Part shown: positions 1-64,000 of the stretch, piece by piece
How the letters are laid out: every line of letters begins with the position of its first letter
Numbering within the stretch: position 1 is the stretch's first letter
From: Nitrosopumilaceae archaeon
GTDB lineage: Archaea > Thermoproteota > Nitrososphaeria > Nitrososphaerales > Nitrosopumilaceae
Length of the DNA: 64,000 nt
Direction: 5' to 3'
NCBI GenBank assembly: GCA_965203465.1
Contig: CBDBCR010000003.1
Coordinates: 128,001-192,000 of the forward strand
Notes under the pieces: generated by a model
Seen by the model: only the letters and a program-made list of their open reading frames with translations
What the model was told of the DNA's origin: nothing
Database searches by the model: none
Position numbers and translations under genes: made by a program

Positions 1-758
1 GCCACGCCGAGCAGATCCGACATAGCCGGGCCGGTCATGGACTTTGCGCCGACCAGATCAAGGTATTCCGCGTTCAGCCGGAGGCTGCCGTCGGACCGTA
101 CGTCCAAGAGGCTCTCCATCATCAGCTCGTAGTAGGAGGGCCTGCCGTACGCGGCCAGCCCCATCACCTTGTACTCGCCCTCGTTTATCCCGAACCCCAG
201 GAACTGCGTGATCGCCGAATAGAACAGGCCGACCGAGTGCGGGTAGCGCAGCTCGTACGAAAGGTCTATGCCGTCCCCCGACGCGCTGCCGAACGCGGCG
301 GTGGCCCACTCGCCGACGCCGTCTATTGTCAGCACCGCCGCCTCGTCGAACCCCGACGTGAAGAACGAGTGCGCCGCGTGCGACGTGTGGTGGTCGGCGA
401 ACAGCACGGGCCCGCGGTACCCCGTCTTGCGGATCCTGCTCTTTATCCACAGCCTGCCGCCGAGCCACTTTGGCACCACATCCACAAAGCTGCGCAGGCC
501 GCGCGGGGCGAACGACAGGTAGCCGTCCAGCAGGCGCTCGAACTTTAGCAGGGGCTTTTCGTAAAACGCCACCAAGTCCAGATCCCGCACCCCCACGCCC
601 TGCTCCTCCGTGCAGTACCTGATGGCGCCGGACGGGAAACGGTCGTCGGACTTTGTGCGCGATATGCGCTCCTCGCCCACCGCGGCCACCACCCTGCCGT
701 CCCTGGCCAGCGCGGCCGCCGAGTCGTGGTAGTGGCACGAGATCCCCAGCGAGTACAT
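1..758 (-). CDS. O-carbamoyltransferase (NodU/CmcH/SxtI family), 3' part runs off window
   Basis: Not in ORF track; manual translation from ATG at 758: MYSLGISCHYHDSAAALARDGRVVAAVGEERISRTK...FYEKP...HHTSHAAHSFF...LTIDGVGE...PHSVGLFYSAITQFLGF...EGEYKVMGLAAYG, hallmark carbamoyltransferase N-terminal motifs. Confidence 0.93.
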   Translation of the reverse strand, partial: MYSLGISCHYHDSAAALARDGRVVAAVGEERISRTKSDDRFPSGAIRYCTEEQGVGVRDLDLVAFYEKPLLKFERLLDGYLSFAPRGLRSFVDVVPKWLGGRLWIKSRIRKTGYRGPVLFADHHTSHAAHSFFTSGFDEAAVLTIDGVGEWATAAFGSASGDGIDLSYELRYPHSVGLFYSAITQFLGFGINEGEYKVMGLAAYGRPSYYELMMESLLDVRSDGSLRLNAEYLDLVGAKSMTGPAMSDLLGV

Positions 759-1102
759 CAATACTGCCTCCGAGGGTCGGGCTTTTCGCGCTGCACCCAG
801 TACGTCCCGGCCTCGGACCTGCCCAGCAGGTCTATCCGGAGCAGCCTCATGTATATCCCGTACAGCGATACCAGCGTGACGAAGACGGCCCCCAGGAGCA
901 GGGCCGAGTTGGCCGCGGCGATCGCGTCGAGCGCCCCCTGGATCCTGCGCGCCAGCGGCAGGGCCAACCCGAACGCGGCCGCGGCGAACGCGGCGACCGG
1001 CCAAAAGTCGGCCTGCCCCGCCGAATAGTACAGGACGGCGAACCAGAACGAGGCGCCCGACGCGACGGCCGCGGCCTTTGCCCGGGCAGGCCACCCGTCC
1101 AA
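758..1102 (-). CDS. SxtJ-like small membrane protein
   Basis: Hydrophobic 114 aa with 'NSALLLGAVFVTLVSLYGIYMRLLRIDLL...TYWVQRE' C-terminal pattern; stop overlaps carbamoyltransferase ATG (TGATG). Confidence 0.7.
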   Translation of the reverse strand: MDGWPARAKAAAVASGASFWFAVLYYSAGQADFWPVAAFAAAAFGLALPLARRIQGALDAIAAANSALLLGAVFVTLVSLYGIYMRLLRIDLLGRSEAGTYWVQREKPDPRRQY

Positions 1103-1103
1103 T

Positions 1104-1256
1104 TTAGATCGGGTACACCAGGGCCACCACGCCGCTCTGCACCGACGCGGTCAGCCCCGTCAGCACGAGCAGGACCAGCAGGATCGGCAGCACGTAGAAT
1201 TTGCGGTGCCTGAATACGAGGCCGAACATCTCGCCCACGGTCGACCACCTGTCCAT
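1104..1256 (-). CDS. SxtK/DUF5989-like 50-aa membrane peptide
   Basis: Manual translation MDRWSTVGEMFGLVFRHRKFYVLPILLVLLVLTGLTASVQSGVVALVYPI*; matches the 'RK.W..P......F.Y..F' style of DUF5989; 1 nt from sxtJ-like start. Confidence 0.75.
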   Translation of the reverse strand: MDRWSTVGEMFGLVFRHRKFYVLPILLVLLVLTGLTASVQSGVVALVYPI

Positions 1257-1290
1257 GCCGGCTTTGCCGGGCGCGGGATTTTTAACGGTT

Positions 1291-2922
1291 TCATTCCGGC
1301 CCGCAGCCCGCGAGGAAGTCTGCGGCCTGCCGGAGGTCCGAGCCCGGGCCGGGCCCGCCCGAGTGGACCGCCTTGAGCTCCACGTAGAGGGCCGAGCCGG
1401 CCGGCAGCGCGGCGCCCTCCAGTTCGGCGAACGTGCCGGGGACCAGCTCCACGAACTCGGGCGCGCCGGCCACCCTGGCCACCGTGGCCAGGCCAGGGTA
1501 TTCGGCCCCGCCCTCGTCGGTCCACGGGCCCGCGCGCACGCGCAGCTCCTCGACGCGCTCGGTTCCGGCGTTGGAGATTTTGCGCACCACCGTGTTTGAT
1601 TCGCCGCCCGGCACCAGGACGAACGGCTCGGGCCGCCCGTCCTGGGCGACGGAGCAGCCCGGGCCGGCCTCGGAGGCGGGCCGCGGGGCCTCGGCCAGGA
1701 CCGTCATGCCCTCGTCGGCGTAGTAGGGCCAGTACTCTACGCTGCCGCTCACGCGCGGGGGCGGATCGGGCCCCCAGTAGTTGAACGGTGCAGGCATCGG
1801 GCCGGGAGCCATGTTCACCAGGTCGTAGCCGGTGTTGTCCAGGAACGAGTTGCCGAACGCCCTGACGGACCGGTCTATGGGGGTCTCGGCCACGCGGAAC
1901 CTCTCGAGAAGCTCGCCGCGGCGGTCGTCCTGGACGCCGCATACCTGCACGCACAGCAGTATCCCGTTGTGGCTGCCCCGGATCACGTTGTCGCGTATGT
2001 CCGTGTTGGAGTCGTCGGCGCCCCAGATCACGATGGCCGCCTCGGGGACGGCCTCGTGCCGCCCGTCCAGGTACCGCAAAGAGTTGTTGGCACCCGTTAT
2101 GGTGTTGCCGTAGATCTCGAGGCTGGCCTCCGATCCGGCGAGCTTGCGCGCGTCCGGCGTGCCCTCGCCGTGCGTGCGCTCGACGGCCTTTTGTATGCCG
2201 AAGGCGGGCACGTTCGATATCGAGTTGCCGCTGATGTGGCCGTTTATGATGCCCGAGGCCCCCACGTTGATCCCCGCGAACGTGGCCGTGTCGATGGTGT
2301 TGCCCGATATGAGCAGGTCGCGCAGCAGGCCGTGCTCGGCGGTGCGGATGGCGGTCAGCAGCCTGCCGGCCTTCTGCTCCACCGTGTACCCGTCGGGGTA
2401 CGGAATCCCGATGTTCTTGAGCACGTTGCCGGTTATGCGCAGGTTGGAGATCGTGCTCTGGTCGTCGATTATCCTGATCCCGTGGCTCGCCGTGTCTTTT
2501 ATCGTGTTGTTCGATATGGCGATGTCGCTCAGATCCCGGTTGTCCGGGCTCCACATGCCCACCGAGATCACCTCGTGGTCGCCCATCTGCCCCCGCTCGT
2601 TCCTGGCGCGCACGATGTCGGCGAACGTCAGGTTCTCGACCGTCACGCCGCCGCTGTGCACGCGCAGCGTGCTGTCCCCAGATATGACCGCGCCGGGCTC
2701 GCCGGTCAGCGTAGCGGGCTTGGATACTATTATCTCGCCCAGGTCGGGGTGCGCGCCGGCGGCAAAGATCAGGGTGCCCCCGCTCTCGAGGGCGTCGAGA
2801 TCCGCCTGCACGCCGCCGGTGCCCGGTTCTATGGTCGCAGAGCCTGCCGCGTGCGCCGGCGCGGCGCACCCGGCCAGCGCGAGGCACAGCGCCGCCGCGC
2901 AGAAAAAGCCGGTGCCCGCCAA
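1291..2922 (-). CDS. Secreted right-handed parallel beta-helix (pectin-lyase fold) protein
   Basis: Signal peptide; repeated 'ISNNTI/ITGNVL/ISGNTI/ISGNSI/IRDNVI' strands; 'APFNYWG' motif. Confidence 0.75.
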   Translation of the reverse strand: MAGTGFFCAAALCLALAGCAAPAHAAGSATIEPGTGGVQADLDALESGGTLIFAAGAHPDLGEIIVSKPATLTGEPGAVISGDSTLRVHSGGVTVENLTFADIVRARNERGQMGDHEVISVGMWSPDNRDLSDIAISNNTIKDTASHGIRIIDDQSTISNLRITGNVLKNIGIPYPDGYTVEQKAGRLLTAIRTAEHGLLRDLLISGNTIDTATFAGINVGASGIINGHISGNSISNVPAFGIQKAVERTHGEGTPDARKLAGSEASLEIYGNTITGANNSLRYLDGRHEAVPEAAIVIWGADDSNTDIRDNVIRGSHNGILLCVQVCGVQDDRRGELLERFRVAETPIDRSVRAFGNSFLDNTGYDLVNMAPGPMPAPFNYWGPDPPPRVSGSVEYWPYYADEGMTVLAEAPRPASEAGPGCSVAQDGRPEPFVLVPGGESNTVVRKISNAGTERVEELRVRAGPWTDEGGAEYPGLATVARVAGAPEFVELVPGTFAELEGAALPAGSALYVELKAVHSGGPGPGSDLRQAADFLAGCGPE

Positions 2923-2985
2923 CCCGCCCCTTCTGCGCGCGGTAGTATTTTTGCTGATCGTTCCGGCCTTGCGCCGGAGCGGTTC

Positions 2986-4257
2986 GGGGTTGTTGCATAA
3001 TTCCCCCGTGAATCGCCCAAAGTGACGGATTCCGTCGTTTTGGGGGCTCGGCGGCGGGCGGCCTGATTCCCCCGGGGGCCGTTTCCGGCCCGTACGGGCC
3101 CTCGCAGATTACCCCGCGGCCGGCGCGGCGGCGGTTTCCGCGGCGCACCGGATACGGTTGAGCGCGCGCACGTTCCACGTTATTGCGAGCAGCACGCCGA
3201 ACCTCTCCTGCGTCTCCTTTTTCCTGTACCTGCAGAGCAGCCGGTGGGCGCGCGTCTCCTCGGCCCCGAATAGTCCCTCGACCATCCTGCGCTTCCGGTA
3301 GCGCCACAGATCGAACAGGGCCGCGGCCCTGCGGCGGAACCGCTTGCCGACGTTGCGCCTGTTGCCGCTGTTCTCCCTGCTCTTCCTCTGATCGATGTTG
3401 GGGCGCATGCCCATGTCGAAGGCGGCCTTGCAGTTCCGGTCCGAGTCGTATCCCCTGTCGGCGTGGAACCACCAGCCGGCGAAACTGCGCCCCAGTTTCT
3501 TGGCCTTTTCAAAAAGCAATGGCAGCATGTCGGTGTCGGCCACGTTGCTGGACGTCATCTTGCACGAGAGTATTATCTGCAGCTTCAACACCGCGAAAAC
3601 GTGCAATTTCAGGTGCGATTTTACGCGCGCGACGGTCTCTTTGCCGGTCTTTTTGTCCAGTTTTACCCTGTCTTCGTACCTGTCGGTCTCCGCGCCGGTG
3701 CTGTCCGCCGCCGTGTCGACCTCGCTCGCCTCGCCGATCCCGGCCCTTTCCAGGCACGCGTTGGCGATCGCCGTCAGCACCCTTTCGAGCCACTCCATGT
3801 CGAGCGCCGCGTGCGCCCTGAAAATGGTCGTGTGGTCGGGAACGCGCCCGCCCAGATCCAGGTTCCACGAGGCCACCGCGTTCTCGGCTTTCTGGTACGA
3901 GAGGTTGAAGTGGTTTAGCAGGATGCACACGATGGCCATTTCGGCCAGGGGGTACGCTCTTTTCCGGCCTCTGGAGCTCTTGCGCACCGGCTCGGGCGGC
4001 GGGTTTTTCCTCACCGTATCCTTGACGTAGCCTACGACGAAACCGTTTTCTGAGGCGCGCGCTGCGTGGTATCCGGGCCAGTAGCCGTCCCGCCGTTGGT
4101 GCTTCAACGGCTGGGTGGCGCTGGCCGTGATCAATAAGCGTAGCGGTTGGAAAAATTGACCGTTTGTCGGAAAAAACTGATCTGCGCGGCCCTCCTGCGG
4201 GCGCCAGGCCCCGGATGCGACGGAATCCATCGTTCTGGGGAATTATGCAACAACCCC
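2986..4257 (-). mobile_element. IS5-family insertion sequence, 1272 bp
   Basis: 21-bp TIR GGGGTTGTTGCATAATTCCCC at 2986-3006 and its reverse complement at 4237-4257; 9-bp TSD GAGCGGTTC at 2977-2985 and 4258-4266. Confidence 0.92.
3109..4230 (-). CDS. IS5-family DDE transposase (true start uncertain)
   Basis: PDHTTIFR, AADSTG, KLHV, ADRGYDS, YRKRRMVEGLFG motifs. Confidence 0.88.
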   Translation of the reverse strand: MDSVASGAWRPQEGRADQFFPTNGQFFQPLRLLITASATQPLKHQRRDGYWPGYHAARASENGFVVGYVKDTVRKNPPPEPVRKSSRGRKRAYPLAEMAIVCILLNHFNLSYQKAENAVASWNLDLGGRVPDHTTIFRAHAALDMEWLERVLTAIANACLERAGIGEASEVDTAADSTGAETDRYEDRVKLDKKTGKETVARVKSHLKLHVFAVLKLQIILSCKMTSSNVADTDMLPLLFEKAKKLGRSFAGWWFHADRGYDSDRNCKAAFDMGMRPNIDQRKSRENSGNRRNVGKRFRRRAAALFDLWRYRKRRMVEGLFGAEETRAHRLLCRYRKKETQERFGVLLAITWNVRALNRIRCAAETAAAPAAG

Positions 4258-4303
4258 GAGCGGTTCGAATAAGTTAAATGCCCTGCGCGGGGATCGGCCG
4301 CGG

Positions 4304-5182
4304 TTGGGCGCGCGCGAAATACTGGAGGTCTCAAAGCCACGCATAGTGGTGCTGCTCGTCATAACCGCGGTGGCCTCGATGTACGGCGCGTCCATGCTGG
4401 TGCCCGGCACCCCCGCCCCGGACGCGTGGGCGTACGTCCACATAATAGCGGCCGGCGCGCTGGCCTCGGCCGGCTCCAGCGCCCTGAACCACTACTACGA
4501 CCGCGACGTCGATTCGAGGATGTCGAGGACGCGGGGGCGGCCCATACCGTCTGGCCGCATAGGCTCCCCCGCCGTGCTGGCGTACGGGCTGGCGGCCAGC
4601 GCCGCGTCGGTGGCCTACGCGTATGTACTGATAAACCCCGCCTCGGCCGGCTTTATCGCGCTGGGCGTCTTTTCGTACGTCGTCATATACACGGTCTGGC
4701 TAAAGCGCCTCAACACCTCCAACATAGTCATAGGCGGCATAGCCGGCAGCGCGGCCGCCTGGGCGGGGTGGGCCGCGGCCACCGGCTCGATGGACCTGCT
4801 CGGGTTCATGGTCGGGTTTTTGGTGTTCGTCTGGACGCCGTCGCACTTTTGGTGCCTCGCCATGAAGATACGCGACGAGTACGAGACGGCGGGCATACCC
4901 ATGCTGCCAGTCGTGATAGGCATGCAGCGCACCTCTCGGTACATACTGGCCAACACCCTGATACTGGTGCCGTTCTCCCTCTCGCTGTACGCGTTCGGCA
5001 TGGGCCTGGTGTACGCGGCGGTGGCCGCCGCCTCCGGCGGCCTGATGCTCGCCTACCACTACAGGCTCACGCGCGATCCCACGCCGGACTTTGCCTGGAG
5101 GGCCTACAAGGTGACCGCGCCGTACCTGACCGTCATATTCCTGGCCGTGGCCCTCGACGCGGCGTTCCACGTCAGGCCCTAG
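4304..5182 (+). CDS. cyoE: Protoheme IX farnesyltransferase (heme O synthase)
   Basis: KPRIVVLL, NHYYDRDVDSRMSRTRGRPIPSGRI, YTVWLKR, WTPSHFW, GIPMLPVV. Confidence 0.95.
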   Translation: MGAREILEVSKPRIVVLLVITAVASMYGASMLVPGTPAPDAWAYVHIIAAGALASAGSSALNHYYDRDVDSRMSRTRGRPIPSGRIGSPAVLAYGLAASAASVAYAYVLINPASAGFIALGVFSYVVIYTVWLKRLNTSNIVIGGIAGSAAAWAGWAAATGSMDLLGFMVGFLVFVWTPSHFWCLAMKIRDEYETAGIPMLPVVIGMQRTSRYILANTLILVPFSLSLYAFGMGLVYAAVAAASGGLMLAYHYRLTRDPTPDFAWRAYKVTAPYLTVIFLAVALDAAFHVRP

Positions 5183-5445
5183 CCGGCGCCCGGAAAGCTG
5201 GACTCGTAGCCGCGCTCGGCGTCTTCTGGCTCTGCCTTTTCCTTGACGGCCTCTATGCGGCGCGTGTCCTTTGCTATCCACGTCACGTTGACGAGGCCCA
5301 GTATCTCCAGATCCAGCAGTATCTTGTTCATCGCGGCCCCCGATATACCAGTCTCGGCCTTTGCGAGCGCCTTTGCCAGCTCTGCGTCCGTCAGAGAGCC
5401 GGCAGTCTGCACCTTTTCGAACACCAGGTTCCGCGAGGGGAGCAA
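5179..5445 (-). CDS. Small conserved wHTH-like hypothetical protein
   Basis: TTG start inferred at 5445; 'SLTDAELAKAL...MNKILLDLEILGLVNVTW' winged-helix pattern. Confidence 0.6.
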   Translation of the reverse strand: MLPSRNLVFEKVQTAGSLTDAELAKALAKAETGISGAAMNKILLDLEILGLVNVTWIAKDTRRIEAVKEKAEPEDAERGYESSFPGAG

Positions 5446-5557
5446 CGCGCGGGGGCCCGGGGCGCCCCAAAAAAACGTTTGCCGGCCGGCCCCAAGCGAC
5501 ACTGGTGCAAATTTGGAACCTAGGCACGGATCCACGCCTAGAAACGACCCACACGAG

Positions 5558-6913
5558 TCAGATCGTCATTCTGCCGCGTTTCTTGTTCTCTGCCCTAAGA
5601 CCAGACAGAGTAAGTTTGTTGCTCTTGATCCTGTTACAAGGACTGCACAAGAGAACTCTGTTGCGGATATGGTTGATGCCCCCGTCCGACCTGGGCATGT
5701 TGTGATCAATTTCCAAATACAGCGGATCGTCAAACACTCTGTAACACCCGGCGCATTTTAGCCCGTTTACACGGGCCAATTCGTCAAACATTTCTTGGCG
5801 AGACATCGCCTTTTCTCTAGGCTCTCGCATCTTCACTTTCAAGAACGGAGTTGCGACAACCCCGTCATCAGTGCGTTCTGGTGCGGCTGTCTTGTAATAC
5901 ACCTTGCCTTCAGATATTATGAGATCGCCACGCTCTTTTTCTGGGCCGTCCAAAAAACACTCTTGTTGTAGACGCTCTATCACTTTCATATGGGCCCCGT
6001 CCCATACGTCGATTCCGATCCACCGCCGGTTCAGTTTTTCAGCCGCAATCAGCGTTGTCGCGCAACCACAAAATGGATCAAGGACTACATCCCCTTGGTT
6101 GGAAGAAGCGCTGATGAATTTCATGTAAAGATCCACGGGTTTTTGGGTAGGGTAATCAGTGCGCTCTTTCGCAGTAGCTGATAAAAGCGGTATGTCTATC
6201 ACATCGCCTTGTAGTTTTCCTTTCGGATAGACTTTGCCATAATATATGTCGCCGTTGGTTCGTCGACGTTTTACCAATGCATACTTTCTGCCGTCTTTGT
6301 CTACCTTGTTGTATCGAGACATGGATTTGTCCTTGTATTCCCCGAACACTTTGTTCCAAGTGTAGCGTTGCTTTGACTTTGAATACAGAAACACAGTATC
6401 GTGTTCTTGCTGGTATCTGTTTTTTCTGGGAGTTCCTCGGTACCCCTTGTACCATATCACCTCATTGACGAAGTTTGTTTTCCCGAACACTGCATCCATC
6501 AATTCTTTTAGATAATGCGAAGCCGTCGGATCGCAGTGGAGGTGTATTGAACCTGCTTCTTTCAGTATGCGTCGCATCTCCACGAGTCTAACCGCAATAA
6601 AGCACAAAAATGCACCCATATCGTCACCATAACTGCTTCGGGAGCCTTCTATCACATGATATGTGTTGGGCCAGTCTTCAATCAACTGATCCACCCATTC
6701 AGGATGAACGTCGTTTTCCCAAGTCCAGCGGTCTTGGAACTTGGCTCCACTTGAACGAGAATCTAGTTTTGCGAAAAAATCTCGGCCTTTGTTGAATGGT
6801 GGATCAGTTGCGATCAAGTCGACGGTGTTTGTGTTTATGCCCCTCAAAATAGGCAGGTTGTCTTGATGGTACAGGGTACGAGTCTCCCAGTTTGGCTCGC
6901 CGTCGCTCCTCAC
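5558..6913 (-). CDS. Beta-class N6/N4 DNA methyltransferase fused to C-terminal HNH endonuclease
   Basis: VDLIATDPPFN, YPTQKP, VLDPFCGCATT; C-terminus CAGC...IDHNMPRSDGG.NHIRNRVLLCSPCNRIK; lower GC than flanks. Confidence 0.88.
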   Translation of the reverse strand: MRSDGEPNWETRTLYHQDNLPILRGINTNTVDLIATDPPFNKGRDFFAKLDSRSSGAKFQDRWTWENDVHPEWVDQLIEDWPNTYHVIEGSRSSYGDDMGAFLCFIAVRLVEMRRILKEAGSIHLHCDPTASHYLKELMDAVFGKTNFVNEVIWYKGYRGTPRKNRYQQEHDTVFLYSKSKQRYTWNKVFGEYKDKSMSRYNKVDKDGRKYALVKRRRTNGDIYYGKVYPKGKLQGDVIDIPLLSATAKERTDYPTQKPVDLYMKFISASSNQGDVVLDPFCGCATTLIAAEKLNRRWIGIDVWDGAHMKVIERLQQECFLDGPEKERGDLIISEGKVYYKTAAPERTDDGVVATPFLKVKMREPREKAMSRQEMFDELARVNGLKCAGCYRVFDDPLYLEIDHNMPRSDGGINHIRNRVLLCSPCNRIKSNKLTLSGLRAENKKRGRMTI

Positions 6914-6930
6914 AGAGCGTCACCCTCTCT

Positions 6931-6956
6931 CTTAGGTGTAGGTCTTAGGTGTAGGT
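6931..6956. repeat. 13-bp tandem duplication CTTAGGTGTAGGT x2 beside IS630 left end
   Basis: Read directly at 6931-6943 and 6944-6956. Confidence 0.85.
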
Positions 6957-6959
6957 CTA

Positions 6960-8063
6960 TTCTGCCGATCAGAGAAGATTTCGCCTGTAGAACAAAGTGT
7001 CCATAAATCTTATAGATCTCGGGTGAGGGTGTCAGGTCATGGACAAGATTCGGGAACTGACGGAGGCCATGCACGCGGAGAAAGATGCAAACATTCAAAA
7101 CCAGTTAATTGGAGTGCGCTGGGTTTTGTTGGGGCATTCCACCGCAGACACGTCCAGCCTGCTTGATGTGAATCAGCGCACGGTGCAGTTGTGGTTGAAA
7201 CGGTACAAGAAGAAAGGCATCGAAGGCCTCCGCGATGCCCCCCGCGATGCCCCCCGCGCCGGCCAAGAACCAAGAGTCTCGTACGGACGCCTGGCAAAGA
7301 TCGCGCTGAGGCTGTACATGAAGAACATGCTGACTCCCAAAAAGATGCTCAAGTGGACTGAGCAGAAGCTGGGCATAAGGTACAGCCTCGAAAACATAAG
7401 GCGTATCCTCCGCGTCTTGGGGTTCTCGCGCAAGACATCCGTGACAAAGCTCGCCGATGCCGCCGATCCGAAGGAGGTAGAAAAGTGGCAGATAGACGTG
7501 AAAAGAATAATCGTGAACGCGAAAAAGCGCGGTTTTATCATAACAATACAGGACGAATCGATATTCGTCAACATGGGCACGGACGGGCTGAAGCTCTGGG
7601 GGCCCAAGGGGGAGAGGGTGGTCGTAGAAAGATCGGGCCGCAGGCTCTTCGTCGTGGTGTACGGCACGATCGCCGAAGACGGCACCAGGCTGATGCGCAC
7701 CTACGACAAATTCAACAGCGCCAACTTCGTGGACTATCTGGAGCAGGCGCGCAGAAAATGGGGCAAGGTTTTGATGATCATGGACAATGCGGCGCAGCAC
7801 AAGTCGAAAAAAACACGCAGGTATCTGGAGCAGAATCCCGACGTCATGGTGGTGTACCTGCCGGTTGCACGGCCAGAGCTGAGCGCCATAGAGGCGATAT
7901 GGAAGCAGGCAAAGTACAGGCTGATCACGTCGGAATTTTACAAGACGGTTGATGATCTGAAGGCGGCGGTCTCGGAATATTTCCGAACCTGCTCGATCAA
8001 CATCGACATCTATACATATTTGATGCGTCACGTATGAGGCGAAATCTTCAATGCCCGCCAGAA
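6960..8063 (+). mobile_element. IS630-family insertion sequence, 1104 bp
   Basis: Imperfect 27-bp TIRs TTCTG-N9-GAAGATTTCGCCT (6960-6986; inverse 8037-8063), flanked by TA at 6958-6959 and 8064-8065. Confidence 0.88.
7039..8037 (+). CDS. IS630-family transposase
   Basis: HTH N-terminus (TVQLWLKRY), IQDES, MDNAAQHK, YLPVARPELSAIEAIW; 12-bp duplication giving RDAPRDAP. Confidence 0.93.
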   Translation: MDKIRELTEAMHAEKDANIQNQLIGVRWVLLGHSTADTSSLLDVNQRTVQLWLKRYKKKGIEGLRDAPRDAPRAGQEPRVSYGRLAKIALRLYMKNMLTPKKMLKWTEQKLGIRYSLENIRRILRVLGFSRKTSVTKLADAADPKEVEKWQIDVKRIIVNAKKRGFIITIQDESIFVNMGTDGLKLWGPKGERVVVERSGRRLFVVVYGTIAEDGTRLMRTYDKFNSANFVDYLEQARRKWGKVLMIMDNAAQHKSKKTRRYLEQNPDVMVVYLPVARPELSAIEAIWKQAKYRLITSEFYKTVDDLKAAVSEYFRTCSINIDIYTYLMRHV

Positions 8064-8258
8064 TAGGTTCGGACATGCCCCCCTTTCCAAATCCCATATT
8101 TGAGTCACCGCCATAGCGGATTCCTGCAAATCGGTGTAAGACGGGATCGGGTGGTAAAGGTGCCTAATTCCACCGAATCTGTCGGCTGCGCTGTGAGCCA
8201 TCTGCACGAACGGTTCTTTCACCACGCTTCGGTTCCCGGCAGGCTCATTTAACTGACG

Positions 8259-9855
8259 GTAACTGTTCACGTCGTTTAGGCCCGTTTACGCGTACGGCAG
8301 CAGCTCCTTCACGTAGTCCAGGCCCTGGTTCTTCCAGGTGGCGATGCACGTGAAGATGTTGCCGTAGATCTCCATGCTCTCCTCCGCCCTGAGGCTGCCG
8401 CGGATCTTGCGGTGGATGACTATCTCGCGCAGGCCGCGCTCGGCCGCGTTGTTGGTCGGCTGTATGCGCGGGTCCAGCACGAACGCGAACAGGTCGTCGG
8501 CCGCGCCTTCCAGCTTGACGAGGAACGGCCGCGAGACCGAGCTGCCCCAGTTGTCGTCGATGATGCGCCGCACGCAGCCCAGCAGCGCCGCGCGGACGCG
8601 GGCGCGCCTGGCCTTGCTCATGCGCTTTCCGGACGCGTCGCACGCGGTCCCGAAGACGCCGCGCAGCCTCTCGAGTATGTCGCGCGCGGCCGCGCTGTCG
8701 GGGTGCGCCCGGAGCAGGTACCTGGCCTCGCGCAGGATGTGCGCCCAGCAGCGCTGGCGCCTCCACCCGTTGTACGACCTCCACCCGTCGCAGACGATCA
8801 CTCCCCTGAATCCGGGCAGCACGTCGCGCAGCACGTCGCGCCCCCTGCTCGGGCGCACCACGAACAGCGAGTTGCCCGTCAGGGGGTCGAGGAAGATCCA
8901 CACCCAGACGAGCTCGCCGTTGAGTTTGAACGATGTCTCGTCGATGTGCAGCACGCCGGCGCGCTGCATGGCCAGGATCATGGCCTCGACGAACGGCTTC
9001 ATGTTGCGCCCCGTCCTGGCCAGCACGTTGCTTACCGTGCCTACGGAGACCGCCAGGCCGTCCCGGCCCATCCTGCGGGCGTTCATCCTGTGCGTCAGGC
9101 GGTCGTCGAAGTTGCTCACGACGCGCCCGCACGCGTTGCGGCCCAGCTCGCCGGCGCTCGGCAGGCCGGCGTCGGGCTCCATGCCCTTTTGGCCGCACCG
9201 ACAGCATTCGTAGACGTTTATCGTGTGGCGCGTGGTGACCGGCTCCGCGGGGGGAGGCGTCTCCGTGACGTTGCGGGTCTTTTGCCCGGTGTTCTTTATG
9301 CTGTCGGACCCGCAGTTGGGGCACTCGCTCATCGTGTGCTCCTCGAACTCGGTGGGCTCGGGCTTGCTGGTCTTGCCCGGGTGCCCCTTTTGCGCGCCCT
9401 GCTTCCTGCCGGACTTGGGCCTGTCCCTGTTCTTTTTGGCGGCGATCATTTTCTGGGTGTACGTCATCTTGGACGACGGGGTGTGCGCGTTGTCGTGGAT
9501 CTTGTTGATCTTTTCCAGCTCCTTCACCCTGCGGGCGAGCCGCGCCGACCTGTCGTCGGACTTGAGCCTCGCCTCCCTCTCGTCTTCGAGCGCCTGCCTG
9601 AGGAGCGCATTCTCGGCATCCGAGCGCAGCTTGTCGCGCTCGGCCCGGTCGGCTCTGTCCGTCTCGACGTTCAGCCGCATCTTGACCTGCTGCAGCTCGG
9701 TCCTTGCCCCCTTGAACTTGTGCTTCCACTCGGCGCACTTGCGGGTCGCTTCCCTGCAATCCAACGGCTGGCGTAAAAACGTACTAGTATTTAGATCGCT
9801 GCTGTCAAAAAAATTCACCAAGGGGTGAAAATTCAGGCACTACGTGAACAGTTAC
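8259..9855 (-). mobile_element. IS66-family (single-ORF, ISBst12-like) insertion sequence, 1597 bp
   Basis: 14-bp TIR GTAACTGTTCACGT at 8259-8272 and inverse 9842-9855; 8-bp TSD AACTGACG at 8251-8258 and 9856-9863. Confidence 0.94.
8286..9821 (-). CDS. IS66 transposase (start may be TTG at 9764)
   Basis: Coiled coil, GAQKGHPG, CPNCG...CCRCG, HIDET, VCDGWRSY, QRCWAHILRE, PTNNAAERGLR. Confidence 0.93.
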   Translation of the reverse strand: MVNFFDSSDLNTSTFLRQPLDCREATRKCAEWKHKFKGARTELQQVKMRLNVETDRADRAERDKLRSDAENALLRQALEDEREARLKSDDRSARLARRVKELEKINKIHDNAHTPSSKMTYTQKMIAAKKNRDRPKSGRKQGAQKGHPGKTSKPEPTEFEEHTMSECPNCGSDSIKNTGQKTRNVTETPPPAEPVTTRHTINVYECCRCGQKGMEPDAGLPSAGELGRNACGRVVSNFDDRLTHRMNARRMGRDGLAVSVGTVSNVLARTGRNMKPFVEAMILAMQRAGVLHIDETSFKLNGELVWVWIFLDPLTGNSLFVVRPSRGRDVLRDVLPGFRGVIVCDGWRSYNGWRRQRCWAHILREARYLLRAHPDSAAARDILERLRGVFGTACDASGKRMSKARRARVRAALLGCVRRIIDDNWGSSVSRPFLVKLEGAADDLFAFVLDPRIQPTNNAAERGLREIVIHRKIRGSLRAEESMEIYGNIFTCIATWKNQGLDYVKELLPYA

Positions 9856-9894
9856 AACTGACGCGGTACCAATCCCAAATTTTGTAAAGGTTCC

Positions 9895-10350
9895 TCAGAC
9901 GGCCCCGCCCGGCCGCCGGGATCGGCGACCGGGATCGGGTGCCAGCGACAGCGCCATCTCGTTCACCGTTTCATCGAGTTTTTCCCTCGCGCCCCCGGAT
10001 GCCGCCAGCTTGCGGAACAGCGAGGCCATCTTCAGCGCGTCCTTTCTGCTGATCTCGCCGACTGGCATGGCGGGCAGCTCCAGCAGGTCGCCCGGCTCGA
10101 ATTTGTGCAGCCCGCTGCCGTACTCGCGCCTCGCCCGCTTCTGCACGGCCGCGCACAGCTCCGAGTTGAGGTAGCACAGCAGCGCCTCTGTCAGGCGGTC
10201 GTCGCCGAAGCGCGGGTACACGCCGTGGTACGACGCGAGGTTCAGGCAGCCGGCCCTGTTGCGGATGAACCTCATGTTGTCCCTGCTGAAGACCGTCGAG
10301 AGCACGGGCGCGGCGGGCCGGCCCCGCCCGGCGCTCACCGCGCGCCAAAG
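9895..10350 (-). pseudogene. Orphan C-terminal (TaqI_C/target-recognition-like) fragment of a gamma-class DNA methyltransferase
   Basis: 'LLCYLNSE...RREYGSGLHKFEPGDLLELP' resembles the C-terminus of Eco57I/TaqI-like MTases; no catalytic domain upstream (cdc48 stop at 10374). Confidence 0.6.
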
Positions 10351-10373
10351 CGCGGCGCCGATCAAAAGGCGCG

Positions 10374-12539
10374 CTACCCGTAGAACGCCTTGTCTGCCGC
10401 GCGCGGCACCGCGTCGGACATGCTCTGCCGCACCGAGTCGTACCACGCGTCCACGTCCTTCGATATGGACGGGCGCACGTTCTCCAGGCCGGCGGCGAAG
10501 TTGGCGCTGCTTATCTTCTCAGAGCCCTCCCTCATGGCGTGCACGGCGGCCTCGCGGCACAGCGCCGCCAGGTCGGCCCCGGTGTAGTTGCGCGTGGCCA
10601 CGGCCACCTCCTCGGGCCGCACGTCGGCGGCCAGCGGCATGCCCTCCGTGAGGGCCCGTATTATCTCGAGGCGCCCGGCCTCGTCTGGCGGCGGCACGTA
10701 CAGCACCAGGTCCAGGCGGCCGGTGCGCAGCAGGGCGCGGTCGAGCAGATCCGGCCGGTTGGTCATGCCCAGCACCACCACGCGCGAGGACGACCCCACG
10801 TCCTCCATCTCGGTGAGCATCTGCGTGAGTATGCTGTCGCCTGCGTGCGTGCCGTCCTCGGATCGGTTGCGCGCGAGCGCGTCCATCTCGTCAAAGACCA
10901 CCACGCACGGGGACGCGGCCTTTGCCTTGCGGAATATCTCGCGGACAGCCTTTTCCGATTCTCCGACCCACTTTGACAGTATGCCGGGCCCGCGCACCAT
11001 TATCAGGTTGGCGCCGCTCTCGGAGGCAAGCGCCCTGCCCAGCAGGGTCTTGCCGCACCCGGGCGGGCCGTACAGCAGCGCCCCGCGCGGCGGCCTCACC
11101 CCCATCCTGGCGAACTTTGATGGATCGCGCAGGGCCGCCACGAGGTTGTCCTCCAGCGACTGCTTTGCGCCGCCGAGGCCGCCCACCTCGCCCCACGACA
11201 CGCGCGGCCGCTCCACGTAAAACTCGCGCATGGCCGTGGGCACGACCTCGTGCATGGCCTCGTAAAAGTCGCCCGGCTGCACCTCCATCGACTTTAGCAC
11301 GCGCGCCGGGATCTTTTCGGTCTCGAGGTCTATGGACGGCAGGTACCTGCGCATGGCGTGGAGCGCGGCCTCGCGGCACAGCGAGCGTATGTCCGCCCCC
11401 GTGTACCCGTGCAGGTCCGAGGCCAGCCCCTTCAGATCCACGCCGCCGGCAAGAGGCATGCCGCGCGTGTGTATCTGCAGTATCTCGTGCCTGCCGTCCT
11501 CGTTGGGGACCGATATCTCGAACTCGCGGTCGAACCTGCCGGGCCTGCGCAGCGCGGGATCCACCCCGTCGGGCCGGTTGGTCGCGCCGAGCACCACCAC
11601 GTTGCCCCGCTCGTCGAGGCCGTCCATGAGGGCGAGCAGCTGCGCGACCACGCGCTTTTCCACGTCGCCGTATGCCTCCTCCCTGCGCGGGGCCAGCGCG
11701 TCTATCTCGTCGATGAACAGGATGCTCGGCGAGTTGTCGCGCGCCTCCTGGAATATCTCGCGCAGGCGCGCCTCGGATTCCCCGTAGTACTTGTTCATGA
11801 TTTCGGGGCCGTTTATGGAGTACATGGACGCCTCGGATTCGCTTGCCAGCGCCTTTGCCAGCATGGTCTTGCCGCAGCCCGGCGGGCCGTACAGCAGCAC
11901 GCCGCTGTGCGCCTCGATGCCCAGCCTGGCAGAGACCTCGGGGTGGCGCAGGGGCACCTCGACTATCTCCTTCATGGCCGAGATGGCCGGCCCCAGGCCG
12001 CCGACCTCCTCGTACGTCACGCTCGGCTTGCGGTCCATCGATTCGGCAGATATGGACAGGTCCGTCGAGCGCCCTATGCGCGCCACCGAGCGCGGCAGGA
12101 CGCGGGCCACCTTGAAGTCCATCGAGTTGCCCAGTATCATCACGGAGATCTCGTCGCCCTGCGATACGGGCATGCCGTTGAGCCTCCCGCGCACGAACTC
12201 CACAAAGTCGCCGTCCTGCGCGACCGGCTCGCCGAGCGGCACCAGCGAGGCCGACTTTGCCGCCCGCGACTGCACGCGCCGCACCCGGACGGGCTCGCCC
12301 AGCGAGGCGCCCGAATTCTTGCGCGTCTGCCCGTCGATGCGGACCAGGTCGGCCGAGCGCTCGTCCTCGTCGGCGGGCCACACCACGGCGCTGCTCGTGC
12401 GGGCGCCGCGCACCTCGACTACGTCGCCGGGCGCCGCGTTGAGCGCGTCCATGGCCGACGGGCCGATGCGCGCGCGCTTTTTGCCGATGTCGCGCTGCTT
12501 GGCCTCGCCCACCTTCATCTCGAGGCCCGGGCGCGCCAT
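10374..12539 (-). CDS. cdc48: CDC48/VCP AAA+ ATPase
   Basis: N-domain plus two GPPGCGKT Walker A, IDEIDA/FDEMDA, ALRRPGRFDRE. Confidence 0.96.
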   Translation of the reverse strand: MARPGLEMKVGEAKQRDIGKKRARIGPSAMDALNAAPGDVVEVRGARTSSAVVWPADEDERSADLVRIDGQTRKNSGASLGEPVRVRRVQSRAAKSASLVPLGEPVAQDGDFVEFVRGRLNGMPVSQGDEISVMILGNSMDFKVARVLPRSVARIGRSTDLSISAESMDRKPSVTYEEVGGLGPAISAMKEIVEVPLRHPEVSARLGIEAHSGVLLYGPPGCGKTMLAKALASESEASMYSINGPEIMNKYYGESEARLREIFQEARDNSPSILFIDEIDALAPRREEAYGDVEKRVVAQLLALMDGLDERGNVVVLGATNRPDGVDPALRRPGRFDREFEISVPNEDGRHEILQIHTRGMPLAGGVDLKGLASDLHGYTGADIRSLCREAALHAMRRYLPSIDLETEKIPARVLKSMEVQPGDFYEAMHEVVPTAMREFYVERPRVSWGEVGGLGGAKQSLEDNLVAALRDPSKFARMGVRPPRGALLYGPPGCGKTLLGRALASESGANLIMVRGPGILSKWVGESEKAVREIFRKAKAASPCVVVFDEMDALARNRSEDGTHAGDSILTQMLTEMEDVGSSSRVVVLGMTNRPDLLDRALLRTGRLDLVLYVPPPDEAGRLEIIRALTEGMPLAADVRPEEVAVATRNYTGADLAALCREAAVHAMREGSEKISSANFAAGLENVRPSISKDVDAWYDSVRQSMSDAVPRAADKAFYG

Positions 12540-12540
12540 G

Positions 12541-12822
12541 TCACTTCATGTCTACGGACATGCGGCTCTGCTGGAGTATCTCCATCTCGCTGACGCCCTC
12601 GACGCCGCGCACCGCCGACTCCGTGCCCTCCAAGAGGCCCCCCGCGTCGTCCATGACCAGCTGCAGCTTCAGGTAGTGTATGCCGAAGGCAAGCGGCTCC
12701 TTGGAGTGGCCGCGCACCGACACCCCGCCTGGCAGCGCCGACTTTATCGATTCTGCCATCGAATCCAAGTCCACCTCGGCGCCGGACGGTAGCACCTTGT
12801 ACACCAGCAGCAGCTTGGCCAA
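12541..12822 (-). CDS. ef1b: Elongation factor 1-beta
   Basis: MAKLLLVYKVLP...EPLAFGIHYL...VEGVSE; TTG start at 12822. Confidence 0.88.
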   Translation of the reverse strand: MAKLLLVYKVLPSGAEVDLDSMAESIKSALPGGVSVRGHSKEPLAFGIHYLKLQLVMDDAGGLLEGTESAVRGVEGVSEMEILQQSRMSVDMK

Positions 12823-12824
12823 GG

Positions 12825-13001
12825 CTACGGCCCCCCGAACCCGCACCCGCAAGAGTATTCTTTTGCCGACTCGCGGCAGCTCTGGCAGCGCCAGATCTCG
12901 ATCTGGCCGCATTCCGGGCAGCCGAATTTCACGCACTTGTCGTTGGGCATTATGTGCCTGCTGCAGCAGCTGCAGACGGGCAGCGACATGGCGGACGACA
13001 C
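12825..13001 (-). CDS. Zn-ribbon RNA-binding protein (DUF1610-like)
   Basis: Not in ORF track; MSSAMSLPVCSCCSRHIMPNDKCVKFGCPECGQIEIWRCQSCRESAKEYSCGCGFGGP*; conserved archaeal neighbour of EF-1beta. Confidence 0.88.
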   Translation of the reverse strand: MSSAMSLPVCSCCSRHIMPNDKCVKFGCPECGQIEIWRCQSCRESAKEYSCGCGFGGP

Positions 13002-13074
13002 TGCGCGCGCGGCCCGGGCGTGCTCATTTATACGTTCGCGAACACTTTAAGCCGGCCGCCCGGCGCGCCGGGGG

Positions 13075-14496
13075 GTGGAAAGGGCCGGAAAGTTCGAGTA
13101 CAGGATAGAGCCGCGCGACGGCATGCGCGTGCCGGTGCGCGTGTACGCGGGCGAGGCCCTCGCCGCCAAGATGTCCTCGGACAGGACGCTCGGGCAGGCG
13201 GCCAACGTGGCCTCGCTGCCCGGCATCGTCGGGCACGTGGTGGTCCTGCCCGACGGCCACGAGGGGTACGGGTTCCCGGTAGGAGGGGTGGCAGCGACGG
13301 ACGAAAAGGAGGGCGTCGTCAGCCCCGGCGGCGTGGGCTACGACATCAACTGCGGCGTGCGCCTCATAAGGACCCCGCTGGAGGCCTCGAAAATAGGCCC
13401 AAAGATTCCAGAGCTTGCGACCGAGCTGTTCCGCTCCATACCGTCCGGCGTCGGATCAAAGGGGGCCGTGCGGCTCTCCGGGGGGCAGCTCGACGAGGTG
13501 ATGGTGCGCGGCGCGCGCTGGGCCGTCGACAACGGCTACGGCGCGGCGGGCGACGCCGAGGTGTGCGAGGAGGGAGGCAGCATGGCCGGCGCCGATCCGG
13601 GCCGCGTCTCGGAGAGGGCGCGCAAGCGCGGCGCCCCGCAGCTGGGGAGCCTGGGCTCGGGCAACCACTTTCTGGAGATCCAGAGGGTCGAGAGCGTGCA
13701 CGACGAGCGGGCCGCGCGCGCCATGGGCCTCGAGGAGGGCATGGTGACCGTGCTAGTGCACTGCGGCTCGCGCGGGTTCGGCCACCAGGTGTGCAGCGAC
13801 TACCTGCGCGTGGCAGAGCAGGCCATGCAAAAGTACGGCATACGCCTGCCCGACCGCGAGCTTGCGTGCGTGCCCAACGGCTCCGAGGAGGGCGCGTCGT
13901 ACAGGGCCGCCATGGCGGCCGCGCTCAACTTCGCGTGGGCCAACCGGCAGATGCTCACGCACTGGACGCGCAAGGCGGTCTCGCGCGTGGCCGGCATCGC
14001 GGAGGACGCGATGGAACTTGTATACGACGTCTCGCACAACATAGCAAAGACCGAAGAGCACCGCGTGGACGGAAAGCTCAGGCGCGTGGTGGTCCACCGC
14101 AAGGGCGCCACGCGCGCGTTCCCGGCCGGGCGCGGCGAGGTGCCCTCCAGGTACCGCTCCACGGGGCAGCCAGTATTCATACCCGGCTCGATGGGGACGG
14201 CGAGCTGGGTGCTGCTGGGCGGGCCAGGCTCGATGGAGCTCAGCTTTGGCTCGACGGCGCACGGGGCCGGCAGGACGATGTCCAGATCAAGGGCCAAGAG
14301 GCAGTACACCGAAGAGCAGGTGCGCGGCGAGCTCGGCGAGCGCGGCATACAGGTGCGGGCGCTCACGCGCAACGGCGTGGTCGAAGAGGCGCCGCAGGCC
14401 TACAAGGACGTCGACGCCGTCGCCGAGGTCTCCGATTCGCTGGGCATAGCCACCAAGGTGGCGAGGCTCGTCCCCATGGGGGTGATAAAGGGGTGA
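13075..14496 (+). CDS. rtcB: RNA-splicing ligase RtcB
   Basis: LPDGHEGYGFPVGG, GYDINCG, GSGNHFLE, HCGSRG, YDVSHN, HRKGAT, STAHGAGR, EEAPQAYKD. Confidence 0.97.
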   Translation: MERAGKFEYRIEPRDGMRVPVRVYAGEALAAKMSSDRTLGQAANVASLPGIVGHVVVLPDGHEGYGFPVGGVAATDEKEGVVSPGGVGYDINCGVRLIRTPLEASKIGPKIPELATELFRSIPSGVGSKGAVRLSGGQLDEVMVRGARWAVDNGYGAAGDAEVCEEGGSMAGADPGRVSERARKRGAPQLGSLGSGNHFLEIQRVESVHDERAARAMGLEEGMVTVLVHCGSRGFGHQVCSDYLRVAEQAMQKYGIRLPDRELACVPNGSEEGASYRAAMAAALNFAWANRQMLTHWTRKAVSRVAGIAEDAMELVYDVSHNIAKTEEHRVDGKLRRVVVHRKGATRAFPAGRGEVPSRYRSTGQPVFIPGSMGTASWVLLGGPGSMELSFGSTAHGAGRTMSRSRAKRQYTEEQVRGELGERGIQVRALTRNGVVEEAPQAYKDVDAVAEVSDSLGIATKVARLVPMGVIKG

Positions 14497-14870
14497 GCGG
14501 CGATCCGGAGCTGGACAGGCTCATGGCCAAGAGGATGGAGGAGATGCGCCGCAGCGCCGAGCGCCCCGAGCCCGAGCCCGAAAAGCCCGGCGCGCGCGCG
14601 GCCCTGGTGGCGGCGCTGGGGCACCGCGGCATGGAGGTGCTGGAGAACGCCGAGCGGCAGTTTCCCGGCTCCGCCCCGGCCGTCGTGGAGCAGCTGGGCA
14701 GGCTGCTGATCTCGGGGGCCGCGATCGGCCCCGTCGACGGCGGCGAGCTGCTGGCCGTGTTCAGATCCGTCGGCCTGGACGTGCGCGTCTCTACTACCAT
14801 ACGCGTCGAAAAGGACGGCAAGATGGTCAGCCTGGCGGACAGGATGGCGGGCGGATCCGATGAACTTTGA
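14493..14870 (+). CDS. PDCD5/MTH1615-like dsDNA-binding protein
   Basis: GTG overlaps rtcB stop; MSGDPELDRLMAKRMEEMRR...VVEQLGRLL...VDGGELL. Confidence 0.7.
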   Translation: MSGDPELDRLMAKRMEEMRRSAERPEPEPEKPGARAALVAALGHRGMEVLENAERQFPGSAPAVVEQLGRLLISGAAIGPVDGGELLAVFRSVGLDVRVSTTIRVEKDGKMVSLADRMAGGSDEL

Positions 14871-15162
14871 GATCGGCAGCGCCTCGTACGGCGAGGACTC
14901 TGTTCGCATAAAGACGGCCTTTTCCCACCTAGAGACGCGCTGCTCGGCGCAGGGCGGCTTCAGCTCCGGCGAGCCCGTCTCCCGGATGGGCTGGACGTTC
15001 TTTACGGTCTCGCTGCGCGCCGACCTGGAGGACGGGATAGCATCGGTCTTTGGCGACATGGTATCGAGGTACAGCGAAAAAGAGCCGGAGAAAAAGACCG
15101 CCCGGTTCCTTTCCGACTATCTTGAGTCGCGCGGCTGCTCCGTCAAGGTCAGGCCGGCCTAG
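14860..15162 (+). CDS. Conserved hypothetical protein
   Basis: 100-aa ORF overlapping upstream stop, normal composition. Confidence 0.65.
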
Positions 15163-15839
15163 ACCCTGCGCCCGCGCTTGCCGCCCTTTTTGCGGGTCGT
15201 GTCGTGCGGTATCGGCGTGACGTCGTCTATCCTCCCTATCTCGAAGCCGCCCCGCGCGAGCGCCCTGATGGCGGCCTGCGCGCCGGGGCCCGGCACGCGC
15301 GAGCCCATGCCGCCGACGGCCCTGACGCGTATGTGGAAGCTGGTGAATCCCTTGGAGCGGGCCGCCTCGACTACGTGGTTTGCGGCCTTCATGGCCGCGA
15401 ACGGCGAGGATTCGTACCTGTCCGCGTTGACGTGTATGCCGCCGGAGCTTATCGAGACGGTCTCGGCGCCGGTAAGATCGGTCATGTGGATTATCGTGTT
15501 GTTGTAGCTGCTGTAGATGTGCGCGATGCCCCACTTTTTCTCCTCCTGCGGCTCGGCCGCCTGCGGGGCGCCCTCGACTATCTCGACGTCGGGTCTGTGC
15601 TGCTCTGCGGCTGCGGGCTCTTTGGGGGCCTCTGCGGCCGTCTCTTTGGCGGGTTCCCCCGCCGGTTCTGCGGCGGCTGGCTCTGGCGCTGAGGCTGCAG
15701 GCTCTTTGGGGGCCTCTGCAGGTGGCTCCTCTTTGGCAAGTTCCCCTGCCGGCTCTGAGGCTGCGGGCTCTTTGGGGGCCTCTGCGGCCGGCTCTTTGGG
15801 GGCCTCTGCTGCACGCTCCGTTCCGGGCTCGTCTGGCAC
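15159..15839 (-). CDS. rps11: 30S ribosomal protein uS11 with repetitive acidic N-terminal extension
   Basis: [56 protein letters not shown]; GTG start inferred. Confidence 0.94.
15605..15812 (-). repeat. Intragenic repeats encoding AEAPKEPAA in uS11 extension
   Basis: GGCTCTTTGGGGGCCTCTGC occurs four times. Confidence 0.85.
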
Positions 15840-15887
15840 GCGGCTCTGCCACGGCCGGGGTTTAAAAAACATTGAGAAGCTACTAAC

Positions 15888-17831
15888 GTGTAGACTCAGG
15901 TCGATTTGACTGCCGTGCCCAGGCCGCTCCGGCTTGGCATGCGCGGCGCCGTTGCGCGCGGGATCGGGCTCCGCTGCGCGGCGAAACGGCGCCGGGCCGC
16001 CGTCCGGCGGCGGATCGGCCCAACTACAGCCGGGGCCGGAGAACGGCCCCTGTTTGCGGCGCGCGTTCGCGCCCTGGGCGGATGCGGGTCAGGCGGCGGC
16101 GCCCGAAAAGACTGCCGGGCGCCGGGCCTGCGCGCCAAGGGGCGGCCCGGGGCCGTCTGCGTGCGCGAACATGTCCCAGTTCCGGTCGCGCGCCGTCATC
16201 CGCACGACGGTGGACGGCCAGACGCCGAGGTTCTCGGCCGTGCGGAACACCGTCGAAAAGACCGACATGCGCCTCATTCCGCCGTGGTTCTTCAGCTGCC
16301 GCCGCACCCGCCTCTCCCTGGCCGGCCCGGCGTGCAGCTCCTGCTCGGCGCGGTTGTTGTGGGGCGGCATGCCCGGGTGCTTTAGGAAAGTGAACATCGT
16401 CGGCAGCGATTTCGTCAGGGCGGTGTTGATCTCGTGGCCCTCCCCGTACATGTCGGCGATCGCCCGCACCTGCCCCTCCAGTTTGGCTATGGCCTCGGGG
16501 GGCGCGGTGTCCATGTACTTTATGTTGAAGTATATGCCGAGCAGGAGCAGGTACGGGATCAAGTCCGACCCCTTGCCGGACCGCACGGCGCATTTCTCGG
16601 CGCGGCGCAGTATGTGGATCAGGCACGACTGCCTCACCGGCAGGTACGCGTACACGGCGTACTCGTCGGTTATGGACGGGATGTCGTGCATGCCGGAAAA
16701 AAAGACATCCAGGACGGCCCGCGCCCTGCTGCCCGCCACGACGATGAATACCGCCGGCCCCCAGCAGACCAGCCACACGTACCCGATCTTGCCGGCGATT
16801 ATGATGGGCATCTCGTCGCGGTGGACGTACGTGGCGTGCTTGATTATGTAGTCGCGCACGAGCAGCGCCAGCTTTTCCAAGAGCTCGGTCAGCGCCGTGC
16901 GCGCCGAGAGCGCGGAGTTGGGGCAGACGCGCAGGCCGTGCAGCCTCTCCAGAAAGCGCGATATTGCCCTGTCGGTGGCGTGTTCGGCCGCGTATTCGGC
17001 CACGATTCCGAGCATGCGCGGGCCCATGTGCGTCCCCCTTATCGACGGAGAGTCGGCCACCACTATCTTCCTGCACCTGCAGCACCACGCCCTCTCGGCC
17101 GCGACCGCGACCGTCTTGCCCTGCTCCACCAGAAGCTTTACGCTCGGGCGCTCGGCCGACAGGCTCCCGGCGCTTCCGCACAGGGGGCACGCGTCCAGTC
17201 CGTACCGCGCGACCTCGTCGGCCTTGCGGCTGTGCGATATTCCCTTGTGCCCCACCGGCGGGCCGATCCGCCTGGTTCCGGCCTGCTTGTCGTACGTCCC
17301 GTGCTTTTTGCGGAACTCGGCGCGCTTGCGGTTGTAGTCCTTGGCGCTCGGGTTGTTGTGGTTGTCGTACATGTCCAGCTTTCTGTTGGCCTCTTTCAGC
17401 TGGCTTCTGAGCTCCTTTACCAGGTCGCTTTCCGGCTGCTGCGCGTCCTTGCCCTGCCCGCCCGCGCAGCGGGGGCAGGGTCCGGCGTTCTGCGCGGCCG
17501 AGTTCAGCTTCAGCTCCGCTATCTCGCGCTCGTACGCCAGAAACTGCGCTTCCGCGTAGTCCTTGTACCCGGCGTGATCCTTCTCGATCTGATCTTTCTC
17601 CCGCACGGCCTTGACCAGCTCCCTGCGCACTATCGTGGTTTCCGAGTCCGGCACGGCCTGCCCCGGATCCGGAGATCAATAAACCCATACGGTCAAAAAA
17701 ATTACAGCTTTGAAGTGCTGAAAATTGACCCGGCAGGCCCCCGGCGGCCCGAAACGCCGCCGGAACCCCCTCCGACGGCCTCCCGTGCCGGTATCCTCAG
17801 GCACGGCCTCTAAGTCGACCTGAGTCTACAC
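15888..17831 (-). mobile_element. IS66-like insertion sequence with atypical ends, 1944 bp
   Basis: 17-bp TIR GTGTAGACTCAGGTCGA at 15888-15904 and inverse 17815-17831; 9-bp TSD GCTACTAAC at 15879-15887 and 17832-17840. Confidence 0.92.
16089..17654 (-). CDS. IS66-family transposase
   Basis: GPPVGHKG, CPLCG...CCRC, HRDEMP, ITDEYAVY, QSCLIHILRR, HNNRAEQELH. Confidence 0.88.
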   Translation of the reverse strand: MPDSETTIVRRELVKAVREKDQIEKDHAGYKDYAEAQFLAYEREIAELKLNSAAQNAGPCPRCAGGQGKDAQQPESDLVKELRSQLKEANRKLDMYDNHNNPSAKDYNRKRAEFRKKHGTYDKQAGTRRIGPPVGHKGISHSRKADEVARYGLDACPLCGSAGSLSAERPSVKLLVEQGKTVAVAAERAWCCRCRKIVVADSPSIRGTHMGPRMLGIVAEYAAEHATDRAISRFLERLHGLRVCPNSALSARTALTELLEKLALLVRDYIIKHATYVHRDEMPIIIAGKIGYVWLVCWGPAVFIVVAGSRARAVLDVFFSGMHDIPSITDEYAVYAYLPVRQSCLIHILRRAEKCAVRSGKGSDLIPYLLLLGIYFNIKYMDTAPPEAIAKLEGQVRAIADMYGEGHEINTALTKSLPTMFTFLKHPGMPPHNNRAEQELHAGPARERRVRRQLKNHGGMRRMSVFSTVFRTAENLGVWPSTVVRMTARDRNWDMFAHADGPGPPLGAQARRPAVFSGAAA

Positions 17832-17871
17832 GCTACTAACTTATACCCGCGCGGCCGCCGACTCTTCGAGG

Positions 17872-18099
17872 ATGCACATAGGGTACGTGTTGCTCAACTG
17901 CGATCTCGGGGCCGAGGAATACGTGGTCGAGGAGCTGGGGCGCATGCCGCAGGTGAGGCACGCGTACCTGACGTTCGGCGCCTACGACGTGGTGGCCGAA
18001 GTCCACGCGGGCGAGCAGGACGAGTTTGAGCAGGTCGTCGCAAAGATCCGCAGGCTCTCGAGGGTGGTCAGCACCATGACGCTCAACGTGGTAAGCTAG
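17872..18099 (+). CDS. Stand-alone Lrp/AsnC ligand-binding domain protein
   Basis: YVLLNC...TFGAYDVVAEV...IRRLSRVVSTMTL. Confidence 0.88.
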   Translation: MHIGYVLLNCDLGAEEYVVEELGRMPQVRHAYLTFGAYDVVAEVHAGEQDEFEQVVAKIRRLSRVVSTMTLNVVS

Positions 18100-19997
18100 G
18101 ACAGGCCGTCGGATTCGAACGACAGCACGCCGATCTCGAACGGGTGGTCGGTTATGGCCTCGCGGGCAGAACCGTCGCCCTTTAGCTGCCAGTCGAACCA
18201 CGCCGTCATGAAGTAGTTGCGCATCTGGTGGGGCAGGTACACGTCCCCGCCGTCGTCGCGCACCCAGGAAAGCGCCCGGTACTTTTCGGGCGCAGAGTCG
18301 GCCGAGAACGGCACGCGCGTGCCCTCCGCCTCGGCGCCGGGCGACCGCGACGCAAACACGTTGTCCACTAGGTTGTCGTGCCCCTGGTCGCGGAACGTGA
18401 GGAGCACCTTTGCGTCCTGGGCGCGCTCGTACGCGGACGCCGCCACCGGCTGCGGGTTGTCCGGCGACGGGCGCACGCTCTCGGACGGCAACGGGAACGT
18501 GTCGCTTACGTCGCCGCCGGCGATCTGGTACCACCGGAGGTGCAGCTCTGAAAAGACGGTGTATATGAAAAAGTCGTCGGAGCCTATAACGAGCATGACC
18601 GGCTTGGGGACGCCGGCCGGAGGGCTCGCGCCCATGTCCGGCAGCCCGCCGAACGGCTCCCAGCGCTTGGGCATGCCGTTGTTGAACCCTATCGCCGTGT
18701 CCACTTCGGGTATGAACGTAAGCGCCGACTGCGCGGTCATGGAGCCGAGCGAGTGGCCCATGACGCCGACGCTCTCCGAGTCTATGGCGCCTTCCAGAAA
18801 CCCGCACAAGTCCCCGCCGTCGCCAAGCTCCTCGCGGCACTGATCGGCCGGGCCGCCGAGCAGCGCCATGGTCCGGATCACCGCCTCCACGTCGCCGGTG
18901 CGCTGCTCGAACAGGTCACCCATAGTCTTGCCAGAGTCTATCCCGCCCCCCGGCACGGCCGTCAGGGACGACGGATCGGGCATGCTGCCCTCGGTGAACT
19001 GCTCCGAAGAGCCGTACATCTTTGCAAGGAAATTGGCAAAGACTGCCGCGGGCCCGGCCTGGGCGCGCAGGCGGTACGCCTCGTCTATGTCGGCCTTGTC
19101 GGCGGATGCCGCAAACGGCGAATTCGGATCCTCCAAGAACGGGGTGGAGCCGCTGTCCGAGGTGTGCGCCAGCGTCACGGCCACGTAGCCTTGGCTTGCG
19201 AGGTACTCGGCGGCCTGATTCCACGTGAACAGCCCGCCGCCCAGCCCGTGGGCCATCACGACCAGCGGAAAGCTACCCTCGGCCGGCTCGGCTCCGACGA
19301 AACTCTGGTACTGATCAGACGGTTTCAGCATTATCTGGGCGGCGCCGGCGGCCAGTTCTTCGTTGCCCATGTACAGATCCGTCACCGTGGAGCGCACCCC
19401 GTCGGCGGCTGCTAGCAGGGGCGACGGGTGGAACGCCTCCCGCTCGACGTAGCCCTCCCCGGGGACGGCCGGGTAGTATATCATGGTCGGAACGGTGCTG
19501 CGCTGACCGCTCGCGTCTATCTTTTCAAGCAGCTTGCGGTACTCTTCGCTCTTGTACACGCCCCCCCACTGGTCGAACGGCCTTTCCTCGTCCGTGACAA
19601 AGTTGGACACCACGCCGACCGCGAACGGCCCGGGCGAATACGCCCCCGATATGGCGGCGCCCTCAAGATCGGCCGTCTCGGTGTCCGTCATGGCCGCGCC
19701 CTTCTCGGCCGAGGCGCTGTCGGCAACCTCCGTCTGGGTCGAGGCGGCGCCCGGCGCGGCCTCGGAGGCCTCGCGCTCCAGCGACCAGCCGCGCGCCGAG
19801 AGCGCGTCCACGGAAGACTGAGTCACGCACGCCGGATCCGAGGGCGCCCTGATCATCAGGGCGAGCCCCGCGGCGCACTGCACGTCTTTGGCATCGACTC
19901 CGTCGCGCAGCTGCTGCAGCGGGCTCGCGTGCATGTCCGCAAACGCCGCGGCGGCCGGGACGCACGCGGCTAGTGCCAAAACTGCCAAGGCTTTCAA
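18096..19997 (-). CDS. Secreted alpha/beta hydrolase (PAF-acetylhydrolase/lipase-like)
   Basis: Signal peptide; thaumarchaeal 'SPLQQ..GV...VQC...PACV...L..RGW' module; FPLVVMAHGLGG, YLASQGYVAV, GHSLG nucleophile. Confidence 0.8.
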   Translation of the reverse strand: MKALAVLALAACVPAAAAFADMHASPLQQLRDGVDAKDVQCAAGLALMIRAPSDPACVTQSSVDALSARGWSLEREASEAAPGAASTQTEVADSASAEKGAAMTDTETADLEGAAISGAYSPGPFAVGVVSNFVTDEERPFDQWGGVYKSEEYRKLLEKIDASGQRSTVPTMIYYPAVPGEGYVEREAFHPSPLLAAADGVRSTVTDLYMGNEELAAGAAQIMLKPSDQYQSFVGAEPAEGSFPLVVMAHGLGGGLFTWNQAAEYLASQGYVAVTLAHTSDSGSTPFLEDPNSPFAASADKADIDEAYRLRAQAGPAAVFANFLAKMYGSSEQFTEGSMPDPSSLTAVPGGGIDSGKTMGDLFEQRTGDVEAVIRTMALLGGPADQCREELGDGGDLCGFLEGAIDSESVGVMGHSLGSMTAQSALTFIPEVDTAIGFNNGMPKRWEPFGGLPDMGASPPAGVPKPVMLVIGSDDFFIYTVFSELHLRWYQIAGGDVSDTFPLPSESVRPSPDNPQPVAASAYERAQDAKVLLTFRDQGHDNLVDNVFASRSPGAEAEGTRVPFSADSAPEKYRALSWVRDDGGDVYLPHQMRNYFMTAWFDWQLKGDGSAREAITDHPFEIGVLSFESDGLS

Positions 19998-20390
19998 CGC
20001 ACGCGCGCACCCGATCTCGTTTTAAAAGTCGTACGGTTGCTGGTGCCAAAGGCCAGGGCCTCCGCCCGCACGCCGATCCGCGCACGCGTCGCCTGGCGGC
20101 CGAGGTTGCAACCGGCCCCCGTCCGGCGCCTCCCGCCGCTCCGAAGGCGCGGCGGGCGTTGCGCGGATGCCCCGGCCTCCGGGCCTCGCCGAGCGCAGGA
20201 TCCCGGCGGACGGAACCTGTGCCAGGGCGCCCGGACGCGGCTGGCAAAAAGCATTCCCAGCAGCCGCGGCGGCCCGGGATCGGATGCGCGTCTTCGCGTA
20301 AGCGGTCAGGTCGTGGGATAGCCTAGTCACGAAAAAGCGCCGCAGGCGGATCTGGCCGTGCCTAAATGCCAGACCCGACCGGCTACGTCT

Positions 20391-20506
20391 TCGCGCGAGG
20401 CTTTGTTCGGTAATTCTGCGATCCGTGCTTGGGCGGAGCCGTTTTTTACCGATCCGGCTACTGCGCAGGCACGAAAATACGAATTGTCGAACAGAGCCTC
20501 GCGCGA
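20391..20506 (+). other. Long 116-nt hairpin (candidate structured RNA or MITE)
   Basis: 26-bp outer stem and about 18-bp inner stem; five G-U pairs on + strand. Confidence 0.6.
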
Positions 20507-20563
20507 CCACGGTTTATTAATGGCATTCTGGGCCTTTCCCACAGGAGATAACGGCGGAAAGCG

Positions 20564-22174
20564 ATGGCTTTTTGCCGTTGCAGGACAGGTGAAAAAGGTA
20601 CGGCGAATTTCGAGTCACTGGGGGTAGAGGCACCCATACTGAAGGCCCTCGTAAAGATGGGCTTTGAGGAGACTTTCCCCATACAAGAAGCCACCATACC
20701 CGTGCTACTCTCCGGCAGGGACGTAGTCGGCCAAGCCCACACCGGCTCGGGCAAGACGGCCGCGTTCGGCATATCGATGCTGCAGAACACAAAGCAGGGC
20801 GGCGGCATACAGGGGCTGGTGGTGGCCCCCACGCGCGAGCTGGCCATGCAGATATCCGAAGAGATCAAAAAGTTCGGCAGGTTCACCGGGATCAAGGTGG
20901 CCACCATCTACGGGGGGCAGAACATGGGCATACAGATGGACGCGCTCCAGACCGACCCCGAGATAATAGTGGCTACGCCGGGCAGGCTCATAGACCACCT
21001 GGAGCGCGGATCCATAAGGCTCGACAGAATATCCCAGGTGGTGCTAGACGAGGCCGACACCATGCTCGACATGGGCTTCATAGACGACATAAAGACGATA
21101 CTGGAGCAGACGCCCGACGAAAAGACCATGTCGCTCTTTTCCGCCACCATGCCCGTGGACATACTCAGGCTTGCAGAAGAGTACCTCCGCGACGCAAAGC
21201 AGTTCCTCCTGGACGCCGACGACCTGAGCGGCGAGGGCATAGACCAGTCGTTTCTGGTGCTGCGCGACAGGGAAAAGCCAAAGTACCTCTTCCAGTTCAT
21301 CGAGGAGAACAAGGGCGGCCAGTGCATCGTGTTCTGCTCTACAAAGTACAGGACGCGCGACGTTGCCAGGCTGCTCGGCAAGGACTACAACTCTGTCGTG
21401 ATCGAGGGCGACATGACCCAGCACAGGCGCGAGATATCCATGTCAAAGTTCCGCCAGGGCAAGGCCGACATACTGGTGGCCACCGACGTGGCCTCGCGCG
21501 GCATAGACGTGCCCAAGGTTGCCTTGGTGGTCAACTACGACGTGCCCAACCAAGACATGACGTACTTTCACCGCATAGGCAGGACGGCCAGGGCCGGCGC
21601 CAAGGGCCGCGCCATAACGCTGGTCTCGTATTCGTCGGTGGGCGACTTTAACATGATAAAGCGGCAGATAAAGACGGACCTGCGCGACCTAAACGAGGAG
21701 ATGGGCGTCGAGGTCTCCATACCCGACCCGCTAAAGCGCGAGGTGCGCCCCAGGCGGTACGGAAGCCAGAGGCCCGGCGGCGGGTTCGGCAGATCCGGCG
21801 GAAGGGGCTTCGGGAGGCCGGGTGGGCGCGACTCCGAGCGCGGGCATGGCAGGGGCTTTGGAAGATCCGGGGGCCGCGGCTTCGGGAGGCCGGGCGGGCG
21901 CGACTCCGGCAGGGACGGGGGCCGCGGCTTTGGCAGGCCCGGCGGGCGCGACTCCGGCAGGGACGGCGGCAGTGGTTTCGGACGGCCCGGCGGCAGAGGT
22001 TTCGGCAGGCCCGGCGGGCGCGACTCCGGCAGGGACGGGGGCCGCGGCTTTGGCAGGCCCGGCGGGCGCGACTCCGGCAGGGACGGGGGCCGCGGCGGAT
22101 CCGGCGGCAGAGGTTTCGGCAGGCCCGGCGGGCGCGACTCCGGCAGGGACGGCGGCAGGTTCAGGGACCGCTAG
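20564..22174 (+). CDS. DEAD-box RNA helicase with C-terminal Gly/Arg repeats
   Basis: Q motif, AHTGSGKT, PTRELA, TPGR, DEAD, SAT, HRIGRTAR; GFGRPGGRDSGRDGG repeats. Confidence 0.95.
   Translation: MAFCRCRTGEKGTANFESLGVEAPILKALVKMGFEETFPIQEATIPVLLSGRDVVGQAHTGSGKTAAFGISMLQNTKQGGGIQGLVVAPTRELAMQISEEIKKFGRFTGIKVATIYGGQNMGIQMDALQTDPEIIVATPGRLIDHLERGSIRLDRISQVVLDEADTMLDMGFIDDIKTILEQTPDEKTMSLFSATMPVDILRLAEEYLRDAKQFLLDADDLSGEGIDQSFLVLRDREKPKYLFQFIEENKGGQCIVFCSTKYRTRDVARLLGKDYNSVVIEGDMTQHRREISMSKFRQGKADILVATDVASRGIDVPKVALVVNYDVPNQDMTYFHRIGRTARAGAKGRAITLVSYSSVGDFNMIKRQIKTDLRDLNEEMGVEVSIPDPLKREVRPRRYGSQRPGGGFGRSGGRGFGRPGGRDSERGHGRGFGRSGGRGFGRPGGRDSGRDGGRGFGRPGGRDSGRDGGSGFGRPGGRGFGRPGGRDSGRDGGRGFGRPGGRDSGRDGGRGGSGGRGFGRPGGRDSGRDGGRFRDR
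21770..22165 (+). repeat. Tandem repeats encoding GRGFGRPGGRDSGRDG
   Basis: GGCGGGCGCGACTCCGGCAGGGACGG repeated five times plus variants. Confidence 0.9.
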
Positions 22175-22649
22175 GCTCCGGTATCCCCTTTTTGGCGCGC
22201 TCGAACTTGCCCAGCGCGGCTGTCTCTAGCTCGAAGGCGTCCTGCAGCAGCGCGTCGGATCTGATCAGGTGCTCCTCGCCGCCCCCCTCCAGCCACAGCA
22301 CGTATTCGCGGTCGCTTTCGAGTTGCGACTGCGCCGACATGCGGAACAGATCCACAGACGGCCCGAAGCCGGGCGGCGGGCTCAGCTCCGAGTACCTTTC
22401 GACCAGCGAGGCCATGCCAGAGAGGTGCTCGTCTGCAAGGCGGGCGGCCTCTCCGCCATCCCTGCTGTCCCAGCCCGACGACAGGTCCGAAAAGCGATCC
22501 TGCATGGACCTCAGATCGTCCTGTATGAGCGACAGGTCGGTGCCGAACTTCATGCCCGCCTGCCTCGTTTGCTCGGCCGAATACGCCTGCCAGAGGGCCG
22601 CGGCCGCGAGGGCGGCCGCCACCGCCAGTACGACCAGGGCGCGCCTCAA
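22161..22649 (-). CDS. Membrane-anchored helical hypothetical protein
   Basis: N-terminal hydrophobic anchor then amphipathic helices. Confidence 0.65.
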   Translation of the reverse strand: MRRALVVLAVAAALAAAALWQAYSAEQTRQAGMKFGTDLSLIQDDLRSMQDRFSDLSSGWDSRDGGEAARLADEHLSGMASLVERYSELSPPPGFGPSVDLFRMSAQSQLESDREYVLWLEGGGEEHLIRSDALLQDAFELETAALGKFERAKKGIPEPSGP

Positions 22650-22682
22650 CGGTGCCGCCGCGCGCGCGCCCCTTATTGGTCT

Positions 22683-22970
22683 TTAATCCCGGTAGTTGCC
22701 TTCCGCGTCCGTCTTTAGCTCGATGGTCATGAGCGTGCCGCTGATGAACGACTCGTTGCGCACGGTGCGGACGCGGCCCACGTCCAAGTGGTACGGCCAG
22801 ATCTCGACGACCACCGAGCCGACCCGTATCCCGGACGGGGCGTCGGTGATCTCTATGTCCTTTTCGTCGACCCCGTGCTCGCGCAGCTTGCGCACGGCGT
22901 GCTCGACTAGCGGCTCGGGGTTGTTGTGGTTTATCGCGTACACGGTGCCCTCGTACTCTATGCGCTCCAC
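22683..22970 (-). CDS. Conserved hypothetical protein
   Basis: 95-aa ORF, protein-like composition, TATA-like element upstream. Confidence 0.7.
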   Translation of the reverse strand: MERIEYEGTVYAINHNNPEPLVEHAVRKLREHGVDEKDIEITDAPSGIRVGSVVVEIWPYHLDVGRVRTVRNESFISGTLMTIELKTDAEGNYRD

Positions 22971-23011
22971 CGTGCAAGGCGGCCGGCGGCCCGCTTATAG
23001 GTGTGGCGAAG

Positions 23012-23085
23012 AGCCAATGGCGGGATCCGAACCCGCGACCTTCCGCTTACAAGGCGAGTGCTCTGCCAGGCTGAGCTACATTGGC
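23012..23085 (-). tRNA. tRNA-Thr(TGT)
   Basis: GCCAATG acceptor stem, TAGCTCAG..TGG D-arm, CTTGTAA anticodon loop, GGTTCGGATCC T-arm; no encoded CCA. Confidence 0.93.
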
Positions 23086-23166
23086 GCGGTACGCGCGCGC
23101 GGGCAGAGGCGTTTAAAGTGTTGCCGGGCGCGGGTTTTTAATAGGCGCCCCCCGCGGCGCCCCGCG

Positions 23167-23400
23167 TTGTTCAAGCTGCGGTACGTCGAGCCGTTCAGGC
23201 TCAAGGTGATAATGGCCATGTTCTTCGGGACCGGCTCGGTCGGCATATTCCTGGGCCTGTCAAACGGCGCCTTTTACCTGACGGCCTTGGGCACGCTGAA
23301 CCTGTGCCTCGGCGGCCTCTTCGGGTGGATATTCTTCACCCAGGAGCCGCGCGGCCAGAGGCGCCGGCCCAACTCGCGCAAAAAAGACGGGCGGGAGTAG
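23167..23400 (+). CDS. Small two-TM membrane protein
   Basis: TTG start about 25 nt after TTTTTAATA; two hydrophobic segments and basic tail. Confidence 0.7.
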   Translation: MFKLRYVEPFRLKVIMAMFFGTGSVGIFLGLSNGAFYLTALGTLNLCLGGLFGWIFFTQEPRGQRRRPNSRKKDGRE

Positions 23401-23443
23401 GCCGGCCAATCTATAAATAATTACTTGCGCGCGCCAGCGCGCC

Positions 23444-23992
23444 TTGGATCTGGTCGCCAAAAAGATCTTCCTCACCCGCGGCAGGGGAGTCCACGAGGAC
23501 AGGCTGACAAGCTTCGAGTACGCGCTGCGCGACGCTGGCATAGCCGGCACCAACCTGGTCCTGATATCGAGCATATTCCCCCCAAAGGCGCGCCTCGTCC
23601 CCAAGACGGCCGGCCTCAAGGAGATAAAGCCCGGCCAGATACTGTTCACCATCTATTCAAAGAACCAGACAGACGAGCCGCACCGGCTCTGCGGCGCGTC
23701 TGTCGGCGTGGCGCGCCCCTCGGACACGTCGCGCTACGGGTACCTCTCAGAGTACGACTCTTTCGGCAAGAACGAGCGACAGGCCGGCGACTACGCCGAG
23801 GACATCGCGGCCCAGATGCTCGCCTCGTCGCTGGGCATACCCTTCGACGTGGACAAGAACTGGGACGAAAAGCGCCAGCAGTGGAACGTCTCGGGCCAGA
23901 TATACAAGACTCAGAACATCACGCAGACCGCAAAGGGCGACAAGGACGGCAGGTGGACGACCGTCTTTGCCGCCGCGGTCCTACTTTTTTGA
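23444..23992 (+). CDS. pdaD: Pyruvoyl-dependent arginine decarboxylase
   Basis: SFEYALRDAGIAGTNLVLISSIFPP (SS self-cleavage site), GYLSE, WTTVFAAAV. Confidence 0.92.
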   Translation: MDLVAKKIFLTRGRGVHEDRLTSFEYALRDAGIAGTNLVLISSIFPPKARLVPKTAGLKEIKPGQILFTIYSKNQTDEPHRLCGASVGVARPSDTSRYGYLSEYDSFGKNERQAGDYAEDIAAQMLASSLGIPFDVDKNWDEKRQQWNVSGQIYKTQNITQTAKGDKDGRWTTVFAAAVLLF

Positions 23993-25108
23993 CCTGTACC
24001 CCTTTAGGTAAAATAGGGCCGCGCCGGCGGCCGCCGCCGCTATCAGTGCCGGCGCCAGCAGATCCGCCCCGTCAGGCCGATCGGCTTCCCCCGCGTCGCT
24101 TATGTACAGCACCAAGTCGTCGCCAGAGACGCTGCGCTCCTGCCCGAACAGGTACCGCGCCACCAGCTGCGTCGGGTCCGTATCGTCTACCACCCACCCG
24201 GCAGAAGAGACGTCGAGGGGCAGCACCTCGCCTTCCGACCGCAGGACCGGCAGCAGCGGCGACTCGGCCGAGACCGAGACCGGCCCGGGCGAGAGCACGA
24301 ACACCTCGAATACAGAGTTGAGCACGCTAAAGCCCCCGTCCAAGTACAGGGAGCGGTACACGACGTCGACGCCGGCGTACTCTAGCAGGTCCACGCGCTC
24401 CGCCGAGGCGGCCCCCGGGTACGATACGGCCACCTGCGCCATGTACTGCAGGCCGCTGTCGCGCTTTATGGCGGTGAACGAGGCGTACGCGCCGTCTAGG
24501 AACGACATCGTGCGGGCCGCGTCGTAGAACCCGCCGGCGGCGCGTATCTCCTCGTCGAGCAGAAGGGCCGTGATCCTCTCGTACATGAACGCGGTGCGCT
24601 CTGCCGGCATCGCGTACACCGCCGAGACCACCCCGCGCCCCGAGACGGCCCCCGACGTGCCGAGCAGCTCGCCTAGGCCCCCGTCCTGGTGTATGTACAC
24701 CGAGTGGAACTCGGCGCCCGTCTCCAAGGCTCCGTTGAGGCTCTCTGCCAGCCGGTCCCCCGAGGCGCGCGCGGCCGCGCGTATCTCCGATATGCCCGAA
24801 TCGGACGGCAGGCGCCGCACGTTGACCAGTATGCACGCGCTCTCCGAGACGCCCAGCACGCCGCACCCCTCCTTGTTCGTGAGCGCCACCGAGAGCACGC
24901 GCGGATCGTCGCGGACGAGCGCGGCAGTCTCGGGCGGAACCAGTATCTCCTGGCCGCTCGTCGTCTGCAGCGTTATGGACGCGGTCACGTCCCCGCTGAC
25001 GGCCCTGTCCACCAGCACACGCGCGGTCTCCTGGAACGTGGGCAGCTCTTGCGCGTACGCGGCCGAGGCCAGCGCCAGCGCGGCCGCCGAGGCGAGTAGC
25101 AGCTTCAA
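23981..25108 (-). CDS. Secreted, C-terminally anchored surface protein
   Basis: Signal peptide, C-terminal TM and FYLKGYRSKK tail. Confidence 0.7.
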   Translation of the reverse strand: MKLLLASAAALALASAAYAQELPTFQETARVLVDRAVSGDVTASITLQTTSGQEILVPPETAALVRDDPRVLSVALTNKEGCGVLGVSESACILVNVRRLPSDSGISEIRAAARASGDRLAESLNGALETGAEFHSVYIHQDGGLGELLGTSGAVSGRGVVSAVYAMPAERTAFMYERITALLLDEEIRAAGGFYDAARTMSFLDGAYASFTAIKRDSGLQYMAQVAVSYPGAASAERVDLLEYAGVDVVYRSLYLDGGFSVLNSVFEVFVLSPGPVSVSAESPLLPVLRSEGEVLPLDVSSAGWVVDDTDPTQLVARYLFGQERSVSGDDLVLYISDAGEADRPDGADLLAPALIAAAAAGAALFYLKGYRSKK

Positions 25109-25135
25109 CCCCCCGCGCCGGCGGCGCTCAAACTA

Positions 25136-25789
25136 TTAACGTTGCCCAGAGGCGCGCAGGACCAGCGCGGCCGCGGCCGCGCCGGCCGACGAGGCGGACA
25201 CGTACAACCACACGTGCTCCAGGCCCCACGAGGCCACGGCCGGGCCCAGCGAGCGCGCCGGGTTCATCGAGGCGCCCGAAAACTCGCCGAGGATCATTAT
25301 GTTGGCCCCCACCGCGGCCCCGATGGCCAGCCCGCCCAAGCCGCGCAGCCCGCCGGTCCTGATCGCTAGGGCCACCACCAGGAACAGCGAGGCCGCCGCG
25401 GCTGCCTCGGCCGCGAACAGCTGCCAGTACGGGTGCGGGCCCGGCGCGTTGGAGCCGGCGGCCGCCTCCGATCCGACCGCGAGCACCACGAACAGCGAGG
25501 CCAGCAGGGCCCCGCACACCTGAGCGGCCGCATATAAAGCGCCCATGCGCGCAGAGACGCGCCCCATGACCCACAGCCCGAGCGTGACGGCGGGGTTGAA
25601 GTGGGCCATCGAGACGGGCCCGAACATGTACACGCCGGCGGCCACGCCCACGGCCGGCATGAGGGCCACGAATGGGAGGCCCGGCCAGCCGAGGCGCCCG
25701 TCGGCGACCACCGAGCCGGCGGCCAGCGCCACGAGCACGAACGTGCCTGCGAGCTCGGCGGCGAAGATCCGGGCCGGCCCGGTGCGCAT
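25136..25789 (-). CDS. MIP family channel (aquaporin/aquaglyceroporin)
   Basis: AELAGTF, SMAHFNPAVT, SGASMNPARSLGP. Confidence 0.93.
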   Translation of the reverse strand: MRTGPARIFAAELAGTFVLVALAAGSVVADGRLGWPGLPFVALMPAVGVAAGVYMFGPVSMAHFNPAVTLGLWVMGRVSARMGALYAAAQVCGALLASLFVVLAVGSEAAAGSNAPGPHPYWQLFAAEAAAAASLFLVVALAIRTGGLRGLGGLAIGAAVGANIMILGEFSGASMNPARSLGPAVASWGLEHVWLYVSASSAGAAAAALVLRASGQR

Positions 25790-25797
25790 GGAATGGA

Positions 25798-25817
25798 TTA
25801 AATACAAGGTGATTTAA
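25798..25817. promoter_or_regulatory. Inverted repeat TTAAAT-N8-ATTTAA in divergent MIP/ArsR promoter (putative operator/TATA)
   Basis: Seen in the 38-bp intergenic gap. Confidence 0.45.
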
Positions 25818-25827
25818 ACGTACCGCC

Positions 25828-26112
25828 ATGGATGAAGCAGACGTGTTCAGGCTCGCCTCGGAGCACACCCGCCACAGGATGCTGGTCAAGCTGTCCCGAT
25901 CGGGCAGCGCGACGGCCGGCGAGCTGGTCAAGGCCACCGGCCGGACCCAGCCGCTGGTCTCGCACCACCTGAGGGTGCTCAAGGAGGCAGGCGTCCTAAA
26001 GTCCCGCAGGGACGGCAGGAACATGATCTACAGCATACGCGGCAAGCGCATAGAACGTGCCTTTGAAAAGATGAACAAGGCCGCAGCAGAGGCCGCCCGG
26101 CTCTGCCGCTGA
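25828..26112 (+). CDS. ArsR/SmtB family transcriptional regulator
   Basis: VFRLASEHTRHRML, TQPLVSHHLRVLKEAGVL..RRDGR...YSI. Confidence 0.92.
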   Translation: MDEADVFRLASEHTRHRMLVKLSRSGSATAGELVKATGRTQPLVSHHLRVLKEAGVLKSRRDGRNMIYSIRGKRIERAFEKMNKAAAEAARLCR

Positions 26113-26135
26113 AAAAACCCACCCCCACCATTATT

Positions 26136-26777
26136 TTAATTCGCCCCGGCGCCGGGCCTGTGCTTGCCCGTCACGATGTAGTTGACCGCGTCGCTCATGA
26201 ACACGGCGTGGTCGCCTATGCGCTCGAGGTAGCGCAGCAGCAGCGCCTCGGCCAGCGCGCACCGCGTGTCCGAAGAGCCGACCAGCTGGGCCAGGCGCGA
26301 CTTGTAGAGCTGGTCCACGGCGTCCTCCTGTTCGCGTATGCGCACGGCCTTGCGCACGTCCAGCTCCGCGAACGACATGACCGCGTCAGATATCATCTGC
26401 CCGACCTTGGCGAACGACTCCACCAGCGAGGCGCTCTTGCACTCGGAGACGTCGCCGAATATGTCGCGCACCAGCGTGATGTCGTAGGCGTACCTGCCGA
26501 AGCGCGAAAAGGCGTACGATATCTCGGTGGACGATCGTATCAGGCGGAAGTCGTCGGCGACCGGCTGGTACTTTAGCAGCATCTCGAACGTCAGGTCCTC
26601 CACCTCGAGGTACTTTGCGCGTATGCCGTCCGAGAGGCGCAGCACCTCGGCGGACGCGTTGCGCCCCTCTAGGTACGACTCGGCGGCCAGCGATATGGAC
26701 CGCACGACCATCTTCCCCATCTGCGCCATAGTGTCGGAGAGTTTCTGCAGCGACGGATCGATGAGCCGGGCCATCAT
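26136..26777 (-). CDS. phoU: Phosphate transport regulator PhoU
   Basis: [21 protein letters not shown]. Confidence 0.9.
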
Positions 26778-27598
26778 CCAAACTGGCCCTGCACGTACTG
26801 CGCGGTGAGCTCGTCGCGCGGATCTTCGAAGATCTTTTTTGTCCTGTCAAACTCCACCAAGTCTCCCAGGTACATGAACCCAGTCCAGTCCGACACACGC
26901 ACGGCCTGCTGCATGTTGTGCGTCACTATGATTATCGTGTACTCTGACTTTAGCTCGGTTATGGTCTCCTCGATGCGCTGCGTGGCGATGGGGTCGAGCG
27001 CCGATGCCGGCTCGTCCATCAGCAGCACCTCGGGCTGTATGGCCAGGGCGCGCGCGATGCAGAGGCGCTGCTGCTGCCCGCCGGACAGCTCGATGGCCGG
27101 CTTTTTGAGGTCCGAGGAGACCTCGTCCCACAGGTAGGCCATCTTGAGCGAATCCTCGGCTATCTCGTCGAGCATGCGCCTGTCTCGCACGCCGTTGAGC
27201 CGCAGCCCCGCCGTCACGTTGTCGTAGACCGACATGGTCGGGAACGGGTTTGGCTTCTGAAACACCATGCCCACCTTGCGGCGGTGGTGGACCGGATCTA
27301 TGTCCTTGGAGTACAGGTCTATGCCGTCGAGCACCACCCTGCCGGTCACGCGCGCGCTCTTTGTCATGTCGTGCATGCGGTTGAGGCAGCGCAGAAAGGT
27401 CGTCTTGCCGCAGCCCGACGGCCCTATGAGGGCCGTGACCGACCTGTCGGGGAACCTCATCGTGACGTCCCTTACGGCGCTCACCCCGCCGTAGGAGACC
27501 GAGACGCCCTCGGCCTCCATCTTGTAGGCGGGCCGGCCGCCCTCCCGCGGCGGCTCTTGCTCGGCCCGGACAGCCCCGTCCATGGACAGCTCGCTCAT
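26774..27598 (-). CDS. pstB: Phosphate ABC transporter ATPase
   Basis: [43 protein letters not shown]. Confidence 0.96.
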
Positions 27599-28521
27599 CT
27601 CCGGCTCAGCGCCCGCAGGAAAACCACCCTGCCCCCGGTGCCGAAGCCCGACCCCTTGCGGAGCACGAACGACCGCACGGCCAAGTTTATGCACATGATA
27701 ATAAATATCAACACGAGGGCCGCGCCCCACCCGTGGAGTTGCGCGTCCTCGTAGGGTAGCAGGGAGAGCGTCCAGATGCGCAGCGGCAGCGCGTCCATCG
27801 GAACCCCGAACCCGCCGAAGAACTGGCTGCTGCCCAGTATCGTAAAGAGCAGCGGCGCGGTCTCGCCGCCCACGCGCGAGACCGCCAGCAGTATCCCGGT
27901 GAGCATGCCGTTCTTGGCCGCCGAGAGCGCCACGCGCATCGTAATGACCGACTTTTGCAGGCCCAGCGCCACGCCGGCCTCGCGGTACGTGTACGGCACC
28001 ATCTTCAGGGATTCCTCGGTGGTGCGCGCCACGATGGGGAACATTATGAGGGCGAGGGCGAAAGCGCCTGCCCAGAGCGAAAAGTGTCCCAGCAGCAACA
28101 CTATGACCAAAAACGCGAATATGCCGATCACTATGGATGGAAACTCCATGAACACGTCGGTAAAGAACCTCACCGTGCGCGCCAGCCTCCCCTCGCCGAA
28201 CTCGGCCAGGTATATCCCCGAAAAGATCCCGATGGGCACGCCCATGAGGGCAGAGAGGCCCAGGACGATGAACGTGCCCTGTATGGCAGGCCCGATGCCC
28301 CCCTCGCCGCTGCCGGCCGCGCCGGGCACCTCGGTCAGGAACTCGTAGCTGAGCGCCCAGACGCCGTTGCGGACCACCTCGAAGAGTATGCTGCCCAGCG
28401 GCACGATGGCCACCACGACGGCTGCCACCACGACGGCGCGCACGGCCCTGTCTGCCAGCAGGCGCCTGCGCATGTTGTCGCGGAACAGCGAGCGGTAGTA
28501 CTGCCTCTTGGAGAGGGTCAA
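27595..28521 (-). CDS. pstA: Phosphate ABC transporter permease
   Basis: [32 protein letters not shown]; TTG start overlapping pstC stop. Confidence 0.93.
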
Positions 28522-29474
28522 TTGTTTATGGCCCCCTCGCGCACGCGTAGCATACGGGTCACCAGCAGGTGCGCCACGATGTTGATCGACATGGCCACGG
28601 CCAGCAGTATCAGCGCAAGCCCGAGCAGGGCCGGCACCTGCAGCGAACCGGGCGTGGCCTCGGCGAACTCGTTGGCCAGTATGCTGGCGATCGACTGGCC
28701 CGGCGAAAAGAGCGTGTCGGCCAGTGCGTTGGGCCCGATGGCGTTGCCTATGAGCATGGTCACGGCCATTGTCTCGCCCACGGCCCTGCCCAGGCCCAGT
28801 ATCGAGGCGCCCACGAGGCCGGTCTTGGAGTACGGAAAGACCGCCAGCTTGAACATCTCCCAGCGCGTGGCGCCCAGCATGTAGGCGGCCTCCTTTTGCT
28901 GCTGCGGGACAGCCTTCATTATCTCGCGCGAGACGGCCGAGACGGTCGGTATTATCATTATGGCCAGTATCACGCTGGCGGTCAGTATGTCGAGGCCGAA
29001 CGGGCGCGAGCCCAAGAACCAGACGTGCTCCCCCAGCGCCCCGTACAGCGGGTTCTCGACGGTGTCCAGGAAGAACCCGCGGAACACGTACAGCCCCCAC
29101 AGCCCGTATATGACGCTGGGCACCGCGGCGAGCAGCTCCACGACGAACCCCAGCGGCCCCGAGATCCTCGATGGGGCGTCCGAGAGGAACATGGCGATGC
29201 CGATGCTGAGCGGCACGCCCATGGCCATGGCCAGCCCCGCCGTGACCAGCGTCCCGAATATGTACGGCAACGCCCCGTACGATTCTCGCCCCTCGACCGC
29301 GTTCCAGTCCGTCTTGGTGACGAACCCGAGGCCCTCCTTTTCCCAGATGGGCCACGATTCGGTCGCCAGCTGGAAGACCATCAGCGCGATGACGACGAGG
29401 ACGAAGACGCCCGCCAGCATGCAGCCGGCGCGGAACAGCCTGTCGCCAATAGGGGCGCGCCGGCGTCGCAGCAA
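28518..29474 (-). CDS. pstC: Phosphate ABC transporter permease
   Basis: [38 protein letters not shown]. Confidence 0.94.
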
Positions 29475-29582
29475 CGCCTGCCCGGAGGCGGCAGGCCATA
29501 ACTAGGAACCGGATGCGATTTACGGTGGGTATGTTCTTCTATATAGATTATAGGCCAAACCGTAAACACGGCCCCCGGATGC

Positions 29583-30614
29583 ATGCACCGCGTGGAGAGC
29601 CAGACGCGGCGCATACAGCTGAGCGGCGGCTCCACCTACACCGTCTCGCTGCCCAAGGCGTGGATGGACGGCATGGGGGCGGGCGCCGGCGATCAGGTCA
29701 CCCTCGTGCGCGGCCAGGACAGCTCCATGACCATGTTCGCCGCCTCCGAGCCGGCCCGCCGCCCCGGGGCGACCATCGCGATAAGCCGCTCTGACACCGC
29801 AGAGTCGGTCAAGCGCAAGATGATAGCCGCGTACTTGGGAGGGTACTCTTCCATCCGCGTCGTCTCCAGGGGGGGCAGGATACGGCCCGACTATGCGCGC
29901 GAGCTCAAGGCCCTGGTCAAGACCTCGATGGTCGGGACAGAGGTGGTCGAATCGAGCTCCGAGTCGATAGCCGTGCAGGTGCTAGCCAGGCTGCCCGAGC
30001 TCTCGTTCGAGGCCGCGCTCGGCCGCATGCACACGATGGCCGCCTCGATGCACCGCGAGGCCATGGAGGCCCTGCTGGCCGCCGACGCGGCTGGCAGCGA
30101 GGAGGTGGCCCGCATGGACGACGAGGTGGACCGCTTCGGGCTGTACATGAGGAGGAACCTGTCCGCCTCGGTGGGCGACGCCAACGTGCTCCGCGAGATG
30201 GGGCTCAGGCAGGCGTCCGACTGCCTGGGGTACAGGGCCGTCATCACCAGGATAGAGAGGGTCGCCGACCACGCCGTCGCGATAGCAAAGCGCACCAAGT
30301 TCCTAGACGGGCGCATCGGGCAGGGGCTGGCCGGCGGGATGGAGAATCTGTCGGAGGGCGCGCTGAAAGTCTTCGGGGGCGCGTTCGGCGCGCTCGTCCG
30401 CAGGGACTACGGGGCCGCCGAGGCGGTCGCCGCCGAGGCGGCCCGCGTGGTCGAGGAGGAAAAGTCGCTCATGTCTGGCGTGCGCGACTCGGACCGCAAC
30501 GCGGGCGTGGCCAGGTTCGTCTTGGAGGACATCAGGAGGGTGGCCGAGTACTCGGAGGACATCGCCGAGGTGGCCATAGACCAGAACATAGATTCGGTCA
30601 TAGGCGTGGGGTAG
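29583..30614 (+). CDS. Archaeal phosphate uptake regulator (AbrB + PhoU domains)
   Basis: RRIQLSGGSTYTVSLPKAW N-terminus; DDEVDRF, ERVADHA, RRVAEYSEDIAE. Confidence 0.92.
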   Translation: MHRVESQTRRIQLSGGSTYTVSLPKAWMDGMGAGAGDQVTLVRGQDSSMTMFAASEPARRPGATIAISRSDTAESVKRKMIAAYLGGYSSIRVVSRGGRIRPDYARELKALVKTSMVGTEVVESSSESIAVQVLARLPELSFEAALGRMHTMAASMHREAMEALLAADAAGSEEVARMDDEVDRFGLYMRRNLSASVGDANVLREMGLRQASDCLGYRAVITRIERVADHAVAIAKRTKFLDGRIGQGLAGGMENLSEGALKVFGGAFGALVRRDYGAAEAVAAEAARVVEEEKSLMSGVRDSDRNAGVARFVLEDIRRVAEYSEDIAEVAIDQNIDSVIGVG

Positions 30615-30699
30615 GGGCGCCCTTTCCGGCAGCGCGTCTCCGCGGGTAGCGCAGCCCGGACGCGTGCGTTTCTGCCCATTTGTCGCATGTTCCCGTCCG

Positions 30700-30779
30700 T
30701 TCTGGCGATCGCGGAAGATTTCGCCCCGCGCCCGTCCGACGTGCGGCGGGCGAGGCGAAATTTTCGACGCCCGCCGGAA
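30700..30779. mobile_element. 80-bp MITE derived from the IS630 at 6960-8063
   Basis: Left end 22/27 and right end 23/27 identical to IS630 TIRs; flanks CG and CA (decayed TA). Confidence 0.8.
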
Positions 30780-30912
30780 CAGACGCCGGCCTGCGCCATC
30801 GCGTGCCTGACCGCGTCGGGCGGCGAGGCGTCTGCCAAGAACCGGCGCCTCAGCAGACAGATGCGAGATTTGCGACCCAAAGTATAAAACCGCGCGCGGC
30901 GCACGCAGCACC

Positions 30913-31125
30913 ATGGGAGTGGTAGCCCGCGGCGCAAAGTGCAACGTGGACGGGTGCGACAAGGACGGCGCTCGCTCCATAAACACCACGAGGGTCGAGA
31001 ACGCCGGCCTGCGCATCACCGGCGCCGGAAAAAAGTCCGTCCTCTGCAAGCCCCACTACAAGGAATACAAGAAGGAGTCAAAGGGCGACAGGGATCTGGA
31101 GCGCGCAAGGTACGACAGGTTCTAG
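30913..31125 (+). CDS. Small conserved Zn-binding protein
   Basis: CNVDGC...LCKPHYKEYKK; TATA (GTATAAAA) upstream. Confidence 0.75.
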   Translation: MGVVARGAKCNVDGCDKDGARSINTTRVENAGLRITGAGKKSVLCKPHYKEYKKESKGDRDLERARYDRF

Positions 31126-31369
31126 GCGGGCCGTCCGGCCCCGGGCGCGTCCGGCGCGCTCGGTCCTGCAGGCGGGCGCTTCCGATCGGGCGCGCCCCGG
31201 AAAAGGGGCACTTGTCGCGGCGGCGGCACGCAATTGTGTTTATATTATCGAGCCCGGCGCAATGCGCCACGTCCGTCACGCTAAAGCCGACCAACCCGTA
31301 CATGTACGTTCCAGAGGACAAACTGCCATCATAAGGGACGATTTTCTAAAGTCCGAGTTTGCGGGCAAG

Positions 31370-31522
31370 ATGGACTTTGAGCGGTACCTTACGCTGCTGC
31401 ACGAGGAAGACGACGTCACGCCCGAAGAGATGCTGGACATCATCGCGGGCAGGGATTCGAGCGGGGGAAAGACGTTCTCTAATGCAAAAGATCTGATAGA
31501 GTACATAAACAGGAATGGCTGA
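31370..31522 (+). CDS. Putative antitoxin (start uncertain)
   Basis: Acidic small ORF ending 'KTFSNAKDLIEYIN', overlaps toxin start. Confidence 0.6.
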   Translation: MDFERYLTLLHEEDDVTPEEMLDIIAGRDSSGGKTFSNAKDLIEYINRNG

Positions 31523-31784
31523 CTGGACGACGAGATCCGAGGCCACGTTTGACGGCCAGTTTAAACGCATCGGACATGAGAGGCAGTTGCGCGTGTCCGC
31601 GGCGATTGATGTTCTCACGGCATCTGTAGATCCTACAGTCTTGGGAAAGTACAAAAATCACGCAGGCGCGTTCGCTTACGAGATAGGCAGAAGCGACAGG
31701 CCGCTATACAGGCTGGATCGTCCCCGCAACGAGATAGTCTTGTTGCGGGTGTGCGATCACAAGTCCGTCTACGGCCGCGGCTAG
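31515..31784 (+). CDS. RelE/ParE-family toxin
   Basis: 89 aa; 'TFDGQFKRI', 'YEIGRSDRPLY', 'IVLLRVCDHKSVY'. Confidence 0.78.
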   Translation: MADWTTRSEATFDGQFKRIGHERQLRVSAAIDVLTASVDPTVLGKYKNHAGAFAYEIGRSDRPLYRLDRPRNEIVLLRVCDHKSVYGRG

Positions 31785-31901
31785 TCGATCGGAACACGGC
31801 GAGCTTTCCGCGGCGAGCGCTTTTTGGCAGCCCGGCGCACCGCGGGCGCCTGCATGCAGAACTGCCGGCTCCGGCAGAGCGGAACCCGTGATGCGCGCCG
31901 C

Positions 31902-33203
31902 CTATCCTGAACCCTCGCACCCGGACATGGCCTCGGCTGCGCACTCGTCGGCCCCGTCGCCGCCGTCCGCCTCGTCCAGGCCTTCGCCCCCCCAGAGGCG
32001 GTCGTCCCCGGAGAACCCCAACAGGCGGTCGTCGCCTTCGCCGCCGTACACCGCGTCGTCGCCCGGACCTGCAAAGATCAGGTCGTCGCCCGGCCCCCCC
32101 AGCAGGCAGTCGTCGCCGCCGTGGCCCGAGACCGCGTCGTCGCCTCCCAGCGCGAACACCGCGTCGGCGGAGCCGGTCCCCTCGATGACGTCGCCGGCGG
32201 GGGTGCCGACGATTATGTTGTACGCGGACGGCGGCATTGGGCAGTGCCAGTCGCCGGCCGCGTCAAAGACGCTCGGGGCGTCGTGCAGAAAGTAATGGCC
32301 AGAGTACGGCGTGGAGAACTTTAGCACCCGGTGGCCCATCATGTCTACTACGTACAGCGCCCCCGAGCCGGACAGCGCCAGGTCGGCGCCGGAGCCGAAG
32401 CCGCCCAGCGGCCCGCGCCTCTCCGAGACGCTCAGGTACCCGTCCTGCTCCTGCTGCAGGTGCACCAGCCTGCCGTCGGCGGAGTTGAGCGCAAACAGCG
32501 AGCCGTCCGGCGCCGGCGCCACCGACACGGGCGAAAACTCCCAGCCGGGCGACGCCGGCCGTATCGTCCCTGCGTGCGAGCCGTCCGGGCCGAACTTTAC
32601 TATCTTGGAGCCGAGCCGGTCTGCCGCGTACACGTAGCCGTCGCGGCCGGCCGCCACGTCTGATATCCCGACGAACTCCCCGTCGCCGGTCCCCGACGAG
32701 CCCATCGAGCGCAGAAACTGCCCGTCCGGCGAGAACGCCTGCACGCGGGCGTTTCCGTAGTCGGCCACATAGACCGTACCGTCCAGAGAGACCGCCACGG
32801 GCCCCGGGTTGCGCAGCTGCCCCTCGCCCGAGCCCGTCCCGCCCCACTCGAACAGGAACCTGCCGGAAAGATCGAACGCCTGCACCCTGTCAAGATCGCG
32901 GTCCGAGACGTACGCGCGCCCCGAGTGGACGGCGAGGCCCGCAGGCTCGTGGAACTGCCCCTCCCCGGTGCCGCTGCTGCCCCAGTCGCGGGCGTAGGCG
33001 CCGTCCTCGAAGACCTGCACGCGCTTGTTGCCGTAGTCGGCCACGTACAGCAGGCCGCCGGGCCCCTCGGCCGCCTGCAGGGGGTGCGAGAGCGCGCCCG
33101 GCTCCCGTATGCCGAACTGGCCTATCTGGCCCTGCTGCTCGTAGCCTGCGTGCGCCAGGGCCGGCGCCGCCAGCACCGCCAGCACGAGGAGGGCCGCCTT
33201 CAT
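31902..33203 (-). CDS. Secreted NHL-repeat beta-propeller with RTX-type Ca-binding repeats
   Basis: Signal peptide; YVADYGN.RVQ.F...GSSGTGEGQF repeats; C-terminal GGxGDD nonapeptides. Confidence 0.9.
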   Translation of the reverse strand: MKAALLVLAVLAAPALAHAGYEQQGQIGQFGIREPGALSHPLQAAEGPGGLLYVADYGNKRVQVFEDGAYARDWGSSGTGEGQFHEPAGLAVHSGRAYVSDRDLDRVQAFDLSGRFLFEWGGTGSGEGQLRNPGPVAVSLDGTVYVADYGNARVQAFSPDGQFLRSMGSSGTGDGEFVGISDVAAGRDGYVYAADRLGSKIVKFGPDGSHAGTIRPASPGWEFSPVSVAPAPDGSLFALNSADGRLVHLQQEQDGYLSVSERRGPLGGFGSGADLALSGSGALYVVDMMGHRVLKFSTPYSGHYFLHDAPSVFDAAGDWHCPMPPSAYNIIVGTPAGDVIEGTGSADAVFALGGDDAVSGHGGDDCLLGGPGDDLIFAGPGDDAVYGGEGDDRLLGFSGDDRLWGGEGLDEADGGDGADECAAEAMSGCEGSG

Positions 33204-33261
33204 GCCTGCTGCTCGCCGCGTCCGCAAAAGACCCCCCGTGTCATGAAAAGTTGAGCTGTTG

Positions 33262-34035
33262 TCAAAAAGGCTTGTTTACTTCCCGCGTGAACGTATAGCT
33301 GGTCACCGCCACCATGGCGGCGGCAAAGGCGGCCACGACGGCCAGCGAAAAGAGCGCCGGCACGTCCGATGCTCCCCCCATCATGTCGCGCACCAGCAGT
33401 ACGGCGTACGTGACGGGGTTGAGGCGGGCCAGCGCCTCCAGCCAGCCGGGCAGCAGCGAGAGCGGAAAGAGCGCCGGGCTGAGCATGAACAGCGGCATGC
33501 CCAAGAAGTTGATCACGCCCCAGAACGTCTCCTGCGACTTTGCCACGGCCGCCACGGTCACCGATATGCCGGAAAAGCCCAGCGAAAAGAGCACCACCAG
33601 CGCCATGATGGGGGCCACCATGAGCGGATCCGTAAACGAGACGCCTATGGCCAGGGCTATGCCCAGCACCAGGCTGGCCTGCAGGGCGGCGATGAGCGAG
33701 ATGGCCAGCATCTTGCCCAGCGCTATCGAGACGCGCGAGACCGGGCAGGTCAGCGCCTTGCCCATGAACCCGTACCTCCTGTCCCAGAGCGTGTTGACGC
33801 CGCCGAATATGCTCGTGAATATGGCAGTCAGCATGATGACGCCCGGCGCCATGAACTCGATGTACTGCCCGTCGAAGCCGGCCGCCTCTATGAGCGGCTG
33901 CGTGCCGGCGAACGTGTTGCCCACCACTATTATCCAGACGGCCGGCTGTATGAGGCGTATGAGCACGCCGCTGCGCGACTTGCGGTACCTCTTCATCTCG
34001 CGCCAGAATATGGCGTACGTGTCCGCGTGCAGCAT
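33262..34035 (-). CDS. ABC-2 type exporter permease (DrrB-like)
   Basis: YIEFMAPG, DRRYGF, LSPALFPLSLLPGWL, NPVTY. Confidence 0.9.
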   Translation of the reverse strand: MLHADTYAIFWREMKRYRKSRSGVLIRLIQPAVWIIVVGNTFAGTQPLIEAAGFDGQYIEFMAPGVIMLTAIFTSIFGGVNTLWDRRYGFMGKALTCPVSRVSIALGKMLAISLIAALQASLVLGIALAIGVSFTDPLMVAPIMALVVLFSLGFSGISVTVAAVAKSQETFWGVINFLGMPLFMLSPALFPLSLLPGWLEALARLNPVTYAVLLVRDMMGGASDVPALFSLAVVAAFAAAMVAVTSYTFTREVNKPF

Positions 34036-35024
34036 CAGGCCCTCAGCCTCTTCATCTTGTAGTGCTCTTTCTTGCGGTCGAACCGCTCGCCGTCGCGCAG
34101 ATCCCGCCCCGTGTGCTTTACGAACACGTCGTCGAGGGTGGGCCCGCTCATCGAGACCGAGCGCACGCGCGCGCCGGCCGCCGCGCACGCCTCGAATATG
34201 CGCGGCACCGTCGAGGCGCCGTCCCTCGTGTGGAGCGTGGCCGTCTCTGCGCGCGCCGAGGCGCCGATCACGCCCGGGATGGCGCGCAGAGCTTCGAGCA
34301 GCGGGGCCGCCTCGGATCCGATCTCGACGCGTATGGCGTCGTCGCCCAGGGCCGCCTTGAGCGAGCCGGGCGAATCGAGCACCTGCACCCTGCCGCCGTC
34401 CACTATGGCCACCCTGTCGCAGAGCCGGTCGGCCTCCTCCATGTAGTGCGTGGACAAAAACACGCACACGTCGTACTCGTCGTGTATCTTGCGCACATAG
34501 TCCCAGATCTTGCGGCGCGTCTGTATGTCTAGGCCGACTGTCGGCTCGTCAAGGAACAGCACGTCGGGCCTGTGGAGCAGGCCGGCGGCTATGTCGAGGC
34601 GCTTGCGCATGCCCCCCGAGTACGATATGACAGCCTCGTGCTGCCTCTCTTCGAGCTCCACTACGGAGAGCATCTCGTCTATGCGGGGGCCGGCCGAGCC
34701 CCCGCCTATGTGGCTGAGCCTGGCCTGCAGCTGCAGGTTCTCGCGGCCGGTCAGGTACTCGTCTACGGTCGTCTCCTGCTGCACGTACCCGATGTGGCGC
34801 CTCACGCCCGAGGCGCTGCGCGCGACGTCGTGGCCGGCGACCGTGGCCCTGCCCGACGTGGGGCGCAGCAGCGTGGTCAGCATCATCATGGTGGTGCTCT
34901 TGCCTGCGCCGTTGGGGCCCAGGAACCCGAACATCTCGGCGTCGTCTACCTCGAAGGACACGGAATCGACCGCGCGCACCTTGCCGAACGTGCGCGTGAG
35001 CCCGGAGGCGGATATGGCGGTCAA
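34035..35024 (-). CDS. ABC exporter ATPase (DrrA-like)
   Basis: GPNGAGKST, YSGGMRKRL, DEPTVGLD, THYMEEAD. Confidence 0.94.
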   Translation of the reverse strand: MTAISASGLTRTFGKVRAVDSVSFEVDDAEMFGFLGPNGAGKSTTMMMLTTLLRPTSGRATVAGHDVARSASGVRRHIGYVQQETTVDEYLTGRENLQLQARLSHIGGGSAGPRIDEMLSVVELEERQHEAVISYSGGMRKRLDIAAGLLHRPDVLFLDEPTVGLDIQTRRKIWDYVRKIHDEYDVCVFLSTHYMEEADRLCDRVAIVDGGRVQVLDSPGSLKAALGDDAIRVEIGSEAAPLLEALRAIPGVIGASARAETATLHTRDGASTVPRIFEACAAAGARVRSVSMSGPTLDDVFVKHTGRDLRDGERFDRKKEHYKMKRLRA

Positions 35025-35155
35025 CGCCCGGGCGGGCCGCCGTCCAATTATAAACCGCCCGCCGCCTAGTAGCCGGCGGGCCGGAAGTCGGCCGCCCGAA
35101 TGCGCGGGCCGCCCCGCGCGAAAGGCAGATTAACCCCGCGCCCTCCGCGCGCGGC

Positions 35156-35248
35156 ATGCGGGGCCTCTGCCACAGGTGCAACTCGTCCAACGTCGAGGTC
35201 GAGATAAAGGACGGCACGCCCGTCTGCAGGGCGTGCCTGGAAAGCTAG
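35156..35248 (+). CDS. 30-aa CxxC/CxxC zinc-finger microprotein
   Basis: Not in ORF track; MRGLCHRCNSSNVEVEIKDGTPVCRACLES*; GATTAAC TATA-like box about 25 nt upstream. Confidence 0.7.
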   Translation: MRGLCHRCNSSNVEVEIKDGTPVCRACLES

Positions 35249-35691
35249 GACTTGTACTCGTCCTTTGTGGACCGCAGTATGACCTTCTCGCCTATTCCCC
35301 AGATCTCGGTCTTTGAGACGATGCTCGTGTGTATCAGGCCGTCCTTGACCTCGATGGACTCGATCTCGTGGGTCTGCGGGTTCTTGTGCACCTTTTTGAC
35401 GCTGCCTATCTTGTGGCCGTCGATGTCGACGACGTCCACGTTGACGCGCACCGGCGCGGTGCTCAGCAGCAGCGTCTCCTGGGTGAACCTGTCGATGTAG
35501 TCGTCCCCTAGGAAGTAGTCGCGGCGGAAGCCCTGGTGGACCGTCACTCCGGCCACCCGCAGGGCGTCCTGGTCGATGTGTATGTGCTTGACCTTGCCGT
35601 AGCTGATGCCTTCCCGGTCGACGACCCTCCTGCCGACGAACTTGTCGGCGGTCGTCATCTTGGAGGTGAGCCCCTCCAGTTTCGTAGACAT
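35245..35691 (-). CDS. Tandem PRC-barrel protein
   Basis: GRRVVDREG..YGKV..I and VVDIDGHKIGSV repeats. Confidence 0.8.
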   Translation of the reverse strand: MSTKLEGLTSKMTTADKFVGRRVVDREGISYGKVKHIHIDQDALRVAGVTVHQGFRRDYFLGDDYIDRFTQETLLLSTAPVRVNVDVVDIDGHKIGSVKKVHKNPQTHEIESIEVKDGLIHTSIVSKTEIWGIGEKVILRSTKDEYKS

Positions 35692-35799
35692 GGCGCCTTA
35701 TGGCCGAATCCCCTTAAGAGGGCCGCGGGTCGCGCCCGCGCAACCAATGGTCTAAATCAGTTGACCCGATTATATTGGGCGCGCCCGCCCCGGGCGGCG

Positions 35800-36111
35800 T
35801 TGTCCTTCAAGGCGGTGCTGACCACCAGGGGCAGGGTCACGGGCAGGCCCCATTCCAAGACCCTGCGGGCAGTCCGGATGGGCCGGACTCTGTACTTTAC
35901 CCGCCGCATGCCCGACAGCGACTGGTTCCTCAACGCCCTAGCGGACGGCCGCGTGAGCGTCTCGCTGGACGGCCGGACCGTAAAAGGCTCGGCGTTCCGC
36001 GTGGAGGACGAGGGGCTGCTGGCCACGATATCGGAGGCAAAGTACCCCGGCCAGGCGCGCGCGTCCGAGCCGCGCGTCGGAATCGGCGTCAGGCTATGCG
36101 GACCAGAGTAG
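35800..36111 (+). CDS. Deazaflavin (F420)-dependent nitroreductase-like split-barrel protein
   Basis: LTTRGRVTGRPH, SDWFLNALADGRV; TTG start inferred. Confidence 0.75.
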   Translation: MSFKAVLTTRGRVTGRPHSKTLRAVRMGRTLYFTRRMPDSDWFLNALADGRVSVSLDGRTVKGSAFRVEDEGLLATISEAKYPGQARASEPRVGIGVRLCGPE

Positions 36112-36715
36112 TGACGCCGCGCCTGTCCGTCTCGACGCCGCCGCCCACCTCGACGACCGTCACGGTGAACGAGACCAGATCGCCCGGCGAGGCCGAGCTC
36201 GCGTCGAGCGGTATCTGCATGTCCATGGATTCGTGCTCGGCGGAGCCGGGATCGTCTGGCATGCGGGCCTCGAACGTGGAATCGACGCGGAAGCGCGCGC
36301 TGCCGTAGTGGAACCCGAGGCGCGTGAGCCTGCCGTCCCTGCCGTGCGCGCGCACCCTGACCGGCACCGTGCCGGCGGTGGCCGTCGCGTAGCCGGGCGC
36401 CGAGTTGACGAACACGCCGAGCTGGAACGGCCTGCCGGCGGTGGCCTCGGCCATCTTTTGTATGCCGTCGTTCATCACCACGTCTATGGCGCGTATGGTG
36501 CCTGCCGCCTCCAGCCACCGCGCGCACTGTGAGGCAGCCGACGATATGCCGGCCCTGCGCCGCCGGTCCTCGTCGGCCGGCAGCTTGTAGTACTCTACCC
36601 ACGCCTCGTAGTCGGGCACCATGCTCCCGACGAACTCGGCGCACGTGCGCCGGTACGAGCCGGGATCGTCGGTGCGCTCCCCGCCCGAATCGGACATGTC
36701 GAGGGGCATCGCCAT
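36089..36715 (-). CDS. Hypothetical protein (possible C-terminal beta-sandwich)
   Basis: 208-aa ORF; alternating beta-strand pattern at C-terminus. Confidence 0.5.
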   Translation of the reverse strand: MAMPLDMSDSGGERTDDPGSYRRTCAEFVGSMVPDYEAWVEYYKLPADEDRRRRAGISSAASQCARWLEAAGTIRAIDVVMNDGIQKMAEATAGRPFQLGVFVNSAPGYATATAGTVPVRVRAHGRDGRLTRLGFHYGSARFRVDSTFEARMPDDPGSAEHESMDMQIPLDASSASPGDLVSFTVTVVEVGGGVETDRRGVTTLVRIA

Positions 36716-36787
36716 GCTGGCCGGCCGGCGCCCTCCGGTAAAAAACGATCCGCCATCTCTTTATAGGCGCGCGGGCCGGTTGCGGGC

Positions 36788-37252
36788 GTGTCGTTCTCGG
36801 CGCTGGCCTCGGACCTGCAGGCGGCCCTCAGGAAGGACATGGCGCAGATAAGGTACACCATGTCAAAGAGCCCCGCGCAGGCATACGCGCTGATAAACGA
36901 AAAGGGCCGCGCGGTCGGGGCCCCGCGCGGCGTGGAGCTGGTCGTCAACTTTCCGCACGACGGCAAGATACTAGAGTACGAAAAGTACGGCGCGCGCGAC
37001 CTGAGCCTGATAATCGACAAGGAGCGCACCAGGTTCCCCGTGCCGCGCGAGGCGATAAAAAAAGAGGCGGCCCGCATAGACGGGGCCAGCTCCGAGGACG
37101 CGTACATGTACGAGGGCAAGGAGGGCGTGCGCGTGCGCCTGCCCGGCGGCCGCATAGACGTGCTGCCCCACTCGCTCCACGTCTGGTGCGAGTTCGGCCC
37201 GCAGGTCTCGGGGTTCTGCGACTGGCTCATGCGCGAGGTCTACGGGCTATAG
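36788..37252 (+). CDS. Conserved hypothetical protein
   Basis: 154 aa, typical codon usage, TTTATA upstream. Confidence 0.7.
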   Translation: MSFSALASDLQAALRKDMAQIRYTMSKSPAQAYALINEKGRAVGAPRGVELVVNFPHDGKILEYEKYGARDLSLIIDKERTRFPVPREAIKKEAARIDGASSEDAYMYEGKEGVRVRLPGGRIDVLPHSLHVWCEFGPQVSGFCDWLMREVYGL

Positions 37253-37588
37253 CTGGCCCCGTATGCGGGCCGCCTCGTCGTTGCCCGGATCCGATTCCAG
37301 TATCTGATCGCAGCACCTGCGCGCCTCGTCGCGCTCGCCCAGCCGCAGGTGGACGTTGGTCTTTAGCTGGAGCGCCTCGGTGTCGCCCGGCAGGGCCCGC
37401 AGCGCGCGCTCCAGGTACGAGAGCGACTGCCGGTCGTCCTCGACGATGTAGAATATGCTGCCCATGATGAACAGGTAGTCTGGGTCGGCGCCGAACTCGC
37501 CCTCCAGCGAGCGGCCGAACTCGACGGCCTCGGCGTACTCGCCGCGCGAGACCATCTTGCGCAGCTTGCGCTTTGGGTACCGGAACAA
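37247..37588 (-). CDS. TPR-repeat protein
   Basis: GEYAEAV, YLERALRALPGDTEAL, EARRCCDQILESDPGN. Confidence 0.8.
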   Translation of the reverse strand: MFRYPKRKLRKMVSRGEYAEAVEFGRSLEGEFGADPDYLFIMGSIFYIVEDDRQSLSYLERALRALPGDTEALQLKTNVHLRLGERDEARRCCDQILESDPGNDEAARIRGQL

Positions 37589-37619
37589 CGCCGGCCGCTT
37601 CCCGGCGCCCCTTAAAGAC

Positions 37620-39077
37620 CTAGGGTACCACCAGCACGCCGACGCGCACGAGGTGCTGCAGGCCGGCGACGAACGTGGCGTCGTCTATTACATCGTCGGC
37701 CCAGTACCCGGCGTTGTCCCTCACGAACGGCGGGATGTCGCCGCCCTGCCCGGACTGCGCGGTCGGCGGTATCTGGATTACGCCCTGGCCCGCCAGGTAC
37801 TGTATAGCCGAGACGAACGTGGAATCGTCGATGGTGCCGTCCGACCACAGCCGGGCGTTGGTCTTTATCCACGAGGGCAGCTCGGGCGCCCCGCCGGCCG
37901 GCGGGGCCGCGCCTGGTTCGGGCTCCAGTCCCGAGGGCAGCACATCTATCGGAACCACCAGATAGTCGGTGGGCGTCTTTGCAAAGTCTGGTATCTGCGG
38001 CTTTGGCGCCAGGCCGTACACCCAGACCGCGTAGTTGTGCGTCCCGGGCCCCTCTTTTACCGGCATGAGCGGCTCGGCCAGGCCCGACGGCGAGTACAGG
38101 TATATCTGCTCCTCGTCCTGCGCGAGGCTGCGCAGCGGCTTCAGGTCGGGATCCACGACCAGCAGGTCGTACTGGACGTGGTTTAGGAACTCGGTCTCGT
38201 CGGTCTTTTTCTTGAACTTTATGAGCCAGTCCAGCTCGCAGCCGTCCTTGGGGTTCTCTGGCTTGTAGAGCACCTCCATGCCGTACGAAAAGTTCTTCGT
38301 GGTGGTCTTTAGCGAGACGAACGGTATGGTGTCCAGGTCAGGGCAGCCCAGCTGCCGCTCCAGCTCCGCGCTGGCCCTGACCGAGGCGAACGGATCGGAC
38401 ACTATCCCCCGGCCCATCTCGAGCAACTCGATCGCGTATTCCTGCGGGGCGTCCCCCTCTGCCACGTGCGTCCACGTGCTGGCCTTTACGGGGAACGGCA
38501 GGTCGGGCACCACCCAGATCTGGCTGTTTTTCCCGCCCGTGCGCCACCCCACCACGACCGAGTCGAACTCGCCTGCCGGCACCGAGACCTGCCCCGCGGC
38601 GGTGGGCCGCACCTGCTGGCCGCCGATGTTGGCTATCTTGCCCCACGAGGGGTCGCGGAACGGTTTGGGCCCGTCGTCGCCCCCCTCCGGCGAGCTGGTG
38701 AACGCGGCAAGCCAGGCCACCGACGACTTGAACGCGTCGCGGTACTGCGCGATGTTGTCCGTGCCGCCGCTCGGCTCGGCTGATATCTGGCCCAGCTCCA
38801 TCTCGCCCTTTAGGGTGCGCGGGCCGTCGTAGACGACCGTCTTTGCGAGCCACTTTTGCTCGGTGCCCACGGCGCGCTCGCCCTCTATCCAGATGTCCAT
38901 CCGGAACTCCCTGCACTCCTTGTAGTTTACGTGGCACATATTATACGAAAAGTAGTCGCCCACCTCCAGGCCGTTGCCCAGCCACCACGAACCGTCCACG
39001 TCCACTCCGCCGCCGACCTCCTGCGCGTACGCGGCCGGAATGGCCAGGGCGGCAAGTGCGAGCAGCGCGGTCTTCAA
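37620..39077 (-). CDS. Secreted thaumarchaeal surface protein with two C-terminal 'PSWIK.NA..W.DG.IDD..FV' repeats
   Basis: Signal peptide; LPSWIKTNARLWSDGTIDDSTFVSAIQYL and IPPFVRDNAGYWADDVIDDATFVAGLQHL. Confidence 0.8.
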   Translation of the reverse strand: MKTALLALAALAIPAAYAQEVGGGVDVDGSWWLGNGLEVGDYFSYNMCHVNYKECREFRMDIWIEGERAVGTEQKWLAKTVVYDGPRTLKGEMELGQISAEPSGGTDNIAQYRDAFKSSVAWLAAFTSSPEGGDDGPKPFRDPSWGKIANIGGQQVRPTAAGQVSVPAGEFDSVVVGWRTGGKNSQIWVVPDLPFPVKASTWTHVAEGDAPQEYAIELLEMGRGIVSDPFASVRASAELERQLGCPDLDTIPFVSLKTTTKNFSYGMEVLYKPENPKDGCELDWLIKFKKKTDETEFLNHVQYDLLVVDPDLKPLRSLAQDEEQIYLYSPSGLAEPLMPVKEGPGTHNYAVWVYGLAPKPQIPDFAKTPTDYLVVPIDVLPSGLEPEPGAAPPAGGAPELPSWIKTNARLWSDGTIDDSTFVSAIQYLAGQGVIQIPPTAQSGQGGDIPPFVRDNAGYWADDVIDDATFVAGLQHLVRVGVLVVP

Positions 39078-39349
39078 CGCCTAGGCGTGGGCAAAATTCC
39101 TAATTAAGTCTTGTTTCGGGCGCGGCGCTTTGGTCCGCCTGCGCCTGCACAGGCCGGCCTTGCAGGCAGGACGCCACCACGCGCAGGATCAGATGAGGTA
39201 GGCGGGAGCGACGGTGTCCGAAAGTCGGCGCCTGGCCAGTAGACACGGATCACGCCCCGTTGTTCGACGCGGGCAGGCATGCGCCTAACCTGAAGCCCGC
39301 GATGGTCAGTTTTGTGGCAAGTTGCTTTTAGGTTGCGGCCTTGTTCGAA

Positions 39350-39916
39350 TCATCGGTGCCGGCCTTTGTGTCCAGATCCGACTTGTTTCCTCGTCCGGGC
39401 CTTTCTCTTGTCCCCTACATAGCCGGCATCCCTTTTACCCAGTTTGTGTCCGTCCTCCGAAACAGAACACCTCATGTCGACGAGCCGGGTGTTACAGTCA
39501 TACAGTGCTATCTGGTGTTTTTTCTGGCCTATGCTTACTTTTGTCTTTACGAGTACGCTGTATTGCGCCCATCTGCGGCGTCCCTTGGCGACCAATCCAA
39601 TGATCAAACGGGGTTGCGGCCGGCCGAGTTTGCTTGCTACCTCCAGTGCTTTTTTCCCCCCGCCTTCGAACTGCTTCGTTATTTGATCTACGTCAAAGGA
39701 AAAACTCTTGATCTCGATCAGCGATGCGGTCAGCCGTTTTCGTGTATCAAAAACTATGCAGTCGCATACTGGCGTTTTCTGCCCCGCGAGGATTTCTCCC
39801 TTTAGTATTACGTATGCCGACAAGCCGCCAAAACCTACCTTGCATTTGTGTTCACAGCATTTTGGAATGACGGCGTTTGCGTGCATGGATTTAATGAGAC
39901 GCAGGCTATGATCCAT
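39350..39916 (-). CDS. Putative PD-(D/E)xK nuclease-like protein
   Basis: 'CDCIVF...LIEIKS...QITKQF' D...ExK..Q pattern; overlaps ATPase stop; lower GC. Confidence 0.55.
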   Translation of the reverse strand: MDHSLRLIKSMHANAVIPKCCEHKCKVGFGGLSAYVILKGEILAGQKTPVCDCIVFDTRKRLTASLIEIKSFSFDVDQITKQFEGGGKKALEVASKLGRPQPRLIIGLVAKGRRRWAQYSVLVKTKVSIGQKKHQIALYDCNTRLVDMRCSVSEDGHKLGKRDAGYVGDKRKARTRKQVGSGHKGRHR

Positions 39917-41357
39917 TGTTAGCACGATCCCGGATAGCTAAAGACTGGCGGTAGATATTTTGGGTTACCTTTACAAATTCTTCTACTGGTATTCCGTCGT
40001 CCGCTTCTATGTCTAGACGATCTATCTCATATCCCGACGGCGATGGAACGAACTCGTACGCCGCCACTTCTTTTGCCTCCAGATAGTCATCTCGCTCTAG
40101 TCCCGAGTCGTCCGGCCATCCATTTTTTCCAAGAACGCCGCTCGTGTCGGTTCGCTTGGATTTTGCAATGTTGCCAGCTTGTATCGTGTTGCTTATCTGT
40201 TCTACGATGAATGGGCTGTGCGTGGTCAGAATGATCTTGAGCCCGCGCCTAACCAATCGAACGAGATACTTGGCGAGTATGGCCTGGTTGTGCGGGTGGA
40301 GGTGCGCTTCGGGCTCTTCTATGATCAGCGTAGATTTTTCAGATATCGTGTGCTTTAGATGCAGTATAAACGGAGCCATTTCGGACACCATTGACGATGC
40401 TAGATGGACTGGTATTTCGCGTTGTTTGTATACGTACTTTATGCCGAATGCAGGACGTCCGTCCCCAATCTTGATCTCGCCCTGTAGTATCTCTTGTTCC
40501 AAGTTAGACGCAATGTCATAAAAACGGCCTTGCTTATTGGGCGTTTTTATGACACCGACTATGAAATCTGCGACTACGCCTGGAAGTTTTGGGATCTCGA
40601 TTTCTTCAAGTCCCCCGTATGGGGCATGCTCGACTATGCTTGCAGATATTGCTTCATGTCCTTGCAGTATGCCGGATCTTGCGGCGGGAAAGTAAAACAT
40701 CGTGCGCGGTTCGAAGTGTTTCCGAATGAGAGTAAACAAGACATGGTCTACCAATCGTCGATCGGTTTTCGAGCTGATTGTGACAATGGATGTAAGTTTA
40801 CGATCGGTTTTCGAGCTGATTGTGAGAGAGTTGTCGTTTGCGCCATGTCCAAGTTTTTTCTTCGGGCTTGTTAACCTAATGTCTGGCCCTTGAACAGGCG
40901 ATATTTTGCACGTAGACTTTTTGCTCGATATGCTTACATTCATAGTCATGTGGTTTGTCCGTATTTTGATGGTGCACCCTCTAGCATCGATCCTGATCAA
41001 CTGCGCGAGGTCGTCAGAAAAGGTACGCTTTACGCTACGCAGAAGTTTTGCTTCAAGATCTTCGATAAACGCAGCTTCTACTTTGCCTACATAGCCGCGT
41101 CCGAACGTGTTGCCATTCATAACCGATTTTCGGATAGGCGTATGCGACGTTTTCGAAGTCCAGCGCGGTCTCCATACGTTGCTGTCGCCAAGCATAGATC
41201 GAATCAGGAGAGATACGTACGACTTGCCCGAATTGTTGGATCCGATGAGGACAGTCATAGGCATGATCTCGATACTGCCGCGTCGTATGGGCCCAAAGTC
41301 CTTTACGTCGATCCTAGTTGTATCTGTATCAGGCTCCCCAGCAACTTTTCTGCGCAT
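39906..41357 (-). CDS. ABC-type ATPase (AAA_15/AAA_21, OLD/AbiEii-like)
   Basis: VKDFGPI, GSNNSGKS, PAARSG, ASSMVSE, IIEEPEAHLHP, LTTHSPF. Confidence 0.88.
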   Translation of the reverse strand: MRRKVAGEPDTDTTRIDVKDFGPIRRGSIEIMPMTVLIGSNNSGKSYVSLLIRSMLGDSNVWRPRWTSKTSHTPIRKSVMNGNTFGRGYVGKVEAAFIEDLEAKLLRSVKRTFSDDLAQLIRIDARGCTIKIRTNHMTMNVSISSKKSTCKISPVQGPDIRLTSPKKKLGHGANDNSLTISSKTDRKLTSIVTISSKTDRRLVDHVLFTLIRKHFEPRTMFYFPAARSGILQGHEAISASIVEHAPYGGLEEIEIPKLPGVVADFIVGVIKTPNKQGRFYDIASNLEQEILQGEIKIGDGRPAFGIKYVYKQREIPVHLASSMVSEMAPFILHLKHTISEKSTLIIEEPEAHLHPHNQAILAKYLVRLVRRGLKIILTTHSPFIVEQISNTIQAGNIAKSKRTDTSGVLGKNGWPDDSGLERDDYLEAKEVAAYEFVPSPSGYEIDRLDIEADDGIPVEEFVKVTQNIYRQSLAIRDRANNGS

Positions 41358-41714
41358 GGCCCCATGTCTGAAGCACGTCTTAAAAAAAGTATCTTTGCGT
41401 TTGTGGGTTTGGCCTCGACATGCCGCTAGGAGCGATTAGGTGGAGGCCCGTGCTACCAGTTCTGGCCCAACCTGCGCCGGATCGGCCGTCGCGTCTATGC
41501 CCCTGCCTCCCCGTGTCAGCGTGCACGCCACTGGCGTGTCGAACGTCTTTGTTTCCGAGCGCGGCAAGACCGATCGCCGCGGACGGCATGTCGAAGCTCG
41601 CCCCGGGCCGCGGAAAACCGGGCGGCAGGGCGCGGGCCGCCACCGGCGGAGCCGCCAAGATTCCGGCGGGGCTTTCAGCATAGGCAAATATAGAGGGCGC
41701 CGGGGCCGCCTTGC

Positions 41715-41882
41715 GTGTGCGACTGCTCCAAGGTGCACCTCTACGAGGTAGAGTACAAGCTCGAGGGCATGATAGTGGTGCCCACCCACAAGAACTGCGG
41801 CGCCAGCCTCAACGAGCCGCAGGCCCAAAAGCTCCAAAAAGATCTGGTGAAACTGTGGGGCTTCAAGCAGGAAGAAGAATAG
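41715..41882 (+). CDS. 55-aa small Cys-containing protein
   Basis: Not in ORF track; MCDCSKVHLYEVEYKLEGMIVVPTHKNCGASLNEPQAQKLQKDLVKLWGFKQEEE*; AATATA box about 25 nt upstream. Confidence 0.72.
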   Translation: MCDCSKVHLYEVEYKLEGMIVVPTHKNCGASLNEPQAQKLQKDLVKLWGFKQEEE

Positions 41883-41914
41883 GCTATAAATAAAAATCCG
41901 GCCCGCCTCCCCGC

Positions 41915-42574
41915 GTGATAGTGGACTTGCGCCTAGAAGGCAGGCACGTCGTAATCGTGGGCGGCGGCAGGGAGGGCGACCGCAAGGCGCGCGCCCTGCT
42001 CGGCGAGGGGTGCGAAATAACCGTGCTTTCAGAATCGTTCACGCCGGGCCTCCAGAGGCTCGCGGACCGGGGGCTCATATCTGCAAGGATCGGATCCGCG
42101 CGCGGCGGCCTGCCCGGCGGGCTCGACGCGTACCTGGTCATGGCGGCCACCGACGACCGCGAGCTCAACCGGAGCATAGTGGAGAGCGCCCGCGCGTCCG
42201 GCTGCGTGTGCTACGCGGCCGACGACCCAGAGGCCGGCGACTTTTCCCACCTTTCCTCCTTTACGCTAAAGGGCGGCGTGCGCGTGGCCGTATCGACCGG
42301 CGGGCAGAGCCCGGCCATGGCCATGAGGATGGGCGCGCGCGCCCGCGCCATGCTGGCGGGCCTCGTCTCCGACGAGGACGCGGGCCAGATAGCCCTGCAA
42401 AAGGAGGCGCGCGCGGCCGCGCGCCTGGCCATACCCGGCCAGGCCGGGAGGCGCAAGTTCCTGCACTCGGTAATAGACGACGAAACGGTTAAACGCCTGC
42501 TCAGGTCGGGCGACGGCGATGGGGCGCGCGCCCGCATGACCGAGATGCTGGAGGGGTACGATGGCCATACTTAA
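41915..42574 (+). CDS. Precorrin-2 dehydrogenase/sirohydrochlorin ferrochelatase (CysG N-terminal/SirC)
   Basis: IVGGGREGDRK, AATDDRELN, AVSTGGQSP. Confidence 0.9.
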   Translation: MIVDLRLEGRHVVIVGGGREGDRKARALLGEGCEITVLSESFTPGLQRLADRGLISARIGSARGGLPGGLDAYLVMAATDDRELNRSIVESARASGCVCYAADDPEAGDFSHLSSFTLKGGVRVAVSTGGQSPAMAMRMGARARAMLAGLVSDEDAGQIALQKEARAAARLAIPGQAGRRKFLHSVIDDETVKRLLRSGDGDGARARMTEMLEGYDGHT

Positions 42575-43784
42575 CACGCGGGTGACCTACAAAGATTCGC
42601 CCATACACGTGCTGGAGCGCTTTGCGTTCCGCGACATGGGCGAGGCCTACAGGGAGTTCCGCAGGCACCCCGAGATAGGCGAGTGCGTGATACTGCAGAC
42701 CTGCAACAGGGTAGAGCTGTACTCTACCGGCTCGGACCTTCCCCGCATAAAGAGGGCGTGGGCCTCGCTGACGGGCCTGCGCGAGGGCGACTTTGACGGC
42801 AACCTAGAGTGCTCCGAGGGCGACGGGGCGTGCAGGCACCTGCTGCGCGTGGCCTCGGGCCTCGATTCCATGGTGGTCGGCGAGGAGCAGGTGCTCGGCC
42901 AGGTGAGGGGGTCCATATCGGCGGCGCGCCGGGCCGGCTCTTCGGGCCAGACGCTCAACACCCTTTTCGAAAAGGCCGTCCACGCCGGCGCGCGCATACG
43001 CAGCGCCTCGGGGATCGGCTCGGGCGGCGTCTCGGTCGGCTCCATGGCCGTGCGGCTGGCCGACGAGAGCTCCGGCGGCCTGGAATCCAAGAGGATACTG
43101 GTGGTGGGGACCGGCGAGACGGCCTCGCTGGTGGCAAAGTCGCTGGCGCGGCGCGGCCTGAGCTTCGACGTCTCGAGCAGGACGGTGCGGCGCGCCGGCG
43201 CGTTCTGCCAGAGCCTGGGGGGCAGGCCCGTGCGCTTCGAGGACGCGCTGGAAAACCTGCCCTCCTACGGCGTGGCGTTCGTGGCCACCTCGGCGCCGTA
43301 CTCGCTGGTGACCCCCGAGAGGCTCCCGGGCGCCAAGATGTCCATACTGGACCTGTCCAACCCGCGCGCCGTCTCGGAGGAGGTCGCCTCGGTGCCCGGC
43401 GTCTCGCTGATGAACCTGGACCAGATAGCCGCCGTGGTGGAGCGCAACGTGAGGGGGCGCAGGGAAAAGGCCGGCGTGGCAGAGGAGCTGGTCGAGGAGG
43501 AGGCCGGCGCCCTCGAGGCGTCGATAAAGAGGCTGGGCGCCGAGCCGCTCGTCGAGCGCGTCTTCAAGGGTACCGAGGCGGTGCGCAGAAAAGAGCTGCA
43601 AAAGGCGCTAAAGATGCTAGGCCTGGACGAGCGCGGCGAGCGCATCGTGGACGAGCTGACCCGCGCGGTGGCAGAGGGGATACTGGCCCCGCCGATGAAC
43701 TCGGTCAGGCGCGCCTCCAAGGAGGGCAGGACCGACGTGCTCGACGCGGCCGACGGCCTGTTCAGGTACGACGGGCAAAGCTAG
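42561..43784 (+). CDS. hemA: Glutamyl-tRNA reductase
   Basis: QTCNRVE, SGLDSMVVGEEQVLGQV, GTGET, DLSNPR. Confidence 0.95.
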   Translation: MAILNTRVTYKDSPIHVLERFAFRDMGEAYREFRRHPEIGECVILQTCNRVELYSTGSDLPRIKRAWASLTGLREGDFDGNLECSEGDGACRHLLRVASGLDSMVVGEEQVLGQVRGSISAARRAGSSGQTLNTLFEKAVHAGARIRSASGIGSGGVSVGSMAVRLADESSGGLESKRILVVGTGETASLVAKSLARRGLSFDVSSRTVRRAGAFCQSLGGRPVRFEDALENLPSYGVAFVATSAPYSLVTPERLPGAKMSILDLSNPRAVSEEVASVPGVSLMNLDQIAAVVERNVRGRREKAGVAEELVEEEAGALEASIKRLGAEPLVERVFKGTEAVRRKELQKALKMLGLDERGERIVDELTRAVAEGILAPPMNSVRRASKEGRTDVLDAADGLFRYDGQS

Positions 43785-43818
43785 GCGGGCGCGATCGCGG
43801 GCGCTGGGCCGCCTCCGG

Positions 43819-44238
43819 TCAGCCCTTGTCGTCCCACGCGTCCTGCCAGTCGGTCGACCACGGCTCGAGCACTAACTTGCGCGTGCGTCCCGACAGATGT
43901 AAATCCCACAAATTTATGACGTTCCGACCTATCAGCATCCTTGCCTCCTCTTCGAATCCTGCCGCGAGTATTCTTTCAAACACCGCGCCGTTTATGCTCA
44001 GGCGGATCACGTACGCTGGGGCGTGTATGGAACCACCGATGCCTGCCAGCGGGACGCTTTTGACACTCTTCAGATTCAGAGCGTCGACGACGGATGGTGC
44101 TATCATGCTTATGGACGCGCCCGTGTCTATGATGCCCCTGCACTTTACCGTTTTTTCAGAGTGGGCCGACACGCCTACATCCAGAACCGGGGCCGCAGTC
44201 CTGCCGTCAAACCGTTCGTAGTCGGCTACAATTTTCAT
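43819..44238 (-). CDS. Retropepsin-like (clan AA) aspartic protease
   Basis: IIDTGASISMI active site, GIGG flap, LIGRNVI motif. Confidence 0.88.
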   Translation of the reverse strand: MKIVADYERFDGRTAAPVLDVGVSAHSEKTVKCRGIIDTGASISMIAPSVVDALNLKSVKSVPLAGIGGSIHAPAYVIRLSINGAVFERILAAGFEEEARMLIGRNVINLWDLHLSGRTRKLVLEPWSTDWQDAWDDKG

Positions 44239-44810
44239 TCCTGACGCAGAACCTTCGGAGTGACAGTTTCGACATATTCGACTCCGGACGACCTGCCCAC
44301 GTACATGTACACGTTTCCGAACTTGTCGTACATGCGAGATATGAGATCCATCTGGGAACGATCGCTGCCTTGGAGCTTTCCGTGAACGAACGCGACAAAC
44401 TTGCCTTTGAATTCTGGGTTGTCCGAGTTGCTGGACACAAAGTCCCGGTACGCGTTCTCGTTGATCGCGTTTTTGGCGCGCTCTGATTCATACCTAGATT
44501 TTGTGGCATTCGGGGATGTCCGATACGGCTCAAATTCGAGATTTTCCCAAGCGGCGACGGCAAAGGCACTGAATTCGTAACGGAGAGGGGCGTATGACAT
44601 ATACTGCCGAGCACGGAAAGTTTCGTCCACGCTCATCTGGCGTGTGAAGAGCGAGGCAAAATTTTCAATGTCCACCAGAATAGGCCCGCATGCATCACAG
44701 GATTTACCCATCTGTTCAGACATGAGCGTCCAGACTTCGAACGCTTCCATCTTGGAACGTTGGGCGCGATCTGTGTGCGGTTCAGAATGCAGGACGCATG
44801 TGCTAATCAA
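44235..44810 (-). CDS. Protein with C-terminal DUF5678-like domain
   Basis: 'NENAY...FKGKFVAFVHGKLQGSDRSQMDLISRMYDKFGNVYMYVGR'; ATGA overlap with protease. Confidence 0.7.
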   Translation of the reverse strand: MISTCVLHSEPHTDRAQRSKMEAFEVWTLMSEQMGKSCDACGPILVDIENFASLFTRQMSVDETFRARQYMSYAPLRYEFSAFAVAAWENLEFEPYRTSPNATKSRYESERAKNAINENAYRDFVSSNSDNPEFKGKFVAFVHGKLQGSDRSQMDLISRMYDKFGNVYMYVGRSSGVEYVETVTPKVLRQE

Positions 44811-45420
44811 TCATATCGTCCCCCATCTTTTCTTTTATGAACCTAATCTCCATGTCGAGTGAGTCTAGTTGGTTACTAACCTCTTTGCTCAGCCTTCGCG
44901 CCTGAGTTGGATCTAGCTGGATTGATATCGGACGATCATTGGGTGTGTTAGGTTCGCGCAGCACGCCGTTGATGACGAGTTTGGGGATCATTTTTGTGAT
45001 CCGGCCGTCATTCGATATTGGTCTCAGTTCTGTGTAGATGGTAAGTTGGTGAAGGTGAGGATGTCCTGCAACCTCTAGATCGGCCATAGTCTGCATCTGA
45101 TTCACTTTTTGGGCGTCTACTCGTTCATGTAGGTTCTTCAGCACCTGCTTGAGTATGTTCTTCTTGTCTTCTGTCAATGGAGCGACATCAATCATCCGCG
45201 TCATTGTTTGGGGACGTGCGTGGTTAATAACGAAATTGTAAAACACGTTGTTGATACATGACACCTCGGTTTCGCTCAGTTTGACTCCCACGATCTCATC
45301 GACCTTCGTCCTGTCTATCCTGCGGACGATGATCGACTCGTCTATCGTGTCTGCTAGCGCACGAATTTGGCCTTCCGGGAGCTTTGAGAGCGTCGCGATG
45401 TCGGTACTTGGATCTGTCAA
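44803..45420 (-). CDS. COMMD-like protein (helical N-domain + COMM-like C-domain)
   Basis: 205 aa from TTG at 45420, BRE/TATA about 25 nt upstream; C-terminal HPHLHQLTIYTELRP...IPKLVINGVL...ISIQLDPTQARRLSKEVSNQLDSL fits the three-strand + helix COMM pattern. Confidence 0.55.
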   Translation of the reverse strand: MTDPSTDIATLSKLPEGQIRALADTIDESIIVRRIDRTKVDEIVGVKLSETEVSCINNVFYNFVINHARPQTMTRMIDVAPLTEDKKNILKQVLKNLHERVDAQKVNQMQTMADLEVAGHPHLHQLTIYTELRPISNDGRITKMIPKLVINGVLREPNTPNDRPISIQLDPTQARRLSKEVSNQLDSLDMEIRFIKEKMGDDMID

Positions 45421-46330
45421 CTGCCTAGATGCGCGGGCACCGCTATAATTTCTTATCGGCACCTGCTTAAATACGACTCGTCTAGGCCTACAGTATCCAC
45501 TCACCTCCTCCCCCACCCATCTGACCCGGGGCACGACACGCACCCGTTCTCATTACGGTGAGTATTCGTGGTTTGATGCCTTCTGGCCCACGATTGGGCG
45601 CCTTCTGGTTCACAACCTCGGCGTGCGCCCGTCCGGGCCACCCCAACCACAGTTTGTCAACCCACCAGTTGTCAAGACGAAGTGAACAAAAAGTCAACAA
45701 AAATTGAGTGGTGTCTTTAGATCCGAGTTTTTGGGCCGCGGCCATAGCATCGAAAGCCATGCTACTACAGAGAACTACTCGCGGCTCATATCATGATCTT
45801 CGAACGAGACAAGGAGATCGTCGTACAGGGTGGGCGCATGGCTGTAAATGACAAGACCGCAAAGCTTGAGGCCAGTCTGATCCTGTACGAGGGCCCCAAC
45901 ACCCCGTCGTCGACAGAGTTGTAGTTCAACTACAAGCGCAATAAGTACATCAAAAAGCACGGAGTATCTAGTGCACTAGGTGTTCTCTAGGCTGCTGACG
46001 TTCATTGTGACGTGCGGCATGAACCATATTTTCCGTGCATGGCGGTAGTCGAGATGCTGCGCGACCACAGATAGAGCATGTTCAACCCGGACCTCCGATG
46101 CCGTACGACTGGTCTGTCTTCGATTCGCCAATCTCTGGGCTGACAAGGCCACCCGAGACGGAGGCTGGGCGGGCACAGGTTCCAGCGGCGGCGTCTGCCT
46201 GACCGCACCTAACGAGCGGCTGGATGCGCTACGGGCAGTGTCAACCTGCCTCAGGCGTCGGGCAGAGAGGATGGCGATACGCGCGGATCGGGGCGTAGGC
46301 ATAATAAAGACTCGGCGCCGCGCCCCGCCC

Positions 46331-47596
46331 GTGTCGCGCTCGGCCCGGATGTACGCAGCCGCAAGGAGGTCCATTCCGTCCGGCGTCAACAGCCCCGTAA
46401 GGTACTACGGCCCGCACCCGTTCTTCGCGTCCAGGGCGCGCGGCGGCGCCGTCTGGGACGAGGACGGGCGCAGGTACACCGACCTGTGCTGCGGGTACGG
46501 CGCGGTAATGCTGGGCCACTCCCACCCGGCGGTCAACTCGGCCGTCTCTGCACAGCTGCGGCGCGGGCAGATCTACGGCGTGCCCACCGAAAAGGAGACA
46601 AAGCTGGCAGAGGCCATAAGGGGCTTTTTCCCATCCATGAAAAAGACCCGGCTGGTCAACACCGGCGGCGAGGCCACCATGGCGGCGGTCCGGCTGGCGC
46701 GCGGGCACACCGGCAGGCCAAAGGTGGTAAAGTTCGAGGGCGGCTACCACGGGGCCCACGACTCCATGCTGGTCAGGGCCGGCTCCGCGCACGCGGGGAT
46801 AGCCGTCTCTGCCGGCGTGCCCGGCCCGGTCGCCAGAAACACCATGGTCGCGAAATACAACGACCTGCACGGGACCGCCGAGCTGCTCGAGGGGCGCGAC
46901 GATATAGCCGGCGTCATAGTCGAGCCGGTGATGGCAAACGCCGGCCTGATACCGCCGGCCAGGGGGTTTTTGCGCGGCCTGCGCCGCGCGACCCGCAAGG
47001 CCGGCGCGGTGCTCATATTCGACGAGGTGGTCACCGGCTTCCGCGTCTCGCCGGGCGGCGCGCAAGAGCTGTACGGCGTGCGGCCCGACCTGACCACGCT
47101 GGGCAAGGCGCTGGGCAACGGCTTTCCGATAGCGGCGGTCGGCGGCAGTTCCCGCATAATGGAGAGGCTCGCGCCGGGCGGGGACGTGTACCAGGCCAGC
47201 ACGTTCGCCGGAAGCCCCGTCTCGGTCTCGGCGGCTGCCGCCGCGCTCGCCCACATGCGCCGGAGGGGCATGCATGCCAAGCTAGAGAGGGCCTGCGCGG
47301 CGCTCGCCGAGACCGCCTCGGACGCGGCAAAGTCGGCCGGCATAGAGCACCGCGTCAACAGGGCCGCCTCGATGTTCCAGATATTCTTCACCGGAAAACG
47401 CGTCACCGACTACGCCTCGGCGGCCTCGTCGGACCGCGCCGCGTTCGACAGGCTCTTCCGCGGGCTGCTGGCCGGCGGCGCGTTCGCGCCCCCCTCGCAG
47501 TTCGAGACCGCGTTCCTCTCGGCTGCCCACACCGAGCGCGACCTGGGGCGCGCCGGGCTCGCCTACTCCAGGGCCATGCGGGCGGTGCGCCGTTGA
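46331..47596 (+). CDS. hemL: Glutamate-1-semialdehyde 2,1-aminomutase
   Basis: PSGVNSPVR, KFEGGYHG, FDEVVTGFR, TTLGKALGNG, PPSQFE. Confidence 0.95.
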   Translation: MSRSARMYAAARRSIPSGVNSPVRYYGPHPFFASRARGGAVWDEDGRRYTDLCCGYGAVMLGHSHPAVNSAVSAQLRRGQIYGVPTEKETKLAEAIRGFFPSMKKTRLVNTGGEATMAAVRLARGHTGRPKVVKFEGGYHGAHDSMLVRAGSAHAGIAVSAGVPGPVARNTMVAKYNDLHGTAELLEGRDDIAGVIVEPVMANAGLIPPARGFLRGLRRATRKAGAVLIFDEVVTGFRVSPGGAQELYGVRPDLTTLGKALGNGFPIAAVGGSSRIMERLAPGGDVYQASTFAGSPVSVSAAAAALAHMRRRGMHAKLERACAALAETASDAAKSAGIEHRVNRAASMFQIFFTGKRVTDYASAASSDRAAFDRLFRGLLAGGAFAPPSQFETAFLSAAHTERDLGRAGLAYSRAMRAVRR

Positions 47597-48507
47597 TCAG
47601 GGTGGCCACGCGCGCAAGCCCGCTCTCGCTTGCCCAGACGCAGGGCGTACTGGACATGCTGGGGCGCAGTTTCGAGATCGTGCGCGTGACCACGCGCGGC
47701 GACACCGACGCGCGCCCGCTCTTCGCCATGGACCAAAAGGGGATATTCGAGCGCGAGGTGGACGCGGCCGTGGCCTCGGGCAGGGCCGACTTTGCCGTCC
47801 ACAGCCTAAAGGACGTGCCCACCGAGGTCCCCGACGGCCTGGTGCTGGCCTCGGTCCCCAGGCGAGAGGATCCGCGCGACGTGCTCGTGACGGCCGGCGG
47901 CGACAGCATAGATTCGGTGAGGAGCGGCGCGACGGTGGGCACCAGCAGCCTGCGGCGCGCCTCGCAGATCCGGGCCGCGCGGCCCGACCTGCGCCCCGTC
48001 CCGGTGCGCGGCAACGTCGGCACCCGCGCGGCGCGCGTGTCCGGCGGCGAGCTGGACGCGGTGGTGCTCGCGCGCGCCGGCATTTTGCGCCTCGGCCTCG
48101 AGGCCAGGTACGCCATACTGCCCGAGGGGCGGTTCCTGCCCTCGCCCGGGCAGGGCGCCCTAGCGCTGGTCTGCCGCTCGGGCGACGAAGAGACCAGGGG
48201 CATCCTTGCGGGAATCGAGGATCCCGATTCGCGCGCAGAGGCCGAGGCCGAGCGCGCCCTCTCCGCAGAGCTGGAATCGGGATGCAGGTTCCCGGTCGGC
48301 GCGCTGGCGCGCGCGGACGGGGACAGAATCTCGGTCGCGGCCTCCGCGTTCGGGACGGGCGGGGAGCCCGTCTCGGCCCGCAGGTCGGGGCCAAAGTCCG
48401 AGGCGGCCGAGGTGGGGCGCGGGGCGGCCCGGGACATGCTGGAGGGCGGCGCCGGCAGGCTTGCGTTAAATTGGAGGGCCGAGGTGGAAGAGTGGAATGC
48501 CAGGTAA
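47593..48507 (+). CDS. hemC: Porphobilinogen deaminase
   Basis: ATRASPLSLAQT, AVHSLKDVP, VGTSSLRR, RGNVGTR, PSPGQGAL, GCRFPVG. Confidence 0.95.
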   Translation: MIRVATRASPLSLAQTQGVLDMLGRSFEIVRVTTRGDTDARPLFAMDQKGIFEREVDAAVASGRADFAVHSLKDVPTEVPDGLVLASVPRREDPRDVLVTAGGDSIDSVRSGATVGTSSLRRASQIRAARPDLRPVPVRGNVGTRAARVSGGELDAVVLARAGILRLGLEARYAILPEGRFLPSPGQGALALVCRSGDEETRGILAGIEDPDSRAEAEAERALSAELESGCRFPVGALARADGDRISVAASAFGTGGEPVSARRSGPKSEAAEVGRGAARDMLEGGAGRLALNWRAEVEEWNAR

Positions 48508-49234
48508 GGTGCACCTTGTCGGCGCGGGCCCCGGGGATCCGGGCCTGCTGACGGTGCGCGCATCGGAGCTGCTCCGCTCGGCCGACGCGGTCCTCTACGA
48601 CAGGCTGGTGGACGAGAGGATACTGGCCACGATACCGGCATCGGCGCGCAAAGAGTACGTGGGCCGCGCGGTCGGCGACGACGAGTCTCACCAGGATTCC
48701 ACCAACGAGCTGATGGCAAGGTACGCGCTGGAGGGAAAAGACGTGGTCCGCCTAAAGGGCGGCGATCCGACCATGTTCGGGCGCGGCGGCGAGGAGGCCG
48801 AGTTCCTGCTCGGGCGCGGAATAAGCTTCGAGATAGTACCGGGCATAACCTCGGGGCTCGGATCGGCGGTCTATTCGGGCATACCGCTGACCCACAGGGG
48901 GTACTCGTCTTCGGTGGCGTTCGTGACCGGCCACGAGGATCCGTCAAAGGAGCGCGAGGGCGTGCGCTGGAAGGAGATGGCGCGCGCGGCCGACACCATA
49001 GTGGTGATGATGGGCGTCTCGCGGCTCGGCCGCATATGCTCCGAGCTCAAAGAGGGCGGCATGGATCCGGCGACGCCGGCGGCAGTCATAGAGAACGGCA
49101 CCACCGAGCGCCACCGCGCCGTCTTCGGCACGCTAGACGACATCGCGGGGCGCGCCGAGGCCGAGCGCGTGCGCCCGCCGGCCAACATAATAATAGGCCG
49201 CGTCGTCTCGCTGGCCGGAAGGCTGTCGAAGTGA
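48497..49234 (+). CDS. cobA: Uroporphyrinogen-III C-methyltransferase
   Basis: VGAGPGDPGLLT, RLKGGDP..FGRGGEE, VPGITS, IPLTHR. Confidence 0.95.
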   Translation: MPGKVHLVGAGPGDPGLLTVRASELLRSADAVLYDRLVDERILATIPASARKEYVGRAVGDDESHQDSTNELMARYALEGKDVVRLKGGDPTMFGRGGEEAEFLLGRGISFEIVPGITSGLGSAVYSGIPLTHRGYSSSVAFVTGHEDPSKEREGVRWKEMARAADTIVVMMGVSRLGRICSELKEGGMDPATPAAVIENGTTERHRAVFGTLDDIAGRAEAERVRPPANIIIGRVVSLAGRLSK

Positions 49235-50043
49235 AGGGCAAGACCGTTGCGATAACGAGGTCGGCGCGCGACGCGCGCGAGTTTTCGGAGCTGGCCCGCT
49301 CTGCCGGCGCCGAGCCCCTGCCGCTGCCCACCATAGAGCTGGCCGCGCGCGGGGGCATCGCCGCCGAGTTCGTCAAAGCGGCAAAAGAGTACGACCCAGA
49401 CCACACCGTATTCATGAGCTCGCGCGCCGTCTCGCTGCTCTTCGAGGCCGGCGAGGCCGAGGGCATGTCGGGCGCGCTGCGCGCCGCCGTGACGAACACG
49501 TCGGTGGTCGCCGTCGGCCCCGTCACGCGGGCCGCGCTGTCCGAGCGCGGCGTGCGCACAGCCCGCATGCCCGAGACGTACTCGTCGATAGGCATAGGCG
49601 AGCTCTTTTCGAAGATGGGCGGCGGGCGCGCCATCATACCGCGCAGCGGCGCCTCGACCCCGTTCCTCAAGGAGCTGCTCGAAAAGATCGGCGTCTCCGT
49701 GAAAGAGACGGTCCTGTACGACGTGCGCGCCTGCGCCGATTCTCCGGAATGGGCCAGCTTCCGCGCCATGCTGCCGCGCGGCGGCATAGACGGCCTGATA
49801 TTCACGAGCGCCTCGTCGGTGCGCGCGTTCTTTGAGATCATGGGCAGGGCCGGCGGCCCCCCCGACATGGAAAAGACGCGCGTCGTGTCCATAGGCCCGT
49901 TCACGTCTGCCGAGCTCGACAGGTTCGGCGTCAGCCACTCTTCGGCGGACGTGCACACGGTGCCGGGCGCCTTCGAGGAGATCCGCAGGCGGCTTTGCCC
50001 AGATTCCACGCCCCCGGAGCCGGCCCGTGGAAGTACGCGTTAG
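49231..50043 (+). CDS. hemD: Uroporphyrinogen-III synthase
   Basis: VAITRS, VGPVT, FTSASSV, SIGPFTS. Confidence 0.9.
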   Translation: MKGKTVAITRSARDAREFSELARSAGAEPLPLPTIELAARGGIAAEFVKAAKEYDPDHTVFMSSRAVSLLFEAGEAEGMSGALRAAVTNTSVVAVGPVTRAALSERGVRTARMPETYSSIGIGELFSKMGGGRAIIPRSGASTPFLKELLEKIGVSVKETVLYDVRACADSPEWASFRAMLPRGGIDGLIFTSASSVRAFFEIMGRAGGPPDMEKTRVVSIGPFTSAELDRFGVSHSSADVHTVPGAFEEIRRRLCPDSTPPEPARGSTR

Positions 50044-50094
50044 GCAGAGCTATTTTTGCGCATGTATTTATAATCGGCAGGCAGGCTACCCCCC

Positions 50095-51495
<1,401 letters not shown>

Positions 51496-51497
51496 CC

Positions 51498-52895
51498 ATG
51501 TCGCAGGCGCTCTCGGAGCTCGCAGACAGCCACGTCGTACGGATATCCGAGGCGCGCGGCGAGCCGCGCTGGCTCGCCGAGCGCAGGCAGGCCGCCCTCT
51601 CCGAGTACCGGAGCATGCCAGTCGAGACATCGCCGCTGTACACCAAATACACCGACGCGCGGCGCATGGACATGGGCAAGGTCTCCCTGCCGGCCGAATC
51701 CGAGGCCGGCGCGCCCCCCTTCATGTCGCGCCGCCTCGCGGAGCTGGAGGGCAAGACCCACATAGTCCAGGTGGGCACGCACGTCGAGCGCGTGGTCCTC
51801 TCCGATGCCGCAAAAGAGCAAAAGATAGAGGTCTGCTCGCTGGCCGACGCCCTCTCTTCTCGCCCCGATCAGGTCAGGGCCGCGCTCGAATCGGCGGACC
51901 ACGCCGAGGACAAGTTCACGGCCCTCAACAGCGCCGCGTTCAACGCCGGCGTCTTCGTGCGCGTGCCCCGCGGCGCGGAGCTGGACGAGCCGGTCCACGT
52001 AGTCTCGTGCCTGCCAGGCGACGGCACGTCGGTCATATCGCGCAACGTCGTAGATGCGGGCGAGGCCAGCAGGTCCTCGCTCGTCCACGAGCTGTACTCG
52101 CCCCCGTCGGGCCCCCAGCAGGCGTACCTGGAGCTGCTCACCGTCTCGGCCGGCCCCGGCGCGCGCATCGACGGCACCACCCTGCAGATGATGGATTCCT
52201 CGTCGGTCAACTTTTCGACCCGCAGGGCCGAGCTGCTCCAGGACGCCCAGGTCAACTGGTACACGGGCATGTTCGGCACGCAGCTGTCCAGGTACAGGAC
52301 CGGCTACCACCTGCGCGGGCCCGGCGCGTCGGCCAACGACGCCGAGGTCTCTTTCGGCAGCGGCGAGCAGTCCTTCGACCTGCAGACCACGATGAACCAC
52401 GAGAGCGGCCACACCGAGGGGCGCGTCATACAAAAGTCGATACTGCGCGGGCGCTCAAAGTCGCTCTTCAAGGGCATGATACGCATACTGGAGGGGGCAT
52501 CCAAGTCCAACTCTTACCTGTCGGGCCGCTCGATACTGCTCGACAAGGACGCAAAGTCCGAGGCCATACCGGGCCTGGAGATATTCACAAACGACGTAAA
52601 GGCCACGCACTCGGCCTCGGTCGCCCAGATAGACGAGGAGCAGATATTCTACCTGGGCACGCGGTGCCTGAGCAAGTCCGAGGCAGAGCGGACCATAGTG
52701 GAGGGGTTTTTGGAGCCGCTCTCGCGCAAGATGTCCACGCAGGTGCGCGCATGGATAGCGTACCTGATAGAATCAAAGTGGGAGGGCAGGGATCTTTCCA
52801 TAAACACCGACGAGGAGCTGCGCCGGTTCACCGAGGTAGAAGAGACCCGGTACAACGAGAACGCCGAGATAGAGCAGCACTACAAGTACAGGTGA
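51498..52895 (+). CDS. sufD: Fe-S cluster assembly protein SufD
   Basis: ALNSAAF, IPGLEIFTNDVKATHSASV, QIFYL. Confidence 0.9.
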   Translation: MSQALSELADSHVVRISEARGEPRWLAERRQAALSEYRSMPVETSPLYTKYTDARRMDMGKVSLPAESEAGAPPFMSRRLAELEGKTHIVQVGTHVERVVLSDAAKEQKIEVCSLADALSSRPDQVRAALESADHAEDKFTALNSAAFNAGVFVRVPRGAELDEPVHVVSCLPGDGTSVISRNVVDAGEASRSSLVHELYSPPSGPQQAYLELLTVSAGPGARIDGTTLQMMDSSSVNFSTRRAELLQDAQVNWYTGMFGTQLSRYRTGYHLRGPGASANDAEVSFGSGEQSFDLQTTMNHESGHTEGRVIQKSILRGRSKSLFKGMIRILEGASKSNSYLSGRSILLDKDAKSEAIPGLEIFTNDVKATHSASVAQIDEEQIFYLGTRCLSKSEAERTIVEGFLEPLSRKMSTQVRAWIAYLIESKWEGRDLSINTDEELRRFTEVEETRYNENAEIEQHYKYR

Positions 52896-52899
52896 GGCC

Positions 52900-53202
52900 T
52901 TGGCGTGGATAAGGGCCTGCGGACGGGGCGGCGTGGAAGAGGGCGCCATGCTCGGCATAGAGCACGGCGGCAAGAGGATACTTCTCGCCAGGTTCTCGGG
53001 CGCGCTGCGCGCCATGGACGGCACCTGCACGCACGCCGACGCGGACCTGTCGTGCGGCTTTCTGTCCGAGGAGGGCGTGCGCTGCCCGCTCCACCTCTCT
53101 GTGTTCGGCCCCGACGGCGTCCCCATCAACCCGCCGGCCGAAAAGCCCCTGGCCGTCATGCCCGTCAAGGAAGAGCCCGACGGGATATACGTGGAGGTAT
53201 GA
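52900..53202 (+). CDS. Rieske-type [2Fe-2S] ferredoxin
   Basis: CTH...CPLH motifs. Confidence 0.9.
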   Translation: MAWIRACGRGGVEEGAMLGIEHGGKRILLARFSGALRAMDGTCTHADADLSCGFLSEEGVRCPLHLSVFGPDGVPINPPAEKPLAVMPVKEEPDGIYVEV

Positions 53203-54434
53203 TGCAGGGCCTGGCCTCGTCGGTGCGCGGCGACTTTCCCATACTCTCCAGGACCGTACGCGGCAAGCCGCTGGTGTACCTTGACAACGCCTCGACGACG
53301 CAAAAGCCCGTGCAGGTCATCGACGCCATATCCGACTACTACCGCAACTCCAACGCCAACACGCACCGCGCCGTGTACGCCCTGGCAGAAGAGGCCACCG
53401 AGGCCTACGAGGGGGCGCGCGCCGCCGTGGCGCGGTTCCTCGGCGTGCGCGACGTCTCGGAGTTGGTCTTCGTGCGCGGCACCACCGAGGCCATAAACCT
53501 GGCGGCCCACGCGTGGGGGCGCGCCCACCTCAAGGGGGGCGAGGCCGTGATCACCACCGAATACGAGCACCACAGCAACATCGTCCCCTGGCAGCTGCTC
53601 GCAAAGGAAAAGGGGGCAAGGCTCCTGTACGTCGGGGTGGACGACGACGGGAACCTCGACATGGACCAGCTCGACGCGCACCTGGAATCGGGTGGCGCGA
53701 GGCTGGTCACCTTCAGCCTAATGTCCAACGTGCTCGGGACCATCACCGACGCGCGGGCCGTGGCCTCGCGCGCCAAAAAGGCCGGCGCCCTAGTGATGAT
53801 AGACGGCGCGCAGGCGGTCCCGCACATGAAAGTCGACCTGCCCTCGCTGGGCTGCGACTTTTTCGCCTTTTCGGCCCACAAGATGCTCGGGCCCACCGGC
53901 ATAGGCGCGCTGTGGGTGCGCAAAGGCGTGCTCGAGGCCATGGAGCCGTTCCACGGCGGCGGCGACATGATACGCGAGGTCCACAAGCAGAGCTCTACGT
54001 GGAACGATCTGCCCTACAAGTTCGAGGCCGGCACGCCCAACATAGCCGACACCATAGGCTTCGGGGCCGCCGTCGACTACCTCGAAAAGATAGGCATGGA
54101 CCGCGTCAGGCGGCACGAGCACGAGCTGACCCGGTACGCCCTCGAGAGGCTCTCCGGGGTGCGCGGCATGCGGACGTACGGGCCCGCCGATCCGGACGCG
54201 CGCGGCGGCGTGATATCGTTCAACTTCGCCGACGTGCACCCGCACGACGTGGCCCAGATACTCGATTCGGACGGCATAGCGGTGCGCTCGGGCCACCACT
54301 GCGCGCAGGTGCTCATGGAGAGGATGGACGTGGCCGCGACCACGCGCGCCAGCGTGTACATTTACAACGACGAGGCCGACATAGACAGGCTCGTCTCCTC
54401 GCTCGATCGCGTCGCGGAGACGTTCAAGCTATGA
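53199..54434 (+). CDS. sufS: Cysteine desulfurase
   Basis: YLDNASTTQKP, EHHSN, SAHKMLGPTG, FEAGTP, RSGHHCA. Confidence 0.96.
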   Translation: MMQGLASSVRGDFPILSRTVRGKPLVYLDNASTTQKPVQVIDAISDYYRNSNANTHRAVYALAEEATEAYEGARAAVARFLGVRDVSELVFVRGTTEAINLAAHAWGRAHLKGGEAVITTEYEHHSNIVPWQLLAKEKGARLLYVGVDDDGNLDMDQLDAHLESGGARLVTFSLMSNVLGTITDARAVASRAKKAGALVMIDGAQAVPHMKVDLPSLGCDFFAFSAHKMLGPTGIGALWVRKGVLEAMEPFHGGGDMIREVHKQSSTWNDLPYKFEAGTPNIADTIGFGAAVDYLEKIGMDRVRRHEHELTRYALERLSGVRGMRTYGPADPDARGGVISFNFADVHPHDVAQILDSDGIAVRSGHHCAQVLMERMDVAATTRASVYIYNDEADIDRLVSSLDRVAETFKL

Positions 54435-54856
54435 CCGACATCTACCACGAGATGATCGTGGACTATTCGCGCAACCCGGCCAACTTCGGCAGCATCGAAG
54501 ACCCCGACGCGACCCACCACGACGCCAACCCGCTGTGCGGCGACAGCATAGACATGGACCTGCGCGTGCGCGGCGGCAAGCTGGAGGACGTAAAGTTCCG
54601 GGGCCGCGGGTGCGCCATCTGCATGGCGTGCTCGTCGGTCCTCACCGAGATAGCAAAGGGCAAGACCGTCGACGAGGCGAGGAAGATATCCAAGGACGAC
54701 GTGCTCGGCGAGCTGGGCCTCGAAAAGCTGCAGGCGGTGCGCATAAAGTGCGCCCTGCTCTCCCTGAAAGCCCTGAAGATGGCCCTCTACAAGCACCTGG
54801 CCGCGACGGGCGGCGACGCCTCGGATCTCAAAGAGGACGCGGCCGGCCTCTACTGA
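54431..54856 (+). CDS. sufU: SufU/IscU scaffold or sulfur-transfer protein
   Basis: NPLCGD, GCAI, RIKCALL. Confidence 0.9.
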   Translation: MTDIYHEMIVDYSRNPANFGSIEDPDATHHDANPLCGDSIDMDLRVRGGKLEDVKFRGRGCAICMACSSVLTEIAKGKTVDEARKISKDDVLGELGLEKLQAVRIKCALLSLKALKMALYKHLAATGGDASDLKEDAAGLY

Positions 54857-56040
54857 CGCGAGGCCGCCTCCTCGAGCGCGGCTATCATGGGCAGGCGCTT
54901 GCCCGTAAGGTACAGGACGAGGGCGCCGCCGGCCGTGCTGACGTGGTCTATGCGGTCCGCCAGCCTGTACTTTTTGAGCGCGTGGCTCAGGTGGCCCCCG
55001 CTGACTATGGTGGTGGCCATCGAGCCGGCCACCCCCGCGAGCAGCGAGCGCGTGCCGTAGCTGAACCGCTCCAGCTCAAAGTTGCCCGCCGGCCCGCTCA
55101 TGAAGACGGTGCCGGCCCCCGATATTATCCGGTTGTAGTGGTCCATGGTCTTGGGGCCGAGGTCGTAGATGACCTCGCCGGGGCCGAGGTCCCGCACGTC
55201 GACTTCGAGGCGCTCGCCGTCCTTGTCTATGGCCACGTCGACGGGCGTGGAAAAGACATCCGGGTACTCGCCGATCAGCTTGTGCGCGCGCGAGACGGCC
55301 TCGTCCTCGCGGGCGATGCCGAGCGGCGCCCGTATGCGCCCCTGCGCCCTCATGAAGACGTTGCCTATCACGCCGGTGAGCAGCACGTGGTCTGCCCTAC
55401 CGTTCTTTATCAGCTGGCGCACCGCCTCGAGGCGGTCGTACACCTTGGAGCCGCCCAGCACCACGGCGTGCGGCGCCTTGGCGACCGTCATTATGCGGTC
55501 CAGGTGGGCCACCTCGCGCTCGACGGTGCGTCCCGCGCAGGCGGGCAGCACGCGGGCGAACCCGACGATGGAGGGGTGCGAGCGGTGCGCGCTCGGGAAC
55601 GAGTCGAGCACGCACAGATCAAAGAGGCCCGAGAGCCGGCTCACCATCAGCGTCTTTGCGGCGTTTTCCGGGGAAAACTCGTAGTTTTCCTCGGCGCACA
55701 GGCGCAGGTTGTCCAGCACCAGTATCTGGCCCGGCTCCATGGCGCGTATGGCCTCGCGGGCCGCGCTGCCGATGACGTCTTCTACGTAGTCTATCCTGCG
55801 GCCCAGCACGCGCCCGAGCACCTCGGCGTGGCCTGCCATCCCGGTGTACTCGGAGTTGCCCACCCTGCCCTGGTGCGAGGCCACGACCACCTTGGCGCCG
55901 GCGAGGTCGCGCACGGTCCGCGCGGCCTCTTCTATGCGCTTGGTGCCGGCAGGCTTTCCGTCGCTGCCCATCGGGCAGTTCATGTCCACCCGGAGGAAGA
56001 TCGTCTTGCCCCCCGTCTCAAAGTCGTCGATCGTCAGCAC
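54850..56040 (-). CDS. pgk: Phosphoglycerate kinase
   Basis: LRVDMNCP, SHQGR, AHRSHPS, LGGSK, DLGPKT, HVSTAGGA; GTG start at 56040. Confidence 0.95.
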   Translation of the reverse strand: MLTIDDFETGGKTIFLRVDMNCPMGSDGKPAGTKRIEEAARTVRDLAGAKVVVASHQGRVGNSEYTGMAGHAEVLGRVLGRRIDYVEDVIGSAAREAIRAMEPGQILVLDNLRLCAEENYEFSPENAAKTLMVSRLSGLFDLCVLDSFPSAHRSHPSIVGFARVLPACAGRTVEREVAHLDRIMTVAKAPHAVVLGGSKVYDRLEAVRQLIKNGRADHVLLTGVIGNVFMRAQGRIRAPLGIAREDEAVSRAHKLIGEYPDVFSTPVDVAIDKDGERLEVDVRDLGPGEVIYDLGPKTMDHYNRIISGAGTVFMSGPAGNFELERFSYGTRSLLAGVAGSMATTIVSGGHLSHALKKYRLADRIDHVSTAGGALVLYLTGKRLPMIAALEEAASRQ

Positions 56041-56075
56041 CGCGCGGCCCGCGCCGGGCGGCCCTAAAAAAACCC

Positions 56076-56435
56076 TCACGTCGGCCGCGGGGTTATCTTG
56101 TAGACTGCGACCTTTTTCAGGCCGATGACCGAGCCGGCGAGGAGCCCGGCAAGGCCGTACTTTGACTTGCGCGCGTCCAGCGCGCGCCGGGCCTCGTCGC
56201 CCGAGACCAGGACGGCGTGGCCGTCCTCCCAGCCGCCGCGCAGGCCGCCGCGCAAAGAGCACTCGGCCATCCTGACCGACGGGTTGAGTGCGATGCGCTT
56301 GGCCTTGCCGCTGCGCGCGCCGGTGGCCACGTAGATGCAGCCCTCCCCGTGCACGAACCAGACGGGGGTGCGCACGCCCGCCCCGCTCCTGCGGAATGTC
56401 TCGAGGCTGGCGTATTTGGCGCCCGGGTCGGGCAT
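56076..56435 (-). CDS. PPOX-class F420-dependent oxidoreductase
   Basis: YASLETFRRSG..V.TPVWF, SGKAKRI..NPSV. Confidence 0.85.
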   Translation of the reverse strand: MPDPGAKYASLETFRRSGAGVRTPVWFVHGEGCIYVATGARSGKAKRIALNPSVRMAECSLRGGLRGGWEDGHAVLVSGDEARRALDARKSKYGLAGLLAGSVIGLKKVAVYKITPRPT

Positions 56436-56438
56436 GGC

Positions 56439-56621
56439 CTAGCGCCGGCGCCTGCGCTGCCCCGGCTTGTTCTGGCCGGGGAACCTGCTGAGCACGCAGC
56501 GCTTTTTGAAGTTGGACTTGTTGCGCAAGCTGGCGTTGGTGCCCACCCTCTTGCGCCCCTCCACCTTGGGGGTCTGGCCCCTGACCTTGCCGGCCTTTGT
56601 GAGCGAACCGTGGGTTGCCAT
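56439..56621 (-). CDS. rps30e: 30S ribosomal protein eS30
   Basis: MATHGSLTKAGKVRGQTPKV. Confidence 0.93.
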   Translation of the reverse strand: MATHGSLTKAGKVRGQTPKVEGRKRVGTNASLRNKSNFKKRCVLSRFPGQNKPGQRRRRR

Positions 56622-56939
56622 GGGGCGGGAGGCGGGGGGTTCGAATTTATGTATTCCGCACGGTCTTGGCGGCAAAGTCGGCCCGGCGACACGCCTCGCC
56701 GGGAGCCGGCACCCCTTGGCGGCCCGGACGGCGCCGGTGCCCGCTTTTGCGCCCCCCGCCGCGCGGCCCGCCCGCTTTGGCGCGCCGCCCCGCGGGGCCG
56801 GCAGGCACCGAATCCGGAGCAGGCAGCGCAGATTGTGCCCCGGCCGTCTGCGCGCCGGCGATGCCGGCCTCCGGTCTTGGCTGTCCGCCGCGTCGGTTTC
56901 AGGCGTCGGCCCGCACGCCGTTGACGGTATTCGGGTACA

Positions 56940-57230
56940 CAGCCCAAGCGCCTCTTGTCGCGTGTCGGGCCAGTTTGCGGAATATCCGGGCTGCGTGCTC
57001 GGCGTGCGCAGTCTTCGATGCGGCCCTCAGATGCGGGGGAGTTGGCGCTCCGCCAGCGCGCTCCACCCGAAACGCGCACTACGAATCCCCGCTGTGCAAA
57101 GTAGCGGCTTGCGCTGCGCGACGCGGCATAAAACGCCGTTGCTCCCCAATCCCGGCATCTGGTCGTCTTGGCGTCGAGAAAATCGCGCGCGTCTTTGTGC
57201 TCGCTTTGCGCGTGATGCTTGGCAATCGTG
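56940..57230 (-). pseudogene. Possible degenerate HEPN-like gene remnant
   Basis: 'KHHAQSEHKDARDFL...DWGATAFYAASRSASRYFAQRG' resembles the DW..T..FY.A pattern of small HEPN proteins; no clean start or stop. Confidence 0.3.
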
Positions 57231-57427
57231 CATCGGGTTGGCCTTTCAAGATCGTGCTGGCGTCCGGCGGGAGCTTGCGCTCCTGTTCGCGCACAGGCGC
57301 GAACGGAGGCTCCAGATACGGCGTGCGCGCCGTGCATTCTGCCTACACAATCTTGCCGACCGCCGGAGCCGAAACATCCCAAAGATCGTAGCCGTCGCGG
57401 GTTGTCAACGGGCGCGACGTACCGCGG

Positions 57428-60400
57428 TCAGTCCTGCCCGTTGATGCCCGGGTACCCGAACAGTTCCTCGAACAGAAGGGCCGCCCTTGCCTGCTCCGCC
57501 AGCACGGCCTCGCGGAGGCGCCGCTCGTCGGCCTCCAGGTCGGGCAGCTGCGGGGCCGGCGCCGGCGCGTCCGGCTCCGGTGCCGGCATCATGGAATCGA
57601 GCACCTTTTGGGCGGCCATCACCTGCGCGTACAGGTGGTCGCGGAACTCCGGGTCGCCGCGGTCGTAGCCCTGCTTGGGGATGCCGTCGTAGATGTACAT
57701 GGACTCGTCGATGTCGTGGTACAGCCGCGACTGGTTGTACAGCGGCAGGTACTCGCCTTCCGGCGAGAGCTTGAACAGGTGCCCGTCGCCGTCGACGAGC
57801 ACGTCCTCGCCCGACGACACGCGGTACAGCAGCATCCCGTCCACCTCGATCCCCGGCTGCGGGTCCATCGGCTCGCCCGATACCCGTATGCCGTGGTTGT
57901 AGTAGTTTTGCCACGAGTTCCTCTCCCTGTCCCAGACGTCGGTCCCCACGATGTCGAACTCGAGCGGCGCCCGGAACGTGTGGGTTATGGTAACGGAGAG
58001 GCACTCGAGCGAAGATCCCGCCGAGCATTCCACCACGTCGTGCGAGGCGGACAGCGTGTCCAGGTCGATGGCGCCGTCCGGATCTATCACGGAGACGGCG
58101 CCGGTCCCGTCGAACGAAATGTCGTAGTTTACGACCGCCCTGCTCTCCGATATGACCTCGCCGGAGCGCAGCCCGAAGGCCAGCGAGACGTGCTCTACGT
58201 TGCCCGGCCCCTGGTTTTCGTACATCTTTAGCACCACGGTGTTTTGCTTGCCGACTTCGGATTCGATCAGCGGGTACGGGGTGAAAAAGTACGCCACGTC
58301 GGACGACAGTCCGTTGTACGCAAAGCCGCCGTCGACGAGTTTGGCGCCGTACTCGTCGTAGCCGAGCGTCGGCGGGGTGCAGTCGTCGCACTCCGAGCCG
58401 CCGCTCGGCGGCAGCGCGGGCCCGGTCCCCCATGCCGAAAAGTGGCTGGTCCAGACAGTCGAGCTCTCCCGCACGTAGCACGAGCCCGCGTCGGTCCCGT
58501 CCTGCCCCTCGAGGGAGGCCAGGTGCCCGGCAGCCTCGGCGTGCGTCGAAGAGCCGGTCAGATCCTCGGGGCACTCTTGTACAGCGAGGGTCTGCCCGCC
58601 GGTCACCACGAAGACCAGCTCCTGGAGCGGCGTCGAAAACTCTATGCGGGCAGGCAGCGACAGCTCGACGCGCCCGGCCGGATCGCCCACCTCCACGAGG
58701 GTCGCCGACTGCGAGGTGTCCAGCCTGTACGAGAACGCGTAGTCGTCGGACGGCACGGTGGAACTGGACGCCGACATAGGCAGCGTCTGATCCGCGGGCA
58801 GCCCGCCCACCTGCAGGCCGGCGGGCAATACGACGGTGGCAGAGGCGAACATGACGGTCAGCCCGGAGCTGAACTCGGCGGTCTGCCCTCCGGCCGAGGC
58901 CACGCTGGCGGCCGGCGAGGCCGGATCGGGCAGCAGCGAGGCGTCGATGGCCACCGGCTGCCGGGCCACGACGGTGCTTACGATCGAGTCGGGCGGCAGC
59001 ACCAGCTCCGTGCGACCGTCCCTGGCCGTGTCGCGCAATACGACCGCCCCGTCGCGCGCGTCCGCCGGGACAAGCGACTTTGCGCCGCCGTTGAGCAGCG
59101 CGTTGCCCACCCTGTCGGTGACCCCGGAGACTTGGAAGTCGATGCGGGTGCTGGACATCAGCTCGGCGTCGCTCTGGGCCAGCATGGCGAGTACAGAGGC
59201 GGTGCCCGAGCCGTGCACCGAAGAGGCTGCCGGCACCGAAGAGGCGCCGTACTCGAAGAGCGTATAGTCCGCAGCCGCGGTCACCACCGGCTCGGAGTAA
59301 AAGAGCGCTACGGAGCGCTGGCCGACAAGCGATATCTGATCTAGCTGCGGGGCCGTGTTGTCCACCAGGACGTTGGGGCCGGTCAGCCTCTCCTCTCCGA
59401 AGGTGACTGGCACCCCGTCGATCATCACCTCTATGCTGATGTCCAGCGGGCCGTCGGGGTCGGTCCCGCAGGCGGCCCACTCTGCGGCGAACTGCTTGGC
59501 CGGCGGGGTCGTCTCTTCGACCGAGCTTTCCGGGTTGGGGAGCGGGGGCTGCAGGGACGCGCTCCTGCCGTTTATCAGTACGTCGAACTCGCCCATGGTG
59601 AACGTCTCTTCGGCCCGGAACGAAATGTCCACCAAGGTCCTGGGCCTGTCCCCCTCCGGGACGCACACGCCCTCCCCGGATGTCAGGACGCGCTGGCCGC
59701 CCTGCAGCACCAGGGTGCCGGTCGGCTCGTAAGAGTCCCCGCCCGTGGCCATGCCCGAGGGGTGGCGCGAAGTCACCGTGAACTCCGTGACGGTCAGCGG
59801 CACCTCGTACTTTGGTATCGGTACGGCCTGCCCGCCGCGCACCTGCAAGAGCTGGAACTCGGTGCCGGCCAAGTCCCCGTTGATATCGAGCGTGGTGTCC
59901 CCTATCAGGCCCGCGTGCCCGCGCGCGGCCGCCGGGATGTTTTCCAGCAGGGCAGAGGCGGCCGCCGAGTCGCCGAGCAGCACCGCCCTGCCCATCAGGT
60001 GGACCGAATCGTAGGCGGCGTACGTATAGATGCCAAAGTCGCGGTGCCCGTCGGGCAGCCTGGCAGATATCTCGCGCGTGACGCGATCGAACTGCGGGTG
60101 GTCGCGGTCGAACACGGCGTCCACGCTCGTGTACCGAACCTGCGAGGCAAAGTCGCGCACCTGGTCCGTGTGGGACAGTATGGTGTCCAGTATCGACGTG
60201 CCGAACCACTGCGAGGTGCCCAGCGCGGCCGCCCCCGGCGGGGCGCCCGGCGCGGACGAGGCCGCGTCGGCGGCGGCCATTATTTCGACCGTGTCGGTGC
60301 TGAAATCGAACAAGAGGACGGCCGAGTCCGAGGCCACGTGCGTGGCGGACATCTGCGATACGAGCGCCGCCGAATCGAGCGGGGCCCCGTCGGTCGACGA

Positions 60401-63400
60401 GACGAACGGCACCAGCGCCGTGGTGTAGCCCGAGCCCAGATCGAATCTTGACTTTACGGATTCGGCCAGGCCTCTCCCCCACGCGTCGTCCCTGTACGCT
60501 ATGGTGGCGTGCTTTATGCCCGCGTTGAGCAGCTGCTCCGCGATGAACGGGCCCATGAGCGTGTCGGGCGGTATCAGCCTGAATATGCCGTCCTGCTTTG
60601 CCAGCGAGGCGGCAGTCGAGCCGTAGCTGAGGACGGTCACGCCGTTGGCCGCCGCATAGTCCTGCACGCGCGTCACGCCGCCCGACGTGGCCGGGCCGAT
60701 TACCGCCTTTATGCCCGCCGAGTTTAGGTCGCTCAGCCGCGCCAGCGCCGTGTCCGGCTCGGCCCGCGAATCGCGTATGTCCAGCGAGACGCGCCAGTCC
60801 GAGTCGGTCTGCTCGAGGCGCTCGTTGAGGTCTTTCACCCCGACCTGCATGGCGGCTTCCCAGTGCTCGCCGAGCGACGAGACCGGGCCGGTCAGCGGCA
60901 CGAGCGCGCCGATCGTGACCGTGTGCAAGTCGCCAAGGCCCGCCGTCTCCGTAAGGTCCAGGACGGTCAGCCCGCCGCGCGTGTTGTTCAGGCCGGTCAC
61001 CGCCGCGTTGGACGAGGCGACGGCCGCGTACAGCCGCCCGTCGACGGTCCTGAGCGAGACGCCCAGCGGGTCGTCCAGGCCGACGCGCTCGCCGGCCGGA
61101 TCGTTGTGGCCGTCGCGCGCGTACGCGAGGCGCTGCGGCGACGCGGGATCCGTGACGTCTATCAGAAACAGCCCGTCGGGCTGATCGACCGTGGCGGCCA
61201 GCACGGTGCGCCCGCCGGCCTCGGACACGTCGATCCGCTCTATGCTGTCGAAGGACGCCAGCGGGTGGCCGTCCAGGTACGGGCCGATGACGCCGGCCGA
61301 GCGGGGCGCGGACGGATCCTTCAGGTTCACTATCTGGATGAATTCGCCGCTGTATTCGTCAGGGTCGTCGCTGGCCACTATGGCCGCGTGCGGCACGCCG
61401 CCCAGCTCGAATGCGAGCACCTGCCCGGGCGAGTAGATGTCGCCGAACGCGCGCCCGTCCCTGTCCAGCAGGCCCGGCGTTATGGAGGCCGCGCGCTTTG
61501 GATTCGCAGGATCCGAAAGATCCAGTATCTGGACGGAGCCCTCGCCGTCGTTGCCGTAATACCAGTCGTCCAAGGAAGATACCACCGCGTACGTCGAGCC
61601 GCCGGACTCGAAGGTGTCTATGCCGACCGGGTTGTACAGCGAATCGAAGAGGCGGCCGTCGGCGTCCCTCTCGCCGGCCACGGCGAACGATATCTGCCGG
61701 ATGGCGGCCGGATTTGAAATGTCCAGTATCGTCACGGCGCCCTGGTACTGGCTGTAGGTTCCGCCGTACTGCGAGGCGAACGCGACGTAGGTCTTGCCGC
61801 CGGTCTCAAAGACGGCCAGGTCCGAGATTGTCAGCAGCGCGTCGATGTTGGTGGCCCAGGCGCCGTTGTTGACCGAGTACCCGCTGTTGGGGTTGCCCGG
61901 ATCCGTAATGTCCACCATCTGGAACCCGCCCACCTGGTACGGGGCGCCCGGCGAGACCGCGACGGCGTACGTGCGGTCGCCTATCTTGACTATCTCTACG
62001 GCGTCGGTCCCGTCCAGCTCGGCCAGCCGGCGCAGCGGGTCGGCGGCAAGGTCGGTCGTCGGCGTGATGCAGTGCAACTGCTGCCCGGTGTACTGGTTGG
62101 GATCGGCGCAGCCGTACATCGGCGAGCGGCCGTCGGCCATGTAAGATACCGAGCGCGGAGAGTACGGATCCGAAATGTCCACTATCTGCAGGCCGTTGTC
62201 GTCCGCCGATGCCACCACGGCGAACGTGCCGGCAGAGCCGCGCAGGCTGACCGTCTCGGGCGGGGTGTCCGGCGAGCCTATCCTGCCGGACAGGTGCGCC
62301 ATCTCGGTGGCCGGATCGTAGCGCACGGTACTCCACGTGCCCGAATACAGGGTGCGCGCCAGCTCTTCGCCGTCCACCGCGTACACGTCCACGTCGGCCG
62401 CGCCGCCCAGGCTGTGGTAGCGCGTTATCGACGGTATGTTGAAGACGTAGCCCGGATCGAAGTTTTTGACGGTCCTGTACGGATCGCCGGGCGATACCGG
62501 GCGGCCGGACGCCTGCCCGTCCGTTATGGCCGAGGCGAGCACCGCGGCCGTGTCCACGGGCGCGTACGCAGAGCGCGCCGAGATCTGCACGGACTGGGCG
62601 GCCACGGCGCGATCGTGAAAGTCCTGCACGTCCCCGGGCGCGTACGACAGCGACTGGCCCGACATGACCGGGTCGCGGAACGTGACGTACGCCGAGATCA
62701 CCGCGGTCGGATCCAAATATTCGGTGGTCCAGCTGGCGGGCACCGGCCACAGCAGGGCGGGCCAGTCGGGGCGCGGCGGGGGCGGTATGTCCTGGGTTAT
62801 CACGCGCTCTTGTGGCACCCGCACGGATATAGCTCCGCTGCCGCCGGCCGACCAGGCCTCGGCCGAGCCGGCGCCGGTCATGGGCATGTTGAAGTATATG
62901 CGCACGGTGTGCGGCGAGACCGACTCTGCGGACATTATCGCGGGCAGCACCGACGGGTCGGGCGTGTCGGATATCTCCAGCGCGACCGGATCGACGCTCA
63001 AGTCGGACAGGTCCTCCACGGCGCTCCGCTCGAAGCGCAGGTGCGGGGCCGCGTACACGGCGCCGGCCTGCGCGAGCGTCTCTGAAAGCTGTACCGTGAT
63101 ACGGGCGTCAGAATCTCCCGACGACGTAATCTGCGAGCCTGTCAGCGCGGTGCCTCCCGTCGTAAAGGAACCGTCGGCCATGAAGATCTTTGCCAAGTCG
63201 GCAGAATCCTTGACCCACTCGTCGAAGGTAAGCGTCAGCACCCCCGAGGCCTCGTCCAGCTCTGCAGAAGATATCGACGGCCGCACGGCGTCGGGCGTGT
63301 CCGTGATTTCGGCCGTCGCGGCCGCTACGGGCAGATCCGAAAGGTCCCGCACCGCGCCCGCGTCCAGGCGCACGTACGGCGTCGTATAGCCGATGGCCGA

Positions 63401-64000
63401 CTGCCGCAGGGCCTCGCTCAATTTTACGGTGATGTAGTCGTCCGTGTCCGTCTCGGATGTCACCTCGGATCCTGTCAGCGCGGCGCCGCCCGTTCCCTGG
63501 CCGTCGCGTATGAAGATCTTCGCCAGGTCGACGCCGGCGCCGTCCTTTACGGACTCGTCGAACGCCAGCGCCAATATGCCGGTGCTCTCGTCGAGGGACG
63601 GCCCGCCGTGGCCTGGCGCTACGCGACAGAAGACGCTTCGGTCAACGTTGCTGCTGCAAAGATCGCCGAGTGACATCCTGTTTTGGCCGGACGTTATGAG
63701 CCGCGGGCCGGTCGAGTCTAAATTCTGGGTGACGTCGGTGCCGGCCGCGTCGGCCGCGATAGGGACTAGGTTGGCGTCCTCTATGCCCCCGGCGGCGATG
63801 TACAGGTACGGATCCGACAGGGCGATGGCGTCCCGCCTGCTGGCCTCGGACATCTCGAACTCGAACGTGGAGCCGTCAGACTGGCCGGGCTTTATCTCCG
63901 CGTCGGACAGGGTGACCTCGCCTGCCGAGCCGTCGGCCGCGCCGGAGCCCTCGCGCAGCTCAAAGTCGGCGCCGTTTGCGCTCGAGATGTCCACGTCCTC
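57428..64000 (-). CDS. Giant multidomain surface protein (>2188 aa, 5' end outside window)
   Basis: Frame open to window edge; repeated about 105-aa Ig-like modules, LVIVD-like propeller repeats (LQIVDISDP), type-1 periplasmic-binding domain (IGALVPLTG...VIGPATS...YAAYDSV), C-terminal CDDCTPPTLG module. Confidence 0.85.
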   Translation of the reverse strand, partial: EDVDISSANGADFELREGSGAADGSAGEVTLSDAEIKPGQSDGSTFEFEMSEASRRDAIALSDPYLYIAAGGIEDANLVPIAADAAGTDVTQNLDSTGPRLITSGQNRMSLGDLCSSNVDRSVFCRVAPGHGGPSLDESTGILALAFDESVKDGAGVDLAKIFIRDGQGTGGAALTGSEVTSETDTDDYITVKLSEALRQSAIGYTTPYVRLDAGAVRDLSDLPVAAATAEITDTPDAVRPSISSAELDEASGVLTLTFDEWVKDSADLAKIFMADGSFTTGGTALTGSQITSSGDSDARITVQLSETLAQAGAVYAAPHLRFERSAVEDLSDLSVDPVALEISDTPDPSVLPAIMSAESVSPHTVRIYFNMPMTGAGSAEAWSAGGSGAISVRVPQERVITQDIPPPPRPDWPALLWPVPASWTTEYLDPTAVISAYVTFRDPVMSGQSLSYAPGDVQDFHDRAVAAQSVQISARSAYAPVDTAAVLASAITDGQASGRPVSPGDPYRTVKNFDPGYVFNIPSITRYHSLGGAADVDVYAVDGEELARTLYSGTWSTVRYDPATEMAHLSGRIGSPDTPPETVSLRGSAGTFAVVASADDNGLQIVDISDPYSPRSVSYMADGRSPMYGCADPNQYTGQQLHCITPTTDLAADPLRRLAELDGTDAVEIVKIGDRTYAVAVSPGAPYQVGGFQMVDITDPGNPNSGYSVNNGAWATNIDALLTISDLAVFETGGKTYVAFASQYGGTYSQYQGAVTILDISNPAAIRQISFAVAGERDADGRLFDSLYNPVGIDTFESGGSTYAVVSSLDDWYYGNDGEGSVQILDLSDPANPKRAASITPGLLDRDGRAFGDIYSPGQVLAFELGGVPHAAIVASDDPDEYSGEFIQIVNLKDPSAPRSAGVIGPYLDGHPLASFDSIERIDVSEAGGRTVLAATVDQPDGLFLIDVTDPASPQRLAYARDGHNDPAGERVGLDDPLGVSLRTVDGRLYAAVASSNAAVTGLNNTRGGLTVLDLTETAGLGDLHTVTIGALVPLTGPVSSLGEHWEAAMQVGVKDLNERLEQTDSDWRVSLDIRDSRAEPDTALARLSDLNSAGIKAVIGPATSGGVTRVQDYAAANGVTVLSYGSTAASLAKQDGIFRLIPPDTLMGPFIAEQLLNAGIKHATIAYRDDAWGRGLAESVKSRFDLGSGYTTALVPFVSSTDGAPLDSAALVSQMSATHVASDSAVLLFDFSTDTVEIMAAADAASSAPGAPPGAAALGTSQWFGTSILDTILSHTDQVRDFASQVRYTSVDAVFDRDHPQFDRVTREISARLPDGHRDFGIYTYAAYDSVHLMGRAVLLGDSAAASALLENIPAAARGHAGLIGDTTLDINGDLAGTEFQLLQVRGGQAVPIPKYEVPLTVTEFTVTSRHPSGMATGGDSYEPTGTLVLQGGQRVLTSGEGVCVPEGDRPRTLVDISFRAEETFTMGEFDVLINGRSASLQPPLPNPESSVEETTPPAKQFAAEWAACGTDPDGPLDISIEVMIDGVPVTFGEERLTGPNVLVDNTAPQLDQISLVGQRSVALFYSEPVVTAAADYTLFEYGASSVPAASSVHGSGTASVLAMLAQSDAELMSSTRIDFQVSGVTDRVGNALLNGGAKSLVPADARDGAVVLRDTARDGRTELVLPPDSIVSTVVARQPVAIDASLLPDPASPAASVASAGGQTAEFSSGLTVMFASATVVLPAGLQVGGLPADQTLPMSASSSTVPSDDYAFSYRLDTSQSATLVEVGDPAGRVELSLPARIEFSTPLQELVFVVTGGQTLAVQECPEDLTGSSTHAEAAGHLASLEGQDGTDAGSCYVRESSTVWTSHFSAWGTGPALPPSGGSECDDCTPPTLGYDEYGAKLVDGGFAYNGLSSDVAYFFTPYPLIESEVGKQNTVVLKMYENQGPGNVEHVSLAFGLRSGEVISESRAVVNYDISFDGTGAVSVIDPDGAIDLDTLSASHDVVECSAGSSLECLSVTITHTFRAPLEFDIVGTDVWDRERNSWQNYYNHGIRVSGEPMDPQPGIEVDGMLLYRVSSGEDVLVDGDGHLFKLSPEGEYLPLYNQSRLYHDIDESMYIYDGIPKQGYDRGDPEFRDHLYAQVMAAQKVLDSMMPAPEPDAPAPAPQLPDLEADERRLREAVLAEQARAALLFEELFGYPGINGQD

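Follow-up and report, generated by a model that had tools for sequence, protein, structure and literature searches.

An archaeal COMMD-like gene coupled to a candidate adaptor gene and a retropepsin-like protease gene

The three-gene cassette between hemA and hemL

This locus raises the question of what a COMMD-like protein might do at the head of an archaeal operon that ends with an aspartic protease. Within the window (the whole 64,000-nucleotide stretch of DNA that was analysed), three genes follow one another on the minus strand. Gene 1 (44803..45420; TTG start, 205 aa) encodes the COMMD-like protein, gene 2 (44235..44810; TTG start, 191 aa) encodes a candidate adaptor or neutraliser, and gene 3 (43819..44238; ATG start, 139 aa) encodes a single-domain retropepsin-like aspartic protease. 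Genes 1 and 2 overlap by 8 nt (44803-44810) and genes 2 and 3 by 4 nt, as ATGA (44235-44238). The 8-nt overlap requires the TTG start of gene 2, to which an in-frame ATG about 60 nt downstream is the alternative; identical 8-nt and 4-nt overlaps are found in three relatives (G003, G718 and G737). The TTG start of gene 1 (MTDPSTD...) coincides with the N-termini of its homologues in the alignment. Because each gene has homologues and the three-gene order is kept in other genomes, sequence comparison indicates that these are real genes and not chance open reading frames.

The cassette and its upstream spacer (45421-46237, approximately 0.8 kb, without a recognised gene) together form a low-GC island (43785..46237) that extends from the hemA stop to the hemL start. 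The composition profile gave a GC content of 0.47-0.59 over 43800-46199 versus 0.64-0.73 in the flanking genes. The hemA flank matched TIGR01035 (E 4.6e-91), while the hemL flank matched TIGR00713 (E 2.3e-152) with 507.5 bits, a score that narrowly misses the equivalog cut-off of 527 and exceeds the cut-off of the subfamily model NF000818; hemC and cobA come next in the haem cluster. A TATA-like element, AAGAAATTATA, is located on the minus strand at 45444..45454, with its end 23 nt 5' of the gene 1 TTG. Such a distance would fit an archaeal transcript that is leaderless or nearly so, for which the element is a putative promoter. The original prediction had described three overlapping minus-strand reading frames of low GC content, the hemA and hemL flanks and a BRE/TATA element at this place, all of which are present. 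Searches of 38000-48000 against Rfam returned zero families, the two open reading frames of the spacer (45488-45760 and 45775-45960) gave no Pfam, NCBIfam or PADLOC match, and a search at the island found neither flanking direct repeats nor a tRNA.

Gene 1 and its two partners

The AF2 model of gene 1 (pLDDT 91.3) consists of a helical HN domain at approximately residues 1-117 followed by a COMM domain of three strands (122-137, 140-155, 162-169) and one helix (171-199), where pLDDT is mostly >90. The three-stranded antiparallel sheet and long C-terminal helix of COMM domains are present in this model. A Foldseek search of the PDB returned 18 matches at E <= 0.001, and among the matches listed down to E 0.06 every chain is a COMMD or COMMD-like protein. 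The best match was 9q6a_B (E 3.5e-7, TMq 0.59, 14% identity), and human COMMD chains matched at E of about 1e-6. Alignment to 9q6a and 9q6c, which are a Flavobacteriaceae COMMD-like octamer according to the main text of PMC13392464, covered the full length (213-221 columns, TMq 0.54-0.59). Isolated COMM domains (6bp6_A, 8f2r_F, 8p0w_F and 8esd_S) aligned at TMt 0.77-0.83, and the HN domain of COMMD9 (4oe9_A) aligned with a probability of 0.94, TMt 0.51 and E 0.14. The modest scores over the full length and the HN domain are attributed to a difference in domain orientation. As modelled, gene 1 has the COMMD fold with both its HN and its COMM domain, in line with the COMMD-like identity first proposed. 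A Foldseek comparison with the viral structures of BFVD gave no match at E <= 0.001.

Sequence profiles recover little of this relationship. Gene 1 gave no match to Pfam COMM_domain (PF07258), and a six-frame search of the genome with that model returned nothing at E <= 10. Among 32 members of the gene 1 family, COMM_domain produced sub-threshold matches in 3 (best E 0.0062) and COMM_HN weak matches in 4 (best E 0.017), and a PDB profile search reached COMMD3 only at E 0.26. The published prokaryotic COMMD-like proteins were also missed by sequence methods, as the main text of PMC13392464 describes. Representative homologues of gene 1 number 44, and the alignment displays a conserved C-terminal tail, KxGDDxID, whose KFGDDI(I/V)D form is specific to the family. 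The same genome encodes two HN-only paralogues, recovered with the gene 1 profile at E 2.8e-9 and 1.9e-5; both are extended by a short stretch at the C-terminus, and a small gene comes next after each. The small partner genes gave no Pfam, NCBIfam or PADLOC match, and a PIN-like identity for them, read from a C-terminal motif alone and without search support, was rejected. As a separate observation, the first open reading frame of G707 is a possible divergent COMMD-like protein (hhalign E 0.0025, probability 12%), which we record as a lead only.

Gene 3 matched Pfam Asp_protease_2 (E 7.2e-8, 33.5 bits versus a cut-off of 24.3) and carries the catalytic motifs D38-T-G-A-S and G104-R105-N. Residues D38, T39, G40, G104 and R105 are invariant in all eight of the eight aligned cassette proteases. 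Judged by these motifs, gene 3 is an intact single-domain retropepsin, as had been predicted; its score against the narrower NCBIfam model TIGR03698 was 16.6 bits, below the cut-off of 57.35. Retropepsins (clan AA family A2) are active as dimers, and to our knowledge they do not constitute an established toxin class. In PADLOC, gene 3 weakly matched PDC-M08B (E 0.0029), a model that its counterparts in the G003, G750 and G718 cassettes matched at E 3e-6 to 6e-5, while the A component of PDC-M08 was unmatched in the cassette and no PADLOC family was returned for gene 1 or gene 2.

The alignment of gene 2 homologues separates a variable N-terminal region of about 100 aa, which is probably disordered, from a conserved C-terminal domain of about 85 aa with the pattern NPEFKGKFVAFVHG...MYDKFGNVxMYVGR. 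The original prediction had placed this protein in the DUF5678 type (PF18929, Pfam cut-off 23.2 bits), an assignment that was not borne out. An hmmscan of gene 2 found no Pfam match at E <= 1, and a six-frame search of the genome with PF18929 found five other sites and missed gene 2. Alignment with four DUF5678 proteins of the same genome (hhalign) was colinear over 47 columns and lacked significance (E 0.16, probability 0.4). Structural searches contributed little, as the AF2 model of gene 2 was poor (pLDDT 45.5), the ESM Atlas gave no usable match, and a PDB profile search with the C-domain returned nothing below E 0.17. The C-domain would accordingly be said to resemble DUF5678 by pattern and position only. 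With respect to position, gene 2 lies directly upstream of a stand-alone retropepsin gene with a 4-nt overlap, and three of the five true DUF5678 loci of this genome likewise precede retropepsin genes, two of which are split. Between the retropepsins of the cassette and those of the DUF5678 modules, BLASTP showed no more than a distant likeness (E 0.32).

Cassettes in relatives and their possible mode of action

Within the family, 12 of 401 genomes carry homologues of gene 1 (13 loci in all), as do 3 of 401 genomes in a phylum-wide sample. Motif-derived DNA scans of genome contigs yielded one true homologue among 12 loci (a split gene in a Cenarchaeum sp. MAG) and none among eight metagenome and three viral loci. 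Genes 1, 2 and 3 are genetically linked: at 9 of the 13 loci a gene 2-like domain and a retropepsin lie directly downstream of the gene 1 homologue, and all three genes are intact at four of these (G000, G003, G750 and G718). At three further loci (G466, G480 and one of those in G737) the pair is swapped for an unrelated middle gene (220-243 aa) and a HEPN-family third gene (125-155 aa), and one locus has other partners. Homologues of the HEPN-cassette third gene carry Pfam HEPN in 4 of 61 cases, with one named UPF0332, and 8 of its 30 ESM Atlas matches were HEPN clusters. The same gene weakly matched PDC-M05B in PADLOC (E 1.5e-4), a PDB profile search with the HEPN-like alignment gave zero matches, and neither the middle genes of these cassettes nor the partner genes in G019 matched Pfam, NCBIfam or PADLOC. 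Retropepsin-type and HEPN-type cassettes are interleaved on the gene 1 tree. The earlier proposal of a COMMD-like scaffold coupled to a protease therefore survives in part: since nine of the 13 loci carry the adaptor and protease pair, gene 1 does co-occur with it, but the three HEPN loci and the one other locus indicate that the protease is not its defining partner.

Several relatives join the N-terminal part of gene 1 to the C-domain of gene 2 in a single protein (P0010, P0014, P0013, P0009, P0017, G708 and G735). The junctions vary, falling after approximately residue 105, 139 or 185, and the fusions occupy two separate clades of the tree, with at least two independent origins. The COMM domain is mostly or wholly absent from three of them (G708, G735 and P0017), so a ring would not be needed in every case.

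Cassettes of relatives are associated with insertion sequences and decay frequently. Transposases occur at or near five loci of relatives; they flank or interrupt the cassettes of G750, G019 and both G737 loci. The G003 cassette has an IS110 transposase about 6 kb away and a HicA toxin gene at a distance of about 2.8 kb. Local GC dips surround the cassettes of G003, G750 and G718, and sites elsewhere include one beside a histone-like gene (G003) and one between transposases (G750). Broken copies are present in G005, G754 and G737b and as a second copy in the same genome. Contigs from other samples, among them X6 and X7 from sequencing runs that belong to other studies, carry the cassette at the same site with 2-14% divergence, which indicates that in the source lineage it is stably inherited and not visibly mobile. 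Among the sequencing runs listed as containing the cassette there was no RNA run. In three genus mates hemB rather than hemL follows hemA and the cassette is missing, so their synteny is not comparable. A search of the other-run contigs for an empty site gave no reliable island-skipping joint, the sole joints having sides of 21-23 letters. The traits seen here, namely small co-directional overlapping genes, patchy spread, mobile-element context, multiplicity and decay, are those of toxin-antitoxin (TA) systems. The best reading is that genes 1-3 are one horizontally acquired mobile operon, which forms part of a TA-like or defence-like interpretation.

The explanation that we favour, and to which we assign an even chance of being correct, is a mobile three-component TA-like or abortive-defence-like module in which a COMMD-like oligomer acts through an adaptor on a swappable effector. 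The order would be accessory (gene 1), neutraliser or adaptor (gene 2) and effector (gene 3). The retropepsin would be the effector and would require a dimer for activity. Gene 2 would be its cognate partner and would keep the protease in check, its C-domain occupying the place that DUF5678 takes in ordinary DUF5678-retropepsin gene pairs. The solved bacterial COMMD-like proteins are octamers and decamers whose rings are built from COMM dimers, according to the main text of PMC13392464, and by analogy gene 1 is expected to form a homo-oligomeric ring. This oligomer would tether, stabilise or sense gene 2, and disturbance of the ring-adaptor complex would free the protease. We infer that the three proteins bind one another, that the protease is toxic and that control runs in this direction. 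A complex prediction with two copies of gene 1 and one of gene 2 gave ipSAE values of 0.00 and 0.01, which, from a run without controls, are uninformative either way.

The same fold and linkage evidence could also describe an activation platform, in which the COMMD-like ring gathers retropepsin monomers bound to the adaptor and seeds the formation of their dimers, such that ring assembly switches proteolysis on, for example upon infection. The established requirement of retropepsins for dimerisation speaks for such an arrangement. So does the assembly of COMM domains into rings from dimers (main text of PMC13392464). However, the fusions that retain HN together with the C-domain of gene 2 and drop most or all of COMM are hard to reconcile with it, and the HEPN proteins that are likewise partners of the gene 1 family do not need their dimers nucleated in the manner of a protease. 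We consider this explanation rather unlikely.

Gene 1 might otherwise be a regulatory, DNA-binding or autorepressing third TA component comparable to omega in omega-epsilon-zeta, and represent the detached N-domain of a split antitoxin, with gene 2 as the half that neutralises. The gene order would then read regulator, antitoxin and toxin, the fusions would recreate a two-domain 'antitoxin', and the two HN-only paralogues with their short C-terminal extensions and following small genes would fit as well. G025 also points in this direction: gene 1 is absent there, and the protein encoded ahead of the retropepsin is gene 2-like with a long extension at its N-terminus. Nevertheless, no HN-like part was found in that protein (hhalign E 0.26), searches of gene 1 revealed no DNA-binding motif, and we know of no DNA binding by COMMD or HN domains. 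We consider a regulator of this type quite improbable.

The broken copies in many relatives would suit a decaying passenger without present function, a view that has very little likelihood given the three intact reading frames and retained catalytic residues in this cassette and the persistence in G003, G750 and G718 of intact copies with a protein identity of about 30%. Finally, a service to host physiology, such as the maturation or turnover of a haem-pathway or housekeeping protein, would account for the position between hemA and hemL and its retention in X6 and X7, but is hardly credible in view of the foreign composition, the sparse distribution in the family and phylum, the cassette-free hemA-hemB arrangement of three genus mates, and the different sites in G003 and G750; the haem linkage is seen in the source lineage only.

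Comparison with known systems

The favoured TA-like or defence-like module shares features with several known systems. As in two-gene modules of DUF5678 and a retropepsin, the end of a small gene overlaps the start of the stand-alone retropepsin gene by 4 nt, and the gene 2 C-domain is colinear with DUF5678 at the hhalign E of 0.16 given above. Unlike in those modules, gene 2 has an extra N-terminal half of approximately 100 aa and escapes the Pfam model, and the set includes a third gene, the COMMD-like one, upstream. HEPN modules (PF05168/UPF0332) are related through the three relatives in which gene 1 heads a HEPN-ending cassette. PDC systems are candidate defence systems; the cassettes share with PDC-M05 and PDC-M08 only weak B-component matches (M08B at E 3e-6 to 3e-3), the A components being unmatched. 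Literature searches found no mention of PDC-M08 and no report of retropepsin-like proteins together with archaea and toxin-antitoxin systems, and DUF5678 appeared only in unrelated work. The cassette draws attention to pairings of a retropepsin with an adaptor as an unstudied class of TA-like or defence-like modules.

Three-component TA systems include omega-epsilon-zeta and the mycobacterial toxin-antitoxin-chaperone systems. The cassette resembles them in its order of accessory, antitoxin-like and effector genes, in gene coupling and patchy distribution, and in its proximity to mobile elements and tendency to decay. In contrast, its proteins fall outside those families, with a COMMD-like accessory and a predicted aspartic protease effector.

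In the eukaryotic Commander complex, the COMMD ring is a hub that binds the extended partners CCDC22 and CCDC93. Gene 1 shares the HN and COMM architecture of COMMD1-10 of Commander/CCC (8f2r, 8p0w and 8esd). It differs in its low identity (11-14%) and its lack of a Pfam COMM_domain match, in being one gene rather than ten paralogues, in the absence of Commander partners and in its family-specific tail. A wider conjecture, which we regard as doubtful, is that the prokaryotic COMMD/HN fold is a reusable oligomeric third component of TA or defence cassettes that docks effector-specific adaptors and gates small effector enzymes, and that the binding of CCDC22 and CCDC93 in Commander descends from this docking role. 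In such a scheme the docked adaptors would be the gene 2 protein here and the middle gene product in HEPN cassettes.

The closest comparison is with the prokaryotic COMMD-like proteins of Liu et al. (Nat Commun 2026; PMC13392464), the only work on such proteins that our literature search found and one that reports their function as unknown. Its main text describes AlphaFold screens of gene clusters from Myxococcota, Chlamydia and Halobacteria in which no predicted complex included a COMMD-like protein, and gives type VI secretion-like genes in Myxococcota as a context lead. That main text makes no mention of protease, retropepsin, DUF5678, toxin, operon or defence, nor of Nitroso, Thaumarch or Thermoproteota; the published prokaryotic COMMD-like proteins number 361, and the supplement comprises 111 archaeal proteins, among which the gene 1 family may or may not be included. 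The original prediction had known of no described system of this composition. Because prokaryotic COMMD-like proteins were already published, as the main text of PMC13392464 documents, the fold by itself is not new, but its genomic context, a cassette with an adaptor and a swappable effector, is. Gene 1 and the proteins described in that main text are alike in their two-domain fold, their length of about 200 aa, their single-gene nature and their invisibility to Pfam. What sets gene 1 apart is its translational coupling to a candidate protease adaptor, with which it is fused in relatives. For prokaryotic COMMD-like proteins, the locus and its relatives offer a partner that is conserved, coupled in translation and in some cases fused, together with an exchangeable enzyme as effector (aspartic protease or HEPN protein) and a mobile, TA-like life style, and bring the function of prokaryotic COMMD rings within reach of ordinary experiments.

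Layout and genomic setting of the cassette

The cassette comprises three minus-strand genes, gene 1 (44803-45420, TTG start, 205 aa), gene 2 (44235-44810, TTG start, 191 aa) and gene 3 (43819-44238, ATG start, 139 aa). Analysis of their boundaries confirmed the overlapping three-ORF set of the original prediction: genes 1 and 2 share 8 nt, an overlap that hinges on TTG as the gene 2 start, and genes 2 and 3 share 4 nt. The same overlap pattern was found in the related genomes G003, G718 and G737, and the TTG-initiated N-terminus of gene 1 lines up with the starts of its homologues in the alignment. The other positional claims held as well. A promoter-like sequence, AAGAAATTATA (minus strand, 45444-45454), stops 23 nt short of the gene 1 start; the composition profile gives a GC of 0.47-0.59 over 43800-46199 versus 0.64-0.73 in the flanks; and hemA and hemL flank the cassette, with a sirohaem synthase N-domain gene beyond them upstream and hemC and cobA downstream. 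A spacer of ~0.8 kb (45421-46237, GC 0.52-0.56) separates the putative cassette promoter from hemL. It contained no recognised gene or RNA family, and its ORFs at 45488-45760 and 45775-45960 had no Pfam match.

The stretch is present in 14 sequencing runs from 6 studies, which are sponge or marine metagenomes where labelled. Contigs from two further studies span the hemA end to gene 3, one of them also spanning the spacer to hemL, and the cassette therefore keeps its site in the lineage of the window. Contigs from other samples show a cassette divergence of 2-14%, and no empty insertion site was found among genus mates or contigs of other runs. Over 44307-45539, runs X3 and X10 contain two cassette variants together (0 versus about 12-14% differences), one of which pairs an insertion at 45366 with a deletion at 45375 in gene 1 and keeps the reading frame.

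Another low-GC island (39350-41357, minus strand, GC 0.46-0.51) is located 2.5 kb from the cassette. It encodes a 483-aa AAA_15/AAA_21 ATPase (PADLOC PD-T4-4_A, E 2.8e-36; AriA, E 1.2e-26), whose gene is overlapped by a 191-aa ORF (39350-39925) without a family match, and looks like a two-gene defence candidate.

Predicted identities of the three gene products

Gene 1 gave no significant match in sequence-family models. With an exhaustive HMMER search (E <= 0.001) we recovered 44 representative homologues, of which 36 scored E <= 1e-10, and an alignment of 32 of the 44 served as AlphaFold2 input. The resulting model (pLDDT 91.3, pTM 0.70) runs from eight helices through three long strands to a 29-residue helix. 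A Foldseek comparison with the PDB bore out the predicted COMMD match, returning 18 matches at E <= 0.001 headed by COMMD-like and COMMD chains: the top match was 9q6a_B (E 3.5e-7, TMq 0.59), from a COMMD-like octamer of bacterial origin, and chains of human COMMD proteins from 8f2r, 8p0w and 8esd came next. The model reached a TMt of 0.77-0.83 against isolated COMM domains and 0.51 against the helical N-terminal (HN) domain of COMMD9. Sequence-level signals were weak and in agreement: Pfam matches within the family were below cut-off (COMM_HN in 4/32, COMM_domain in 3/32), and a PDB profile search placed COMMD3 at E 0.26 with unrelated coiled coils on top. The Pfam COMM_domain model had zero matches in the whole genome. 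Since the modelled structure matches COMMD proteins while sequence models stay sub-threshold, gene 1 is COMMD-like by predicted fold and not by sequence model.

The gene 1 tail carries the motif KFGDDI(I/V)D, in which G200 is invariant (alignment A1; about 44806-44829 in the window), kept family-wide regardless of the downstream gene type; eukaryotic COMMD proteins are not known to have this tail. The same genome (G000) also encodes two HN-only paralogues at C1:564292-564573 (L011; gene 1 profile E 2.8e-9) and C1:19834-20097 (L012; E 1.9e-5). Each consists of an HN domain extended briefly at its C-terminus and precedes a small gene (106-136 aa). These two downstream genes share 39% identity and, by eye, a candidate PIN-like C-terminal motif that no tool supported.

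Gene 3 proved to be a retropepsin-like aspartic protease, as predicted, by Pfam Asp_protease_2 (E 7.2e-8, 33.5 bits versus a cut-off of 24.3) and by its catalytic motifs, D38-T-G and G104-R105 being unchanged in 8/8 aligned cassette proteases. Gene 2 combines a variable N-terminal half with a strongly conserved C-terminal domain of ~85 aa, and its structure model was poor (pLDDT 45.5). Its proposed DUF5678-like identity stood in part: the pattern and the place directly upstream of the retropepsin agree, but the DUF5678 model gives no match, and an hhalign comparison with the DUF5678 proteins that the genome itself encodes was colinear and not significant (E 0.16). G000 has five true DUF5678 (PF18929) loci (L013, L014, L015, L016 and L017; 3/5 above cut-off), three of which lie, as gene 2 does, directly upstream of a retropepsin-like gene; two of these three retropepsins are split by frameshifts.

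Distribution, exchange and decay among relatives

Gene 1 homologues occurred in 3/401 genomes sampled phylum-wide, all from one family, and in 12/401 genomes within that family (4/27 genera, 13 loci). Of the 13 loci, 9 have a retropepsin downstream together with a domain like that of gene 2. The three-gene cassette is intact in G000, G003, G750 and G718, gene 1 is fused to the C-domain of gene 2 in G708 and G735 (the latter with a truncated protease), gene 1 is broken by a DDE_3 insertion sequence at the first G737 locus, and G754 and G005 hold decayed copies. In G466, G480 and at the second G737 locus, gene 1 precedes an unrelated middle gene (220-243 aa) and then a third one (125-155 aa). 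Searching with a profile built from the third gene gave 61 proteins, including four with Pfam HEPN and one named UPF0332, and 8/30 matches fell in Atlas HEPN clusters. G019 has a gene 1 homologue and two other ORFs, neither matching any family.

On a maximum-likelihood gene 1 tree of 42 sequences the cassette types are interleaved, requiring 3 changes with G019 labelled as the HEPN type. Metagenomes supplied additional fusions (P0010, P0014, P0013, P0009 and P0017), and fusions occupy two separate well-supported clades with differing junctions. A family-wide search with the gene 2 C-domain was positive in 16/401 genomes, 8 of them gene 1 holders. The others include a three-gene cassette with a weakly COMM-like first gene (G707; hhalign E 0.0025), a longer gene 2-like protein with a retropepsin and without gene 1 (G025), a solo C-domain fragment (G668) and a C-domain without recognisable protease (G507); of four further weak matches, the two inspected look unrelated. 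G000 itself carries another gene 2-gene 3 copy, in a decayed state (L075, C1:423587-423826): a 67-aa C-domain ORF whose match contains one TGA and, after it, retropepsin fragments with frameshifts. No gene 1 remnant was detected there.

Local GC dips surround the cassette in G003, G750 and G718. In G750 (L078, 5282-9910) an intact cassette sits between two same-strand DDE_Tnp_1 transposase genes, one of them split, an arrangement that resembles a composite transposon. One G737 locus is interrupted by IS elements; the other has rve and IS110 elements on its flanks, and close to it are a DNA methylase gene and an IS240-type transposase. Neighbours of the G003 cassette within 6 kb include a HicA toxin gene as well as an IS110 transposase, and an rve transposase adjoins the G019 locus.

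Functional reading and comparison with known COMMD-like proteins

The facts are best fitted by a three-component toxin-antitoxin-like or defence-like module, a reading to which we give an even chance. It is based upon the gene order (the COMMD-like gene in front, a middle gene specific to the effector, and a small enzymatic effector last) together with the coupling and fusion of genes, the swapping of the pair downstream, the mobile elements nearby and the frequency of decay. Gene 2 would neutralise or deliver the protease, and a COMMD-like oligomer of gene 1 would act on gene 2. In the natural fusions, gene 1 lacks the end of its helix with the tail, and gene 2 lacks its N-terminal half; because these segments would be dispensable after covalent joining of the two proteins, we infer that they are candidates for the interface. 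Some fusions retain the HN domain alone, and HN-only paralogues head two-gene sets, so the HN domain may be the working part and the ring an optional multimeriser. That the COMMD-like ring instead activates, as originally proposed, appears unlikely, and a role of gene 1 as an omega-like regulator slightly more so. A cassette that is a dead passenger is improbable, and a housekeeping role more improbable still.

According to the available text of Liu et al. (2026; PMC13392464), what COMMD-like proteins of prokaryotes do is unknown, and AlphaFold screens of neighbouring genes yielded zero predicted complexes including the COMMD-like protein; the main text makes no mention of proteases, toxins, operons or the archaeal group of the window. 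In our literature search, no account came up of coupling between a COMMD-like protein and either a DUF5678-like/retropepsin pair or a HEPN pair. The prokaryotic fold is thus already known from that report and gene 1 adds one member, so that only the cassette architecture is new, and this architecture provides the first concrete functional lead for prokaryotic COMMD-like proteins.
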